From contig CBDFHC010000004.1 in NCBI GenBank assembly GCA_965247585.1, positions 881,460 through 945,459 of the forward strand: a stretch of 64,000 nt of DNA. Reading direction: 5' to 3'. The DNA is from Dehalococcoidia bacterium. GTDB taxonomy: Bacteria; Chloroflexota; Dehalococcoidia; Lucifugimonadales; GCA-2712585. Under the pieces are notes generated by a model that saw nothing but the letters and a program-made list of their open reading frames with translations, was not told the origin of the DNA and searched no databases. Below are positions 1 through 64,000 of this stretch, in pieces (the first letter of the stretch is position 1; every line of letters begins with the position of its first letter). The translations under genes were made by a program, and so were the position numbers.

Positions 1-955
1 CATAGGTCAGGCCACCCAGGTCCTCGCCCTCGTCCACGAACCGGAGCCCCAGGACGTTCACCATTATGGAGTAAGGGTAGGAAAGACGGTTGGTCCTATC
101 AGTTAGGCGAAGGTCACCCATCGCCGGGGCGTCGCCGTCAATTGGGGTCGCGTGGCACCCCTGCCAGTGGCCCACGGGTCTGGCCCCGAAGTCCAGCGCC
201 ATGCGAAGCGTCTCCCCGGTGTTGAAGCGGGTCCCGCGCACCTTAACCTGGTCCCACCCAACCCCCAGGTAGCGAGCCCGCATCTCGGCGTTGGCCTCGA
301 AGCCGCCGGACGCCAGCACCACCGCGCCCGCCGGCGCGTCCTCCACACCTTCAGGGGTGCGTACCCGCACCCCGCTGATGCGGCCTTGACCGTCCTCCAA
401 GAGACCGGTCATCTTGGACTGATAGGCAACATCTATACCAGCGCCTTCCACCGCTCTGAACAGGGAAGCCATTAGGCCGACTCCCTTGTTCTTCGCTTCC
501 AGCACAGTGCCGGGGTTGAACCGCAGGCTCTCCTCGGACTGGACCGACCAGAGTACCGTCCAGTCCCATTCCACCCCTAGCCCTGTCATCCAGGTCATGG
601 TGGGATAGGACTGCTGGGTCAGCACCTGTAGCAGCGCGGCGCTGGACTGGCCGCGGCTGGTGCGCATTATGTCTCCCAGATAACGGTCCGGCGCGTAGGG
701 CTCCGCCTCTACCCGCTCCCAGTCGCTGGGGGACACGTCGGGTCGAAGGGGCTTTAGCTCCTCAATGCTCTCGTAGGCGAACCGGAAGAGGCCGCCGCTG
801 AACCGGCTGTTGCCCCCGCGAAGGGAATGGGGCGCCTTCTCCAACACCAGCACCCTGGCGCCGGCCTGCTTGGCCGACATCGCCGCCGTCAGCGCGGCGT
901 TTCCAGCCCCTACCACTACAACATCGTACTTGGTGCCCGCCCTGGAGTTCGCCAT
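1..955 (-). CDS. FAD-dependent oxidoreductase, TcuA / fumarate-reductase-flavoprotein-like (3' end runs off the window)
   Basis: Not in the ORF track. The reverse frame is open from ATG (955-953) to position 1; every tta/cta/tca in that frame was checked by hand. The N-terminus MANSRAGTKYDVVVVGAGNAALTAAMSAKQAGARVLVLEKAPHSLRGGNSRFSGG carries a GxGxxA dinucleotide-binding motif. Clearly paralogous to the gene at 53037-54512. Confidence 0.8.
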   Translation of the reverse strand, partial: MANSRAGTKYDVVVVGAGNAALTAAMSAKQAGARVLVLEKAPHSLRGGNSRFSGGLFRFAYESIEELKPLRPDVSPSDWERVEAEPYAPDRYLGDIMRTSRGQSSAALLQVLTQQSYPTMTWMTGLGVEWDWTVLWSVQSEESLRFNPGTVLEAKNKGVGLMASLFRAVEGAGIDVAYQSKMTGLLEDGQGRISGVRVRTPEGVEDAPAGAVVLASGGFEANAEMRARYLGVGWDQVKVRGTRFNTGETLRMALDFGARPVGHWQGCHATPIDGDAPAMGDLRLTDRTNRLSYPYSIMVNVLGLRFVDEGEDLGGLTY

Positions 956-1057
956 TCAGCTAACCTGCCTCTCTTGCCCTCGCCGCGCTTGAAGCCGGTT
1001 GCAATCTACCGCCATTCGAAGGCAAGAGCAAGGCGTCCCGCGAATGATAAACCGGCT

Positions 1058-1086
1058 TTGACACCCCAAATGGCGCTTGGTAGACT
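1058..1086 (+). promoter_or_regulatory. sigma70-type promoter candidate (TTGACA-17 nt-TAGACT)
   Basis: TTGACA at 1058-1063, a 17-nt spacer, then TAGACT at 1081-1086, about 37 nt upstream of the NIPSNAP start. Confidence 0.4.
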
Positions 1087-1122
1087 CGGCTCACCTATAA
1101 GACAAGCCATAGAGGTGCGTTA

Positions 1123-1737
1123 ATGATCCACGAGCTCCGGACCTACACACTCAAATCAGGGGCCACGCCTGGCTACGAGAAGGTCTTCGGCGAGCGGCTA
1201 CCCCACCGGGAGAAGCATTCCAAATTGGGCGGCTTCTGGCACACCGAAGTAGGGCCGCTGAACCAGGTGATACACCTGTGGCCCTACGACGACCTGAAGC
1301 ACCGGATCGACGTGCGAACGGCTGGCGCGCAAGAGACCCAGTGGCCCCCGCCCAGCGGCGGAAACCTGGTGACTATGGAGAGCGAAATCCTCATCCCGGC
1401 CCCATTCATGCGTCCCCTGGCACCGGCGCAGCACGGTGGCCTCTACGAGCTACGAATCTACACCTGCCAGGTAGGGTCCATGCCGGAGGTGCTGAAGCGC
1501 TTCGGCGAGGTGCTGGAGGCTCGCGAAAAAATTTCTCCGTTGGTAGGGGTATGGACCACGGAGTTCGGTCTCCTCAACAGGCTCTACCACATGTGGGCTT
1601 ACAAAGACGGCAATGACCGGGATGCGAAACGCGCCGCGTCGCGGCAGCTCCCCAACTGGCCCCCCAACACCGGGGAGTTCCTACTGAACATGGAGAACAA
1701 GTTACTCATCCCAGCCCCGTTCTCTCCCCTACGCTAG
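1123..1737 (+). CDS. NIPSNAP family protein (two NIPSNAP repeats)
   Basis: 204-aa ORF. The two halves are alike (IHELRTYTLK... and LYELRIYTCQ..., each followed by WxYxD), as in tandem NIPSNAP domains. Confidence 0.8.
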   Translation: MIHELRTYTLKSGATPGYEKVFGERLPHREKHSKLGGFWHTEVGPLNQVIHLWPYDDLKHRIDVRTAGAQETQWPPPSGGNLVTMESEILIPAPFMRPLAPAQHGGLYELRIYTCQVGSMPEVLKRFGEVLEAREKISPLVGVWTTEFGLLNRLYHMWAYKDGNDRDAKRAASRQLPNWPPNTGEFLLNMENKLLIPAPFSPLR

Positions 1738-1827
1738 GTCGTAAGGAGAGCCAGTCCTGCTGGTTCCATCAAGCGCACCGCTGGCCATGAACAGCGTGCG
1801 CTACTGACCGTGACGAAGGAGGTCCGA

Positions 1828-2685
1828 ATGAATATTGGGGTCCTGGCTTCGCCGGCCATGGGCACGGTGGACATCGCCTTCACGGCGCGCGTTGCCGAGG
1901 AGTTGGGCTTCGAGTCGATATGGTGCGCCGAGCATCCGGTGATCCCGGTGCACTACACAACTCCCTACCCCGGCGCCCCGGACGGCATTATCCCCAGCAA
2001 CTATCACCGGATTGTGGACCCCTTCATCTTCCTGGCGCGGGCGTCAGGCGTGACCAGCCGGATCAAGCTGGGCACCGGGGTATGCCTCATTCCAGAGCGA
2101 AACCCGCTTCTGTTGGCCAAGGTGGTGTCCACGCTGGACCACTTCAGTGGCGGACGCTTCGTTTTCGGCATCGGCACCGGCTGGCTCAAGGAACAGATCG
2201 AGGTGATGGGTGGCGACTTCGACCACCGCTGGAGCCAGGCCAGGGAGTCCCTGGAGGTGATGAAGGCGCTGTGGACCCGCGACGCCGCCGAGTACCACGG
2301 CAAATACTTCGACTTCCCCGCGGTGAAGTCGTTCCCCAAGCCGGCGCAGAAGCCCCACCCGCCCATCCTCATCGGCGGAGGCGCCAGGGACGTTTTTAAG
2401 CGAATCGTGGCCCACGGCGATGGCTGGCTGCCAAACCGCGCCACGCCGGAGGACGTTGCCCGCGCCCGCGATACCTTGGACAAGCTGTGCGCCCAGGCGG
2501 GCCGGGACCCGGCCACGGTCTCCATCACCGCCTTCCACATATTCGGGCCGCCGGACGACCCGGCGCTGATTCGCGCCTTCTTCGGCGCTGGCGCCGAGCG
2601 GGTGGTCGTCCGCCCACGGGACGCCTACACCGAAGACGAAATGGAAGCGGAGCTCCGCCGTCTGGCGGGTATACATCTCAGTTAA
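1828..2685 (+). CDS. LLM-class (luciferase-like) F420/flavin-dependent oxidoreductase
   Basis: ORF 1810-2685. ATG at 1828 is preceded by GAAGGAGG. Begins MNIGVLASP...AEELGFESIWCAEHP, typical of the luciferase-like monooxygenase family. Confidence 0.85.
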   Translation: MNIGVLASPAMGTVDIAFTARVAEELGFESIWCAEHPVIPVHYTTPYPGAPDGIIPSNYHRIVDPFIFLARASGVTSRIKLGTGVCLIPERNPLLLAKVVSTLDHFSGGRFVFGIGTGWLKEQIEVMGGDFDHRWSQARESLEVMKALWTRDAAEYHGKYFDFPAVKSFPKPAQKPHPPILIGGGARDVFKRIVAHGDGWLPNRATPEDVARARDTLDKLCAQAGRDPATVSITAFHIFGPPDDPALIRAFFGAGAERVVVRPRDAYTEDEMEAELRRLAGIHLS

Positions 2686-2738
2686 ACCAGGGCGGAGTAC
2701 CCGCTGACCGCCTTACAATCTTGCACCCGGAGAGAGGA

Positions 2739-3476
2739 ATGCAAAGACCGCCCGCGGACTCGCCCGAAAAGACATTGGCTCGCTACATGACCGGCGAGAT
2801 AGACCAGAACGTGGAACCGATGCGGGTGGAGCGAACGAGCCCGGACCCAGAGCTGGACGACAACAACGGCCAAGGCTTGACCCTGCACACCAGCCACGGT
2901 GACCTGCGGGCCATCTGGCACGAAGCACCCGGGTCCCGCCGCGCGGTCGTCCTGGCCAGCGGGGCCGGCGGCGGCTTCAACGGCCCCGGCCGGGTCTTCT
3001 ACACCGCGTTCGCCGAGGAGCTCCGACAAATGGGCATTTCTGCCCTGCGCGTCGACTACCGCCAACCGGCGGTCCTGGTCCCTAGCGGGATGGACGTTCT
3101 GGCGGGAATAGACTTCTTGCATTCCAACGACTATGGCCCCGTGGTGGTAGTGGGACACTCCTTCGGCGGCGCGGTGGTCATTGCCGCCGGTGCGGTAAGC
3201 CCCCACTGCTGCGGCGTGGTATCCCTGGCGGGACAGACCCAGGGCGCATACCGCGCCGGGATGGTGTCGCCCCGGCCTCTGCTGATTGTCCACGGTGAGC
3301 GAGACACCCTGCTGCCGGTCCTCTGCGCCATCCAGATACATAGCTGGGCGGCGCATCCCAAGGAGTTGGTCATCTACCCCAACGCGGAGCACAGCCTGCT
3401 GGAGCACCGCGACGACCTGGAGGCGCTCCTGAAGGAGTGGATCCCTGCGGCGCTGGAGAAGGGCATCACCGGCTAA
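2739..3476 (+). CDS. alpha/beta hydrolase (dienelactone-hydrolase-like)
   Basis: Lies in ORF 2487-3476. The start was moved to ATG 2739 (GGAGAGAGGA upstream) because the upstream part overlaps the LLM gene. Nucleophile elbow GHSFGG; a late HG..D...H segment. Confidence 0.7.
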   Translation: MQRPPADSPEKTLARYMTGEIDQNVEPMRVERTSPDPELDDNNGQGLTLHTSHGDLRAIWHEAPGSRRAVVLASGAGGGFNGPGRVFYTAFAEELRQMGISALRVDYRQPAVLVPSGMDVLAGIDFLHSNDYGPVVVVGHSFGGAVVIAAGAVSPHCCGVVSLAGQTQGAYRAGMVSPRPLLIVHGERDTLLPVLCAIQIHSWAAHPKELVIYPNAEHSLLEHRDDLEALLKEWIPAALEKGITG

Positions 3477-3520
3477 GGCCGCAAGACTCGGGCGCTTCTT
3501 GGACGTAGATGCTTGGTGAG

Positions 3521-3985
3521 CTAAGTAAACCTCACCTTCGACCAGCCCTCTTCGAAGGTAGTCCGGAACAGGCGGCTGGCGATTTTCTTGCTGAACATCC
3601 ACCTACCGTCCCGCCTCACGTACTCCTCATTGTCCACCCCCGCCATCCAGTGGGCGCCGTTGTTGTATCCCATGATGCAAGGCATGAAGGTGAACCAGCG
3701 GGCCTTGGCCGTGTCGCCGCTCACCTCGATCTTGGGGTTCACATTGTAATGGACGGCGAAGGTGAATATCTTCGAAGCCCCCTTGAAGAACTCCCGAATG
3801 GCCTCCCGGCCCTTGTACTCGCCCAACCCCTCGCTCTCCCAGACGGCGTCCTCCGTAAACAGCACGGCGATCTTGTCGGCGTCGTAGCTATCGTCGCAGA
3901 GCGCGGCGTACTCCGCCTTCAGGTTCCTTATGGCTTCCGCGTCCTCCAGCGCCCTGACTCTCGTTTCCAACTCTTCCAGACTCAT
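3521..3985 (-). CDS. SnoaL-like / NTF2-fold protein
   Basis: 154-aa ORF. N-terminal ...EDAEAIRNLKAEYAALCD... followed by a beta-rich C-terminal half, typical of SnoaL_4/NTF2-like proteins. Confidence 0.7.
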   Translation of the reverse strand: MSLEELETRVRALEDAEAIRNLKAEYAALCDDSYDADKIAVLFTEDAVWESEGLGEYKGREAIREFFKGASKIFTFAVHYNVNPKIEVSGDTAKARWFTFMPCIMGYNNGAHWMAGVDNEEYVRRDGRWMFSKKIASRLFRTTFEEGWSKVRFT

Positions 3986-4044
3986 TTCTCACACCTCCTG
4001 AAAAAATTTCCGGCGATTGTAGCACAGGGCACAGCGCACAGCGG

Positions 4045-5064
4045 TCAGCCCCGGTACTCGTCGCCGCAGTCGCCAATGAGCCGAAACAGGTCCCGCGACC
4101 GGCCCATCACCGACTCCAGTCCCTCCCGGTCCTCGTCGTCCAGGCTGAAATCAAACACCCTGGCGTTCTCCTCCCGGTGCTCCGCCACGCCCAGCCGGGC
4201 GCCCGCTATAACCCCCGCCACCGCGGGTCGGTCCAGGACGTAGCGCACCGCCACATTGGCCACGCTCACCGAGTGCTTATCGGCAATTCCCCTGGCCGCC
4301 AGCAACAACTCCTGGAACAACTCCCAACCGCCCCAGGCATCAATCATCTGCTTGTACTTCCCAAGGCTGGCGGTGTTCAGCTCAGCGCGCCGGGGTTCCG
4401 GCCGGCCCAGGTACCTATCGGACAGCAGGCCGCCGCACAACGTGCCGTAGGCCAGCAGGTGGACCCCTGTGTCCAGGCACACCGCCGCCATTCGCTGCTC
4501 CGGCCGGCGGTCTATCATTGAATACTGCACCTGGTTGGACACCACCGGGACCCCATGGCGGCATATCTGCTCTAGCCGCTCCGTGTCAAAGTTGGTCAGC
4601 CCCACGTGCCGGATTCTTCCCTCTTCTTTGAGCCCAGTGAGCTGGTCCAGCGCCTCCAGGTACCGGTTGTCACAGTAGTCCCACCAGTGGAACTGCATCA
4701 GGTCCAGCCGTTCCACGTCCATTCGACGCAGAGACCTTCCGACGGCCTGGTCAACCACCTCCCGCGACATTGGGCCGGGGGGAGGCACCCACTTGGTGAA
4801 TGCCTGGAGCTGGGCCAGCGAATCACTACCCCGCGTGCTGGAAAGTTGACGCCGGAACTCGCCGATAAACTCCTCCGCCGGACCGTAGTGGTCCGCCAGG
4901 TCCCAGGTGTGGAACCCGGCGTCGGCGTAATCGAACATGCTCCGCACCGCCGCGTCGGGGTCGATGCGACCGTGGCCGCCGGATACCTGCCACAGCCCGG
5001 TCATTACCCGGCAGATGGAAATATCAGGCGTGAACTGGAAACTGTTGTTTTCGGGTAGGCCCAT
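4045..5064 (-). CDS. aldo/keto reductase
   Basis: 339-aa ORF with AKR hallmarks: DLADHYG..E, GRIRHVGLTNF, VSNQVQYS. Confidence 0.85.
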   Translation of the reverse strand: MGLPENNSFQFTPDISICRVMTGLWQVSGGHGRIDPDAAVRSMFDYADAGFHTWDLADHYGPAEEFIGEFRRQLSSTRGSDSLAQLQAFTKWVPPPGPMSREVVDQAVGRSLRRMDVERLDLMQFHWWDYCDNRYLEALDQLTGLKEEGRIRHVGLTNFDTERLEQICRHGVPVVSNQVQYSMIDRRPEQRMAAVCLDTGVHLLAYGTLCGGLLSDRYLGRPEPRRAELNTASLGKYKQMIDAWGGWELFQELLLAARGIADKHSVSVANVAVRYVLDRPAVAGVIAGARLGVAEHREENARVFDFSLDDEDREGLESVMGRSRDLFRLIGDCGDEYRG

Positions 5065-5076
5065 GACGCCGATGCC

Positions 5077-6411
5077 CTATCGGATGCGCTGCACCACGGA
5101 GCGCGTAGCGTCCACCAGGGCATCCACCTCAGCCTCGGTGGTGAGCACGTTCAATGCCCCCGCGCAGGCGCTCTGAAGCCACATCCCTTCGTTGATAAGC
5201 CCCAGGAACAGCGACTTTCTTTTGGCCATATCTCCCCGGAGCATGGATCGGTGGTCGGTGACCTCCTCGGATGTGAGGTGGATTCCGAAAAGGGACGACA
5301 CCCCGGTGATCTGCGCCGGAACGTCCAACTCGTCAAACACCGCGCGCATCTTCCCGCGAAGGCTCTCTCCCAACCATCCCAACCGATGGTACACCTCCGG
5401 GGTCAGGCGCCCCATCACCACCTCGCCCGCAGCCATGGTAGTGGGGTTCGCGTTGAACGTCCCAGCGTGGGGCACCGTCTCCCCCGGCGCAGAAGGGTCG
5501 AAGACGGCCATGATATCCTCCCGGCCCCCGAAGGCCCCCACCGCCAGCCCGCCGCCGATAATTTTGCCCAGGGTCGTCATGTCCGGCACCACGCCGAAGG
5601 CCTCTTGCGCGCCGCCCGGCGCTATGCGAAAGCTCTGCACTTCGTCAAAGATAAGCACTATGCCCAGCTCCCGGGTCACCTCCCTGATTCCCTTTAAGAA
5701 CTCCAACTCAGCCACCACGTAGCCGAAGCGGGAAGAGATGGGCTCCATGATCACGCAACCAAGTCGTGAGGCGTGCTGCCGTATCCTTCGCTCGCTCTCC
5801 TCCAGGTCGTTAAAAGGCAGAACGATAACATCGTCCAGCAGGTTGGGCGGCTGCCCGGGATGTTCCGGCACGGCGGTGGGGCCGCTGGGGTCCAGCTTGG
5901 CCGCCGGGGTACCCACACTCACCGAAACGTACTCGTGGGAGCCGTGGTATCCCCCTTCGAACTTGGCGATCTTGTGCCGCCCGGTGAACGCCCGCGCCGC
6001 TCGGATGGCCATCATCGTGCCCTCGGTGCCGGAGTTGGTGAACCGGATGGTATCCACCGAAGGGATGCGTTGGCAGAGAATCTCCGCCAACCGAATTTGG
6101 GACTCGGTGGGGCCGCCAAAGGCCGTGCCCCTGGCCGCCTGTTGCTGGATGGCGCGCACCACCTCCGGCTCGGCATGGCCCAGGACCAGGCTGGTGGCGT
6201 TGATCATGAAGTCCAGGTAACCGTTGCCGTCTACATCATATAAGTAGTGGCCCTCGCCACGGTCCACAAAAACCGGGTACGGGTCGAAGTAGGCGGTCCC
6301 CCGGGAGCTGCCTCCTGGCAGATACCGCTGCGCCCTCTCCTGCATAGACCTGGACCTGGGCGTCTTGGCCCTGTATTGCTCTATCTCTGCTTGCCAGCTT
6401 TCGGCGGACAT
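5077..6411 (-). CDS. class-III PLP aminotransferase (glutamate-1-semialdehyde aminomutase-like)
   Basis: 444-aa ORF with NSGTEGTMMAIRAAR, IFDEV..FR and TLGKIIGGG (PLP-Lys context), typical of the GSA-AT / omega-aminotransferase family. Confidence 0.85.
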   Translation of the reverse strand: MSAESWQAEIEQYRAKTPRSRSMQERAQRYLPGGSSRGTAYFDPYPVFVDRGEGHYLYDVDGNGYLDFMINATSLVLGHAEPEVVRAIQQQAARGTAFGGPTESQIRLAEILCQRIPSVDTIRFTNSGTEGTMMAIRAARAFTGRHKIAKFEGGYHGSHEYVSVSVGTPAAKLDPSGPTAVPEHPGQPPNLLDDVIVLPFNDLEESERRIRQHASRLGCVIMEPISSRFGYVVAELEFLKGIREVTRELGIVLIFDEVQSFRIAPGGAQEAFGVVPDMTTLGKIIGGGLAVGAFGGREDIMAVFDPSAPGETVPHAGTFNANPTTMAAGEVVMGRLTPEVYHRLGWLGESLRGKMRAVFDELDVPAQITGVSSLFGIHLTSEEVTDHRSMLRGDMAKRKSLFLGLINEGMWLQSACAGALNVLTTEAEVDALVDATRSVVQRIR

Positions 6412-6667
6412 CTTTTTCCTCTCAGCAAAACTCTGTGACCCAATGGATGGCCCAGTTCCCTCCGGACCCTACACCAACCGTGTTCGACCGTTATGGTACC
6501 ATCCGGCACTCTGCCCGGCGACCGGACGGCCAACTTGCGCCCCATCCCGCCGCGGCGTATCCTTTCGGCGTTAGTAGGCACGCCCGGAATCCCGGAGCGC
6601 TCTCGTAAACGGGCCGGCATCAGGCCCGGGCGTTTCCCACTAATCCAACAGCTTAGGAGGCGACCAG

Positions 6668-8368
6668 ATGGCCGAATTTGACCTAGTAATTCGTGGCGGT
6701 ACCGTGGTGGACGGCACCGGCATTCCCCGGTTTAAGGCGGACGTGGCGGTGAAAGACGGGAGGATCGCTCGAATTAGCGGGAAGATCCCTTCGGGCGGCG
6801 CCAAGGAGATTGACGCCTCCGGCTGCATCGTCGCCCCGGGTGCCATTGACCTGCACACCCACTATGACGCCCAGCTCAACTGGGACCCCTACGCCTCCTT
6901 GTCCGGCTGGTTCGGCGTCACCTCGCTGACCATCGGCGAGTGCGGTTTCGGCTTCGCGCCTACCAGGCCCGAGGACCGGGACCTGAACATGCGGATGATG
7001 AACCGTATTGAGGCCATTCCGCTGGAGTCTATGCGAAAAGGTCTGCGTTGGGATTGGGAAACCTTCCCGCAGTACATGGACAGCCTGGAGCGGCAGGGGC
7101 TGGGGGTGAACGTGGGTCCCCTGCTCCCATTTTCACCCATGCGCGGCTACGTCCTGGGGATGATTCCGGCGCGGGAGCGCACCTCCGTCACCGACGCCGA
7201 ACTAAACCAGATGAAGCAGATATTTGACGAGGCAATGAAGGCAGGAGCCTTCGGTTTCTCGTTGGACAAGAACATGGAAGACAGGCCGGAGGACGGCAGC
7301 TTCCTCCCCAGCCACGTTGCCTCCGATGCCGAATTCCTGGCGCTAGCCGAGGTGCTGGGGAAATACGGCGCCGGCCACATGGGCCTGACACTCGGCTTCG
7401 GCCTCTCCGCCGAAGAGCGCAGCTCCATTCGAGACCTGACCGCCAACATGATGCGGCTCAGCGGCCGTCCCTTCAGCCTGCTGGACATTGAGGTTGACGA
7501 GGACCCGGACTGGATAGCCGCCTGCCGTAAGGAGGGATTGCCCCTGGTCTACCAGCAGCTTTCCACCAGTGTGGGCATCGGCCAGCAGTTCAAGCTTTCC
7601 GAGTTCAATATGTTTGATTACATGCCTAACTGGGTGGAACCCTTCCTGGGCACCCCCGGCGAGCGGGCCGAGAAGCTGACCGACCTATCCATTCGCCCGG
7701 CCATGAAGGCGGATATCGCCGATTGGCCTAACCGCCGCACGGATTGGGACCGGGTCCGCGCCGTGGAGGTGGTCCACGAGCGCAACTACCAGTATGAGGG
7801 CCTCACCGTTAACGAGATCGCCGAGAAGATGGGAAAGGAGCCGTTGGACGCCTTCCTGGACCTGGCCCTGGACGAGGGGTTGGAAACTGAATTCACCACC
7901 CCGCCGCTGGACACCGAGCAGGAGATTAACAACCACGGTAAGAGCCTTCTAGACCCTTACACCCATATATCCGTTTCGGACGGCGGGGCTCACACCCGGT
8001 TCACAACCCACAGCGTCTGGCCGGTGTTCTGGCTCTCCTACTGGATCCGTGACCGTGAGCTGATGACCCTGGAGCATGGCCACTACAAGATGAGCGCCCT
8101 GCCCGCCTGGATCACGGACTTCAAGGAGCGCGGCACCCTGCGCGTCGGCAACTGGGCGGACATCATCGTCTACGACCTGGACAAGCTGGGACTCCTGCAC
8201 GACAAGCCCATCTACGCCGACGACTTCCCCGGCGGCGAAAGGCGATTGATCCAGAAACCCACCGGCCTCCTCTACACCATAGTGAACGGCACCGTGACCT
8301 TTGAAGGGAACGATTGCACCGGCGCCCTGCCGGGCAAGCTGCTCCGCAGCTACGACATGGTGGGTTAG
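6668..8368 (+). CDS. N-acyl-D-amino-acid deacylase-family amidohydrolase
   Basis: 566-aa ORF. N-terminus DLVIRGGTVVDGTG...DVAVKDGRIARI...APGAIDLHTHYD (metal-binding HxH). GGAGG lies 6 nt upstream. Confidence 0.85.
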   Translation: MAEFDLVIRGGTVVDGTGIPRFKADVAVKDGRIARISGKIPSGGAKEIDASGCIVAPGAIDLHTHYDAQLNWDPYASLSGWFGVTSLTIGECGFGFAPTRPEDRDLNMRMMNRIEAIPLESMRKGLRWDWETFPQYMDSLERQGLGVNVGPLLPFSPMRGYVLGMIPARERTSVTDAELNQMKQIFDEAMKAGAFGFSLDKNMEDRPEDGSFLPSHVASDAEFLALAEVLGKYGAGHMGLTLGFGLSAEERSSIRDLTANMMRLSGRPFSLLDIEVDEDPDWIAACRKEGLPLVYQQLSTSVGIGQQFKLSEFNMFDYMPNWVEPFLGTPGERAEKLTDLSIRPAMKADIADWPNRRTDWDRVRAVEVVHERNYQYEGLTVNEIAEKMGKEPLDAFLDLALDEGLETEFTTPPLDTEQEINNHGKSLLDPYTHISVSDGGAHTRFTTHSVWPVFWLSYWIRDRELMTLEHGHYKMSALPAWITDFKERGTLRVGNWADIIVYDLDKLGLLHDKPIYADDFPGGERRLIQKPTGLLYTIVNGTVTFEGNDCTGALPGKLLRSYDMVG

Positions 8369-8398
8369 CCGCTGGTATTGACGCCACTACCGACAAAA

Positions 8399-8428
8399 GG
8401 GCCGCGGAGACACCGCGGCCCTTTTCTT
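8399..8428. terminator. rho-independent terminator between convergent genes
   Basis: GGGCCGCGG-AGACA-CCGCGGCCC (9-bp perfect stem) flanked by AAAA upstream and TTTTCTT downstream, 30 nt after the stop at 8368. Confidence 0.65.
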
Positions 8429-8480
8429 ATTCCCCCGAAAACGACCTCCCTATGGCTTCACCTGGCAGTCTTATAGGAAG

Positions 8481-8625
8481 GTGCAAGGAACCCGCGTTCC
8501 CTGCCGGAAGTCTGAGCGTGTCCCTCAGTTATTAACTTTAAAAACCTTCCGGGACGGTCGAGGGTGGGCACCACCAACCTGCGATTTGCCGTCCTCTATG
8601 CTGGCGAGACCCATCGCAATGGCAG
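8481..8625 (-). repeat. structured intergenic repeat, copy D (inverted orientation)
   Basis: Aligns by eye to the reverse complement of copies at 61531-61676 and 61688-61833. Shared blocks include tgccgg[a/g]agtctgag[c/g]gtgtccctcag...tttaaaaccttccgg...gggtgggcaccaccaacctg[c/t]gatttg. Confidence 0.7.
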
Positions 8626-8671
8626 ATCTCCTGAAACCAAACCTTTGGCGACGGTCTATGACAGCGAGAAG

Positions 8672-9796
8672 CTACTCCGCCCTGGCTGAGGAGCTCCCCG
8701 CCGCTACGGGACTTATGCCAAACGCTTCCGCCAGCAGCCGGTAGGACCTGACCCTCGCCTCAAAGGAGTAGCAGTTGGTCACCACCCCTACGTCCCGGGT
8801 CTGGTACCTATCCGCGGCCTCCACCATCCAGTCCCGCACCTGCTCCGGCGTGCTGTCGCGGTAGCCCCGGCTGTAGCTCTCCACGTACTGTTTGGCTTCC
8901 TCGGTTAAGGGGTAAGCCGCAGCTTCCTCCGGAGGCAGCAGCCCATGCTCCATCCCCATTAACCAGGCCACCCGGTTCAGGTTACGGCTGGCGCCCAACA
9001 GCACGGCCTCTTCCTCTGTAGGAGCGCAGATAACCTGGACGGTGACATTCACTTTCGGCTCTGACAGAAAGCGCGACGGCTTGAATTCGCTGCGGTATAT
9101 CTCCGCCACCGTGGGGCCAAAGTCCCCGGTGTTGCCGAAGAAGTCCGCAAACGAGAAGGGCAGGCCCAGTTGGGCGGCCAGTTGCGCGCTATAGGTGCTG
9201 GAGCCCAGCAACCACACCTCCGGCGCCGAGTCCGGCTTGGGACCCGGCTGGACATGAATCTTCGCAAAAGGATGGCTCTCGTCTATCTCTCCGTTGATGA
9301 AACCCAGCAGATCCAGCACCTGTTGGGGAAAGTGCTGTATCTCCGCCTGACGCCGCGGGTAGGCCAGCGCCGCCGCAGTCAACTGGTCGCTGCCCGGCGC
9401 CCGGCCTACCCCCAGGTCAATGCGGCCGGGGAAAAACGAGTCCAGGATGCGGAACTGCTCCGCCACCTTCAGCGCGGAATAATGGGAGAGCATCACCCCG
9501 CCGCTGCCCACCCTGATGCTCCGGGTATGCGCGGCTATTTGCCCTATCAGCACCTCAGGGCTGGTCCCAGCAAAAGAGGGAGAGCTATGGTGCTCCGCCA
9601 CCCAGTAACGCTGGTAGCCCAACTCTTCCACCTCCTGGGCCAGCTTCACCGTCTCCGCCAGCGCCTCGGACGGTGTGCCGCCGCGCCGCATGGGCGACTG
9701 GTCGACGACGCTCAGAATGAACTGGCCGGTAGGTGATGCCCTTTCCATATCTGGGTCGGTAGTACCGTTGGATACCAGATTCTCTTCGCTCAACAC
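8672..9796 (-). CDS. LLM-class flavin-dependent oxidoreductase (YhbW/MsnO8-like)
   Basis: 374-aa ORF with LSVVDQSP...A..LA...E.LGY.RYWVAEHH and a GSDQ motif. GTG start lies 1 nt after the upstream stop; ATG at 9748 is an alternative. Confidence 0.85.
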   Translation of the reverse strand: MLSEENLVSNGTTDPDMERASPTGQFILSVVDQSPMRRGGTPSEALAETVKLAQEVEELGYQRYWVAEHHSSPSFAGTSPEVLIGQIAAHTRSIRVGSGGVMLSHYSALKVAEQFRILDSFFPGRIDLGVGRAPGSDQLTAAALAYPRRQAEIQHFPQQVLDLLGFINGEIDESHPFAKIHVQPGPKPDSAPEVWLLGSSTYSAQLAAQLGLPFSFADFFGNTGDFGPTVAEIYRSEFKPSRFLSEPKVNVTVQVICAPTEEEAVLLGASRNLNRVAWLMGMEHGLLPPEEAAAYPLTEEAKQYVESYSRGYRDSTPEQVRDWMVEAADRYQTRDVGVVTNCYSFEARVRSYRLLAEAFGISPVAAGSSSARAE

Positions 9797-9797
9797 T

Positions 9798-10880
9798 CTA
9801 TACCGGGGTGGTCAGCAGCACCCGGCAGAACCGCGCCGCATCGTACAGGTCATCAATGGGCACATGCTCCCGCACCGTATGCATCTCGTTGGTGGACATT
9901 CCCACCACTACGCATTTTATTCCGTGGCGGTTCAGCACGTTGGCATCCGTCCCGCCGCCGGATGGGCCTAGCTCCGGTTCCAGCCCCATGGCGCCCAGCA
10001 CCCGGGTGGCCCGGCTCACCATGGGGTCATCATCTGACAGGGAATACATCTGGAACTCCACGTCCAACTCCCCGTTTATGGAGGCCTCCCGGTACCTGCC
10101 CCGCGCCTCTTCCAAGGTATTTAGCACCTGCAATTTGAGCAGGTCTATCGTCTCCAGGTTCCGGCTGCGAAACTCGCCGGTGAAGCCGGCGGATTCCGGC
10201 ACGGCGTTTCGCACAGACCCGCCCATGATCGTTCCTATATTGAATGTGGTCTCCTCGTCTAGCCGCCCTTGGGGAAGCTGGCCGATAATGTCTGACGCTA
10301 TTCGAATTGCCGAAAGCCCCTTCTCCGGCTCCACGCCCGCGTGCGCGGACCGGCCCGTCACCTGCACCTCAATGCTCATGTAGGTGGGACTTGCCACCGT
10401 GACCTTGCTCACCGGCCCGTTGCCGTCGAATACCACGCCTTCTTTCGCCTTCAGTAGCGAAAGGTCCAGGTTCCGGGCGCCCACCAGGCCTATCTCCTCA
10501 CCTCGGGTAAAAACCAGTTGCACCGGAATCCGCTCTAGCCCTTCTTGGTGTATCGACTCCAGGGCCTCCAGCATCGCGGCTATGCCGCCCTTGCAATCGC
10601 CTCCGAGTATGGTGGTGCCGTCGGAAATGATGCGCCCTTCAACTATCCTGGGGTTGATGCCCCGGCCCGGCTCCACGGTGTCCATATGCGCCGAGAGCAT
10701 CAGCGGGTTTTCGCCCTCTTCCGTCGCGAAAAGGTTCCCATGCGCGTCCCGCTGGATGGCGAAGCCCAGGCTTGAAAGACGGCGCGTCAGGTCTTGCGCC
10801 ATGGCCTCTTCCTCACCGGAAGGGCTGTCGATTCGCACTATGTCGCAGAAGGTCTTCACCAGCCGGTCGCGGTCGATCAT
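9798..10880 (-). CDS. M20-family metallopeptidase (peptidase T / tripeptidase-like)
   Basis: ORF 9798-11018 trimmed to ATG 10880 (MIDRDRLVKTFCDIVRIDSPSGEE...). Contains HMDTV, GGDCKGG and a GEEIGL-type metal-ligand region. Confidence 0.85.
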   Translation of the reverse strand: MIDRDRLVKTFCDIVRIDSPSGEEEAMAQDLTRRLSSLGFAIQRDAHGNLFATEEGENPLMLSAHMDTVEPGRGINPRIVEGRIISDGTTILGGDCKGGIAAMLEALESIHQEGLERIPVQLVFTRGEEIGLVGARNLDLSLLKAKEGVVFDGNGPVSKVTVASPTYMSIEVQVTGRSAHAGVEPEKGLSAIRIASDIIGQLPQGRLDEETTFNIGTIMGGSVRNAVPESAGFTGEFRSRNLETIDLLKLQVLNTLEEARGRYREASINGELDVEFQMYSLSDDDPMVSRATRVLGAMGLEPELGPSGGGTDANVLNRHGIKCVVVGMSTNEMHTVREHVPIDDLYDAARFCRVLLTTPV

Positions 10881-11011
10881 CAACCTCTCCAAAACGCCGA
10901 TTCTTGCTCCGGAAAACAACCGCCACGGATTATACACCAGAACCTCCGCAGCCAGCCCTGGACGCCTGCTAACCCGTCGCGGCCGCGTTGTACCGCCAAG
11001 GCCGGCGTTTC

Positions 11012-11040
11012 TTGACACCCCTAGGGGCCGTTGATAGGAT
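11012..11040 (+). promoter_or_regulatory. sigma70-type promoter candidate (TTGACA-17 nt-TAGGAT)
   Basis: TTGACA at 11012-11017, a 17-nt spacer, then TAGGAT at 11035-11040, upstream of citrate synthase. Confidence 0.4.
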
Positions 11041-11125
11041 TAGCTCACATCTTAGGGTTGTTCTTCTGCCCTAGGATTTCCATCGAACCCCAGCTATCAC
11101 GCCCTTCTCTTAAGGAGCCCGCGCC

Positions 11126-12268
11126 ATGACAACCAGCTCCAACCAGATCTACCGTGGCCTTCGCGGCGTCTACTTCGACACCAGCAACGCCAGCTTCATT
11201 GACGGCGAAGTGGGCAAGCTCCTCTACCGCGGCTATGACATCCATGACCTGGCGGAGAAGTCCACCTACGAGGACGTCATTTATCTGCTCCTCTACGGCG
11301 AGTTGCCGGCGCGCAAGCAACTCAACGAATTGGAGAACACCCTCCGCACCAGCCGCAACATACCGGACGAAGTGACGCAGGTGCTGAAACTGGTGAAGGA
11401 CAGCCATCCCATGGACGCCCTGCGCACCGGCGTATCCGCGCTGGCCGGGTTCGATCCAGAGGTTGAGGACAATTCGATAGAGGCCACCCGGCGCAAGGGC
11501 ATCCGCCTCACCGCACAAGCCCCCACCATAGTGGCGGCCCACCACCGTATCCGGCAGGGGCTGGAGCCCATCCCGCCGGACCCGGAGCTCAACTTGGCGG
11601 GCAATTTTCTTAACATGGTCTTCGGAAACCGGCCCACTGAAGAAGAGGCCAAGTTGATGGACGTGGACTTCATCATCCACGCGGAACACGGCTCCAACGC
11701 CTCGGCGTTTGCCGCCCGGGTCACCGCCTCCACCGTTTCAGACCTCCATTCGGCGGTGGTGACCGGCATTGGCGTGCTAAAGGGACCGTGGCACGGCGGC
11801 GCCGCAGAGTCCGTCATGAAGATGGCCCAGGAGATCGGGACGCCGGAAAACGCCGAAGCCTACGCCCGAAAGATAATCGAAGGCGGCGGCCGCATCATGG
11901 GCTTCGGCCACCGCGTCTACAAGGCCGAGGACCCCCGGGCCCGCCACATGCGGGACCGCTCCAAGATACTGAGCGAGCAAAAAGGGCAGCCTCAGTGGTT
12001 CCAGATCCTAAGCCACCTGGAGACCAATGTGATGGCCCCCTACCGGGAGAAGGGCATCTTTGTAAACGTAGACTTCTACGCCGGTTCCGTCTACTACCTC
12101 CTGGGCATCCCGGACGATCTCTTCGTCCCCATCTTCGCCATCGGCCGGATCCCCGGCTGGACGCTGCAATGCATGGAGCAGTACTCCAACAACATCATCA
12201 TCCGTCCCTTGACGGAATACACCGGGCCTATGGATCGGGTGTACACCCCCATAGAGCAACGGGGTTAA
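11126..12268 (+). CDS. gltA: citrate synthase (citrate/2-methylcitrate synthase family)
   Basis: 380-aa ORF. LYRGYDIHDL, HAEHG.NAS, GPWHGGA and GFGHRVYK..DPR are canonical citrate synthase motifs. Confidence 0.9.
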   Translation: MTTSSNQIYRGLRGVYFDTSNASFIDGEVGKLLYRGYDIHDLAEKSTYEDVIYLLLYGELPARKQLNELENTLRTSRNIPDEVTQVLKLVKDSHPMDALRTGVSALAGFDPEVEDNSIEATRRKGIRLTAQAPTIVAAHHRIRQGLEPIPPDPELNLAGNFLNMVFGNRPTEEEAKLMDVDFIIHAEHGSNASAFAARVTASTVSDLHSAVVTGIGVLKGPWHGGAAESVMKMAQEIGTPENAEAYARKIIEGGGRIMGFGHRVYKAEDPRARHMRDRSKILSEQKGQPQWFQILSHLETNVMAPYREKGIFVNVDFYAGSVYYLLGIPDDLFVPIFAIGRIPGWTLQCMEQYSNNIIIRPLTEYTGPMDRVYTPIEQRG

Positions 12269-12337
12269 GCTAGCTCCAGGGCGTGCCATTATTCGGGGGG
12301 GTCAGATGACCCCCCGAACTCATTTCTGGAGGCGCCG

Positions 12338-13579
12338 GTGCCGCCGCAGCCCGCATCCCAGGAGATACTCCACCGCATCCGGCGCCAGGGCAAGATAACC
12401 TTCGCCGAGTTCATGCAACTTGCCCTCTACTGGCCCAACGGGGGCTACTACTCCGGCACAGGACGCTCGGCCCCGGCCAGGGATTACTACACCGCGCCCG
12501 GCGCTCACCCCGCCTTTGGCGCGTTGCTTGCCGTTCAGCTATTCCAGATGTGGCGCCGACTGGACGAGCCCCGTCCCTTCTGTGTGGTGGAACCCGGAGC
12601 CGGAAACGGCCTCCTGAGTCATGCCATAGTCGCCGCCGCGGCCCATCTCCCCGGCGGCTTCCCCCAAGCGCTGCGGTACCTATGCGTCGACGTAAGGACC
12701 GGAATAGGCGTCGAGTCCGGGCTAACCCTCGGTGGCGAAACGGTTGGCCGGGTAGCCGCCTTGGGGCTGCCGATTCGCCCTTTCGTTGGCTGCATACTCT
12801 CCAACGAGCTTCTGGACGCCTTCCCGGTGCACCTGGTGGAGCAAGAGAACGGCCTTCTTTTGGAAGTCTACGTTGAAAGTGCCGGCGAAGGGTTTACGGA
12901 ACGGCTGGACCGGCCCTCTACCGGCGCGCTGGCGCGGCGACTGGAAGAGCTAGGGGTACGGCTGAACGAGGGCCAGCGGGCAGAGGTCAACCTGGCGCTG
13001 GGTCCCTGGATACGTGAGGCCGCCACGGCGCTCCGCCGCGGGTATCTGGTGACAATTGACTACGGCCGGGAGGCGGAGGACCTCTACTCTGCCGAAAGGC
13101 CCCGGGGCACCCTCACTTGCCACCACAATCAGATGCAGACGGACAACCCGTTTCTGCACGTTGGCTTCCAGGACGTGACCGCCCAGGTGGACTTCACCTC
13201 CGTGGTGAGACTGGGAGACGAAGTTGGGCTTAGGCCCGTGGCGTATCTGCCCCAGGGACAGGCCTTCACAAACCTGGGCATCCGCCGAATGATGGGCGCT
13301 TTGACCGCGCTGGATTTGTCACAGGCCCAGCGAGACGCCAACCGGATGGGGATGCTGGACCTTATACGCCCGGGCGGAATGGGAGACTTTAGAGTGCTAG
13401 TCCAGCAGAAGGCCGCGCCGGCGGAGCCGCTTTGGTGTCAGACACCTGACCAGGGATTGGAGCGCATCCTGCCACTGCTTCCCACCCCGCTGCTCTCCGA
13501 ATTACACGTCCCGCTGTTGGCGGCGAAATACCCTCACCTGGCCCAGGACTGGGGCACCTTGGACTCGAAAGCACCGTAG
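12338..13579 (+). CDS. SAM-dependent methyltransferase, MidA/NDUFAF7 (DUF185) family
   Basis: 413-aa ORF. GKITFAEFMQLALYWPNGGYY... and VVEPGAGNG..., with SNELLDAFP in the middle. GTG start has GGAGG 6 nt upstream. Confidence 0.8.
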   Translation: MPPQPASQEILHRIRRQGKITFAEFMQLALYWPNGGYYSGTGRSAPARDYYTAPGAHPAFGALLAVQLFQMWRRLDEPRPFCVVEPGAGNGLLSHAIVAAAAHLPGGFPQALRYLCVDVRTGIGVESGLTLGGETVGRVAALGLPIRPFVGCILSNELLDAFPVHLVEQENGLLLEVYVESAGEGFTERLDRPSTGALARRLEELGVRLNEGQRAEVNLALGPWIREAATALRRGYLVTIDYGREAEDLYSAERPRGTLTCHHNQMQTDNPFLHVGFQDVTAQVDFTSVVRLGDEVGLRPVAYLPQGQAFTNLGIRRMMGALTALDLSQAQRDANRMGMLDLIRPGGMGDFRVLVQQKAAPAEPLWCQTPDQGLERILPLLPTPLLSELHVPLLAAKYPHLAQDWGTLDSKAP

Positions 13580-13672
13580 CGGGCGGGGGTCAAGCCTGAG
13601 TGGGAAGAAACACCTGCTTGGACCCGTCGCTGAGCGGTTCCCGCCGCAAGACCTTTTCGTAAAGCGCCGCCG

Positions 13673-14131
13673 TCAGGTCCAGGTCCACCGAAGATACTGA
13701 CGTAGCCTCTCCGGCTCCTCCTCCCACACCTGGACGTTCCGCCGATGATCCCAAGCCACCTTCTGTCTGCCTAGCGTCTCCCGGGCCAGGTTGTCCAGGG
13801 AAATGCGATGGCCGGCAGCCTTGGTGAATTCGGCCAGGATATCGTAGTGTTTCCTCACCTCCAACTTCTCTCCAGTGAGCCTGAACAGGTGGTGGTTGAG
13901 AATGGGAAGGTCAAACCTTCCGCCGTTAAATGTGACCACCGTCCCCTCAAAATCCCGGAGGAAGCCCAACAAGCCCCTAAGCTCCCCGGTTGTGCACCCG
14001 TAGAATTGATGCCCGCCCTGCCACAGGACTCCGGTTACCAGCAGTTGGAAACTTTCCGGGATCCGGTTGAAGTCCCCGGGAGAGGTCTCAATATCCAAAA
14101 TGCAGAACTCTGGGGGGATTGAAATTTCCAT
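13673..14131 (-). CDS. RNase H-fold DEDDy-type 3'-5' exonuclease-like protein (as sequenced, truncated before ExoIII motif)
   Basis: ILDIETS (ExoI D-x-E) and FNGGRFDLPIL (ExoII) are present. The ORF stops at RQYLRWTWT*. The -1 frame continues VDLDLTAALYEKVL... to a stop at 13592-13590. Confidence 0.6.
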   Translation of the reverse strand: MEISIPPEFCILDIETSPGDFNRIPESFQLLVTGVLWQGGHQFYGCTTGELRGLLGFLRDFEGTVVTFNGGRFDLPILNHHLFRLTGEKLEVRKHYDILAEFTKAAGHRISLDNLARETLGRQKVAWDHRRNVQVWEEEPERLRQYLRWTWT

Positions 14132-14188
14132 AGTGTGAGTACAGTGAACTATTTGTGAACCTAATGTTGCCTTCTTCTATACACCACC

Positions 14189-14440
14189 CTACGGCTTTAG
14201 GCCTAGCTCCGCGGCAACTGGTTTTAGGTTTTCGGTGACATCGTCCACCCACTTGCTGGGCCGGACCAGCGTCACGGCGCGGATAAATCGGGATAGTTCG
14301 TGCACGGCGTAAAGCGTCTTCTCCATTCAGAGACTCCCGGGGAATCCCCGTGTGGTCACTGTGGGTCAGCACCTCTCGGCCAATCTCCTCCGAGAAGCCC
14401 TTCTCCCGCAGCGGATTGACGCATCAGCACCTCTGTGTGG
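14189..14440 (-). pseudogene. HD/HDIG-domain phosphohydrolase gene remnant (N-terminally truncated, at least 2 frameshifts)
   Basis: Three reverse frames read in succession: HVHTEVL | PLREKGFSEEIGREVLTHSDHTGIPRESL | MEKTLYAVHELSRFIRAVTLVRPSK...AAELGLKP*. Together they resemble the C-terminal half of small HDIG proteins. The HD motif region is missing. Confidence 0.5.
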
Positions 14441-14467
14441 ACGTGCCTCTGCCAGAACCCCATGGTG

Positions 14468-15421
14468 TCATTTCTGTCCAACGTCCGACACCTCTTCAAC
14501 AGGGGCGGTTCCGGTTGTACCCCGAGGTCTGGGAACGCAAAGCCGAGCGGTGGTTATGAAACCGGTGTGCGCCACCATCCGGTGGACCGGCCTCATGCTG
14601 CGCTCCGACACGTGCCACGGCCGGAGCATAAGCTCCACCGTTTCAACAAGCTGAAAGCTGCCGTGGGACTCCAGCTCCTGGGTAAGCCGGTGGACCTGGA
14701 GCACCGTAGGCAGGAAACTGAGAAATATGCCTCCCGGCGTCAGCAAATCCGCCGCTGAGGTAACTACTTGCCAGGGCTCCGGAACATCCAGCACCAACCG
14801 GTCCACATCCCGCTCTTCTATTCCCTGGTAGATGTCACCCTCTTTTACCTCCAGCGAGTACCCTTCTGGCACCAGCGGGGCAATGTTCTTTAGTGCCCGT
14901 TGCGCCTGTTCCCCACGTAGGTCATATGAAGTTATGCAGCCCTTGTGCCCAACTGCGCGCAGCAGGGCCAGAGTGAGCGCCCCGGAGCCAAACCCGGCCT
15001 CCACCACCCGGGCGCCCGGGAATATATCCCCCAGCATCAGGATGGCGCCCAGGTCCTTGGGATAAACCACCTGGGTGACCCGCTGCATCTCCAAAACGTA
15101 GTCCGAGAGGGTAGGTTTCAAGGCCAAGAGCCGGTGCCCGTTGCTGGTCTGAAACCACTCGCCCTGGTGGTGGCCCACCAGCTTGGCGTGCTCCAGGAAA
15201 CCCAGATGGGTGTGGAACACGCCTCCCTCCTTCAGAGTGACCAGGTATCGGCGCCCCTTGCGGTCAATCAGGAGGCTAAGGTCGCCTTCCTGGAACCTGG
15301 ACCGAGCAGCAGTCACTTTCGCGATTTCTCCCTCTCCCATCTCCTTCACCGGCGCTCTGTAGTGACCGGCGTCGTCCTCCATGTCGGGATCGTTGCTCAT
15401 CGCTTTCCAAAGCGCCGGCAC
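14468..15421 (-). CDS. trmI: tRNA (adenine-N1)-methyltransferase (TrmI/GCD14 family)
   Basis: 317-aa ORF. FQEGDLSLLIDRKGRRYLVTLKEG... N-terminal domain, then VVEAGFGSGALTLALLRAVG (SAM motif I) and DRLVLDVPEPW. Confidence 0.85.
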   Translation of the reverse strand: MPALWKAMSNDPDMEDDAGHYRAPVKEMGEGEIAKVTAARSRFQEGDLSLLIDRKGRRYLVTLKEGGVFHTHLGFLEHAKLVGHHQGEWFQTSNGHRLLALKPTLSDYVLEMQRVTQVVYPKDLGAILMLGDIFPGARVVEAGFGSGALTLALLRAVGHKGCITSYDLRGEQAQRALKNIAPLVPEGYSLEVKEGDIYQGIEERDVDRLVLDVPEPWQVVTSAADLLTPGGIFLSFLPTVLQVHRLTQELESHGSFQLVETVELMLRPWHVSERSMRPVHRMVAHTGFITTARLCVPRPRGTTGTAPVEEVSDVGQK

Positions 15422-15449
15422 ATGGGTGGTGCTACGTCCGCCGGTATAA

Positions 15450-15914
15450 CTACTTCACCCGGTCCAGTTGGGCCAGAATGTCCTCAGGGGCAGGCAAAAC
15501 GCCGGGCGGATACTCTTCACGGAATCGGACGGCGCCGGCCTTGTCCACAATGAGAACGGCACGCCTCGGCGCGCCGTTGGCCTCATTGTACAGGCCGTAG
15601 GCCTTCACCATCTCGCCGTGCGGATGGAAATCCGCCAGCAATGGATATTGTATGGTGCCCAGGGAGTTAGACCAGGCGCGATGGGAGTGTTGGGTGTCAC
15701 AACTAATGCCCAGGACCTGGGCATTCTTCTCCTCGAACTGGGCGTTGGCCCGGCTGAACGAGGAGACCTGGTTGGTTCAACCCCCTGTAAAGTCAAATAC
15801 ATGGAAAGCCAATACCACCATCTTTTCACCCTTGAACTGGGACAGAGATATTTGCTCTCCCGCCTGATTCGGCAGGCTAAAATCCGGGGCTGCCTGTCCT
15901 ACTTCCGCTGGCAT
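15450..15914 (-). CDS. peroxiredoxin (AhpC/TSA family, AhpE/BCP-like) with in-frame TGA at the peroxidatic-Cys position (candidate selenocysteine, codon 46)
   Basis: ATG at 15914-15912 with GGAGG 7 nt upstream. One frame reads ...VVLAFHVFDFTGG[TGA 15779-15777]TNQVSSF...VLGISCDTQHSHRAW...LLADFHPHGEM... to the stop at 15452-15450. The ORF track shows only the C-terminal 63 aa. Confidence 0.7.
15728..15766 (-). promoter_or_regulatory. candidate bacterial SECIS-like hairpin
   Basis: Begins 10 nt 3' of the TGA. An 8-bp stem UCUCCUCG / CGAGGAGA encloses an internal loop and a GGGC-CAAC-GCCC apical hairpin. Hand-folded only. Confidence 0.35.
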
Positions 15915-16021
15915 TCATTAACCTCCTATAGGCTACAATATTAGATGCGTTTCCTGGGATCAGTGTGGCCCGATTATACAGGCAGGTGGGGGTGGTTACT
16001 ACCAAATCTGGCGCTGCGTTC

Positions 16022-16050
16022 TTGACTGTATGACGCTGGTTTCTTAGAAT
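16022..16050 (+). promoter_or_regulatory. sigma70-type promoter candidate (TTGACT-17 nt-TAGAAT) for the tRNA-tuf cluster
   Basis: TTGACT at 16022-16027, a 17-nt spacer, then TAGAAT at 16045-16050, about 55 nt upstream of tRNA-Thr. Confidence 0.45.
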
Positions 16051-16104
16051 TACATTCAATGTGGCGGCGAAGCTGCCGCGTTTATGCGTCAGCGACAGCT
16101 AGAT

Positions 16105-16180
16105 GCCCCAGTGGCGCAATGGTAGCGCAGCCGACTTGTAATCGGCAGGCTGGCGGGTTCGAGTCCCCCCTGGGGCTCCA
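16105..16180 (+). tRNA. tRNA-Thr (anticodon TGT), CCA encoded
   Basis: Acceptor GCCCCAG/CTGGGGC. Anticodon arm GCCGA-CTTGTAA-TCGGC. TTCGAGT T-loop. The T-stem or variable region carries one irregular position. Confidence 0.85.
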
Positions 16181-16266
16181 TCTCTGGCACCTGGAATTTT
16201 TTGGGCAAAACATGGCATGATATTGGTGCAGGCTACGGGCTATGCTAAACTACGTCCTAACCCTTT

Positions 16267-16354
16267 GGAGGGGTGGGTGAGTGGTTTATACCACCAGACT
16301 GTAAATCTGGCGCTCGAAAGGGCTTCGTAGGTTCGAATCCTACCCCCTCCACCA
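16267..16354 (+). tRNA. tRNA-Tyr (anticodon GTA), long variable arm, CCA encoded
   Basis: Acceptor GGAGGGG/CCCCTCC. Anticodon arm CCAGA-CTGTAAA-TCTGG. T-arm GTAGG-TTCGAAT-CCTAC. Confidence 0.9.
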
Positions 16355-16384
16355 CCAGCGTTACGGAATTAGGAGACACATTGC

Positions 16385-16460
16385 GCCCACATAGCTCAGA
16401 CGGTAGAGCACGTTCTTGGTAAGAACGGGGTCCCCGGTTCAAGTCCGGGTGTGGGCTCCA
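16385..16460 (+). tRNA. tRNA-Thr (anticodon GGT), CCA encoded
   Basis: Acceptor GCCCACA/TGTGGGC. Anticodon arm CGTTC-TTGGTAA-GAACG. T-arm CCCGG-TTCAAGT-CCGGG. Confidence 0.92.
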
Positions 16461-16512
16461 TCTGCTAAGATAACAAGTTGATTCCTGCGAAAGGACCCTG
16501 GAAGGAGCTTCA

Positions 16513-17718
16513 ATGGCAAAGCAGCGATATGAACGGGGAAAGCCCCATCTTAATGTAGGTACCATTGGTCACGTTGACCACGGGAAGACCACCCTGACCG
16601 CCGCCATCACCATGGCGCTGGCTGCAAGTGGGACCAAGACTCTAGTCCGCAAATTCGACACCATTGACAACGCACCGGAAGAGCGGGCCCGCGGCGTCAC
16701 CATCAACATTTCCCACATTGAGTACGAGACAGCCGATCGGCACTACGCTCATGTGGACTGCCCGGGCCATGCGGACTACATCAAGAACATGATCACTGGC
16801 GCGGCGCAGATGGACGGCGCCATTCTGGTGGTCAGCGCGCCGGACGGACCTATGCCCCAGACGCGGGAGCACATACTGTTGGCCCGTCAGGTGGAGGTCC
16901 CGAGAATCCTGGTGGCCCTCAACAAGGTGGACGCCATGGACGACGAGGAGTTGTTGGAGTTGGTGGAGCTTGAGGTCCGAGAGCTTCTGAGCCAATACGA
17001 CTACCCGGGTGATGACTCCCCCATAGTGAGGGTCAGCGCGCTGAAGGCCATGGAAGAGTTGGAAGCGGGCCAGAATGATGGCCCTGCCACGAATGGAATC
17101 CTGGACTTGGTTAACGCCATGGAAGAGTACATTCCCGTTCCCGAAAGGGCCAAAGACCTGCCCTTCCTCATGCCCATCGAGGATGTCTTCGGCATCAAGG
17201 GGCGTGGTACCGTCGTCACCGGCCGCGTGGAGCGCGGTACCATAAAGACCGGGGATAACGTAGACATTGTAGGCTTCGGCCAAGTGAAAGGTACCGTAGC
17301 CACCGGGCTGGAGATGTTCCACAAGACGCTGGACGAGTCCGAGGCCGGAGACGCCGTAGGCGTTCTTCTCCGTGGTGTTGAGCGCGAGGACGTGGAACGC
17401 GGCGAAGTTCTGGCCCGGCCGGGAAGCATCCAGCCACACGCCAACTACAAGGCCGAGGTGTACGTCCTGAGCAAGGAAGAGGGCGGGCGTCACACCCCCT
17501 TCTTCACCGGCTACAAGCCCCAGTTTTACATTCGCACTAGTGATATCACTGGAGAGATAAAGCTGGAAGAGGGTGTTGAGATGGTGATGCCCGGCGACAA
17601 TACAACCATGGAAGTTAACCTAATGTACCCCATCGCCATGGAGGCGGGCCTCCACTTCGCCATTCGAGAAGGTGGCCGGACCGTGGGCGCGGGGATAGTT
17701 ACCGAGGTGCTGGACTAA
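16513..17718 (+). CDS. tuf: translation elongation factor Tu
   Basis: 401 aa. [18 protein letters not shown] and NKVD are canonical EF-Tu GTPase motifs. GGAAGGAG upstream. Confidence 0.97.
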
Positions 17719-17721
17719 GTT

Positions 17722-17892
17722 ATGGCCAAGAAACGCGGGGAAGTCCGCATAATAGTAACCATGCAGTGCTCCGATTGCCGGGAGCGGAATTACACCACCA
17801 CCAAGAACCGGCGGAATGACACTCAGCGCTTGGAGCAGAACAAGTACTGCTCCAGGTGCCGCGTTCACAAAGCGCATCGGGAAATCAGGTAG
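17722..17892 (+). CDS. rpmG: 50S ribosomal protein L33
   Basis: Below the ORF-track size limit. Hand translation: MAKKRGEVRIIVTMQCSDCRERNYTTTKNRRNDTQRLEQNKYCSRCRVHKAHREIR*. Has the CxxC...CxxC zinc ribbon and sits in the conserved tuf-rpmG-secE position. Confidence 0.88.
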   Translation: MAKKRGEVRIIVTMQCSDCRERNYTTTKNRRNDTQRLEQNKYCSRCRVHKAHREIR

Positions 17893-17951
17893 CGGTGACC
17901 AGCCGGCCAACCCCGGGCCAGTCCACCGTTCGGCGCCCCTCTCAAGACCAG

Positions 17952-18146
17952 ATGCGGGGTTTTCGTCCCGCGGAGTTCATTAAAGAGGTGATTGGAGAGC
18001 TACAGAAGGCCGTCTGGCCCAGCCGGGACGAGACGATTCGTCTCACCTGGGTGGTGCTGGTAGTAGCCGCTCTGGTTGGCTTCATCCTGGGATTCTTCGA
18101 CTTCAGTCTTTCCAGGACGCTAACCAACTACGTCATCCTTCCTTGA
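17952..18146 (+). CDS. secE: preprotein translocase subunit SecE
   Basis: FIKEVIGELQKAVWPSRDETIRLTWVVLVVAALVGFILGFFD gives a single C-terminal TM helix, with rpmG-secE-nusG synteny. Start uncertain: ATG 17952, or in-frame GTG 17895. Confidence 0.8.
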   Translation: MRGFRPAEFIKEVIGELQKAVWPSRDETIRLTWVVLVVAALVGFILGFFDFSLSRTLTNYVILP

Positions 18147-18195
18147 ACCGCAGACCAGTCCCATCCCTGTACAGAAACCAATTAGGACGCTACAA

Positions 18196-18759
18196 ATGGT
18201 TCAGCAACAAGTAGAACAGGAAGCCCAGTGGTACATCGTCCACACCTATTCCGGGCAGGAAGAGCGCGTCAAGAAATATCTGGAGCAACGCATACAGAGC
18301 CTTGACATGCAGGACAAGATCTTCCAGGTGGTGGTGCCTACCGAAGACGAGATCGCTATTAAGGATGGAAAGCGGCGCGCGGAAAAGAAGAAGGTGTTCC
18401 CCGGCTATATTCTTGTACAGATGAAAATGGACGACGAGAGTTGGTACGCAGTAAGGAACACCCCAGGCGTGACGGGGTTTGTATCCACGGAGGATGAGTC
18501 AGACAAGCGGGCCAAGCCCATAGCGCTGGAGCCCCGAGAAGTCGACTCCATCATGACCCAGTTGGAGACGAAGCGGCCCCGCGTTAACCTGGGTCTGGAG
18601 ACTGGCCAAACGGTGCGCATCACCGAGGGCCCTTTCACAGACTTCATGGGCACAGTAAACGAGGTGGACCCGGACCGGTCTCGAATACGGGTTCTAGTCT
18701 CCTTCTTCGGACGGGAAACGCCAGTGGAGCTGGACTTTCTACAAGTGGAGAAAATTTAG
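18196..18759 (+). CDS. nusG: transcription termination/antitermination factor NusG
   Basis: 187 aa. [15 protein letters not shown] (NGN domain) and a C-terminal KOW ([18 protein letters not shown]). Confidence 0.95.
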
Positions 18760-18769
18760 GTATTAAAGC

Positions 18770-19198
18770 ATGGCAAAAAAAGTACGCGCCGTCATTAAGC
18801 TACAACTCCAAGCCGGGCAGGCCACGCCGGCGCCGCCGGTGGGCCCTGCCCTGGGACAACACGGGGTCAACATAATGGCCTTTGTGAAGGAGTATAACTC
18901 CCGGACCGCCAACCAGTCCGGCACCGTGGTTCCTGTCCACCTAACTGTATTTGAAGACCGCTCCTTCAGTTTCGTTCTACGAACGCCGCCGGCGTCGGAG
19001 CTGCTGCGGAAGGCTGCCGGAGTTGACAAGGGCTCCGGCCAGCCATTACAGGAGAAGATTGGGACCTTGAGCAGGTCCGCCCTTGAAGAGATAGCCAAAG
19101 AGAAGATGGCAGACTTAAACTCCGTATCCCTGGAAGGGGCGGTAAAGGTAATTGAGGGTACCGCCCGTAGCATGGGGATTAACGTTGCCGGGGAGTAA
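18770..19198 (+). CDS. rplK: 50S ribosomal protein L11
   Basis: 142 aa. [34 protein letters not shown] is canonical L11. Confidence 0.96.
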
Positions 19199-19915
19199 TT
19201 GGTGAAAAAACACGGTAAAAGATTCCAGGATTCCGCCAAGCTGGTAGACGCGAACAAGCTCTTTACCCTGGACGAGGCCACTAGCCTCATTGGCCAGATG
19301 AAGGGGACTAGGTTCGACGAATCGGTGGAGCTGCATCTGCGCACCAGCGCTGACCCACGGCACGCCGACCAGATGGTGCGGGGAGTCGCAATGCTGCCCC
19401 ATGGCCTGGGCAAGACGGTCCGGGTGCTGGTCTTTGCCGCCGGAGAGGACGCTGAGACGGCCCGCAACGCCGGTGCCGACTTTGTGGGGGACGACGACCT
19501 TATCAGCCAGATTGAGGGCGGCTGGGTGGAGTTCGACGTTGGGCTGGCCACCCCTGACATGATGGCTAAGATCGGACGCTTGGGACGGGTTTTGGGGCGC
19601 CGCGGCCTCATGCCCAACCCGCGCACGGGCACCATGGTGCAGGGCAGAGACCTGCCCCGTACCATTGAGGATGCCAAGATGGGCCGTGTAGAGTATCGCA
19701 TGGACCGCACGGCCATCATTCACATCCCCGTGGGCAAGGTAAGCTTCTCCAAGGAACAGCTTACCGAAAACATCGCCTCTCTAATGGATGCCATTAACAA
19801 GGCCCGGCCGTCAGGTGTAAAAGGCTCCTTCGTTCGTACGGCCTTCTTGACTACAACCATGGGACCCAGCATCAAGCTGGACGTTGCCGAGCTTCTTTCA
19901 GTTAAAGTAGAATAG
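19199..19915 (+). CDS. rplA: 50S ribosomal protein L1
   Basis: 238 aa, canonical L1 sequence. Start is TTG 19199 or GTG 19202, immediately after the rplK stop. Confidence 0.95.
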   Translation: MVKKHGKRFQDSAKLVDANKLFTLDEATSLIGQMKGTRFDESVELHLRTSADPRHADQMVRGVAMLPHGLGKTVRVLVFAAGEDAETARNAGADFVGDDDLISQIEGGWVEFDVGLATPDMMAKIGRLGRVLGRRGLMPNPRTGTMVQGRDLPRTIEDAKMGRVEYRMDRTAIIHIPVGKVSFSKEQLTENIASLMDAINKARPSGVKGSFVRTAFLTTTMGPSIKLDVAELLSVKVE

Positions 19916-20017
19916 CAACGGTCGCTCACGCTTAAGACAGCGGATCTCCCCCACCCGGGAGTTAAAGCATCGTCCGCCGAGGCGCTGAGGTACGCAAGGC
20001 TCTGAATAGAGCGTTAC

Positions 20018-20047
20018 GTCCCCGCGCTTAGGCGTGGGGACTTTTTA
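20018..20047 (+). terminator. hairpin + T-tract in the rplA-rplJ spacer (L10-leader attenuator/terminator candidate)
   Basis: GTCCCCGCGC-TTAG-GCGTGGGGAC (10 bp including one G-U pair) followed by TTTTT, 15 nt before the rplJ start region. Confidence 0.45.
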
Positions 20048-20062
20048 GTTAGGGGACTTAGA

Positions 20063-20623
20063 ATGCCAACGGAACGAAAAATACGGCAGGTGACGGAGCT
20101 CAAGGACCGGCTCTCCCGGTGCAGCATCGCGATAGCCACTACCGCCACAGGGCTTTCCGCCAACGACATGAACGAGCTGCGACGGCGGCTCCGGGCCCGG
20201 AACGTCGAGCTGCGGGTTGTCAAGAACACGTTGGCCTACATTGCCGCCGACGAGTCCGAGCTAGCTGAGTTGAAAGAGGTGGTCCAGGGTCCCACTGCGC
20301 TGGCGTTCGGCTATGGAGACCCGGTTGAAGTGGCCAGCGCGCTGGACGAATATATCCGGACGGTACGTTCGCCGCTGAAAATTCAAGGCGGGGTTTTAGA
20401 GCACCGGGTGCTCAGTGCGCAGGACATTGCCACATTGGCCACGCTGCCGACAAAAGAGGTGCTGTTGGGCCTCCTACTGGGCCAGATGCAGGCGCCCATT
20501 TCCCGTCTGCTGGGACAGATGCAGGCGCCCCTGGTTGGCCTGGTCACCGTACTTCAGGGCCCTCTGGGTGGGCTAAGCAATGTACTACAGCAAAGGGCCA
20601 TACAGCTTGAGCAGCAGGCGTGA
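20063..20623 (+). CDS. rplJ: 50S ribosomal protein L10
   Basis: 186 aa, with L10 N-terminal domain sequence and synteny. Confidence 0.95.
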   Translation: MPTERKIRQVTELKDRLSRCSIAIATTATGLSANDMNELRRRLRARNVELRVVKNTLAYIAADESELAELKEVVQGPTALAFGYGDPVEVASALDEYIRTVRSPLKIQGGVLEHRVLSAQDIATLATLPTKEVLLGLLLGQMQAPISRLLGQMQAPLVGLVTVLQGPLGGLSNVLQQRAIQLEQQA

Positions 20624-20667
20624 CCCGGCAGTCTTAATCTGTTTATAGAGATTCATCAGGAGGAGCA

Positions 20668-21051
20668 ATGGGTAAGGAAGAGATACTACAAGCCATCAAA
20701 GGGATGACCGTACTGGAGCTTTCGGAGCTGGTGAAGGAGCTGGAGGAGCAGTTCGGCGTATCCGCCGCCCCCGTGGCGGTGGCCGCCGCGCCTGCGGGTG
20801 GGGGAGCCCCCACCGCGGAAGCCCCCGCCGAGGAGGAGCAGACCGAGTTCACGGTGGTCTTGCAGGAGATCGGCCCCAATAAGATCAACGTCATCAAGGC
20901 TGTCCGGGAACTCACGTCTCTAGGCCTGAGGGAGGCAAAAGAGCTGGTGGAGAGCGCCCCCAAGGCTGTCAGAGAATCCGTGTCCAAGGATGAGGCCGCC
21001 GAGTCACAGAAGAAGCTAGTGGAAGTCGGGGCCACCGTAATTCTTCAGTAG
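20668..21051 (+). CDS. rplL: 50S ribosomal protein L7/L12
   Basis: 127 aa, with an Ala/Pro/Gly hinge and [24 protein letters not shown]. Confidence 0.96.
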
Positions 21052-21086
21052 GACCGCACCGCCTCCGGCGCAGAGGAGCGTTTTAG

Positions 21087-21371
21087 GTGAGCAAACGCAA
21101 AGACAGAGCGCGCTTTCAGGCGCAAAAAGAGCAGAACCCGGACTACACCGGCTTCAGAGGGCAGGGCCAGAGCAGCGGCGCCACCACTGAGGCCCCTCTG
21201 GAGAGCATAACCTGCTCCCGGTGTGGGCGACGGCGCAATGTTGCCGCCGGGGTGGTGTTGGAGCACCAGGACGATTACGTATGCGCTACTTGCCAGGAGG
21301 AATTGGACTCGGAAGCCGAGGGAAGCTCCGTTCCTGCTGACGAACAACCCGCAGACGAAGAAGCGGGATAG
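21087..21371 (+). CDS. hypothetical small protein with CxxC...CxxC (zinc-ribbon-like) and acidic tail
   Basis: 94-aa ORF with GTG start. Contains CSRCGRR...CATCQEE. No family recognised. Confidence 0.4.
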   Translation: MSKRKDRARFQAQKEQNPDYTGFRGQGQSSGATTEAPLESITCSRCGRRRNVAAGVVLEHQDDYVCATCQEELDSEAEGSSVPADEQPADEEAG

Positions 21372-21473
21372 CATCAAAGTCAGCGCATTGCCGTGATGCG
21401 GCGGTGGCCTCATACGGGCCAACCGCCGCGGCTGGCCCGTTAGTTTGGCGCCGGCCATCGCCAACCCAATGGC

Positions 21474-22868
21474 CTACAAGTCCGGCAGCCGGCCCTCCAC
21501 CGCCATAACATGGCGCAGGTCCTGACTAAAGTCGCGGCTTGGCCGCTGCCGTCGCTGCTCGTCAAGGCTCCGACGCATCGCGGCCAAATCGGCGTAGTGA
21601 AGTCCTCCAGAGCTGTGGCGGTCTGGGTCCAGGCCATACTTCTCCCAAATGTCCAGCGTCCTTGCCGCCACTTCCAGGTGCCATCCCGCGGTGGGCGTCT
21701 GATGTCCCTCCAACGGCGAGCCCGGGGTGGGCGCCCAGGGTATGGGAACGCCGTAATTGCCCCGCTTGGCCATCCACTCTACCCCCTCCCAATGCGACCC
21801 TTTGGGCTCCAGCCCCGCGATAAGCACGGAAGTCACGCCACCTTTGCCGAAGACCTCCACCGCATATTCCAACGCCTCAAGCCACCTGTCACGCGGACAC
21901 ACAGCCGCCTTGCCCGGCGCCATTCCCGGCCATAGACCCGGGCTCCAGACCTCCAGGTTGAACGCCACGCTTTCCCATCCCGCCTCGCGCAGCTCCCTTA
22001 TCCCCTCACGAGTGGCCGGCGGCACCAGCACCGCCTGGCTACCGGGGATGACGTCCACCCCCAACCTATCCTTCACCGCCCGGCCAACCTCTAGGATGTA
22101 CGGCACCTCGGCCCGGTCCGGCAGAACGCCGCCGGTTATCTGCATCTCAGTGCAGGATTCCCCGGTGTAAGCCGCTTCAGCCACCTCGCTGATCTCCTGC
22201 GGAGATGCCACAAAGTTGCGCTGATAGTGGCCGTGGTACAAGGGTTTCTCGGAGATAATGCCGCAGAAGAGGCACTCAGTGTTGTCAGAGAAGAATCTGC
22301 AGTAGGCATTGTACTCGAATAGCACCTGACGCTTGAGCCGGTGCGCACCGATGTTGCCCATGGGCACTCCGGTGGACGTTTCCCTGGAGTAGTATGCGGG
22401 ACGCCGTTCGAACTCCACCTGGAACAGCCTCAGCTCATCCAGGTGAAAATATAGCGTGCCCTTTTCGCGCCGCAGCACGAAGGGCGAGCTTGGATTGTGG
22501 GTTAAGGGGATATAGAAGCCGTGGGGTAGCTGAAGCGCGTGCGGCACCTGGCGGGCGCGGCGGTGACCGGCGCTGGGGTTGTAATGGTGCTGGCCCTGGT
22601 CCTCCTTCCACTGGCTCCCCACCCCTTCGTAGGCGGAATCATCCAACCTAACCCCGCTCATAAAGAGCCCACCCTTTATTAGGAAGACCTCCCCTTCGCC
22701 ATATACCCTCTCCGCCAAACCTGGACGGGAGAGCACCTTGCCCAGGTGCGGCAAAAGTAGGCCGTCACCACCCTCGCCGGGCAATGCCGACTTGAACTTC
22801 TTCTGAATGGGCCGGCCTAAGCGCCGCCGTATGCCGCTAACCAAAGCCATCGTCCTGCTCCTTGCCAT
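21474..22868 (-). CDS. radical-SAM-like protein with non-canonical Cys spacing (CX8CX2C)
   Basis: 464-aa ORF. YNAYCRFFSDNTECLFCGI (aromatic before the last Cys) and a downstream ITGGVLP (GGE-like) suggest a radical-SAM TIM barrel. The roughly 190-aa N-terminal domain is unrecognised. Confidence 0.5.
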   Translation of the reverse strand: MARSRTMALVSGIRRRLGRPIQKKFKSALPGEGGDGLLLPHLGKVLSRPGLAERVYGEGEVFLIKGGLFMSGVRLDDSAYEGVGSQWKEDQGQHHYNPSAGHRRARQVPHALQLPHGFYIPLTHNPSSPFVLRREKGTLYFHLDELRLFQVEFERRPAYYSRETSTGVPMGNIGAHRLKRQVLFEYNAYCRFFSDNTECLFCGIISEKPLYHGHYQRNFVASPQEISEVAEAAYTGESCTEMQITGGVLPDRAEVPYILEVGRAVKDRLGVDVIPGSQAVLVPPATREGIRELREAGWESVAFNLEVWSPGLWPGMAPGKAAVCPRDRWLEALEYAVEVFGKGGVTSVLIAGLEPKGSHWEGVEWMAKRGNYGVPIPWAPTPGSPLEGHQTPTAGWHLEVAARTLDIWEKYGLDPDRHSSGGLHYADLAAMRRSLDEQRRQRPSRDFSQDLRHVMAVEGRLPDL

Positions 22869-22993
22869 TCGGCAGTTCGGCGGGTCACGAACCTGTCGGG
22901 GCTAGCTGAGCCTAAACAGCAGTGGAAGGGGTTGCCCTCCGCGAAAGGGGACATGAATCCTCGGTGGAACCGCGGGCGGGTACACTGGGAGCC

Positions 22994-24358
22994 CTACCGG
23001 AAGTCCGGCAGCAGACTATCCAGGTGGTTGTACGCCACGTTCAACTGGGAGTCCCTACCCAGCAACAGGTCCTGCTCAGACAAAAGTGCTTCTACGTCCG
23101 GCTTAACACCCCGACCAGCCAGGGATGCTCCGGATGGAGTGAACCAGTTAGATACGGGAATATAGATGGCGGAACCGTTACTCAACTCAATATATACGTT
23201 GGAAGTCCCCAGGCCCATAGTGGGGACGCCGATTACCGTGGCGCCTCCGGTCCCTTGCAATGCGGCGGCGAACGCCTCCGCCGCCGCCTCTGTCCCTTCG
23301 TTAACCAGCACTACCATCGCCATCTCATCTGTCAGGACTCCCGCCTCTTCTATGCCTAGGTCCTGTCGCAGGTCCTGGCTGTCAACCTGGTAAATAAATG
23401 GGCCGGCAGGAAGGAATTCGCCAGCCACCTTTCGCGCCACCTCAAGTGATCCCCCCTGGTTGTTGCGCAAGTCAATGATCACTCCCAGGGTTTCTAGTTG
23501 GTTAAACCGCTCTAGGATATCCAGCACCTCGTCCGGAGTGCCATCCTTGAATTCCAGGATCCGCAAGTAAGCAACCGACCCCGGCAGCAGCGACATCTCT
23601 ACGGTTGGAATATCTATGGAGGCTCGAGTTATGTTGATCTCCCGGGGCTCATTTTCCGTCGGTCGTTGAATGATAAACGTAACCCTGGTCCCGGCGCCGC
23701 CCTTCACCTGCCGCGTGGCGTCTTCCAAGCTATTTCCGACCACCGACTGGCCGTTGACCTCAAGGATCACGTCTCCCCTAATCAACCCAGCCCTCTCGGC
23801 GGGACTGCCGCTCATAGGTGATATGACGGTCACCTGCCCGTTTTGGAGACCAATCACGGCGCCGATCCCCTCGTAGCTGCCAGAATCAGACTCCTTGGAC
23901 CGCTCATACGCTTCCGGATTCAAATAACCGCTAACCGGGTCTCCCAGGGATTCCATCATGCCGCGAAGTGCCGCTTCCGATAGCTGGCTGCTGTCAACCT
24001 CGGGCCACCTATTTCCCATTAAGGTCCAGGCGCGCCACAAGTCGTTGAGCTCTTCCGGCACCCTCTTAGGCGGCCTATCCACTACCTGGTCAAGCTGGGT
24101 GAGAAAGGGGTACGCGGGTTTTTCGGCGAAGTCCAGCATCCCATTGATGACACCGTCCATCACCAATTCGGCATCCAATGCCTTAGCACCAACGTATGAG
24201 TTGTTGACTGCACCCCAGGCCTCCCAGATGACCGCATCGTGGCTGGGCTCAGCAGATCCGGACTTGGCACACCCCGCCGCAATGACCAACACTGCCGCGG
24301 CGGCGAAGAAAATGGCGATGGTTCTTAGAGTAAGATTAGCAGCAGGAATTCTAATCAT
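22994..24358 (-). CDS. S41-family C-terminal processing peptidase with PDZ domain
   Basis: 454 aa. N-terminal signal/anchor, a PDZ domain (GIGAVIGLQNGQVTVISPMSGSPAERAGLIRGDVILEVNG), IDLRNNQGGSL, and TEAAAE in the catalytic region. Confidence 0.9.
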   Translation of the reverse strand: MIRIPAANLTLRTIAIFFAAAAVLVIAAGCAKSGSAEPSHDAVIWEAWGAVNNSYVGAKALDAELVMDGVINGMLDFAEKPAYPFLTQLDQVVDRPPKRVPEELNDLWRAWTLMGNRWPEVDSSQLSEAALRGMMESLGDPVSGYLNPEAYERSKESDSGSYEGIGAVIGLQNGQVTVISPMSGSPAERAGLIRGDVILEVNGQSVVGNSLEDATRQVKGGAGTRVTFIIQRPTENEPREINITRASIDIPTVEMSLLPGSVAYLRILEFKDGTPDEVLDILERFNQLETLGVIIDLRNNQGGSLEVARKVAGEFLPAGPFIYQVDSQDLRQDLGIEEAGVLTDEMAMVVLVNEGTEAAAEAFAAALQGTGGATVIGVPTMGLGTSNVYIELSNGSAIYIPVSNWFTPSGASLAGRGVKPDVEALLSEQDLLLGRDSQLNVAYNHLDSLLPDFR

Positions 24359-24456
24359 TGATGGCCTGAATCTTGAGCCTCATTAGGGTGGGCGGGCGCT
24401 TCGGAAAGAATACGTATTGTAGCATCCGCCGGATTTGATTTAAAATCAGGAGCAAC

Positions 24457-26193
24457 GTGGCTATGACCCCCAAATCTCAGATGAACCACCCCTTGCCAAC
24501 GCGCCAGAGGCTCCGGCTAACTTGGCTGCCCTTGCTGCTAACCGTCAGCATCCTGTCCGTGGTACTGGCCTGCACCACCACCAACAGCGGACCGGAGCCG
24601 GCGGCGACCGAGGCCGCCCCGGCGGCTGAGAGCACCCCCACCGCAGCCGCCGAGGCCACCGAGGAGCCCCGATCCACCAGTGGACCGGCTGAGGGCGGCG
24701 TCTTCCGAAGGGTCTTCACCAATCCCCCCACCCTGGACCCACACCTCACCACGGACGCCACGTCCGCCGCCATCATCATTGAGATCTTCGGCGGGCTGGT
24801 TACCATCAGCCCTGGGCTGAAGGTGGTACCGGACATCGCTAAGGAATGGGATGTCAGCGAAGACGGCCGAACATACACGTTCCATCTTAGGGAAGACGCT
24901 ACCTTCCACGACGGAAAACCCGTAACCGCCCAAGATTTTAAGTGGTCCCTGGAAAGGTCCGCGGACCCGGTCACCGGCTCCCTGGTGGTGGAACAATACC
25001 TGGGAGACATTGTGGGGGTAAAGGAGAAGCTGCGGGGCGAAGCCCGCGAGGTTGAGGGCATCAAAGTTATAGACGATCTGACCTTGCAGATCACCATAGA
25101 CGAGCCCAAGTCCTACTTCATATCCAAACTCACCTACCCCACTGCATTCGTGCTTGACAGGGAGAACGTGGAGACGGGCAATCGTTGGGCCAGGAACCCC
25201 AATGGAACGGGTCCGTTCAAACTGGGAAATTACGTGCCCGGCGAGCTTCTAACCCTTGAAAAGAATCCGGACTATCACCTGGGGCCGCCATTTCTAGACC
25301 GGGTGGAGTTGATATTAAGCGGCGGCACCGCCATGCTCATGTACGAGAACGATGAGATTGATTTCACCGGTGTGGGGCTGGCCGACATTGACCGGCTGGA
25401 GGACCCCAACGAGCCTCTTAGCGCCGAGCTCAGAAAGGCCCTTCCTTCCTTTAGCACCAACTACATTGGCATGAACACCTCCGAACCTCCCTTCGACGAC
25501 GTGAAGGTACGGCAGGCGCTGAACTACGCCATCAACAAGCAGGAGATAGCGTCTTTGGTGCTGGCGGACCTGGTCACGCCGGCCAAAGGCATCCTGCCGC
25601 CGGGGTTTCCGGCCTACAGCGAAGAGCTGCAGGGATTCCACTTCGACCCAGATAAGGCGCGTCAACTACTGAACGAATCCAGGTACGGAGGCGATCTGGA
25701 GACCTTCCCCCCAATTGTGCTCACCGTAACCGGCGGCTTTGGCGCCTCCGTGGGGCTGGACCTGGAGGTAATTCTGGAGTCCTGGCGCCAGGTACTGGGC
25801 ATTGAAATTGAGATCCAGCAGACGGAGTTCGCCACCTACTTGCAGGACCTGCACAAAAACCGTTTTCAGATGTTTGAGATCGGCTGGATCGCCGACTACC
25901 CTGACCCGGAGAACTTCCTTGACCTTCTGTTCTACAGCGACAGCGCCAACAACCAGACCCGCTATAACAACCCTGTGGTTGACGAACTGCTGCTGAAGGC
26001 CCGGACCGAAACGGACACCGAAATACGATACAGCATCTATCAAGAGGTGGAGGAGCTCATAGTAGCCGATGCCCCCTGGATTCCACTGTGGCACAGCGGC
26101 GAGCAGCGGGTGCTGATCAAGCCGTGGGTGGAAAACTACTATCTCACGCAACTGATAGTCCCTAAGCTCCGATTCGTCCAGCTTAACAAGTAG
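24457..26193 (+). CDS. ABC transporter substrate-binding protein, family 5 (peptide/nickel, DppA/OppA-like)
   Basis: 578 aa. Signal/TM segment with Cys (VVLACTTT) and a Thr/Ala/Glu-rich linker. SBP_bac_5-type sequence (FHDG.P.TA.DF..S). Confidence 0.9.
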   Translation: MAMTPKSQMNHPLPTRQRLRLTWLPLLLTVSILSVVLACTTTNSGPEPAATEAAPAAESTPTAAAEATEEPRSTSGPAEGGVFRRVFTNPPTLDPHLTTDATSAAIIIEIFGGLVTISPGLKVVPDIAKEWDVSEDGRTYTFHLREDATFHDGKPVTAQDFKWSLERSADPVTGSLVVEQYLGDIVGVKEKLRGEAREVEGIKVIDDLTLQITIDEPKSYFISKLTYPTAFVLDRENVETGNRWARNPNGTGPFKLGNYVPGELLTLEKNPDYHLGPPFLDRVELILSGGTAMLMYENDEIDFTGVGLADIDRLEDPNEPLSAELRKALPSFSTNYIGMNTSEPPFDDVKVRQALNYAINKQEIASLVLADLVTPAKGILPPGFPAYSEELQGFHFDPDKARQLLNESRYGGDLETFPPIVLTVTGGFGASVGLDLEVILESWRQVLGIEIEIQQTEFATYLQDLHKNRFQMFEIGWIADYPDPENFLDLLFYSDSANNQTRYNNPVVDELLLKARTETDTEIRYSIYQEVEELIVADAPWIPLWHSGEQRVLIKPWVENYYLTQLIVPKLRFVQLNK

Positions 26194-26208
26194 CCGCCGG
26201 GACGCCCG

Positions 26209-27138
26209 TTGGCGGCCTACATTATTCGACGCCTGGTCTGGACGCCGTTCCTTCTGTTGATCGTGGCCCTGATTACCTTCCTGCTGGGGAACTACGCCCC
26301 CGGCGACCCTATATCCATCCTCCAGGGCCAGTTCAATAACCCGGAGGCGGTGGAGCGCATTCAACACCAGCGCGGGCTGGACAAGAACATATTTGTCCAG
26401 TACGGAATTTACGTGAAGAACGTGGCCCAGGGTGATCTGGGTGAGAGCTTCAGGCACCGGGGCCAAAGCGTTTCAGAGCTCATAGGCAAGCGGATCTGGG
26501 TTTCTGCCCAGTTGGGCATAGCGGCATCTATAATAGCCATACTGTTGGGCGTGCCGTTGGGGGTCTTCGCCGCCCTCAAGCAGGGCACCTGGATAGACGT
26601 GACCACGGTCAGCGTGACCCTATTCTTCATGTCCCTGCCGGTGTTCATCACTGCGCCCTTCCTGCTGATGGCCTTCGGCCTTTGGCTGGGCATATTACCC
26701 ACCCATGGCTGGGGAGGGTTTTTTGACACCCGAATAATCATGCCGGCACTGGTGCTGGGAGTACCCGGCGTGGCCGGGCTTACCCGCATCACCCGTGCCA
26801 GCACCCTGGAGGTGCTCTCTCAGGACTACGTCCGCACCGCCAGGGCGAAGGGTCTCGGCGAGCTTGTAGTGCGGCGGCGCCACATCCTGCGCAACGCCCT
26901 GATTCCCGTCTTCACCATCATAGGGCTCTCACTGGCCGGGTTGGTGGAGGGCGCCTTCATCACAGAGCGATTTTTCGGCATCCCCGGAATCGGACTTCTG
27001 GCGATAGAGTCTTTCTTCTCCCGAGACTATCCCATCATCACTGCCCTGGGGCTCATAATCGCCGCCGCTTTCGTTATGGCCAACCTGATTGTGGATATCG
27101 GGTACCGGTTCATAGACCCACGGATACGGACCACGTAG
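26209..27138 (+). CDS. ABC transporter permease (DppB/OppB-like)
   Basis: 309 aa beginning YIIRRL...; EAA-loop region YVRTARAKGL. Confidence 0.9.
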   Translation: MAAYIIRRLVWTPFLLLIVALITFLLGNYAPGDPISILQGQFNNPEAVERIQHQRGLDKNIFVQYGIYVKNVAQGDLGESFRHRGQSVSELIGKRIWVSAQLGIAASIIAILLGVPLGVFAALKQGTWIDVTTVSVTLFFMSLPVFITAPFLLMAFGLWLGILPTHGWGGFFDTRIIMPALVLGVPGVAGLTRITRASTLEVLSQDYVRTARAKGLGELVVRRRHILRNALIPVFTIIGLSLAGLVEGAFITERFFGIPGIGLLAIESFFSRDYPIITALGLIIAAAFVMANLIVDIGYRFIDPRIRTT

Positions 27139-27238
27139 ACCCTTAGGCTGCAGGAATTCGACCATCGTTACGCTAAACCACGCTACCGCCGCTCTCACGC
27201 CGGGATCGGGCCGGGCCAGAAGCCTCTGGGCCCAGTCC

Positions 27239-28156
27239 ATGCGGCGCCTGTTTCGCAAAAAGATAGCCGTAGGGTGTATTACGGTGATCGCCGTCATGTA
27301 CCTTTCCGGCCTGGTGACCATCTTCACGTCTCCAACGCCCTACGGCTTCAACGAGCAGGACCTGCGGGCGGAGGCGACAAAGCAGGGCCCTAGCTGGGCC
27401 CATCCTTTCGGCACCGATAGGCTGGGCCGGGACATGTTAACCCGTGTTATCTACGGACTGCGCACGACCGTCATTATAACCATAGCCGCCATGGTCACCG
27501 GCGGCCTGTTCCTAGGCATCGGAATGGGGCTGATTTCCGGCTACTTCGGCCGCTGGGCGGACGCGATAATAATGCGCGTAGGGGAGGTGTTCCTGGCTTT
27601 CCCGGGACTGCTTCTTGTTATCCTGGTGGCGGCTACAGTCAGGCCAAGGGTGGCAGGCTGGATGAGGGGATGGGCCCCGGACTTCGAGAGCTTCACCGGC
27701 ATAAACATCATATCGCTGGGCATCGTGGACTACGTGGTGGTTTTCGGTTCGCTGGCGGCCTTCGGCTGGGTTGGCATGGCCAGGCTGGTGCGGGGCCAGG
27801 TCCTATACATCAAGCAGAGCCACTATGTGGAGGCAGCACGGGCCATGGGGGCATCAAACCGGCGCATTCTGCTGGCGCACATACTTCCCAACATCATCAG
27901 CCCAGTAATCGTAGTTGTATCCATGGGAATGGGGGCCACCGCCGGGTCAGAAATCGTCCTTAGCTGGCTGGGCATAGGTATCCAGCCCCCCACTCCCAGC
28001 CTTGGGGTCATGATCTTCGAAAATGGGAGCATTAGCGTGCTAAGAACGAACCCGCACCTGATACTCTTCCCTATCTTCACCATCACAGTGCTGATATTCG
28101 CCTTCAATCTGCTGGGGGACGCCGTGAACGATGCGCTGAACCCGCGGACCAGGTGA
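27239..28156 (+). CDS. ABC transporter permease (DppC/OppC-like)
   Basis: 305 aa, with YVEAARAMGASNRRILLAHILPN in the EAA-loop region. Confidence 0.9.
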   Translation: MRRLFRKKIAVGCITVIAVMYLSGLVTIFTSPTPYGFNEQDLRAEATKQGPSWAHPFGTDRLGRDMLTRVIYGLRTTVIITIAAMVTGGLFLGIGMGLISGYFGRWADAIIMRVGEVFLAFPGLLLVILVAATVRPRVAGWMRGWAPDFESFTGINIISLGIVDYVVVFGSLAAFGWVGMARLVRGQVLYIKQSHYVEAARAMGASNRRILLAHILPNIISPVIVVVSMGMGATAGSEIVLSWLGIGIQPPTPSLGVMIFENGSISVLRTNPHLILFPIFTITVLIFAFNLLGDAVNDALNPRTR

Positions 28157-28175
28157 GTGAGGCGAAACGCGGGGG

Positions 28176-29588
28176 CTAGCTCCGCCGAATGAGCCGCCGC
28201 AAGGGCATGAACCCCAAGGGACCCGCCAGCAATACGAAGAAGAATGCATCTGTAGGGATGGCGGCGCTGGAGCCTGAAGCGCGGTTGCAGCCCGGGCTTG
28301 TCCTAACGTCCTCACCCTCATCCTCGCTGGGCATGGCCGTGTGCACCGACGCCGGGGTGCTTCTCAGCGCCGGTGTAGGGCTGGCCGTGGGCGCGGGTTC
28401 TCGTACAGCCTCAGCCTCGGATGCCGCCTCAGGCGGGCCCTCCGCATCCAGCTCCCCTTCTTCCAGTGGACGCAGGCCAATCCAGTTTCGCCACTCCGTG
28501 TCCAGGCCCCGCTGATCAAAGCCGTAAACCTGGGTCAGCGCCCGGTCTACTGACAGCGTAGCGTCAAGCGTCCGCATGAACTGGGACATCTTCTCTTCGC
28601 CATAGGAATTGACCAAGTAAGCTACCACGGAGCGGGACTGGCCGTATCCAATTATCACGTCGTCAGGGCCACCGCTAAACGACTGAAGGTGCCAAAGCGG
28701 CTTCACACGCCGGGTATAGATTCCGTACAGCAGGGCGTCGTCGTAAGATTCGCTGGGGGCAATGTTTCCAAACTCGGCCAGTCCTTCGTTCAGCCAGATG
28801 GGCAGAACGGCATAGCCTCGGCCGGCGGCATCATCAATCAGAATGTGGGTAACTTCGTGCGAGGTGATGCCGGCAATATCCTCGTCGAAGGCCAGCACCA
28901 GCAGCACCCTGATTTCGGTGAACGCCTGTCCCTGGGTAACCAGGTCCTCCCGCACCGCCTGGGACCGCGGCGGCAGGGCCACTACCATATGCCGGTAGTT
29001 ATTGTAAGCGATTATGTTAATTGGCTCGATCTCTGCCACCCCCAGCACCCTGGACATCTTGATGACCGCCTCCTGGGCGGACCGGAGTACGGTTTCGGCC
29101 CTCTTCTCCGTGGGGCCGTAGTGGTAAACGGTCAGCGGCCCCTCTGACATGGTGACCCATTCAAAGCGAGAGTCCAGATAAACGAACTCCTTCTCTTTGG
29201 TGCGAAGCACGTTGCCAGCCTGGTCCCGCACCTCAAAGGAGTAGACGAATTTTGCCCCTGCAGGGATGAAGCCCCCAACTCCCCCGCCGGTATCCAGGAA
29301 GAAGCTGCCCTCCACACTGTTACCGGGCTCCAACTCCACGTGGCCGTAGGATGTGGTAGAGGTGAGTTCTGACTTGTAGAACACCCGTATCTCTTCAATG
29401 GGGCTGCTGCTCTCCACGGAGATCTCAAAGGTAACCCCGTTCGGAAACTGGCTGGTCGCCTCTTCGAAATTAACAACTATTTCGTCCTCACCCGTGGCCG
29501 CCGCGATACCTGCCAACCCCACGGTGAACATGACAACAAAAACAATGAACAGTATCCGGATGTATGGCACAGTCTTCCCTTCTTCCAT
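28176..29588 (-). CDS. membrane-anchored zinc metallopeptidase-like protein (peptidase MA, HExxH...NEGxAEF)
   Basis: 470 aa. N-terminal TM, then SHEVTHILID (HExxH) and WLNEGLAEF. Has a Pro/Ala/Ser/Glu-rich linker and a C-terminal Cys-TM-Arg-rich tail. Confidence 0.6.
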   Translation of the reverse strand: MEEGKTVPYIRILFIVFVVMFTVGLAGIAAATGEDEIVVNFEEATSQFPNGVTFEISVESSSPIEEIRVFYKSELTSTTSYGHVELEPGNSVEGSFFLDTGGGVGGFIPAGAKFVYSFEVRDQAGNVLRTKEKEFVYLDSRFEWVTMSEGPLTVYHYGPTEKRAETVLRSAQEAVIKMSRVLGVAEIEPINIIAYNNYRHMVVALPPRSQAVREDLVTQGQAFTEIRVLLVLAFDEDIAGITSHEVTHILIDDAAGRGYAVLPIWLNEGLAEFGNIAPSESYDDALLYGIYTRRVKPLWHLQSFSGGPDDVIIGYGQSRSVVAYLVNSYGEEKMSQFMRTLDATLSVDRALTQVYGFDQRGLDTEWRNWIGLRPLEEGELDAEGPPEAASEAEAVREPAPTASPTPALRSTPASVHTAMPSEDEGEDVRTSPGCNRASGSSAAIPTDAFFFVLLAGPLGFMPLRRLIRRS

Positions 29589-29863
29589 GCATCTTAGCCT
29601 ATGGTCAAACCCCTCATCAACAGGTGTACGTGCAACCGGCAGATAAGGATTGACAGCCTGCCTTAATTGGATGCATGGCTTGGGACGATCGTCACCTGAC
29701 GTTCAACGTATTCCGAGCGAATAGAACTCGAAATTCACCGAATCGTTGCCAGGTGCGCCGGAACCGCTATGTTATAATACGCCGGTACACCCGGCAGGGT
29801 GGTTTAACACCCAAATGCTAATACTCCGCAGTCGCGCAAGGACTGCATTCAGGTCAGGCGATT

Positions 29864-30304
29864 ATGCGACAGTCAAGCTTCCAGATGAGTCCTCCAACGC
29901 TGATCTTTATCGGCATCGCACTCTGCGCGTTCGGGCTCTGGATCTTCTATACAGGTCAAAAGAACGATATCACCAGGAACCTGATCGTCGGCGGGGTGGC
30001 GGGCGTGGCGGTGCTGGCCGGCGTCCTCATTGCCCAGTCCACCAAGAGACGCAGCGGGAGCCCGTCTGCGCCCAAGGCCACCCGGGAGGAGCGCCGCAGC
30101 GCCCGGGAGGCCCGTCGCCAACGGGCCACCATTGGGCGCCAGCCCTCCGGCGAAGCGCCACCGGCCTCTGAAGCTCCCACCGCGGCGCATGTTGAACCGG
30201 TACATTCCACAGACCCCGGGCCTGCCCCCGCGGCGGCAGCTCCGGCGGTCCCGCCCCCCCCCACCCCCCAGGCCCAGATACGATGTATCCGGGCTACAGG
30301 GTGA
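29864..30304 (+). CDS. membrane protein, N-terminal part of a gene apparently split at a C9 tract
   Basis: Two TM helices (LIFIGIALCAFGLWIFY, LIVGGVAGVAVLAGVLIA), then a basic and Pro/Ala-rich region. The frame ends 40 nt after the C9 run at 30254-30262. Confidence 0.55.
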   Translation: MRQSSFQMSPPTLIFIGIALCAFGLWIFYTGQKNDITRNLIVGGVAGVAVLAGVLIAQSTKRRSGSPSAPKATREERRSAREARRQRATIGRQPSGEAPPASEAPTAAHVEPVHSTDPGPAPAAAAPAVPPPPTPQAQIRCIRATG

Positions 30305-31430
30305 CCTGCTGGACCAGGCGTGGGCCGAAGTTGAGGAGTCGAGACGGCGCGCCCGTGCGGAGCTGGAAGCCTCCGTGGAAGCCCGCCAGGCCGCCGAACG
30401 GCTCCAAAGCTACACCCAACGCATGCTGGAACACAGCGACCTTTTGCGCCAGGAGGTGACCCAGGCCCGCGAGAAGGCCAACGAAGCCATGGAAGAGGCT
30501 TTCCGCGCTGCTGGAGAGGCCAGGTCGCACAGGGATGAGATGTTTGAACGGCTGGAAGAAGCCCGAAAAGTAGAGCAAGAAACCCGTGAAATGCACCGGA
30601 TGGTGTCAGAGTCGCTATCGCAGGCCCGGGCCCTCAGGGATGAGGCCGAACACACCCGCCAGGACGCCCTGAGACTGCTGAGAGAGGTAGAGACGGTACG
30701 ACAGGAAACCATCAGCATCATGCGCTCCCAGCGGTCCGCTCCGCCCGTTGAGATTCCAACCAGCGAAGAAGCGAAGGCGCCGAGCCCTGCCGCCACTGTT
30801 CCGGAGCCGGCGGTGGATCCTGTGGCGCCTCCGCAACCTGCGGCGGTTGAGCCCCCCACCACGGCAGCCGAGGCGCCGAGAAGCCACCTGGACGTGCCTA
30901 GCCTGGATAACGCCGAGCCATTGATGACTTCTGAGGAGATTGACAGGCTGAGTGTGGAGCTTGAGAGCCTGCTGAGCACCTTTGGCTCCAGCCCGCAACC
31001 GGCTCCAGTGGAATCGCCAGCACCACAGCCAAGCAAGGCGTACTCACGGGAAGAGAGCCCGGATGAAAGTCTGGCTCCCGGAGAGCGGATCCCAGACATG
31101 AACGAACTCCTCCAAGGCCTCCAGTCCACGGAGGATTCAACGGCTCAGGACGGTCCCTCGCACCGCATATACACCGGCCAGCTAACGCTGCTGATCACAC
31201 CGCATCCCACCGCCGATGCGGTGCAAGAGGTTTGGACCTCCATCGAAGGCCTGGTGGGAAGCGGGCAAGTCCTCAGTTCCCGGCCCACCAGCGATGCAAC
31301 AGCCCTGGAGATGGTGCTGGACCTAGGTACAGAGAGCATCAGCAGCCAGGAAGTGTTGGCGGCATTTCCCGGAGCGCGGATGACCGACTCCAACGGGGAC
31401 CAGCTAACGGTAAGCCTTCCAAGGTCGTAA
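30264..31430 (+). CDS. coiled-coil / low-complexity protein, C-terminal part of the split gene (frame +1 relative to 29864 ORF)
   Basis: This frame carries a long Glu/Arg/Ala-rich heptad-like region (AWAEVEESRRRARAELEASVEARQAAERLQ...). The only upstream ATG (30189) would overlap the previous ORF by 116 nt. No convincing independent start. Confidence 0.5.
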   Translation, partial: PPRPRYDVSGLQGDLLDQAWAEVEESRRRARAELEASVEARQAAERLQSYTQRMLEHSDLLRQEVTQAREKANEAMEEAFRAAGEARSHRDEMFERLEEARKVEQETREMHRMVSESLSQARALRDEAEHTRQDALRLLREVETVRQETISIMRSQRSAPPVEIPTSEEAKAPSPAATVPEPAVDPVAPPQPAAVEPPTTAAEAPRSHLDVPSLDNAEPLMTSEEIDRLSVELESLLSTFGSSPQPAPVESPAPQPSKAYSREESPDESLAPGERIPDMNELLQGLQSTEDSTAQDGPSHRIYTGQLTLLITPHPTADAVQEVWTSIEGLVGSGQVLSSRPTSDATALEMVLDLGTESISSQEVLAAFPGARMTDSNGDQLTVSLPRS

Positions 31431-31579
31431 TCAATCCGCGGCGCAGGGTCCTTTTCTGGTCCAAACCAAGCGCTCATCTAGCGCTTAATTAATGAAAGCC
31501 CGTGCCCACAGCCATCCATCCAGGAAAATCAGACCAAACGCGCCGTAACGGAAATTGATCAATATTCTAGTAAAATCGC

Positions 31580-31608
31580 TTGACACTGTCTTCTAGAACA
31601 TTTATAAT
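31580..31608 (+). promoter_or_regulatory. perfect-consensus sigma70 promoter (TTGACA-17 nt-TATAAT)
   Basis: TTGACA at 31580-31585, a 17-nt spacer, then TATAAT at 31603-31608, in an AT-rich spacer about 80 nt upstream of the PilB/GspE-like gene. Confidence 0.55.
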
Positions 31609-31690
31609 TAGTTATCATCAGTGTAGTGTACCCACCGATAACTCGGTTAAGAAATTAACCTAAAACAACTGCAAGAGATTCACTTAGGTT

Positions 31691-33463
31691 TTGGTCAACA
31701 AAAAAGACATCAGCCGGTTGGACGAGCAGATCGCCCGCCTTCTTGTAGAGGGCGGGTTTGTCAGTGATGAAAACGTCCAAGAGGCCTTGACTCAGGTCAA
31801 AGAGCGGAACATCAGTCTTCGGGAGGCGCTGGTCTCCGGCAACGTGATCAGCGACCAAACGTACAGCACCTTCCTCAGCGTTCAACTCCGCGTGCCGCTG
31901 GTGGACCTGCGTCAGGTACAGGTCAGCGAAGAAGCAGTGAAGCTAGTGCCGGAGGATGTGGCTGTTCGTTTCAAGGCGCTGCCTTTGGGAGTGGATGGCA
32001 ACACCCTGCGTGTGGCGATGGACAACCCGCAGGACATGGATGCTGTCAACACCTTAAGCACGGTGACCGGCTACGAAATACGCCCGCGGCTTCCCATAGA
32101 AGGAACTGTCACCAACCTGCTGAACCGGTACTATCGCAGCACTCCCAAGGTTGAGCACGAGTTGGAGTCCCTGTTGGGAGCGCCCGCCGGCGTGGAGCAG
32201 CCTGGGTTTGCTGACATTGGGGCGTATGCACAGCCGCAACCGGCTATGGCCGGCGCGGCAGTGGCAGCGGAGCCCTTGCTGCCGGAAGCGGAGATTAGCC
32301 GGGCCCCCATAGTGCAGGCGCTGGACATGGTAATAAACCAGGCGGTGCAGGAGCGGGCGTCAGATATACACATAGAACCCATGGAAGAGAACGTCCGCAT
32401 CCGCTACCGGATAGACGGCGTGCTTCAGCAGGCGGCAATTCTACCCCAGGGAGTCCATTCCGCGCTGATATCCAGGATAAAGGTGGTGAGCGGCATGGAC
32501 ATTGCCGAGCACCGGCGGCCCCAGGACGGCCACTTCTCCCGCAAGTTTGGCAGCGAGAACGTGGACTTTCGCGTCGCCAGCATGGACACGTCTCAAGGCG
32601 AAAAGATCGTCATCAGAATCCTGAACAAAGGGGCTGCGGTCCTTTCCCTGGGGGAGATGGGCTTCCTCCCGGATACGCTTCAGATCTACAAGCAGCTCTT
32701 GGAAGCCCCCTTCGGAATGATCATGGTCAGCGGGCCCACCGGCTCAGGAAAGACCACGTCGCTCTATGCGTCACTTCTCACGTTGGACTCCTCCGCGCGC
32801 AACATCGCCACGGTGGAAGACCCGGTGGAGTACCAGTTTGAAGGGGTGAGCCAAACGCAGGTGAACGAGCAGGCGGGCGTGACCTTCGCCAGCGGGCTCC
32901 GGGGTCTCTTGCGGATGGACCCAGACGTGATCCTGGTGGGTGAGATTCGTGACAGCGAGACCGCGTCCGTGGCGGTGCAGTCGGCACTAACCGGACACCA
33001 GGTGCTGACATCCATCCACGCCAACGATGCCGCGTCCGCCATTATTCGGCTCAGGGACCTGGGCGTTGAGCCCTTCTTGGTCACCTCGGCCATCATTGGC
33101 AGCGTGGCCCAGCGCCTGGTGCGCAAAGTATGCCCTTACTGCCGGACGCTGGTCACCGTGACTCCGCAGGAAACCGCCGCCTACCAGATGGAGATGAACG
33201 AGGTCCGCACCCAGTTTTACGTGGGCCGGGGCTGCAACATCTGCGCCAGGTCCGGTTATCTGGGACGCATCGGGGTATATGAGGTCATGGTCATAACCGA
33301 GCCCCTGCGGCGCATTATTGTGGAAAACGGGACGGCGGACGACATTCGTGAGCAGGCCAAGAAAGAGGGCTTCGCCAGCATGAGGCACGATGGCATGCTC
33401 AAGGCAAAAGACGGCATCACCACTCCCTACGAGGTGATGCGCAACGTTTTCAGCATCACCTAG
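31691..33463 (+). CDS. type II/IV secretion-system ATPase (GspE/PilB family)
   Basis: 590 aa. Two T2SSE_N-like N-terminal repeats, Walker A GPTGSGKTT, Asp/His boxes, and a tetracysteine motif (CPYC...CNIC). TTG start is uncertain. Confidence 0.9.
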   Translation: MVNKKDISRLDEQIARLLVEGGFVSDENVQEALTQVKERNISLREALVSGNVISDQTYSTFLSVQLRVPLVDLRQVQVSEEAVKLVPEDVAVRFKALPLGVDGNTLRVAMDNPQDMDAVNTLSTVTGYEIRPRLPIEGTVTNLLNRYYRSTPKVEHELESLLGAPAGVEQPGFADIGAYAQPQPAMAGAAVAAEPLLPEAEISRAPIVQALDMVINQAVQERASDIHIEPMEENVRIRYRIDGVLQQAAILPQGVHSALISRIKVVSGMDIAEHRRPQDGHFSRKFGSENVDFRVASMDTSQGEKIVIRILNKGAAVLSLGEMGFLPDTLQIYKQLLEAPFGMIMVSGPTGSGKTTSLYASLLTLDSSARNIATVEDPVEYQFEGVSQTQVNEQAGVTFASGLRGLLRMDPDVILVGEIRDSETASVAVQSALTGHQVLTSIHANDAASAIIRLRDLGVEPFLVTSAIIGSVAQRLVRKVCPYCRTLVTVTPQETAAYQMEMNEVRTQFYVGRGCNICARSGYLGRIGVYEVMVITEPLRRIIVENGTADDIREQAKKEGFASMRHDGMLKAKDGITTPYEVMRNVFSIT

Positions 33464-33724
33464 CCGCCGCGCCCCCCACTCTATATGTGCATATTATACT
33501 GGAGAAGCCGACCTCTGTCAATGAAGTTACGCTATAATAACGTCAAGATATGTAATGTGTAACTTTATTGTAACCAATAAATGCGCGCCTGGGTTTGGCG
33601 TTTAACCAACACCGCCCACCAAACCAATTGCCTGCTTTCCTCGCGCGTCTCTGGCGCTTTTTTCTTGGTGACTCCGGTACGGTAATTTGCTGGGAAACCC
33701 AGTGAAGGCCGGCAGAAATCCTAT

Positions 33725-33754
33725 TTGACACCCTTTCCCCCGGGATATCAGAAT
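33725..33754 (+). promoter_or_regulatory. promoter candidate (TTGACA-18 nt-CAGAAT)
   Basis: TTGACA at 33725-33730 and CAGAAT at 33749-33754. The implied transcription start argues for the radC start at 33792 rather than 33753. Confidence 0.35.
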
Positions 33755-33791
33755 GTCCCCTTCAAAAGTTTTTTCGATTGAGGACGTCATA

Positions 33792-34502
33792 ATGGCCATG
33801 GTGGAAAGGATTCCCTACACTTCAACGATACGAGATATGCCCCTGGGAGAGCGTCCCAGGGAGCGCCTCAAGAAGGCGGGTCCCGCCGCCTTGAGCAACG
33901 TAGAGCTGCTGGCTATTCTCCTTCGCACAGGTGTCACTGGAGAAGGTGTGGTGGCGATGGCAAGCAGGTTGATCACGCGCTTCCAGGGTCTGGCCGGGCT
34001 GGCCAGAGCGTCGTACTCAGAGCTGTGCGCTGAGCATGGGATAAGCGAAGCCAAAGCCTCGCAACTGCTGGCGGCGCTGGGGCTGGGCCGGAGATATGCA
34101 TCGCTCCAGCCTGAGGAAACTCCGGTTATCACCTCGCCTCAGGACGTGGCAAACCTCCTGATGGGTGAGATGAGCTATCTGGCCCAGGAGCACCTACGAG
34201 TGGTGCTGCTGAACACCAAGAACCAAGTCGTAGGTATAAGCCAAGTTTACGTGGGAAACGTGAATTCCTCCGTTATACGCAGCGCCGAGGTGGTCCGTCC
34301 AGCCGTGCGTCAGAACTGTCCGGCATTCATTGTCGTACACAATCATCCCTCCGGGGACCCGACTCCCAGCGACGACGACATCGCCGTAACGCGGCAACTG
34401 GCGGACGCGGCGACGTTGCTCGACATCGAAATGTTGGACCACGTGGTCATCGGAAGCGGTAACCGCTGGGTCAGCATGAAGGATAAGGGCCTGGGATTCT
34501 AG
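33792..34502 (+). CDS. radC: RadC-family (JAB/MPN domain) protein
   Basis: RPRERL...[14 protein letters not shown] (HhH region) and C-terminal [14 protein letters not shown] (JAMM motif). GAGGA lies 7 nt upstream of ATG 33792. Confidence 0.85.
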
Positions 34503-34790
34503 GTGCGTGGGCCAGCCTGGGACCAGAAAATAGCCGGTTCGACTGGCCCCGGTTGGCCTCTTTATCAATTATAGGCCTCAATCTCCAAACCTAATCAGAC
34601 TTAAGCGCCACCGTGGATCTCACTTCAATTCTGATGCTCACCAAATTCCTTGTAGACGGTCCACCAAGATCCAACAGCCCGCTCTGGAATCTCCCTCCCT
34701 GGCGTTCCGGTCAGTCAGAACCTGCATGTTATAGTCCACGCCATAGACGGTTGATACATTCTCTACCACACGCCTTAAAGGAGAACCCAG

Positions 34791-35117
34791 ATGGCCTTCT
34801 ACAAAGCCGAAGACCGGACCCCAAAGGAGATCGTCCCCGGAGGGACTATCCGTACGTTTTGGGGTGAGAACACCCTGCTTTCGCTGGTGGACATAGAAGC
34901 GGGAGCGGAGGTGCCAATGCACACCCATCCACACGAGCAGTCCGGGATTGTCCTGGAGGGGAACCTGGAACTAGGGGTGTCCGGAGATGTCCGGGTACTG
35001 AAGCCGGGGGAGATGTACATCATCCCGGGTAACGTTGAGCATTACGCCAAGGCCGTGGGCTCTCGCGCCCGAGCGCTGGACATATTCAGCCCGGTGCGTG
35101 AAGAGTTCAAGTACTAG
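34791..35117 (+). CDS. cupin-domain protein
   Basis: 108 aa, with the cupin motifs G.EVPMHTHPHEQ and PGNVEH. Confidence 0.8.
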   Translation: MAFYKAEDRTPKEIVPGGTIRTFWGENTLLSLVDIEAGAEVPMHTHPHEQSGIVLEGNLELGVSGDVRVLKPGEMYIIPGNVEHYAKAVGSRARALDIFSPVREEFKY

Positions 35118-35258
35118 CGCCGGTTGGGCTCTGCGTCCGATTGTACCTAGGCGCTTAGAAGCCATCCAAGGCCTGAATGATTGGCAGGACCGGACAGATG
35201 ACCACCCCGCCGCCCAGGTGGGCCGACGGGATTACTAGAAGAATCCGATCCCCGTGAT

Positions 35259-36599
35259 CTATGAGGGACCGTTAAAACGCAGGTATTCCGGGTCTATATC
35301 CTGTATCCAGCCTAGCTCTTTTTGCCGTTCCAGCGGCAGAGGGCGGGGGCCATTGGTGCCCCACGGGGTTCGGCCCACTACCTGCTGTTGCTCCAGCCGG
35401 TCAATCTCCTCCTGGGACATATCCAATAGCTCCCGGAGTACGTACTCGTTAGCCTCACCCAACGCGGGGCCGGGCCTCCTTGACGGAAACTCGATTCCCG
35501 AGAAACGCCAGCCCCGGCTCAGGTAGGCCCTGTTACCCATCCCGCTCTCCTCCGGATGGCTGGCAACCTCAAAAAATCCCCGCTCCCTAAAATGCGGGTC
35601 CCTGAAGAGGTCTCCGCTCTTGAGCGCCGGGCCACAAGGAACCCCGGCGGCCTGAAGTTGGTGCATCACCTCGTACTTGTCGCGGCCCCGGGTCCAGTCA
35701 CTCAACAGGGCGTCTATCTCCTCCTGCCGGCCATAGCGGCCCGCTACGTCGGCGTACCGAGGATCGGATGCCAGTTCCGGCATCCCCATCGCCCGGCAAA
35801 GGGCCGTCCACTGGCCGTCGTTCTGTACGGCCAGCACCATCCACTCGTCCTCGCCGCGGCACGGGTAGCAACCGTGGGGCGCGAAGGCGCGGTGCCGGTT
35901 TCCCAGCGGTCGCTGTCGCCTACCGTTGAAAGCGAAGTCCAGAATCCCCTCGCCGACAAACGCAGCGCCCACCTGATACATGGCCAGGTCCACCCAAAGA
36001 CCCCGCCCGGTGCGGGCGCGGTGTATCAACCCGGCCATCACTGCGAATACGGCGGTCCACGCCGCAATGAAATCTGTGTATGAATTGCCTATTTTCGCCG
36101 GGATCCCATCATAGGCCATGAAGGCGCTGGAGCCGTGGGTAGGCTCCATGGTGGCGGCCACGCCACCGTAGGCACTCCAGGGGCCAGAGTGCCCGTAACC
36201 GGTATTGGACACCGCAATGACGTCCGGCTTTATCTTGCGCAGATTGGCGTAGTCCAACTCAAAGCGCCGGGTAACTCTGGGCGTGTAGTTCTCAATGGTG
36301 ATGTCAGAGAGCGCTATAAGCCGGCGCAGAATTTGCAGGGCATCTTTACTTCTTAGGTCCAGGGTGAGGCTTCGCTTCCCCCGGTTCAGCGTGTGGAACG
36401 TACCAGACCGCTCCCACCAGCTTTCACCGGGCTCGTTCCCTGGCAGCGCGTGTAGCTGAAGGCGGGAATCCGGCAGGTGACACGCCTCCACTCGAATTAC
36501 CTCGGCGCCCAAGTCCGCCAGAAACCCACCGGCGTAGGGCATGGCGAAGACACGGCTCAGGTCAACGACCCTAATGCCCTCCAGTGGCAGGCCGGCCAT
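35259..36599 (-). CDS. family III CoA-transferase (CaiB/BaiF family)
   Basis: LEGIRVVDLSRVFAMPYAGGFLADLGAEVIRVE is the canonical family III N-terminus. The start ATG overlaps the upstream stop (TGATG). Confidence 0.85.
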   Translation of the reverse strand: MAGLPLEGIRVVDLSRVFAMPYAGGFLADLGAEVIRVEACHLPDSRLQLHALPGNEPGESWWERSGTFHTLNRGKRSLTLDLRSKDALQILRRLIALSDITIENYTPRVTRRFELDYANLRKIKPDVIAVSNTGYGHSGPWSAYGGVAATMEPTHGSSAFMAYDGIPAKIGNSYTDFIAAWTAVFAVMAGLIHRARTGRGLWVDLAMYQVGAAFVGEGILDFAFNGRRQRPLGNRHRAFAPHGCYPCRGEDEWMVLAVQNDGQWTALCRAMGMPELASDPRYADVAGRYGRQEEIDALLSDWTRGRDKYEVMHQLQAAGVPCGPALKSGDLFRDPHFRERGFFEVASHPEESGMGNRAYLSRGWRFSGIEFPSRRPGPALGEANEYVLRELLDMSQEEIDRLEQQQVVGRTPWGTNGPRPLPLERQKELGWIQDIDPEYLRFNGPS

Positions 36600-37795
36600 C
36601 ACACCACCCCCAACTGCCGGTACCGCACCAAGTCCTGTCGCGTCAGACCCAAAAGCTCGCCATATACCTCCGCGTTATGTTCACCCAGCAGGGGAGCTGG
36701 ACGCCTGGCTTGGAAGGACCCCTCGTTCAACCTGACGACTTCTCCGGGATAGGACACCGCGCCAGCCACCGGATGATCCACGTTCACATAGAAGTCTCGG
36801 GCCTGGAGTTGGGGACACTCGAACAGGTCTCCCGCGTCCTGGACCATGCCGAAAAGAAGCCGACGCTCGGCCGAGGCGTGGAACAGCTCTTTTTTGTCCC
36901 ATTCCCGCAGCCCTTGAAGCAGAAGCTCTCGCAGGTCGTCACCATTGTCCATACGGCCTTCAGAACTAGCGAACTTGGAGTCTTTTAGCTCCTCAACACC
37001 CACCAGTTCCGCCACGGTGTCCCAAGGCTGGGAGCCCTGAGCCGAAGGCAGGCAAAAACCGTCACGGCAGGGCATTATCTCCTCCAACCCGGAGTTCCGC
37101 GGCGATCGCCGGCCCCGGACCGCCCCCATATAGGCGTAAGCGGATGCCGACTGGATCAGGTGGGTGGCCATGCACTCCACAATGGAGACGTCAACGTGCT
37201 GTCCTTCGCCGGTGGACATTCGATGGAATAGCGCAATAAGGGAAGCGCCGGCGGCGTTCACCCCGGCCACATAGTGAGACTGGTCCAGACCGTTCCGCAG
37301 AGGTTCTTTGTCGGAGTCTCCAGACAGGTACATCAGTCCGCTCATGGCGCAGGTGACAATGTCGTCGGCGGTGAAGTCTCTGTACGGCCCCGTCTGCCCA
37401 AAGGGGGTGACGGAAGTGACCACAACCTGAGGGTTCGCCTGCCTTAACTCTTGGTAGCCCAGCCCCAGTCCGTCAAGGTGGCCCGGCTTGAACCCTTCCA
37501 CCACCACATCGGCCCAGCGCGCTAAGTCCAGCAGCGTCTTGCGACCCAACGAGGCGGTTAAGTCCAGGGTTACGCCCCGCTTATTGGTGTTCAGGTAGAG
37601 GAAAGGGATGCTCTTTTCCAGATGGGGGTCATCACAGGCAAAGGGTCCTGCTTGCCGTAACGGGTCTCCGCGGCCCGGTGGCTCTACCTTGACCACCTCG
37701 GCGCCGTAGTCCGCCAGCATCCGAGAGCAAAACGATGCCGGCGTCCCCGGCCCCAGGTCCAGCGCCTTCACTCCTTGGAGCACGCCGCCAAGCAT
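36599..37795 (-). CDS. family III CoA-transferase (CaiB/BaiF family)
   Basis: ORF trimmed to MLGGVLQGVKALDLGPGTPASFCSRMLADYGAEVVKVE, starting 4 nt after the upstream stop. Confidence 0.85.
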   Translation of the reverse strand: MLGGVLQGVKALDLGPGTPASFCSRMLADYGAEVVKVEPPGRGDPLRQAGPFACDDPHLEKSIPFLYLNTNKRGVTLDLTASLGRKTLLDLARWADVVVEGFKPGHLDGLGLGYQELRQANPQVVVTSVTPFGQTGPYRDFTADDIVTCAMSGLMYLSGDSDKEPLRNGLDQSHYVAGVNAAGASLIALFHRMSTGEGQHVDVSIVECMATHLIQSASAYAYMGAVRGRRSPRNSGLEEIMPCRDGFCLPSAQGSQPWDTVAELVGVEELKDSKFASSEGRMDNGDDLRELLLQGLREWDKKELFHASAERRLLFGMVQDAGDLFECPQLQARDFYVNVDHPVAGAVSYPGEVVRLNEGSFQARRPAPLLGEHNAEVYGELLGLTRQDLVRYRQLGVV

Positions 37796-37799
37796 AGCC

Positions 37800-38867
37800 C
37801 TAGTCCGCCCACTCCAGCGGCAACGCCTTGCCTCGCTTGGGCAAAGCCACCGTGGCATTCCCGTGGGCCGTGCGGTTTCCCCCTTGGTTATGCAACTCGA
37901 TAAAGCATTCCGCCAGTCCGTAGTCTCCCTGGTCAGTCAGCGCGGTGACCTCACCGGAAAGGGAGAGCACATCGCCCGCCAGGTCCATGCCGCGGTGCTC
38001 TATGTAGTAACGCCGCAGCCAACCCTGTTCCCCGGCAAACCGCATCAGCAGCTCGCCAAAGTACTGGTTCTTTAGGCTGCCGTTTACCACTACGTTGGGT
38101 AGGTTCTGCCGAAACATGGCGAAGGGAAGGTCCCAGTGGATACGGGCATAGTTCCCGTTGGCCGCCGCCCAGCGCACCAGGTGCGTTGTGGTCACCGGCC
38201 CTTTTGTAATCACCGGTAGTTTCTGCCCTACGGCAACATCCTCAAAGTGCCGCTGCGGTTGGGAGTCCCACGGCGGCGGTAAGACGCTCTCGTCTCTGTC
38301 CGGCGGCGACACCGCCGGCAGGCGCACCTGCGCCTGGTCATCCACAACGTGGCTGGAGTCCTCTTTCAACTCCCGAAAGATGTTCAGTCTTCGGGCCTTA
38401 ACTACCACCTCTCCCCTCTGGTTGGTCTGCGTCTCCTCCCGCTCTACAAAGACCAACATGCCGGAGCGGCCTTCCTTCTCGTACACATCGGTCACCCGAT
38501 AGCGCCGCGTCAGGAGGTCGCCAACGAAAGCGGGCCTGCAGAAAGTCCACTCGGCCCCTCCGTTAAAGCCGTAACTCTTGATGGTGGTTGGTATCTCCAG
38601 GATACCTTCCTGCCCGGCCCCAAAGTAGTTGACGGGTTGACGCCACTCCTTCCATGTGGCCAGGGGCGGGCAGACCAACCCCCCAAAGCGACCCCGGCGA
38701 GCGTGCCCCTCATCCAGAAAGAGTGGGTTGGGGTACTCGATTGCGTCCGCCAAGTCAAAGACCATCTCCCGGGAGATGGGAAACAGGTTGGTCTCGGGCT
38801 CGAAGGAGGTGCCCACCAGGGCCTTCACCTCCGGGGTGAGCATGGAACGCACCAAGGAATCTACCAC
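37800..38867 (-). CDS. double hot-dog fold (FAS1-like dehydratase N-domain + MaoC-like C-domain) acyl-CoA hydratase/dehydratase
   Basis: 355 aa. The two halves each have hot-dog-type sequence, and the C-terminal half has LVRWAAANGNYARIHWD (MaoC-like). First gene of a three-gene minus-strand operon. Confidence 0.7.
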   Translation of the reverse strand: MVDSLVRSMLTPEVKALVGTSFEPETNLFPISREMVFDLADAIEYPNPLFLDEGHARRGRFGGLVCPPLATWKEWRQPVNYFGAGQEGILEIPTTIKSYGFNGGAEWTFCRPAFVGDLLTRRYRVTDVYEKEGRSGMLVFVEREETQTNQRGEVVVKARRLNIFRELKEDSSHVVDDQAQVRLPAVSPPDRDESVLPPPWDSQPQRHFEDVAVGQKLPVITKGPVTTTHLVRWAAANGNYARIHWDLPFAMFRQNLPNVVVNGSLKNQYFGELLMRFAGEQGWLRRYYIEHRGMDLAGDVLSLSGEVTALTDQGDYGLAECFIELHNQGGNRTAHGNATVALPKRGKALPLEWAD

Positions 38868-38996
38868 TTGTCGAAGACTTGGCTCCGGGGATGCTACTAC
38901 GCCCCTGTCAAAGGGTCAACGGGACGCCGGGCTGGCGGGTCACCCCGTTTCGCCGTCGGTGCTATACTCTCGCCACCAAACCGCTGGAGGCCATCT

Positions 38997-40142
38997 ATGC
39001 AGCCCACGTCTCACCAAGCCCCAGTCTACCAACGATATGGGGTGCGGCCTATAATCAACGCTGCGGGAAGCGTCACGCGATTAGGGGGGTCCAGGACCCG
39101 TCGGGAGGCGCTGGCCGCCATGGAGCAGGCCGCCGGGACCTTGGTGGATATGACCGACCTGAACGCCAGGGCCGGCGAGGTCGTGGCCCGAGTCACTGGA
39201 GCGGAGGCGGGCTTCATCTGTAACGGCGCCGCCAGCGGGCTGATCCTTCAAGCAGCCGCTGTCATCGCGGGCAACGACCCCGTGAAAATGGCGCGCCTGC
39301 CCCAGACGGACGGCATGAAGAACCAGGTCATCATCCAAACCATGCACCGTTTCCCCTATGACCAGACGTACCGGGCGGCCGGGGCGGAGTTGGTAGTCAT
39401 CGGCACGGCGCGGCGCACCGAGGCGTGGGAGCTGGAGGGCGCCATAAACGAGCGTACCGCCGCAGTGGCGTTCCTCTTTTCGCCCTTCACAGCCCGCACC
39501 GGCCTATCGTTGCCGCAGGTTGCGGAGATCGCCCACGCCCGCGGCGTGCCAGTGATTGTGGACGGCGCCTCCATGGTCCCGCCCCGGGAGAATTTGACCA
39601 ACTATGTGAAGATGGGCGCGGACCTTATTAGCATCAGCGGTGGCAAGGGCATCCGGGGACCCCAAGGCTCCGGCCTCCTCTTCGGCCGCAGGGACCTGGT
39701 GAAGGCGGCATCGGCCAACGCCAGTCCCAACCAGTTCCTGGGCCGGGGTATGAAGGTGTCCAAGGAGCAAATTATCGGCTTCCTCACCGCGCTAGAGTTG
39801 TTTGTGGAGGAGGACGAAGAGGCGGAGATGGCCGAATACCGCCGGAAGGCCCAGCATATAGTGGACGCGCTGATAGAAATTCCGGGGCTCACCGTTTCCG
39901 TGCAGCATGATGAACACGATTTTCTCATCCCCACCGCGCTGATAAAAATGGAAGAGTCATGGAACGGCCCCACCAGGGCAGATCTCCTACAGGCCCTGGA
40001 GTCCGGCGACCCGGCCGTCCACCTCCAGGCAATTTTTCTGCCGGAGAACCAGGTGGCGGTCGACCCGTTCAACGTGGACAACGAAGAGCTGGATGTGCTG
40101 ATACGCAGGCTCCGGGAGGAGTTGCTGCGCAACGGTGGCTAG
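38997..40142 (+). CDS. SelA-like / DgaE-family PLP-dependent enzyme (not a bona fide SelA)
   Basis: ORF 38349-40142 trimmed to ATG 38997 (GGAGG 6 nt upstream). IINAAGSVTRLGGS...VTGAEAGFICNGAASGL and SGGKGIRGPQGSG (PLP-Lys context). Confidence 0.7.
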   Translation: MQPTSHQAPVYQRYGVRPIINAAGSVTRLGGSRTRREALAAMEQAAGTLVDMTDLNARAGEVVARVTGAEAGFICNGAASGLILQAAAVIAGNDPVKMARLPQTDGMKNQVIIQTMHRFPYDQTYRAAGAELVVIGTARRTEAWELEGAINERTAAVAFLFSPFTARTGLSLPQVAEIAHARGVPVIVDGASMVPPRENLTNYVKMGADLISISGGKGIRGPQGSGLLFGRRDLVKAASANASPNQFLGRGMKVSKEQIIGFLTALELFVEEDEEAEMAEYRRKAQHIVDALIEIPGLTVSVQHDEHDFLIPTALIKMEESWNGPTRADLLQALESGDPAVHLQAIFLPENQVAVDPFNVDNEELDVLIRRLREELLRNGG

Positions 40143-40183
40143 GCTCTAGTGGGATCAACTTGGCCCGCCATAATGGCCACTGA

Positions 40184-40849
40184 CTAGTACTTGGAGACGT
40201 TTATCTCCGTCAGCTTGCCAGTGACCAGGAAGATTACCCGCTCGGCTATGTTGGTGGCCCGGTCCGCTATACGCTCCAGGTCATGGGCCACCCAAAGAAG
40301 GTATGTAGCCCGCTTGATGGTCTTTGGGTCCTCCGCCATGAAACTGAGTAGCTCCCGGTACACCTGGTCGTAGATGTCGTCCACCTGATCGTCGTCGTTA
40401 CAGACCTGGTGCGCAGCCACGATGTCCCGGTTGACGAAGGCGTCCAGGCTGTGGCGCAGCATCCCTGTGGCCATCTCCGCCATTCGCGGTATATCAATCA
40501 GGGGTTTCAGCGGAGGCTCGTCGCCCATCATCAGGCTGATCTTACCAATTCCCTCGGCGTAGTCGGCCATGCGCTCCAACTCGACGGAAACATGGAGAAT
40601 GGTGACAAGAATCCGGAGGTCCCGGGCAACCGGGCCCTGGGTAGCCATCACGTTGATGCAGCGCTCTTCTATATCAAACCGCTTATGGTCAATGAAATCG
40701 TCTTCATTAATCACCTCGCGAGACGCCGTTAGGTCGCGGCGCTTGAGGGCGTCCAGCGACTTGGCAATGGCTTTCTCCACCATGTTCCCCATCATGAGGA
40801 GCTCATCCTCCAGCGCCCTTAACTGAGAGCCTAATGCCGACGTCACCAT
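40184..40849 (-). CDS. phoU: phosphate-signalling regulator PhoU
   Basis: 221 aa with two PhoU repeats, each with an E/DxxxD-type motif (ERMADYAEGI, ERIADRATNI). Downstream of pstB. Confidence 0.92.
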   Translation of the reverse strand: MVTSALGSQLRALEDELLMMGNMVEKAIAKSLDALKRRDLTASREVINEDDFIDHKRFDIEERCINVMATQGPVARDLRILVTILHVSVELERMADYAEGIGKISLMMGDEPPLKPLIDIPRMAEMATGMLRHSLDAFVNRDIVAAHQVCNDDDQVDDIYDQVYRELLSFMAEDPKTIKRATYLLWVAHDLERIADRATNIAERVIFLVTGKLTEINVSKY

Positions 40850-40861
40850 TGCCTATACCCC

Positions 40862-41794
40862 CTAGCCAAAACGGCCGGTTATGAATGCCTCTGTGCGCTC
40901 GTCCTTTGGCAAGGTGAAGACCTGGCGCGTATCCCCAACCTCTACCACAAATCCGGCCCGTTCCGGGTTCATAGTCATGAATATCGTCTTGTGCGAAATT
41001 CGGGCCGCCTGCTGGATATTGTGCGTCACAATTACGATGGTGTAATGCTGCGACAACTGCCTGATCAGGTCTTCAATAGCCTGCGTGGCCACCGGGTCCA
41101 AGGCTGAGCAAGGCTCATCCATCAGGATCACCTCCGGATGGACCGCCAACGCCCTGGCGATGCACAGCCTCTGCTGCTGGCCTCCAGAAAGGTTGGTTGC
41201 CCTTTCCTTCAGCCGGTCCTTCACCTCATCCCACAGCGCCGCGCGGCGGAGGGAGTCCTCCACCAGCCCGTCCATGTCCACATCAAAACCGTTGATCCGA
41301 GCGCCGAAGGCTACGTTGTCATAGATGGACTTGGGAAACGGGTTGGGCTTCTGGAATACCATGCCAATTCTGAACCGGATTTCCGTTGGGTCCACGGCAG
41401 GATGGTATATATCCAAATCGTTGACCAGCACCTGCCCCTCTATCCTGGCGCCGGAGATGGCGTCATTCATCCGGTTAAAGCAGCGAAGCAGCGTGCTCTT
41501 GCCACAGCCAGAGGGGCCAATAATGGCGGTTACCCTGTTCTCCTGGATGTCTATACTGATGTCTTGCAGCGCCACGAAGCCGCCATAAACAACTCTCAGA
41601 TTTCCGGTGGACAGCTTCTTGGAACCCGGCGCCGCGGAGGAAGCCGCCTCCGCATCCCGGGACAGCAAGTCATCGGCAATTCTGATGCGCGTGTCCGAAG
41701 GAGGGGCGCCGGAATCATCCAGGCCGGGACTTTTCTCCGCCTCCGCGGTGGTGGACCCGTGGTTTGGGTCCGTTGGCCGTTCTGATATTGTCAC
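40862..41794 (-). CDS. pstB: phosphate ABC transporter ATP-binding protein PstB (with ~55-aa low-complexity N-terminal extension)
   Basis: Walker [10 protein letters not shown], signature LSGGQQQRL, Walker B ILMDEP. Start placed at GTG 41794, overlapping the pstA stop (GTGA). The longer ORF-track version overlaps pstA out of frame. Confidence 0.88.
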
Positions 41795-42672
41795 CCTTCG
41801 CTCCTTCGCTGGAACTTGTTTCTCAGGATAACCGCCCCAGCGTTCATCACGAGCAGCATGACCAACAACACTATGATACCTGCTGCGGCAAGCCCCTGAA
41901 AATCTTCCTGTGGACGGGTGGTCCAGTTGAATATCTGAATTGGGAGCACCGTGAAGGGGTCCAGAGGGCTGGTAGGGCTGAAGGCGATGAAGGTGAGGGC
42001 GCCGATCATAATCAGCGGCGCCGTTTCGCCAATGCCTCTGGACAGGGCAAGGATGGTGCCCGTCAGGATCCCGGGGACGGCCTGGGGCAGCACTACATGC
42101 CATGTGGTCTGCCAACGGGTGGCCCCCAGGGCATACGAGCCCTGTCTTAAGGAGCCCGGCACGGCCCTGATCGCCTCCTGGGACGCTATGATGATGATGG
42201 GCAGGATCAGCAGCGAGATGGTCAGCGCCCCGGCCACGACACTTCGGTCCAGCGCCATCCCGCGCACAAAGATAGTGAGCCCCAGCATCCCGTAAACGAT
42301 TGAAGGAACACCCGCCAGGTTGGCGATGTTCAGCTTGATGGCGGAGATCAACCAGTGCTTGGGGGCGTATTCCTCCAGGTAGATGGAGGCGCCCACCCCC
42401 AGCGGGAAGGCGAACAGCGCGGTGAATCCCATCAACCAGAGTGTCCCCAAGAGGGCGGACCTGATGCCCGCCCGGGCAGGGAACCGGGAAGGGAAGCTGG
42501 TAATGAAGTCCCAGTCCAGCCATTTGGCACCGTCCGTCAGGACATCGACCACCAGCGCGCCCAGCACCACCATGCCCAGCAGCGTGGCCGCCAGAATGAG
42601 GCCAAAGAAGATTGCAGCCCGCTTCCGCTGGGCGGATCGTTGGCGCTCCGGAATGCTGGTGGCCGTCGCCAC
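41791..42672 (-). CDS. pstA: phosphate ABC transporter permease PstA
   Basis: 293 aa, multi-TM, with EAA-loop region [23 protein letters not shown]. Synteny supports the call. Confidence 0.9.
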
Positions 42673-43634
42673 TAGTACTCCTCCCGGTAGCGCCGCACCA
42701 CCAGGTTCGCCACCACGTTCAACAGGAAGGTCATCACGAAGAGGGTCATACCTACAGCGAAGATGGTGAGGTACTCGATGGTGTCTTGAGGGGTGTCGCC
42801 CAGGCTGGTCTGCGCTATGTAAGCGGTCATGGTCTGCACCCCCTCAAAGGGGTTGGCCGTCAGGTTTGGGATGGAGCCTGCGGCCACGGTCACGATCATC
42901 GTCTCGCCTATGGCGCGAGAAATCGCCAAGATGAAGGCGGCAATGATGCCTGACAATGCGGCGGGCACCACTATTCGAAGGGAGACTTGAAGCCGGTTTG
43001 CTCCCAACGCGTAGGCCCCGTCTCTAAGGGACCTGGGCACGGCCATCATGGCGTCTTCGCTCAACGAAGAGACCATTGGAATGATCATGATTCCCATCAC
43101 TAGCGCGGCACTGGCAACGTTGAAGATGGCCGCATCAGGATTTACCAGGCGAACGACGTGGGGAGTCACGAAGGTGAGGGCGAAGAAGCCATATACCACC
43201 GTTGGTATGCCCGCCAGCACCTCAATGGCGGGCTTCACGATACGCCTGAGCCTGTCTGGGGCGTACTCGCTGAGGAAAATTGCCGTGGCCAGCCCAACAG
43301 GAAGCGCCACAATGGAGGCGCCCGCGGCTACCAGCAACGTCCCTCCAACCAACGGCCAGATGCCAAAGCTCTGCGGAACGAAGTTGGGCGTCCAATGGGT
43401 ACCGCCCAGGTAATCCCAAAAGGGCACCTGCCGGAAGAAATTCACCGTCTCCGTCATCAGGGTGACAATGATCCCTACGGTGGTCACCACGGAAACCAGG
43501 GCGCACAGCAAAAGAACGCCGTGAATGGTCCCCTCGCTCATCCGGCGGGCCCGCCGCGACCGGCCAATGGGAGGCATTCCTCCAGCGTTCCCTAAATTCG
43601 ACGGCACAGAGCTGCCTTGTCTAAGCGCCGCCAT
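42672..43634 (-). CDS. pstC: phosphate ABC transporter permease PstC
   Basis: 320 aa, multi-TM, with [19 protein letters not shown]. Synteny supports the call. Confidence 0.9.
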
Positions 43635-43675
43635 TCAGCACACGACCATAGGGCGGTCAGTTATGATCAGGAGCG

Positions 43676-44686
43676 TCACTCCTCCGCCAACAGATCCTCA
43701 ATGGTTAAGCCCACCTGGGAACCACCGGGGAACATGGTACCGGTGACGCGGCCAAGCAACCGCTGGTTCACCAACTGGTACAACCCGGCAGGAAAGCCCA
43801 CGTAACCCACGTCCTTCACCAAAATCACGCTTTCAGGGTCCAGATAGAATTGGACAAACTCCACTACTTCCGGCTTATCCTCCAGGCTGCTCTTGCTTAC
43901 GTAAATCAACAGTGGCCGACTTAGCGGCTGGTACACGCCCCCACTGATGGTCTGTTCAGAGGGCAGCACACTCCCGCTGCCAGGGTCCACCGCCACCGGC
44001 TTCAACTTACCCTTGTTCTCTCCGTAGTAGGCGTAGCCAAAGTACCCCAGCGCAAATCTTTCGCTGGATACCGCTTGCACCAGGACGTTGTCGTTGGCCG
44101 ATGCGATGTAGTCCGGCCTGGAGGCGCCCTCCTCTCCAACAATGGCCTCAGTGAAATAGTCGAAGGAACCGGAATCAGTGTCTGCTCCTACCAGCAACAG
44201 CTTCTCGTCGGGCCAATGGGGGCGCACATCGGACCACCTCTCTACTTCAGAGCCCGGTTCCCAAATTCGTTTTAGCTCGTCCACTGTTATCGATGTGGCC
44301 CAATCGTTATCGGGATTCACTATGATCGAAAGCCCGTCAAAGGCGACGGGCAACTCCAGGAACTCGATGCCGTTCTTGGCACACAGCTCTATTTCGGACT
44401 GTTTTATCGGCCGAGAAGCATCCGAGATGTCCGTTTCGCCCCGGCAGAACTTTTTGAAACCGCCCCCAGTGCCTGAGACTCCCACCGTCAGCCTTACCCT
44501 TGGGTGGAGTAGCTGAAACTCTTCTGCCATCGCCTCGGTGATGGGGAAGACGGTGCTGGAGCCGTCCACCTTGACGGTCCCCGATAGACCGCTGCCCCCG
44601 CCACAGGCCAACAGCAACGACAGGGCCACTAAGGCCAGCAGCACTACCTTTCGAGGGGAGGTCAGGGCAGACAGATGTGGCTCCAC
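43676..44686 (-). CDS. pstS: phosphate ABC transporter substrate-binding lipoprotein PstS
   Basis: 336 aa. Lipobox LLLAC, then GSSTVFPI and DISDASRP, typical of the PstS family. Confidence 0.9.
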
Positions 44687-44745
44687 CGACAGGTATGCGT
44701 GGGGGTCATAACGGGCCTATGGTAGTGTGGTTGATGGCTGCTTCG

Positions 44746-44772
44746 TGTTAACGGATTGTTAACATTTGTTAG
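44746..44772 (-). promoter_or_regulatory. Pho box candidate: three direct (C/T)TAACA repeats at 10-11 bp spacing
   Basis: The minus strand reads CTAACAaatgTTAACAatccgTTAACA, 60-86 nt upstream of the pstS start. This matches the TT(A/T/C)ACA direct-repeat architecture known for PhoP/PhoB-type regulators. Confidence 0.5.
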
Positions 44773-44844
44773 CAGACGGCTAGAGTTCAGGATAGGGGGC
44801 GGCAGGGGGACCAACCGGACATAGGGGTTAGCAGCGGTGGAAGG

Positions 44845-46238
44845 CTACCGGGGTGGGGTTGACCGGTCGGCGGGGACGGTGAAGGAGAAGGTGCTGCCCT
44901 CGCCCTCCCGGCTCTCGGCCCAGATGCGGCCCCCGTGGGCTTCGACGATGTGCTTGGCGATGGCGAGGCCGAGGCCGGTGCCCCGGTCCTCCCGGGAGCG
45001 GTCAATCTTGTAGAACCGCTCGAAGGCGTGGGGCAGGTGCTCCGGGGCGATGCCGACACCACTGTCTTTGACCTGCACCTCAATGTTTCCGTTGTTGGCC
45101 AAGGTGTCAACCCGTACCGTGCCGCCGGGTCCGGTGAACTTGACGGCGTTCTCCACCAGGTTGGAGACGACCTGCTGGAGCCTGGCCTCATCTCCGATGG
45201 CCCGGGGAAGGCCTACGGCGGGCTGGACGGAGAGACGGACGTTCCTGGCGTTTGCCAGCGGGCGGTGGAGCTCCACGGCTTCGGCGAGGGGCTTGTGGAT
45301 GTCCAGGCTTTCGAGGTGGAGCACGGCCTCACCGCTTTCCAGCCGGGAGAGGTTTAGCAGCTCTTCTACCATTCGCGTCATGCGGTCAACGTTTCTATGG
45401 ATCCGCTCCATGAACTGGGCGGCGACGTCCGGCTCTGCCAGGGCGCCGTTTTCGAGGGTCTCCACCGCGGCCTTGACCGAGGCGAGGGGGGTGCGGAGCT
45501 CATGGGAGACGTTGGCGACGAACTCCCGGCGGGTGGTCTCTACGCGGCGGGCCTGGGTGAGGTCATGGAGGACGAGGAGGACACGATCTCCGGCGGGGGA
45601 GGCCAGGGGCGACGCGATGACGCTGAGGTACCTTCGGCTGGGCGAGAGCTCCAACTCCAGGTGCTGTGGCGAACCGGCCTGCTGGCACAGGGCCACCAGG
45701 CTGTTCAGCTCATGGTCCCGTACCACCTCAACGAACCGGGCGACGGAACTCTGGGGCGCCGAGAGCGCTAAAAGCTCCTCCGCGGCGGGGTTCTGGAGGC
45801 TGATGTTGCCGCTGGCGTCTATGAGGACCACGCCATCGCTCATGGTGGCGAGAACGGTGGAGAGACGGTCTCGCTGGGAGGAAGACTCGGTGATCATCTG
45901 CTTCAAGGCAGCCGCCATGGCGTTGAAGGCTTCGGCGAGCTCCTGGGTCTCTTCGGAGGAGCCCGCAGGGATACGGTGGTCGAGGTCGCCGGCGGCCAGC
46001 TTTCGGGCGGCATCGGTAAGGTTGCGGATGGAGCGGGTGCTTCGACGGGCGATAAGGTAGGCGAGGACGACGGCGAGGAATGCCACTACCGCGGCGGCGA
46101 TGCCGGTGGTGCGAATGATTCGACCAGAATTGCTACCCTGGGCGTCCACCACCAGGAATACGGTGACTACTGTCATGGCCGCCAGGATGAGCAGCATGTA
46201 GGCCAGGGCAATGCGCCACTGGATGCTGCGCGGCGCTC

Positions 46239-46242
<4 letters not shown>
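44845..46242 (-). CDS. phoR: sensor histidine kinase (PhoR/SenX3-like: TM-HAMP-PAS-HisKA-HATPase)
   Basis: 465 aa. H-box FVANVSHELRTPL, N/G boxes (NLVENAVKF, DSGVGI, GTGLGLAI). Overlaps the upstream regulator gene by 4 nt. Confidence 0.85.
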
Positions 46243-46940
<698 letters not shown>

Positions 46941-46996
46941 GGGGGTATTGTAGCAGGGGGGTGGGAGGTGGGGCTGATCCCCTCATTAGCCGAACT

Positions 46997-49729
46997 CTAG
47001 ACCCGGAAGACCTTCATAACCTCGTCCCCCAGGTGGTTAATTACCTTCACTGCGATGCGCCCCGACTTGGGCTTGTCAAAGGGGCGAGAGGTGTCGCTGT
47101 TGAGCGTGGCCCAGGCTTCCTCGTTGATCTCGGCCTTGAGGGTGGTCTTGAGGGACTTGTACGGGTCGTTGGCGCCCAGGAAATAGGCGTGGCGGACGAA
47201 GAAACTTTCCTCGTTGTAGTCGGAGTCTATGAACCAGCAAGCGATCCCCTCGGCTCCGTCGCTCCGGACTTCACCCGTTTGCGGGTGAAACACGTCCACG
47301 CCGTTTACCTTCACCCGTATCTGCCCGTTATCTACGTCCAAGATGTCGATGTCTGGCTCGCCGAAGATGACGAACAGGTTCCCCTTGCCTGTGTTCTTCA
47401 GGTCGCCGGCCATGTGCAGGTCGGCGTTCATCCGCGCCTTGAGCACCGGGATGCGGCCTAGCTTGTCGAACTCCGTGGAGTGGGCGTCGTAGTTGAAGGC
47501 GCAGGTAATCAAAGCGTCAAAACCCCCGTCGCCTGCCTCACGAGCCGCGGCGACCAGGTCCGGGCGGGACACGGTGCCGAACTCCGGGCCGACAAATATG
47601 GCGGCCCGCTTTTCGTTGCCTGATTCTTCATCGCCTTCGAAATACCGCCCCTCGGCGCAGACCATGTGCCCCGGCCAAGGCGCAACGGACGTGAAGATAA
47701 CCTTGTCTTCCTTGTGGGCCTGCTGCACGCCGGAGATTTTGACGTTCTCCAGGACCATCTGGACGAAGTCCTGCTCCCCTCTGTGGCCGTTTGTTGATTC
47801 TCCAACGCCGTGAATCAACTCGTCGTTCTCGTCCACGGCCAGGACACGATGGGGAGATATGCTCTCGACGGTGAAGGGTCCAGCCACGCGCACCTTATTC
47901 CGGTCCTCGTAGGCTTTGTCGTAGAGGTGTTCAAAGTTGGCTTTCGCGGCTATGGAGGCGTCGATCTCCTTGTGACGGGCTATCCGCTGCTCCCACCACT
48001 GGGCGTGCAGCTTCTTCACTTTGTCTGGCCAGTTATCGTCAGCGGCACTCGGGATCTCCCACTCCTCCCAGGTCGTGCCCAGCGCTTGGTTGAGCTGCTG
48101 GTGCAACGGTTCCAGCACCTCCTGAAACAGCTCCCAGATGACGTCGATTTCGACGTTGTGGGCGATGTCGCGCAAAGTTATATGTGGCACCCGCTCGTAG
48201 ACAAATCCCTGTCGAATGTTGCCGCGCGTTGGAGCTTCAGAGGGAGCGGAGTGCGTAAGATCGGCTTCCTTAATCTGGCCATCGGGGCTGTCAGCCAGCA
48301 GGTAGTAGGGATAGCGCGCTCCCATGATCCGGGCCCGCGCCAGGGCGAGGGCGACCCTCGATGTGTCGATGGTGATCCACCTCCGGCCCCACTGCTCCGC
48401 CACGTAGGCAGTGGTGCCAGAACCACAAGTTGGATCGAGAACAAGATCGCCGGGGTCAGTTGCCATCTGGAGACAACGTTCAATAACTTTACGATGGGTT
48501 TGAACCACGTAAACCTTATCGCTAGCAAATGCTCCGAATTGCGTATCAAGCCATACGTTGTTCACCTTCCCCCGAGGCCGCTCGTCAGCATACTTCTTCC
48601 AACGAATCTGCCTTCCACTATACCGAACCACTCGGTCGGCCCACTCACGGCGAGGTAAATTCTCAGTCGCGAAGGCCCATTGCCGACTTGCCGTTGGCTG
48701 GAATATCTCGTTCCTAAAAGTTAAAGGAACGGTCCGAGTCTCACTGGGATGCTGAGATGTCAAATCTCCTAATTCATACTTGCCCCTCTCGTCTTCACCT
48801 TGAGGAACAAAATCAGGATCAGAAGAAAAGAGCTGCCTGAACTTTACAAATTGCACATTTTTGCCATACCAAAGAAGGTAATCACACACCGTATCAAGGT
48901 TGGCAGATGTTCTACCAGTCGAGGTAACGAAAGAGACAATGCTTATGAAGTTCTTGTCTCCGAATACCTCATCTAGCAGTGCACGAACGCGATGAACGTT
49001 TTCATCCCCAATCTGCACGAATACCGATCCGGTGTCGCCTAGTAGATCCCGTGCCACTGTTAACCGGTCGCGCAAATAGGTTAGATAGGAGTGAATCCCA
49101 TCTCTCCAGGTATCACGAAACGCCTTGACCTGCTCCGGCTCGCGGGTGATGTGGGCGGCGTTCCCATCGGTCGCGTCGCGGCTGGTGGTCGACCACTGGA
49201 AGTTGGAGTTGAACTTGATGCCGTAAGGCGGGTCGATGTAGATGCACTGGACCTTGCCCCGCAGCCCTTCTCGCTCAGCCAGTGACGCCATCACCTGGAG
49301 GCTGTCGCCCAGGATCATACGGTTGCTCCAGTTGGCATCGTGCTGGTAAAACTCGGTCTTGGCGCCCTCGCTGGGAAGCCCGTTGAAGTCGGCGAAGAGA
49401 TTGAGCTGGTGCTCTTCAGAAGCTCTGTCTGATTTGCTTTGGCGCAGCAGGTCGTCAATCAGCACCTTGGGGTGTACCTTCTCCTGGATATAAAGCGGAG
49501 GGGCCTGCACCACCAGGTCGGACCAGTCTTGCTCGTCCTTCCCCCGCCAGACCAGCTGGGGGTCCAGGTCGCGGTTCCGGCGCTGGTAGGCTAACTGTAT
49601 GGGGCTTTGCACGTCCTCGCCCATCACTGATTGGTATTCCGCCGTGGCGATGTACCTGCGAGACGCTTCCTCGTGGATGAGGGTCTCCACGGACTTTTCA
49701 GTTGCTCTTCTGGGTCTCGTTGACGCCAT
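46997..49729 (-). CDS. restriction-modification DNA methyltransferase (Mod-like, N6A/N4C beta-class order: DPPY before FxGxG)
   Basis: CIYIDPPYGIKFNSNF (motif IV) precedes VLDPTCGSGTTAYVAEQWGRRWITID (motif I). Start at ATG 49729, with GGAGG between it and the res stop (TAAGGAGGctcgtATG). Confidence 0.85.
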   Translation of the reverse strand: MASTRPRRATEKSVETLIHEEASRRYIATAEYQSVMGEDVQSPIQLAYQRRNRDLDPQLVWRGKDEQDWSDLVVQAPPLYIQEKVHPKVLIDDLLRQSKSDRASEEHQLNLFADFNGLPSEGAKTEFYQHDANWSNRMILGDSLQVMASLAEREGLRGKVQCIYIDPPYGIKFNSNFQWSTTSRDATDGNAAHITREPEQVKAFRDTWRDGIHSYLTYLRDRLTVARDLLGDTGSVFVQIGDENVHRVRALLDEVFGDKNFISIVSFVTSTGRTSANLDTVCDYLLWYGKNVQFVKFRQLFSSDPDFVPQGEDERGKYELGDLTSQHPSETRTVPLTFRNEIFQPTASRQWAFATENLPRREWADRVVRYSGRQIRWKKYADERPRGKVNNVWLDTQFGAFASDKVYVVQTHRKVIERCLQMATDPGDLVLDPTCGSGTTAYVAEQWGRRWITIDTSRVALALARARIMGARYPYYLLADSPDGQIKEADLTHSAPSEAPTRGNIRQGFVYERVPHITLRDIAHNVEIDVIWELFQEVLEPLHQQLNQALGTTWEEWEIPSAADDNWPDKVKKLHAQWWEQRIARHKEIDASIAAKANFEHLYDKAYEDRNKVRVAGPFTVESISPHRVLAVDENDELIHGVGESTNGHRGEQDFVQMVLENVKISGVQQAHKEDKVIFTSVAPWPGHMVCAEGRYFEGDEESGNEKRAAIFVGPEFGTVSRPDLVAAAREAGDGGFDALITCAFNYDAHSTEFDKLGRIPVLKARMNADLHMAGDLKNTGKGNLFVIFGEPDIDILDVDNGQIRVKVNGVDVFHPQTGEVRSDGAEGIACWFIDSDYNEESFFVRHAYFLGANDPYKSLKTTLKAEINEEAWATLNSDTSRPFDKPKSGRIAVKVINHLGDEVMKVFRV

Positions 49730-49739
49730 ACGAGCCTCC

Positions 49740-52700
49740 TTACAGGACTTGTTGGATTGAAACCGAACCAATCATCTCGTTAAACCCGGACGCGATCCGG
49801 TAGACATCGGTAAACTCGGCGAAGGCCCAGCGGCCATACTGACCGAGGTTGTTTACCCCCGGAACCCAGTAGGTTTCCATGGTGGATTTCTTTTCCTTGG
49901 CGTCCTCGCGCCGGTAGCCCTTGATCTCGACGACAAGGTGCAACGGGTCGTCGTGACCGTCGTCCACAAGCACAATGAAATCCGGCAGGTAGGTGCGGGA
50001 GTCGGAGCCGTAGCGGTAGGGCACTTCCAGACCCAGGTTGTGGTTCTTGACATAGGCCTTCACCTGAGGATGGGACTCGGCCATGCGGCAGAACTCCGCC
50101 TCCCAATCGCTGTCCAGGATGACCCAGTTGATGTGACATCGGCGGGCGTCGGTCTGCCAGCGGCTTGTCTTGGACGTGGTGAAGTTAACGTATTGGGTGG
50201 AACCGGTGGGATTGTAGGGGTCCAGCATAGCTTTGACGGGCCGCTCGCCCACCAGGGAACGGGTGATGGCGGCGGTGATGCGTTCGCAGGCCATGTCGGC
50301 CAGCTCCTGGTACATGAGCTGCGCCGGATACGTGCCGCCCCGGCAGACCAGGCAATCGTCAAGCCACTGCTTGGTGATCCGCTTGAGCTGTCCGAACAGG
50401 TAGAGCTTGGGTTCCTCGCCGGGGTCGCGCCACTTGGTATAGAGCAGACGCTGGGTGATGTGAAACAGTAAGGTGGACCGCCGCAGGTCCCGCGTGTGGA
50501 ACAGGTTGAGGTTCACCCCCTCGCCAATGATCGCCTCGTTCCTTGTGATGGAGGGACCTACCAGCTGGGGAGTAAGTTCCAACACCGAGTCGCTGTTGAA
50601 ATCCGCCGTGAGCCGTTCCTCAGGCAACTCGACCCGGTATCCCGAGACGCGGGGGAACGTGATTTCCAAGGAATCCCGGTCCGGACGAACCGCCTTGACT
50701 GGGATGGTCTGGCGGGGCGGTTGCGGCGGGGCGACCACTGGCCTAGCCGTGAAGTCGAAGGGAATCCCCAGCACGTCGGCGTATTCGACGTTGAACCGGT
50801 TGTCTTCGTTGAGATCGTAGGACTGGCGGCGAAGGGCGCGCCCGATAACCTGCTCGCACAGGAGCTGGGTTCCGAAGGCCCGCACCCCAAGCACATGGGT
50901 GACGGTGTTGGTGTCCCAGCCTTCGGTGAGCATGGATACCGAAACTACGCAGCGGATAGATTCGCCCAGGCGGTCTTCTTTGCCGACGGTGTTCATGACC
51001 TCCCGGAGCAGGTCCTGGTCGGTGATGTTGTCCGCCTGGCGCCGGTCGCCCGTTCGTGCAACAATCTCACGTCTGAACCGCTCAATTTCATCTTTGGCCA
51101 TGTCGCGGAAATTACTGTCCAGGGCATCTCCGGACTCTAGTTGTTCGCTGTCGATCAGCAACGTGCGCGGCCGCGGGTACGGGCGTCCGTGCTCGTCAAA
51201 GTTCCGAAACAACTCCAGCCGCCCGTTCACCAGAGTAGGTGAGCCATCGTCGTTCTCCCGGTGGAAACCTGAGATATAGTCGTAGACCAGCTTGGACGTA
51301 GAGGTGTTGTTGCAGACCACGATGAAGCAGGGATGCACCCGAATACCGGCTTCACTCCAAAGATTGTAGGTCTTCTCGTAATGTCCGTAGAGGGCTTCCA
51401 GCGCTGTCTGTAGCTGGACGGGCAGGGCCAGCGGATCAAGGATTTTGGCCTTTCGCCGGCCTTGTCTGGGCATCTGGGCTCGAATGTTCTCCCATAAGTT
51501 GCGGAACCTGGGCATATCCCCGCCGGGAATGTTGTCGGCCACGGGCACACGCGGCAGCTTGACGATGCCGGATTCAATGGCGTCCATCAATGAGAAGTCG
51601 CTCATGGTCCATGGAAACAGTGTGCCTTCGGCATAACCCGAGCCGCGGAGAAAGAAGGGAGTGGCCGAAAGGTCTATGACGTTGGCGAGTCCAAGCTTCC
51701 GATTGACGGCTTCTAGGCCGGAGATCCAGAGACGGGCCGCCTCATTGTTCTTCTCCGCCTCCTTCTTCTCTTCGCCCTTTAGGTCCTCTTCCTCTTCTTC
51801 TTCTCCAGGCTTTTCACGGTAGCAGTGATGCCCCTCGTCGTTTAGAACCAGGATGTTTTTGATGCCCATCAGATCGGGCATCACCCGCTGGAGCATCTGA
51901 CCCTCGGTCTCCAGCGTGTCCAACGGCTCGCCCCGGCCCTGGAGCAGCGAACGGCCGCCCCTGGAAAGCTCCAACCGGTCGCGGAGTTTGAAAGCGTGGT
52001 AGTTGGTGATGACGATCTTGGCGCGGTCCAAGCCGCCAAGCATATCGTTGGGCACCAATTCCCGGGAGGCATAGTAGCTGTCTGGGTCGTTGGGCTGGAG
52101 CACGCGCAAGCGGTCGCGGATAGTCAGACCGGGCGCAACAACCAGGAAGCCGCGGGTGAATCTGTTGCTGTTGGGCCGGCGCACGGCGTTGATGGTCTGC
52201 CAGGCGATGACCATGGCCATGATGGTGGTCTTCCCTGCGCCGGTGGCCAGCTTTAGGGCCAGCCGCATCAGTTCCGGGTTGGCCCCGTTGTTGGCATTGG
52301 CCAGGTAGTCTAGGAAGCCTCTCCCCGCCCTCCCCGCCTTTGGGGCTACCTCGGCCAGCCATATGGCGGTCTCAATAGCCTCTATTTGGCAGAAGAAGGG
52401 CAGAATGTTATTGAAACGGTGATGGCGCCGATGCTGAAGCAGGCGAGCGGTCTCGGGCGTGACTTGCCAGTCGCTTGGATTTCGCAAACCTCTCCATTGG
52501 TCTACACGGCGGCGGAGCTCATTGATATTTGAGGAGGTGGTTTCGTATTGCTGGTCCTTGGTCGAGAGACCTAGGCCTTCATCGAAAACCAACTGGTGCT
52601 GGGCCGCTGCTGCTTTGCGCTTACGGGGCTTTGGAATCGGTGTGATGAATTCGGCGCTTCGACGGTTTTCTATGATCTGCTGCGTCGGCTGCCCTTCGGT

Positions 52701-52781
52701 GTCAAGTTCCCAGTGCCGCGACGGGTGCTCGTAAGGAGAATTGAGGATAGGACGCTCGTAAAATTGGTTTTCCGTCACCAT
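49740..52781 (-). CDS. restriction enzyme Res-like subunit (SF2 helicase + C-terminal PD-(D/E)xK nuclease)
   Basis: 1013 aa. Walker A LATGAGKT, DEAH-like LNDEGHH, SATP, helicase motif VI region QVIGRALRR, and a C-terminal YLPDF...VVEIKGY nuclease motif. Confidence 0.85.
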   Translation of the reverse strand: MVTENQFYERPILNSPYEHPSRHWELDTEGQPTQQIIENRRSAEFITPIPKPRKRKAAAAQHQLVFDEGLGLSTKDQQYETTSSNINELRRRVDQWRGLRNPSDWQVTPETARLLQHRRHHRFNNILPFFCQIEAIETAIWLAEVAPKAGRAGRGFLDYLANANNGANPELMRLALKLATGAGKTTIMAMVIAWQTINAVRRPNSNRFTRGFLVVAPGLTIRDRLRVLQPNDPDSYYASRELVPNDMLGGLDRAKIVITNYHAFKLRDRLELSRGGRSLLQGRGEPLDTLETEGQMLQRVMPDLMGIKNILVLNDEGHHCYREKPGEEEEEEDLKGEEKKEAEKNNEAARLWISGLEAVNRKLGLANVIDLSATPFFLRGSGYAEGTLFPWTMSDFSLMDAIESGIVKLPRVPVADNIPGGDMPRFRNLWENIRAQMPRQGRRKAKILDPLALPVQLQTALEALYGHYEKTYNLWSEAGIRVHPCFIVVCNNTSTSKLVYDYISGFHRENDDGSPTLVNGRLELFRNFDEHGRPYPRPRTLLIDSEQLESGDALDSNFRDMAKDEIERFRREIVARTGDRRQADNITDQDLLREVMNTVGKEDRLGESIRCVVSVSMLTEGWDTNTVTHVLGVRAFGTQLLCEQVIGRALRRQSYDLNEDNRFNVEYADVLGIPFDFTARPVVAPPQPPRQTIPVKAVRPDRDSLEITFPRVSGYRVELPEERLTADFNSDSVLELTPQLVGPSITRNEAIIGEGVNLNLFHTRDLRRSTLLFHITQRLLYTKWRDPGEEPKLYLFGQLKRITKQWLDDCLVCRGGTYPAQLMYQELADMACERITAAITRSLVGERPVKAMLDPYNPTGSTQYVNFTTSKTSRWQTDARRCHINWVILDSDWEAEFCRMAESHPQVKAYVKNHNLGLEVPYRYGSDSRTYLPDFIVLVDDGHDDPLHLVVEIKGYRREDAKEKKSTMETYWVPGVNNLGQYGRWAFAEFTDVYRIASGFNEMIGSVSIQQVL

Positions 52782-53036
52782 CTTGCCTCAATGGCCTCCA
52801 TTACAGAGGGATGCGGCCGCCCCTTGCGGCAATGTCCGAGAAAATAAAAGAAAGCCCTTTTGGTGCCCCGATTTTAAGCGCTTGGTGGCATCTGGACAAT
52901 CCTCATCGATTTTGGACCGGGGTCTCTGGTTAATCTCTGACGGATGTTCAGCTTATCTAATTGGAGGCTGATGCGGATCACCTGGCAAAGGTTGTCTATC
53001 GGCGCCCCGGGGGAATTTGGATAGCAGTCAAGGGGA

Positions 53037-54512
53037 TTAGATAGAAGAGGCTGCGGAGTGGCCGGCTATCCGGCCGAAGACGGAGCCGGCCATGAGGCCG
53101 GAGCCGCCGGGGTAGTTATGGTAGAAGAGGCCGCCCACTAGCTCGCCAGCGGCGTAGAGGCCCGGTATGGGTGAGGCTTCGGTGTCGATGACCTGGGCGT
53201 TGGTGTTGATGCGGAGGCCGCCGAAGGTGAAGGTTATGCCGCAGGTGACGGCGTAGCCCAGGTAGGGAGGGGTGTCCAGGGGCAGAGCCCAGTTGGACTT
53301 GCGGGGGTCTATGCCCTGGGTGTGTTTGCCGTCGAGGGCGGTGGGGTTGTACTCGCCGGGCTGGACGGCGGCGTTGTAGGCGCGGACGGTGTCGACGAGG
53401 CCGGGGCGGTCAATGTCCAGCCCATCGGCAAGCTCCTCGATGGAGTTGGCTTCGACCATGGTGACCTGGGCGATGCGGTACTCGTCACGGAGGAGGTGTT
53501 TGACCTTCTGGTCGAAGAGCTGGAAGGCGGCGCGCTGGGGCTGGAAGAGGATTTCGCGGCCGTATTTGGCATAGGTGTAGTTGCGCATGTCGGCGCCTTC
53601 ATCGACGAAGCGCTTTCCTTCGACGTTGACGATGAGGCCGAAGGGGTAGGAATGCTTTTGGAACAGGTCGGTGATGTTGCGGTCTCCGTAGGGCGGGGCG
53701 TTGAGGTCCCAGGCGACGGCGTGGCAGCCGCTCCAGTGGCCGTGGGACTGGGCACCGATTTCCAGGGCCATGCGGATGCCGTCTCCGGTGTTGTACGGGA
53801 CGCCGCGAACCTTGGCGAGCTCCCAGCCGGGGCCGAGGTATCGAGTGCGCATTTCGGGGTTGGCCTCGAAGCCGCCGCATGCGAGGACGATGGAGCGGGC
53901 TGAGATGTCCTCCAGGCCCTGGGGTCCTTGGACCGTTAGACCGGTGACGCGCGCGGTCCGATCCTGGAGGAGGCGGAGGCCCTTGGTCTGGTAGCGCACT
54001 TCCACTCCCGTGGAAGCGGCCAGGTCAAATTGCTGGTCTGAGAGCCCCTTGCCGCCCCCCACAGCCTCAACGGTGAGGCCGCCCCAGAAGCGGTGAATGC
54101 CCTCGACCTGGAAGGACTGCTGGCCGTAGAGGAGGACGAATCGGAGGCCCATTTCCCGGAGCCAGGCGAGAGTGGGGTGAGAGCGGCTGACGAGGAGCTG
54201 GGCCAGCTCCGGGTCTGACATACCCTCGGTGACGCGCATAAGGTCGTCGTAGAACTGGGCCTGGGGGTAGGCGCCGACGTCGATGGAGGACTCTTCTTCG
54301 GGGGACATGTCGGGGATGAGTGCCTTGATGTCTTCGAGGCCGTTGTAGGCGCAACGAATGGCGCCACCGGTGAAGTAGGAGTTGCCGCCGCGGAAATACT
54401 CGGGGGCCTTTTCGAGGACGAGGACGGAAGCGCCCTGGGAGCGGGCGGCGAGGGCGGCGCAGAGGGCGGCGTTGCCGGCCCCCACGACGATTACATCGTA
54501 GCTGTTAGTCAT
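53037..54512 (-). CDS. FAD-dependent oxidoreductase, TcuA (tricarballylate dehydrogenase)-like
   Basis: ORF trimmed to MTNSYDVIVVGAGNAALCAALAARSQGASVLVLEKAP..RGGNS. C-terminal GLYAAGE..GG. Paralog of the gene at 1-955. Confidence 0.85.
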   Translation of the reverse strand: MTNSYDVIVVGAGNAALCAALAARSQGASVLVLEKAPEYFRGGNSYFTGGAIRCAYNGLEDIKALIPDMSPEEESSIDVGAYPQAQFYDDLMRVTEGMSDPELAQLLVSRSHPTLAWLREMGLRFVLLYGQQSFQVEGIHRFWGGLTVEAVGGGKGLSDQQFDLAASTGVEVRYQTKGLRLLQDRTARVTGLTVQGPQGLEDISARSIVLACGGFEANPEMRTRYLGPGWELAKVRGVPYNTGDGIRMALEIGAQSHGHWSGCHAVAWDLNAPPYGDRNITDLFQKHSYPFGLIVNVEGKRFVDEGADMRNYTYAKYGREILFQPQRAAFQLFDQKVKHLLRDEYRIAQVTMVEANSIEELADGLDIDRPGLVDTVRAYNAAVQPGEYNPTALDGKHTQGIDPRKSNWALPLDTPPYLGYAVTCGITFTFGGLRINTNAQVIDTEASPIPGLYAAGELVGGLFYHNYPGGSGLMAGSVFGRIAGHSAASSI

Positions 54513-54666
54513 GGGACCTCGGTTGAGGATGCTATGCGGAGAAAAGGCAAGTGTCAACGCCGGAGATCCGCGAGGAGTAGTCCAAACGACCGCTGGTTTG
54601 CAACCGGATTGGGCCGCAGCTATCATTGTGGCGCTCCGGCAACAACCACCGGCGAGAGAACAAGGA

Positions 54667-55419
54667 ATGAGCTACGAGACGATCCTGGTAGACCAGTCGG
54701 AGGGGGTGGGGACCATCACCCTCAACCGCCCCGAAGTGCTGAACGCCATGAGCCTGAAGCTGATGGAGGAGTTGGGCGCCGAGGTGACGCGGATGGAGTC
54801 CGACACCGATGTGAAGGCTATAATCATCACCGGCGCCGGGGAGAAGGCCTTTTCCGCCGGCGCGGATATCCATGAGATGCGCACCTTGGCTCCGGAGCAG
54901 TTGTCACAGGGGCACCAGCTCCGCTACGACACCCATTGGCACATGGCCAACTGCCGCAAGCCGATTATTGGGGCCATCAACGGCCTGTGCTACGGCGGCG
55001 GGACGGTGCTGGCGTCGTCGCTGGACTTCCTGGTGGGGTGCGAGAAGAGCGACTTCCGGTTCCTGGCGGTGGTATACGGGCAGATGAACGCCACCTGGAC
55101 CCTTCCGGTGATGGTCAACTGGCCCATGGCCAAGGAGATACTGTATACCGGCCGGGTGGTTCCCGCCGAGGAGGCGTACCGAATTGGGCTGCTGAACCAC
55201 CTGGTGCCATCGTCGGATCTTATGGCGAAGGCCAAGGAGCTGGCGGGGTACATCGCCGCCAACCATCCCGCCTCGGTGGAGACCGTCAAGGAGCTGATCC
55301 TCAGCAACCTGGACAAGTCTTGGGAGGAGATGCACCTGCGGGAGCATCATGCCCGCCAGGGTCAGAACCTGCCGGTGGAAGAGGGATTCAAGGCGTTCAT
55401 AGACCGGAGAGGACGGTAG
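54667..55419 (+). CDS. enoyl-CoA hydratase/isomerase (crotonase) family protein
   Basis: ORF trimmed to ATG 54667. ITLNRPEVLNAMS, ITGAGEKAFSAGADI and INGLCYGGG are crotonase oxyanion-hole motifs. Confidence 0.85.
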   Translation: MSYETILVDQSEGVGTITLNRPEVLNAMSLKLMEELGAEVTRMESDTDVKAIIITGAGEKAFSAGADIHEMRTLAPEQLSQGHQLRYDTHWHMANCRKPIIGAINGLCYGGGTVLASSLDFLVGCEKSDFRFLAVVYGQMNATWTLPVMVNWPMAKEILYTGRVVPAEEAYRIGLLNHLVPSSDLMAKAKELAGYIAANHPASVETVKELILSNLDKSWEEMHLREHHARQGQNLPVEEGFKAFIDRRGR

Positions 55420-55431
55420 CGGACAGGGACT

Positions 55432-56466
55432 ATGGCAGTTAAGAAGATAGCAGTGCTGGGGGTAGGCGCCATTGGAGGCACCATAGGCGGGTGCCTGACG
55501 ATGGCGGGGTACGACGTGACGCTGATAGACCAATGGCCGGAAAACGTGGAGACGATGAAGGCCAAAGGGCTGCGGATCTCCGGCACCCACGGGGAGCACC
55601 AGATTCCGGTGAAGGCTATCCATCTAACGGAGGTTAGCCCGGCTAACGCCGAGTATGACATCGCGTTTGTGTGCACAAAATCGTACGACACAAGATGGGC
55701 GGCGAGCTTCATAGCGCCGTACGTCAAAGCGGACGGAGCGGTGGTGTCGGCGCAAAACAGCATCAATGACCCGGTGATAGCGCCGATAGTGGGGTACAAC
55801 CGGGCGCTGGCCTGCATCCTAAACCTGGGCTCCGGGATGTACGAGCCGGCGCACGTGGTGCGCACCAACGAACCGGAGGCGATGACGGTGACCCTGGGGG
55901 AGCTTCACTGCCGGATATCACCCAGACTAAGAGAGCTTGGGGAGATAATGTCCAACGTGGGCAAGACCAAGCTGACCACCAACACCTGGGGGGAACGGTG
56001 GGCGAAGCTGGCGGTGAATTGCATGGTGAACCCCATGGCGGGGATAACCGGGATCAGCTCCGCGGAGGTGAGGAGGAACGAGGCCACCCGCGGGCTGATT
56101 ATCAAAGCCGCCGCGGAAGCGGTGCGCGTGGCCACGGCCATGGGGGTTGAGGTGGAACCCATCAACGGGATTCCGGCGCAGGCATATCTGGAGGCGGACA
56201 GCGGCGAAGGTCTGGAATACGTTGAAACTGAGCTGGGACACGCCGCCGGTGAGCGGGGTGAGGGGCTGCCATCCCTGCTCCAAGACCTGAAGAAGGGACG
56301 CCGAACGGAGATAGATTATCTGAATGGTTATGTAGTAGAGAAGGGAAACAGGGTTGGGATCAAGACCCCGGTCAACGGCGCGCTGGCAGCCACGGTAAGG
56401 CGAATTGAAGGTGAAAAGCTGACGCCGGACCTAGCCAATCTGGAGATGCTAGATTCCTACCTCTGA
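55432..56466 (+). CDS. ketopantoate reductase (PanE/ApbA) family oxidoreductase
   Basis: 344 aa. KIAVLGVGAIGG Rossmann motif, and a C-terminal SLLQDLKKGRRTEIDYLNG motif of the ApbA family. Confidence 0.8.
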   Translation: MAVKKIAVLGVGAIGGTIGGCLTMAGYDVTLIDQWPENVETMKAKGLRISGTHGEHQIPVKAIHLTEVSPANAEYDIAFVCTKSYDTRWAASFIAPYVKADGAVVSAQNSINDPVIAPIVGYNRALACILNLGSGMYEPAHVVRTNEPEAMTVTLGELHCRISPRLRELGEIMSNVGKTKLTTNTWGERWAKLAVNCMVNPMAGITGISSAEVRRNEATRGLIIKAAAEAVRVATAMGVEVEPINGIPAQAYLEADSGEGLEYVETELGHAAGERGEGLPSLLQDLKKGRRTEIDYLNGYVVEKGNRVGIKTPVNGALAATVRRIEGEKLTPDLANLEMLDSYL

Positions 56467-56681
56467 AGCAAGGCCCGGCGGCGCAGGGGTCATAGGCGCT
56501 CCGCCGGATGGCCGGCGCTCCGCCCTGTTAGCGTGCCGCGCCACGGGACGGGCCGTTTGCGGTGTCCGGGGATTGGCAAATGGCCGGAATCCATCCGCAT
56601 ATTGGACGATAGGCTGCGATAATGGCCGCAATAGAACTGAAAATGCAATCAAATATTGTGCGTATCCGGCGCTGAAAAGTC

Positions 56682-56711
56682 TTGCCAAGCTTCTTGCCAA
56701 CCACTTATAAT
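56682..56711 (+). promoter_or_regulatory. promoter candidate (TTGCCA-18 nt-TATAAT)
   Basis: TTGCCA at 56682-56687 and TATAAT at 56706-56711, about 90 nt upstream of the 56801 gene (AAGGAGG RBS). Confidence 0.45.
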
Positions 56712-56800
56712 CCGACCGCAGTTCCAACTGCCCTATTCTCTTTGTCTGAAAAGCGATACATTTCGCCCAAACGGTTGCGCTTACCGATAAAGGAGGTTTA

Positions 56801-57943
56801 ATGTTCCTGTCCAAAATCCCCAAAGTTGTCTTCTTGTTGTCCCTACTCGCTTTAGTCCTTCCGTTGAGCGTCGCCAGCGGCCAAGTGGCCGGCTCCGCAG
56901 TTATACGTGATTCGTCACCCGGACTCTCGGACCAGATTTCGGTCACCCTGGCGGATGTTCCTCCCTTGGGGGACGCTGAGGCCTACGAAGGCTGGTTGGT
57001 CTCGGATGACGGTTCTGAAAAGCTGAGCGTTGGTATCCTGGCCGTGGACGCTAACGGCGTCATCGACACCTCCGGCGACCCGTACGTTAATGCCGATGGC
57101 GTAAACCTAACCTCTATTTACGATAAGTTCGTAATCACCATAGAGCCCGTGCCCGACACCGATCCGGGCCCCTCGGACAGGGCGGCATTCTCGGACCAAA
57201 TTCCTGCTGCGGGCATGGCACACATTCGCCATCTCCTCTACTCCTGGTCCGGCAACCCGGCCTACTCTTCAGGCGCCCACGAAGGCACCGCGAAGGGTAT
57301 AGTCCCAGGCCTATGGGAGCAGACCAACACCGCGCTGACCCACGCAAACCTCTCCGCCAGTTCCGCGACGCTGGCAGCGGTCCACCTTCACGCGGCGCAC
57401 GTCATCAACATTGTTGAGGGAAGCGACGGCGCTAACTTTGTCGCCGACGCGGGCAACCCCGGCGACGGCTTTGGAGTGCTGAACTACGCCGCGGACGCCC
57501 GCAAACACGCCGGGTTCATCGTCGCCGCGCTGCCTAGTGACGCTACGTTCGTGCAGTTCGAGCCCCAGGTCTCGGAGTCGTCTGATAACGTGGCGGACTG
57601 GGCCGGCCAGGCCAGGGACTTTGCCATCCTGTCCCGGAACCAGACCAATGTAACCGTGGCTACGGCCTTCATTGAAAACTCCAAGTCCTTGCTCACCCGA
57701 GCGCTCAACGGCAACGACGCCGACCGCGACGGCAGCATTGCCCTTGGGGGCAGTGAAGGCGGAGCGACCCAGACGCAGTGGGCCGCCCAGAACATGGCCA
57801 CCTACAACCCCAGGGAGGGCGCGGCGCTGCCGGCCACTGGAGACGTCAGCTGGACGCTGTTCGCCATCATAGCGTTGGCGGCAGGAGCGGTGCTGGTCAC
57901 CGCCGGCGGGCTGGTCCTCCGGCGCGGCCGGGCCACCGCGTAG
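56801..57943 (+). CDS. secreted protein with RskA-C-like N-domain and LPXTG-type C-terminal sorting signal
   Basis: Signal peptide. AYEGWLVSDDGSEKLSVGIL resembles the anti-sigma-K RskA C-terminal domain. The C-terminus LPATGD + hydrophobic stretch + RRGRATA is the classical sortase signal layout. Confidence 0.6.
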   Translation: MFLSKIPKVVFLLSLLALVLPLSVASGQVAGSAVIRDSSPGLSDQISVTLADVPPLGDAEAYEGWLVSDDGSEKLSVGILAVDANGVIDTSGDPYVNADGVNLTSIYDKFVITIEPVPDTDPGPSDRAAFSDQIPAAGMAHIRHLLYSWSGNPAYSSGAHEGTAKGIVPGLWEQTNTALTHANLSASSATLAAVHLHAAHVINIVEGSDGANFVADAGNPGDGFGVLNYAADARKHAGFIVAALPSDATFVQFEPQVSESSDNVADWAGQARDFAILSRNQTNVTVATAFIENSKSLLTRALNGNDADRDGSIALGGSEGGATQTQWAAQNMATYNPREGAALPATGDVSWTLFAIIALAAGAVLVTAGGLVLRRGRATA

Positions 57944-57967
57944 AACCTAGCTAGGCAATAACAGAAG

Positions 57968-57997
57968 AAACCCCCCGGTACCGGGGGGTTTCTTTTT
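57968..57997 (+). terminator. rho-independent terminator
   Basis: gaaaCCCCCCGGTACCGGGGGGtttcttttt, starting 25 nt after the stop at 57943. Confidence 0.7.
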
Positions 57998-58159
57998 GCC
58001 TTAGAATAGCCACACCAGTGGCATGGCGGGCCGCTCCCACCCGAAGCAAGAGCGGCCCGGAGCTCTGGCCACCGGCCGGCCTATCATGCAGTCCAGTCCG
58101 GCTAAGCGAACGGAAATACTACAGTCCAAACGGCCATTCATATATCAGAGGAGGCAACA

Positions 58160-58549
58160 ATGGTAGACAAGGAACGCAACAACCACCCGGACATTTCCCC
58201 CGCCGCAGGCACCGGAGTTCGCGCCATCAGGGCCGGCGACACGGTCTACATATCCGGCTGCACGTCCCTGGACACCCCCGCGGAGGGCGGCGACGTCATT
58301 ACTCAGGCCAAGGTCACGCTGGACAAGATAAAGCGAATTGTGGAGGCCCACGGAGGAAAGACCTCAGATATAGTGCGCATGACGATCTATGTCACCGACA
58401 TGGCCGACTTTCGGACTCACGGTCAGGAATACAACAAGCTCATGGAGGAGGTCTTCCAGGGCACCTACCCCACCAGCACCCTCATAGGCACCACGGGGCT
58501 GGCGAAACCCTCCATGAATATTGAAATTGAGGCCACCGCCGTTCTGTAG
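58160..58549 (+). CDS. RidA (YjgF/L-PSP) family protein
   Basis: 129 aa, ending ...TLIGTTGLAKPSMNIEIEATAVL, the typical RidA C-terminus. GAGGAGG upstream. Confidence 0.85.
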   Translation: MVDKERNNHPDISPAAGTGVRAIRAGDTVYISGCTSLDTPAEGGDVITQAKVTLDKIKRIVEAHGGKTSDIVRMTIYVTDMADFRTHGQEYNKLMEEVFQGTYPTSTLIGTTGLAKPSMNIEIEATAVL

Positions 58550-58725
58550 GGAGCGGCTGAGCCGTGGGATGAGAAGTTGTTAAGCGCCAGGCCTTAGTAG
58601 ATGAGCAAGGGCTGTGTTGCGGAGGAGGCTTGACGCACGCCCTCTCAATCTCCCACTCGATAGGGGGAGAGGAGTTGGCAGGCGGGCCTTGGCGAATGAG
58701 GGAGGGTTGTGTTGGCGGGGTCGCG

Positions 58726-58755
58726 TTGACCCCTGCCGCCACAGGTGGCTAGAAT
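58726..58755 (+). promoter_or_regulatory. promoter candidate (TTGACC-18 nt-TAGAAT)
   Basis: TTGACC at 58726-58731 and TAGAAT at 58750-58755, about 38 nt upstream of the first desulforedoxin-like mini-ORF. Confidence 0.4.
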
Positions 58756-58792
58756 AGTTCTATCCCCCAGCTCTCTGAAAGACGGCTTATCA

Positions 58793-58912
58793 GTGGCAAA
58801 TCAGACCGGAAAACGATACCTGTGCTCCGTATGCGGCTCCGAGTTGCTGGTCACCCGGGGCGGTGAGGGCGCCTTAATGTGCTGCAACCAGCCCATGCAG
58901 CTCAAGTCTTGA
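58793..58912 (+). CDS. desulforedoxin-like small Cys4 protein (39 aa)
   Basis: Below the ORF-track cut-off. Hand translation from GTG: VANQTGKRYLCSVCGSELLVTRGGEGALMCCNQPMQLKS*. The CxxCG...GG.G.L.CC.Q.M pattern matches desulforedoxin / Dfx N-terminal domains. Confidence 0.5.
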   Translation: MANQTGKRYLCSVCGSELLVTRGGEGALMCCNQPMQLKS

Positions 58913-58929
58913 GAGCGGTGGCTCATGCC

Positions 58930-59072
58930 GCGATGCCAACGGGCCAGCACCAAGGATGAAAATCACAGGTTTGTGGTTCCCACCCGCCCACCTCGAAAGG
59001 TTTTTAAAGAAGAAGTCTGAGGGTCACCCTCAGACTCCTGCCAGAGGGAGGATTCCCCCTCTGAACTGCCCC
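58930..59072 (+). repeat. structured intergenic repeat, copy A (diverged)
   Basis: Shares ...aaatcacaggtt[t]g[t]gg[t]...cccaccc...aaggttttt aaag...tctgagggTcaccctcagactcc... with copies B and C. The last hairpin is replaced by GAGGG-aggattc-CCCTC. Confidence 0.6.
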
Positions 59073-59122
59073 TTTCAGGCGTTTCTCACGGGACGATGTT
59101 TCTATCTTCGAGGCGATGTAGA

Positions 59123-59266
59123 GTGACCAACCAGCTAGGAAAGCGTTACACCTGCGGCCAGTGCAGCACCCTGGTCCTGTGCGTAAAGCAGGGCGACGGC
59201 ACCGTATTCTGCTGTGACCAGGAGATGGAAATTCAGGCGCCCCGTCCGTTGCCCTCGTCCGACTAG
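59123..59266 (+). CDS. desulforedoxin-like small Cys4 protein (47 aa), paralog of 58793-58912
   Basis: Hand translation from GTG: VTNQLGKRYTCGQCSTLVLCVKQGDGTVFCCDQEMEIQAPRPLPSSD*. Same CxxC...CC pattern. GAGG lies 9 nt upstream. Confidence 0.5.
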   Translation: MTNQLGKRYTCGQCSTLVLCVKQGDGTVFCCDQEMEIQAPRPLPSSD

Positions 59267-59292
59267 CGGCAAGCGGGCGGTATCTGGCCCGC

Positions 59293-60150
59293 CTAGCCCG
59301 GCAGCTCCACCACAAAGATACGATCCAGCCCGGCGAGGTCCTGCTCCACGGAAACCGTGGCGCCGGGGAACAGCTCCACTACCCTGTTTTCCAACACCGC
59401 GGACTGACCGGGGTCTATCTCCAACAGCAACATGCCATTGGGCGCCGCCTTATCTTTTGCCTGGTCCAACAATCTGAGGAGCAGGTCCACCCCTTCGGGG
59501 CCACCGTCCAGCGCCAGCCGCGGCTCGGCCCGGACCTCGGGCGAAAGCTGTTGAATTCGGTCCGCTGGGATGTAGGGCAGGTTCGCCACTATCACGTCCA
59601 CGGTCGCGTCCACCGGCTCAAGCAGGTCGCCGTGCACCATGGTTATCCTGCCGGTCAGGTTGTGACTCTGGGCGTTCGCCTTCGCCACCTCCAACGCCCC
59701 GGCGGATATGTCGGTAGCTATCATCGTAACCATGGGTAGGTGCATGGCCAGGTTGATGGCGATGCCACCGGCCCCGGTACCGACGTCCACTACCACCGGA
59801 GCACCTATCTCCATCCGCTCCAGGCACACCAGCAGGGCGCGCTCCACTAGCAGCTCCGTCTCCGGGCGCGGCACCATCACCGCCGGGGACACCGTCAGGT
59901 CTATGCCATAGAACTCCCTGTGTCCCAGTATGTAAGCCAGGGGCTCCCGGAGCAGCCGCCGCAATACGATCTGTTCAAGGTCCGCAACCTGCTGAGCGGA
60001 CAGCTCATCGTTTTGGAAGGCATACAAACGGTGTCTCGGCACGCGCAGCAGGTCCGTCAGGATCAACTCCGCTTCCAACCTTGATTCCGTCACGCCGGCG
60101 TCAGTGAGCCGGCCCCTGGTGCGTTGAAGGAATTCTCGAAGCGTGGTCAT
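59293..60150 (-). CDS. prmC: release-factor glutamine N5-methyltransferase PrmC (HemK)
   Basis: ORF trimmed to MTTLREFLQ... Contains VVDVGTGAGGIAI (SAM motif) and IVANLPYI (NPPY-type). Immediately downstream of prfA. Confidence 0.85.
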   Translation of the reverse strand: MTTLREFLQRTRGRLTDAGVTESRLEAELILTDLLRVPRHRLYAFQNDELSAQQVADLEQIVLRRLLREPLAYILGHREFYGIDLTVSPAVMVPRPETELLVERALLVCLERMEIGAPVVVDVGTGAGGIAINLAMHLPMVTMIATDISAGALEVAKANAQSHNLTGRITMVHGDLLEPVDATVDVIVANLPYIPADRIQQLSPEVRAEPRLALDGGPEGVDLLLRLLDQAKDKAAPNGMLLLEIDPGQSAVLENRVVELFPGATVSVEQDLAGLDRIFVVELPG

Positions 60151-60256
60151 GTGAGTGAGGGCGCGAAGGCCAGTCCTTGGCCGATACTTGCTTTGAGGTA
60201 CGGGTCGCTGCGAAGGGAGGGTATCGGAGAATGTTCCAGGGGAGAGGGGGGAACGA

Positions 60257-61339
60257 CTAGGCTGCCAGGGCCGCTTCCAGGCCACGCACCTGCTCGTCCA
60301 CCAGCAGCGCGCGCACCACTTCGTCTAGCCCACCGTCAAGGATTTTCTGGATGCCGTAGAAACTTTGACCAATCCGGTGATCGGTGACCCTGTCCTGGGG
60401 ATAGTTGTAGGTGCGTATCTTCTCGGCCCGGTCGCCAGTGCCCACCTGTGCCCGGCGGGATTCGACGATCTCATCAGCCTGACGCCTCTGCTCCTGGTCG
60501 TACAAGCGCGCCCTCAGAATGCCCATAGCTTTGGTCTTATTCTTGAATTGGGACCGCTCGTCCTGGCAAGTGACAACGATGCCAGTGGGCAGGTGGACAA
60601 TACGAATTGCCGTGGCCACCTTGTTGACGTTCTGCCCGCCAGCACCGCCGGCATGGAATACGTCTATACGAATGTCGTAAGCGGCTATGTTAACCTCAAC
60701 CTCGTCCGCTTCGGGCATAACGGCCACGGTGGCGGTGGAGGTGTGGAGCCTCCCCGACGCTTCCGTCAGCGGCACACGCTGCACGCGGTGCACGCCGCGC
60801 TCGTACTTCAACTGGCTGAAGGCACCTTCACCCTTCACCGCAAAGGATATTTCGTTGAAGCCTCCCAGGTCGGACGGATTGGAGTTGAGCACCTCCACCT
60901 TCCAACCCCTGATCTGGGCGTACCGCTCAATCATCCGGAATAGGTCCGCGGCGAACAGGCCCGCCTCTTGCCCCCCGGCGCCCTTGCGCACCTCCACGAT
61001 GACGTTCCGACCGTCGTTGGGGTCTCTAGGGAGAACGGCATAGCGGAGATCCTTCCCCAACGATTCGACTCGCTGGTTAAGGTCCGTCAGCTCCTCCTGA
61101 GCCAGGTCCATCAACTCCGCGTCATCGCCGTCGTTAAGGATTGCCTGGGCATCTTCTTGCTGCTCCAGAGCCGCACGAAAATGGTGGTAGAGGTTGACGG
61201 TTTTTTCCAGGCCGGACCTCTCCTTCGCCAGGACCTGAACCTTTTCATAGTCCACCGCCACCTCGGGCTGGGCCATCATGGCTGCCAGCTCGCGGTATCG
61301 GACTTCCATGGCGTCAAGCTTTTCGAAAAGTGTGCTCAT
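60257..61339 (-). CDS. prfA: peptide chain release factor 1
   Basis: 360 aa. GGQ motif (HAGGAGGQNVNKV) and RVQRVPLTEASGRLHTS in the codon-recognition region. Confidence 0.95.
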   Translation of the reverse strand: MSTLFEKLDAMEVRYRELAAMMAQPEVAVDYEKVQVLAKERSGLEKTVNLYHHFRAALEQQEDAQAILNDGDDAELMDLAQEELTDLNQRVESLGKDLRYAVLPRDPNDGRNVIVEVRKGAGGQEAGLFAADLFRMIERYAQIRGWKVEVLNSNPSDLGGFNEISFAVKGEGAFSQLKYERGVHRVQRVPLTEASGRLHTSTATVAVMPEADEVEVNIAAYDIRIDVFHAGGAGGQNVNKVATAIRIVHLPTGIVVTCQDERSQFKNKTKAMGILRARLYDQEQRRQADEIVESRRAQVGTGDRAEKIRTYNYPQDRVTDHRIGQSFYGIQKILDGGLDEVVRALLVDEQVRGLEAALAA

Positions 61340-61530
61340 AAGTTAACAATTGCAGACAAATGTGCCTTTTTTATTTTACGCCAGGGAGGGCGGCGCCAAC
61401 AAGGTAGAGGAGGGCTGGGTTCCGCTGGGGATTGTCCCCAGACCCCATACCAGAGAGCCTGTCCCTGTCTGGATTCTCCTCTCCTGAGGAGGCTTTTTGA
61501 GCGGATGTAGGGTGCCATTTTCGGGAGATT

Positions 61531-61676
61531 CAGCCAGGGCGATGGTTGGCTGCTGCTAAGGGCGACAAATCACAGGTTGGTGGTGCCCACCCACCCGCCC
61601 CGGAAGGTTTTAAAGGATTTTCTGAGGGACACCCTCAGACTCCCGGCAAAGGGGCTGTGCCCCTCTGCACTCTCCC
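61531..61676 (+). repeat. structured intergenic repeat, copy B (tandem with C, period 157 nt)
   Basis: Near-identical to 61688-61833. Internal hairpins: CAGCCA...TGGCTG, GGTGG-tgc-CCACC, CTGAGGG-aca-CCCTCAG, GGGGC-tgt-GCCCC. Confidence 0.85.
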
Positions 61677-61687
61677 ATTATGGCAAT

Positions 61688-61833
61688 CAGCCAGGGCGAC
61701 GGTTGGCTGCTGCTAAGGGCGACAAATCACAGGTTGGTGGTGCCCACCCACCCGCCCCGGAAGGTTTTAAAAGATTTTCTGAGGGACACCCTCAGACTCC
61801 CGGCAAAAGGGCTGTGCCCCTCTGCACTCTCCC
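61688..61833 (+). repeat. structured intergenic repeat, copy C
   Basis: Only a few substitutions relative to copy B (T/C at the 14th position, G/A in taaaGg/taaaAg, and an extra A in caaaagggg). Confidence 0.85.
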
Positions 61834-61848
61834 TTTTTCATCAACCTG

Positions 61849-62052
61849 TTATAGCGGCGGACGGCGGGTGTGCCAGTCCGTGGCGCGCTGGTAAGCGTAC
61901 CCGGCGTTCAGCGCGGTGGCCTCTTCAAAGGGGCGTCCGGCCAGTTGAAGGCCGATGGGCAAACCATTGCTGAAACCGCAGGGGACCGTCAGCGCCGGGA
62001 AGCCAGTCAGGTTGAACGGGCGGGTGTACTGGGTCAGCGCGGCGATGGCGCC
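61849..62052 (-). pseudogene. orphan 3'-terminal fragment of the amidase gene (left copy of a 198-bp direct repeat)
   Basis: Encodes ...[67 protein letters not shown], identical to the end of the intact amidase except for the last residue. No amidase sequence lies upstream of it. Confidence 0.8.
61855..62052. repeat. 198-bp direct repeat, left copy
   Basis: Matches 63063-63260 with one mismatch by eye (61861 a versus 63069 g). Offset is 1208 bp. Confidence 0.9.
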
Positions 62053-63062
62053 TGGACCTTGGCCGAGTAGCCGCTGGCTGGGCCGGGCCGCTTGGCCGGA
62101 CCCTGGTCCTGAATCGGCATGTCCGTGACGTTGCCCATCAGGATGGTGATGGACACGCCCACGACCGGCTCCAGCGGGATAGTCGTCAACTAGATGCCCC
62201 CAGAGACTTGCAGCTCGGTAGTTCCAACCTCGCAGTGGATTAGAGCATTGAAATGTCTTAGCCGCTGTTTGCCAAGGTAATTGAGATATGGTTCCGCTTG
62301 AACGGCTCGGATGGCCGTGCCTGAACCACCAAAGTACACCATCTCGGTTATTCAATATTGGCAGACTTCTGCAGATTGTGGCGCGCGCAGAGAATGCGCA
62401 CATTTTTAGCCGTTACGCTTGTGCCACCCTTAGAGAATGGAAGGTCGTGATCGAAGTGGAGTTGATCTGTAGCGCTGCAGATGACACAGCGCCCTTTATC
62501 TCGTTTGAATACTTCTTGCTTCACCCACGACGGTATTTGTCGACTGACCGGAATCTGAGTGTCAACCGCGTCTGTGTTTTGATCTGAATCAAACGGGGCC
62601 TGACGGAGGTAGAACTTGAACACCTTTCGATTGCCCACGTCTTGATAATGGTAATCGTGGAGTAAATAGATGCCTCGGTCTGACCAAATACCCTGTCTCA
62701 GCTTCTCGTAAACCTTGAATCTTGCATGATCCTCACCACTTGAATTCATCTTGTCTACCCAATCAGCAAACAATCCGTTCTGAGTAGGTCGACTGTTACC
62801 ATCAAATCGGGGCTGATCGACAGCCTTGGGTTCCGAACCGGGGCTTTTGTAAACATCATGGCCTTCGTAGATCAGTTCACTTTCATCATCGCTTAGCGCA
62901 TCCTCATAAGGGGCGTTCTTACGTCGCGACATCAAAATGACACCGCGCGATGGCGGTGGCCGAAAGAACATACCTCGCTGCAAAGCCATGCCTTGGCGGC
63001 TGCAAATGTCCCAATAGCTGAGGATTTCGTCCTTCATGGAGAATCCGTCACGCGTGCTACAT
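62053..63062 (-). mobile_element. ~1-kb inserted cassette carrying an HNH nuclease gene, bounded by the 198-bp direct repeats
   Basis: Lies between the two repeat copies. Hand-counted 60-nt samples inside the HNH gene give 43-48% G+C, versus about 73% for a sample in the adjacent amidase. No integrase or transposase is present. Confidence 0.6.
62348..63037 (-). CDS. HNH endonuclease with N-terminal SRA/PUA-like domain (Type IV modification-dependent restriction enzyme-like)
   Basis: 229 aa. C-terminal [22 protein letters not shown]...[10 protein letters not shown] (HNH). The N-terminal pattern VILMS...Y.D...LIYEGHD...NG.F...FKVYEK..GIW...G.Y.L...R.VFKF.L resembles SRA-like domains of McrA-type enzymes (from memory, not searched). 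Confidence 0.7.
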
Positions 63063-64000
63063 CGGCGGGCGGCGGGTGTGCCAGTCCGTGGCGCGCTGGT
63101 AAGCGTACCCGGCGTTCAGCGCGGTGGCCTCTTCAAAGGGGCGTCCGGCCAGTTGAAGGCCGATGGGCAAACCATTGCTGAAACCGCAGGGGACCGTCAG
63201 CGCCGGGAAGCCAGTCAGGTTGAACGGGCGGGTGTACTGGGTCAGCGCGGCGATGGCGCCGATCTTCTGTCCGCCTACCTCCAGCTCCTGGGCACCGATG
63301 GGGGGCGCCACCATGGGCTCCATGGGTCCCGCCAGCAGGTCCACCTCCCGCAGCAGCTCTCGGGCCGACTCGGTGAACACTGCCCGGGCCCGCTGGGCGC
63401 GTACGTAGTCCACGCCGGAAATGAACATCCCCGCTTCTATGCGCCATCTGATGGACGGGTCATACTCGTTGCCCCGCTCCAGGACCATATCCCGGTGGAA
63501 GGCGGTGGCCTCCGAGTAGAGCACCACGGTGGACATGGCCGCCGAGTGGTGGTACATGGGCCAGGACACCTCTCGCACTTCAGCGCCCAGCTCTTGGAGG
63601 ACCTCCAAGGCTCGCTCCACGGCGCTCTTAACCTCGGCGTCCACCGGCACCTCGAAGTACTCCTTTGGCACGCCGATGCGCAGGCCCTTAACATTGCCGG
63701 TCAACGCGGCGCGGTAGTCCTGCACGGGCACGTCAGCGGAGGCCGGGTCTTTGGGATCGTAGCCCGCAACCACGTTCAACGCCAGGGCGCAGTCTTCAAC
63801 GGTCCGGCACATGGGACCCGGGTGGTCCAGCGACCATGATAGGGGCACCAGGCCGTAGCGGCTCACCCGACCGTAGGTGGGTTTGATGCCGGATAGACCG
63901 CAGAGGGCGCTGGGAATACGAATGGAGCCCCCGGTGTCTGTCCCCATGGTGATGGTGCACTGTCCAGCCGCGGCGGCGGACCCCGACCCGCCGCTGGAGC
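63057..64000 (-). CDS. amidase (amidase-signature family, GatA-like), 5' end off the window
   Basis: The frame is open to the window edge. ...SSGGSGSAAAAGQCTITMGTDTGGSIRIPSALCG is the amidase signature. The C-terminus lies in the right repeat copy. Confidence 0.9.
   Translation of the reverse strand, partial: SSGGSGSAAAAGQCTITMGTDTGGSIRIPSALCGLSGIKPTYGRVSRYGLVPLSWSLDHPGPMCRTVEDCALALNVVAGYDPKDPASADVPVQDYRAALTGNVKGLRIGVPKEYFEVPVDAEVKSAVERALEVLQELGAEVREVSWPMYHHSAAMSTVVLYSEATAFHRDMVLERGNEYDPSIRWRIEAGMFISGVDYVRAQRARAVFTESARELLREVDLLAGPMEPMVAPPIGAQELEVGGQKIGAIAALTQYTRPFNLTGFPALTVPCGFSNGLPIGLQLAGRPFEEATALNAGYAYQRATDWHTRRPPM
63063..63260. repeat. 198-bp direct repeat, right copy (inside the intact amidase CDS)
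   Basis: See 61855-62052. The repeat ends two codons before the amidase stop. Confidence 0.9.

Follow-up and report, generated by a model that had tools for sequence, protein, structure and literature searches.

The Sec-peroxiredoxins, peroxiredoxins that contain selenocysteine (Sec), have been known since 2001, and their prototype, PrxU of Eubacterium acidaminophilum, is modelled by NCBIfam NF040737. For the bacterial SECIS element, the hairpin that serves in the recoding of UGA as Sec, the prototype is that of E. coli fdhF. Among the peroxiredoxins of solved structure, the one that will matter most below is AhpE of Mycobacterium tuberculosis (Rv2238c; PDB 1XXU, 1XVW, 4X0X), a 1-Cys, mycoredoxin-dependent enzyme. 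Among the bacterial selenoprotein families with experimental validation, PMC13188914 lists Prx with the TxxU motif, which bears out the remark in an earlier sequence-only reading of the present DNA that Sec-peroxiredoxins are an established class. The consensus of Zhang and Gladyshev describes a bacterial SECIS (bSECIS) with a loop of 3-9 nt, an upper stem of 4-16 bp, a UGA-to-loop distance of 16-37 nt, a minimum free energy (MFE) of -7.5 kcal/mol or lower and, in the loop, a G at position 1 or 2 (PMC13188914, Fig. 2). BSepDB, for which GTDB genomes were searched with tblastn for Sec/TGA pairs, takes in only species with a Sec pathway, and about 12.6% of the bacterial selenoprotein genes in it are without a canonical SECIS (PMC13326102).

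Here, we analysed a 64-kb stretch of DNA (the window) and found a gene that is very probably a genuine Sec-peroxiredoxin, with UGA-46 recoded as a predicted Sec. Like PrxU and the TxxU peroxiredoxins, its product would have the AhpC/TSA fold, Sec in place of the peroxidatic Cys in a T-x-x-U motif and a conserved Arg, and its UGA would be recoded by a hairpin in the coding sequence just downstream. Unlike PrxU, it has a short, 154-residue AhpE-like scaffold and reaches only 69.6 bits against the NF040737 cut-off of 270, so that it is not an equivalog, and the protein stays below the cut-off of every other NCBIfam model as well. Because of these scores, the gene appears to act like the known kind of selenoprotein but to belong to a different, AhpE-like branch.

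A peroxiredoxin reading frame with TGA at the peroxidatic position

Read directly from the sequence and its translation, the minus strand from 15914 to 15450 forms a single 154-codon AhpC/TSA peroxiredoxin frame, which starts with ATG at 15914-15912 and ends with TAG at 15452-15450. The sole internal stop among these 154 codons is the TGA at codon 46 (15779-15777), in the context HVFDFTGG-[TGA]-TNQVSS. The features of the locus and the evidence for each are as follows.

15450..15914, minus strand: predicted selenoprotein gene for an AhpE-like peroxiredoxin of 154 residues with Sec46, plus TAG stop (translation; Pfam AhpC-TSA; M. tuberculosis AhpE as best solved relative; pN/pS)
15777..15779, minus strand: UGA codon 46 at the peroxidatic position, predicted to be read as Sec (TGA in loci L001-L018, Cys in L019-L034; alignment with AhpE Cys45)
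15922..15927, minus strand: Shine-Dalgarno sequence AGGAGG, 7 nt 5' of the ATG (sequence; orthologs share the start Met)
15728..15766, minus strand: SECIS-like hairpin (fold; covariation; RNAalifold; TGA-type specificity; lowered synonymous divergence)
14468..15421, minus strand: TrmI/GCD14-type tRNA methyltransferase, the same-strand downstream neighbour (Pfam GCD14, TrmI-like_N; synteny)

In the mechanical ORF list, the gene is broken up into an ORF of 45 aa (15777-15914) and shorter ones downstream of it. When codon 46 was translated as Cys, the product matched Pfam AhpC-TSA (PF00578) with 129.2 bits against a cut-off of 26, over positions 1-123 of the 124 in the profile and beginning at residue 5 of the peroxiredoxin; the Redoxin family also matched, with 68.8 bits. 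On re-reading the minus strand, the coordinates, ATG, Shine-Dalgarno sequence and single TGA given in the sequence-only reading proved exact and its conceptual translation letter-perfect, and the 129 bits across the whole AhpC-TSA profile agree with its description of both sides of the TGA as in frame and typical of the family.

Support for the fold from sequence comes with E-values of 1e-27 to 1e-37. The closest solved structure is M. tuberculosis AhpE (E = 8e-27, 97 bits). All of the top seven PDB matches are this protein or a close relative of it (90-97 bits), and the next peroxiredoxin classes follow at 75 bits or less. By best matches only, the protein, with 154 residues and no C-terminal resolving Cys, would thus be placed in the AhpE-like subfamily. 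The two proteins align over residues 4-139, have similar lengths (153-154 residues) and share the FTG-x-C/U context, a DFxPHG motif and the conserved Arg. Several Cys-type homologs have been named 'mycoredoxin-dependent peroxiredoxin' by JGI.

Codon 46 (FTGG-[46]) aligns with the peroxidatic Cys45 of AhpE (FTGIC), and 79/79 Cys-type homologs carry Cys in this column, as would be expected if the TGA occupies the catalytic Cys position, which is where the earlier reading had placed it. The T-x-x-C/U motif is present as Thr43-Gly-Gly-U46; Thr43 and Arg118 are invariant in 32/32 Sec-type sequences, and Arg118 is also invariant in the 79/79 Cys-type ones. The universal Pro of the longer PxxxTxxC/U motif is Val39 here (position -7), with Val or Ile in 32/32 Sec-type sequences versus Pro in 79/79 Cys-type sequences. 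From this alignment, the exchange of Pro for Val/Ile is a departure specific to the clade, and judging by the profile score it leaves fold membership unaffected. The two residues before the Sec position are always Gly-Gly in the 32 Sec-type sequences, and the active-site signature of the clade reads [HY]-[VI]-x-[DS]-[FW]-T-G-G-U (VxxxTGGU). Cys72, in the GISCD strand, is the only other Cys of the protein and is found in 24/32 Sec-type versus 0/79 Cys-type sequences. Unlike this clade, M. tuberculosis AhpE uses Cys and keeps the active-site Pro; it has ISVG and no counterpart of Cys72.

Is the TGA codon retained among relatives of the gene? A scan of one genome per GTDB species yielded 34 loci (L001-L034), each of which was translated in the matched frame. 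TGA occupies the identical codon in 18/18 of the closest loci (L001-L018; 49-78% identity), which come from Dehalococcoidia, other Chloroflexota and Thermomicrobiales MAGs and include several closed chromosomes. Orthologs are carried by the complete chromosomes OY282371.1, OZ253467.1, OX638324.1, OY762063.1 and OZ250180.1. The more distant loci (L019-L034; 29-44% identity; other phyla or paralogs) carry TGC or TGT wherever the site is covered, with 15 of them aligned there. We also sorted the best 120 clusters from a database of 5.8 billion proteins by the residue at the codon-46 site. Cys stands there in 64 of these best 120, while 42 start just 3' of the site, i.e. are truncated gene calls, and 12 carry Trp, with TGA translated under code 4 (P0001-P0009, P0011, P0012, P0024). 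Both kinds of entry are what one would expect when a gene caller meets a TGA inside a gene. The remaining two are one frameshifted cluster and one with Leu (P0010, locus L037), in which the DNA reads TTA, one base from TGA, on a single 696-bp contig. We considered Leu as a third state of the site and rejected it; an error or else a rare null allele is the likeliest source of this codon.

Neither the 34 loci nor the best 120 clusters contain a Cys-bearing homolog above about 50% identity, and close relatives with an intact Cys codon and no hairpin, which the sequence-only reading had named as evidence against recoding, were therefore not found. The 32 TGA-type sequences group together as one clade in a neighbour-joining tree built from 111 sequences. 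Since no Cys-type sequence falls inside this clade, the Sec-type sequences probably have a single origin. Over 90 ortholog pairs (Nei-Gojobori), pN/pS is 0.249 for codons 1-45 versus 0.248 for codons 47-153, which implies that the codons before and after the TGA are both translated, under equal constraint. On the strength of this equality, we exclude that the gene is a pseudogene or misassembled, or that its C-terminal part is translated independently.

The gene order peroxiredoxin, TrmI-type methyltransferase, Methyltransf_28 gene, citrate synthase is kept in L001-L015, and because of these shared downstream genes we regard the peroxiredoxin locus as orthologous among them. Alignments of the TrmI-type protein with its relatives begin at residues 31-43, and its real start probably lies some 30-40 codons inside the maximal ORF (14468..15421). 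As the intergenic scan found no terminator-like site between the peroxiredoxin and TrmI genes, the two may be co-transcribed. The TrmI neighbourhood is uninformative on the redox partner of the peroxiredoxin.

The hairpin downstream of the TGA codon

A hairpin begins 10 nt after the UGA with a lower stem of 8 bp (UCUCCUCG/CGAGGAGA; 15766-15759 paired with 15735-15728). Above it, a 3-nt bulge leads to a helix of 3 bp, which a 1x1 internal loop separates from the upper stem of 4 bp (GGGC/GCCC). This stem is closed by CAAC (15747-15744), an apical loop that starts 29 nt downstream of the UGA. The sequence-only reading had proposed an 8-bp stem with GGGC-CAAC-GCCC at this distance; the RNA folds as described, and we found the structure conserved with covariation. 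Taken as a single sequence, the window hairpin has an MFE of -29.4 kcal/mol over 71 nt (z = -2.15), with 3/200 shuffles folding as well, which is of modest significance. Comparison among homologs, on the other hand, indicates that the hairpin is far beyond chance.

For this comparison, we used an alignment of 14 distinct Sec-type sequences, with pairing partners slid by 1-3 columns as a control and 500 shuffles. Standard pairs occupy 86.7% of the cells versus 39-51% with slid partners, and double compensatory changes that keep pairing occur at 8/15 pairs; the observed values were reached by 0/500 shuffles. Several of the compensations lie at synonymous third positions, as where Ser TCG/TCA pairs with Phe TTC/TTT, a pair that is G-C in 8 sequences, A-U in 6 and broken in none. 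The compensatory changes of L015 and L017 are independent of those in the L003-L008 group, and RNAalifold recovers the same structure. As a control, we folded 57 nt of each homolog, starting directly after the active-site codon: the mean MFE is -21.9 kcal/mol (z -2.8) for 19 TGA-type genes versus -10.8 (z +0.46) for 15 Cys-type genes (Mann-Whitney p = 6e-7), and the hairpin is present in 19/19 of the former and absent from the 15 latter. Synonymous divergence falls to 0.35 across the hairpin versus 0.50-0.54 elsewhere in the gene. Based on the covariation, the specificity for TGA-type genes and the lowered synonymous divergence, we conclude that the hairpin, which co-occurs perfectly with the TGA, is selected as RNA.

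How does this hairpin compare with a canonical bSECIS? Like the latter, it is a stem-loop within the ORF, immediately 3' of the UGA, and its geometry falls within the consensus throughout, with a loop of 4 nt, an upper stem of 4 bp, a UGA-to-loop distance of 29 nt and an MFE of about -22 kcal/mol. Unlike the canonical element, the window loop CAAC is without a G in its first two positions, where a G would stand only if two G-C pairs of the MFE fold opened. The loops of the orthologs read CAAC, UAAC or GAAC, and only GAAC (L006, L007, L009, L010, L012) follows the loop-G rule; the first loop base varies (C/U/G) because it falls on the third, synonymous position of a codon for Ala. A permissive search of the gene region gave no match to any SECIS family of Rfam, the sole match being nhaA-I at chance level (E = 4.7). 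Given the share of BSepDB genes without a canonical SECIS, the loop without G is a minor departure and not a contradiction. Together, the VxxxTGGU motif and the SECIS loop make the clade mildly unusual.

Decoding of the UGA codon

The 42 Pfam-supported genes of the window end in TAG (28), TGA (9) or TAA (5), and those ending in TGA include the genes for ribosomal protein L10, TrmI and PstS. Because TGA ends 9/42 of these genes, UGA is not reassigned genome-wide. RF1 is encoded in the window and RF2 is not. Of 96 mechanical in-frame-TGA candidates in the window, none but the peroxiredoxin combines a redox motif with coding support; the others were rejected as off-frame overlaps of annotated genes or as stop/start junctions.

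ARAGORN and Rfam found no tRNA-Sec in the 64-kb window and none in loci L001-L018, and Pfam and tblastn found no selA, selB or selD in the window or in the 6-kb loci of relatives. With the E. coli proteins as tblastn queries against the window and these loci, SelB hit EF-Tu only, SelA hit a DgaE-like ORF only and SelD hit nothing. This ORF, 38349-40142 on the plus strand, matches Pfam SelA with 50.9 bits, and we rejected it as SelA: it reaches 236 bits with NCBIfam DgaE/'selA_rel' and only 58.6 bits with SelA against a cut-off of 268, and from these scores it is a homolog of the DgaE-family PLP ammonia-lyases. In the wider lineage, selenoproteins had been on record for Chloroflexi by 2006 (PMC1794560, Table 2), and in BSepDB two Dehalococcoidia MAGs rank in the top ten of bacteria by number of selenoprotein genes, with 49 and 46 (PMC13326102, Table 2).

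Could the TGA be a true stop, in a pseudogene, a nonsense allele or a misassembled gene? Standard ORF calling does split the gene, and the TTA of P0010 shows that single-base variants occur at this codon. Nevertheless, we give this reading next to no chance, since 18 other species-level genomes and 12 further metagenomic clusters share the TGA at this codon, pN/pS is 0.25 on both sides of it and a hairpin specific to the TGA type is conserved with covariation; independent nonsense mutations at one codon, kept down to 49% identity, are not credible. A shared assembly artefact is implausible too, given that the orthologs stem from independent projects and sequencing technologies. The same ortholog count (18/18), together with selection and hairpin specificity, upholds the earlier claim that recoding is to be preferred to a random nonsense mutation. 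It is also very improbable that the locus makes two products, a 45-residue peptide ending at the TGA and the C-terminal two-thirds of the protein from an internal start, even though many database entries are C-terminal fragments of 87-105 residues that begin at an internal Met, Leu or Val. These starts differ among orthologs (MGISCD, MLGVSCD, LFRQYNG, MANPLFEE, MHNAEFEE) and none is conserved; such a fragment would have neither Thr43 nor the catalytic residue and would lack the thioredoxin fold's first beta-strands, while the 45 N-terminal codons are equally constrained and the family profile is matched from residue 5.

A decoding of UGA without selenium would keep the protein whole, either by reassignment (to Trp or Gly, codes 4 and 25) or by readthrough with a near-cognate tRNA (Trp or Cys), perhaps aided by the hairpin. 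Some public gene calls indeed put Trp at the site, TGA is a minority stop in the window (9/42 versus 28 TAG) and no Sec machinery was found there. We nonetheless hold this reading to be improbable. The nine well-supported window genes that end in TGA argue against a genome-wide reassignment, and an internal TGA is required by none of the other window genes with Pfam support. An enzyme with Trp or Gly in place of the catalytic Cys would be dead, and yet purifying selection acts on the gene; the Trp calls probably stem from metagenome callers that chose a code-4 model on short contigs. Moreover, SelB-dependent recoding has just this signature, with a UGA in place of a redox Cys and a hairpin 10 nt further on (PMC13188914).

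Proposed mechanism and significance for the family

Under Sec insertion, the reading we favour, UGA-46 would not be read as a stop during translation. The hairpin would act as a bacterial SECIS and recruit SelB-GTP-Sec-tRNA(Sec) to the ribosome; SelB and tRNA(Sec) presumably exist in this genome and bind it. Sec would then be inserted at codon 46, with selenium presumably incorporated at this position, and translation would run on to the TAG at 15452-15450. In the folded enzyme, the selenolate of U46 would attack hydroperoxides to give a selenenic acid, held by Thr43 and Arg118, which a thiol would reduce. Both this chemistry of the peroxidase and the choice of reductant are proposals: the thiol may be that of the clade-specific Cys72, or belong to an external reductant such as thioredoxin or mycoredoxin. 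We speculate that Cys72 resolves the selenenic acid.

One could go further and regard the Chloroflexota Sec-AhpE proteins as a mechanistically distinct subclass, and not as the outcome of a plain exchange of Cys for Sec, marked by Sec, the loss of Pro, Cys72 as resolving thiol and a SECIS loop without G. We consider this unlikely. If it were true, the active-site Pro would have been lost to give [HY]-[VI]-x-D-F-T-G-G-U, Cys72 on the neighbouring strand would be an internal resolving thiol that forms a selenenylsulfide, and the loop without the canonical G would imply a lineage-specific recognition by SelB.

Since a generic Prx query is expected to detect it, the clade is very likely catalogued already in BSepDB under 'peroxiredoxin'; in the literature that we searched, we found no paper linking AhpE to selenoproteins. 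Our knowledge of recoding is unchanged by this case, and its conceptual interest is modest. As a natural, compact 1-Cys-type scaffold with predicted Sec and an altered VxxxTGGU motif, the clade could help to explain the changes that accompany a Cys-to-Sec transition. In practice, the case is of value for the correction of annotation. Gene callers routinely split genes of this kind. NCBIfam has no model that covers the clade, which is why NCBI annotations truncate the gene, and the failure is systematic: public calls lose the catalytic residue (42 of the best 120 clusters) or put Trp in its place (12). Owing to such truncated or mistranslated calls, the antioxidant capacity of many genomes from Dehalococcoidia and other Chloroflexota is under-reported, and so is their dependence on selenium.

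Public gene calls and a leucine variant at the selenocysteine codon

Errors in the public gene calls for the Sec-type clade of this AhpE-like peroxiredoxin, i.e. the homologs with TGA at codon 46, are systematic. In 12 database protein clusters (P0001-P0009, P0011, P0012 and P0024) the Sec codon is rendered as Trp, apparently due to gene models under genetic code 4, in which TGA is read as Trp, being applied to short contigs. Another 42 clusters (P0014-P0023 and others) are C-terminal fragments without the catalytic residue, and such calls include NCBI entries of closed Dehalococcoidia chromosomes.

One metagenomic ortholog (P0010, locus L037) carries TTA (Leu) at positions 239-241, whereas TGA stands at this codon in the sister clusters P0011 and P0012. 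This single-base difference was seen on one 696-bp contig only, and the sequence of the SECIS-like hairpin 3' of the variant codon is retained. The TTA probably stems from a sequencing error or marks a null allele.

Surroundings of the peroxiredoxin locus

Synteny with the loci of relatives holds on the downstream side of the peroxiredoxin gene. Divergently upstream of it lies a block that is followed in the window by nusG and then the L10 gene:

16105-17718, plus strand: tRNA-Thr(TGT), tRNA-Tyr(GTA), tRNA-Thr(GGT) and tuf (EF-Tu)

No EF-Tu match was found in the relatives' loci, and their 3-kb flanks contain no tRNA genes, except one tRNA-Thr in locus L017; the upstream side is therefore not syntenic.

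Further features of the window are:

38349-40142, plus strand: SelA-like ORF, DgaE / 'selA_rel' family (Pfam SelA 50.9 bits; TIGR01437 236 bits, below the cut-off of 385)
40184-46940, minus strand: complete phosphate-uptake regulon in one block
46997-52781, minus strand: two large adjoining genes with Type III restriction-modification-like domain content

The SelA-like ORF is easily confused with Sec machinery, and was rejected as such because it falls among the PLP-dependent ammonia-lyases of the DgaE / 'selA_rel' family. Its maximal extent overlaps a dehydratase-domain gene (37800-38867, minus strand), and its true start probably lies near 39000. The phosphate block comprises PhoU, PstB, a Pst permease and a PstS-like binding protein, followed by a histidine kinase of the PAS/HAMP type and a response regulator of the OmpR type. 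Because some 300 surplus N-terminal codons of the maximal pstB ORF (553 aa) overlap another ORF, the true pstB start must be later. The adjoining genes encode an N6_N4 DNA methylase of 924 aa and a ResIII helicase / RE_endonuc protein of 1013 aa; as a pair they look like a Type III restriction-modification system.

Stop-codon usage and a cysteine that accompanies Sec

Genomes of about 60% G+C normally use TGA as a stop codon more often than TAG or TAA. Here, TAG predominates among 42 Pfam-supported genes of the window (TAG 28, TGA 9, TAA 5). One could speculate that UGA stops are avoided in a selenoprotein-rich lineage; a lineage-specific release-factor effect or a compositional effect could equally produce this dominance.

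Within the peroxiredoxin itself, a second residue co-varies with Sec:

15701-15699, minus strand: Cys72 codon (codon 72), in a GISCD context

Cys72 is present in 24 of the 32 Sec-type sequences compared and in none of the 79 Cys-type homologs, which carry Val there. Judged from this sequence pattern, Cys72 could be a resolving thiol.
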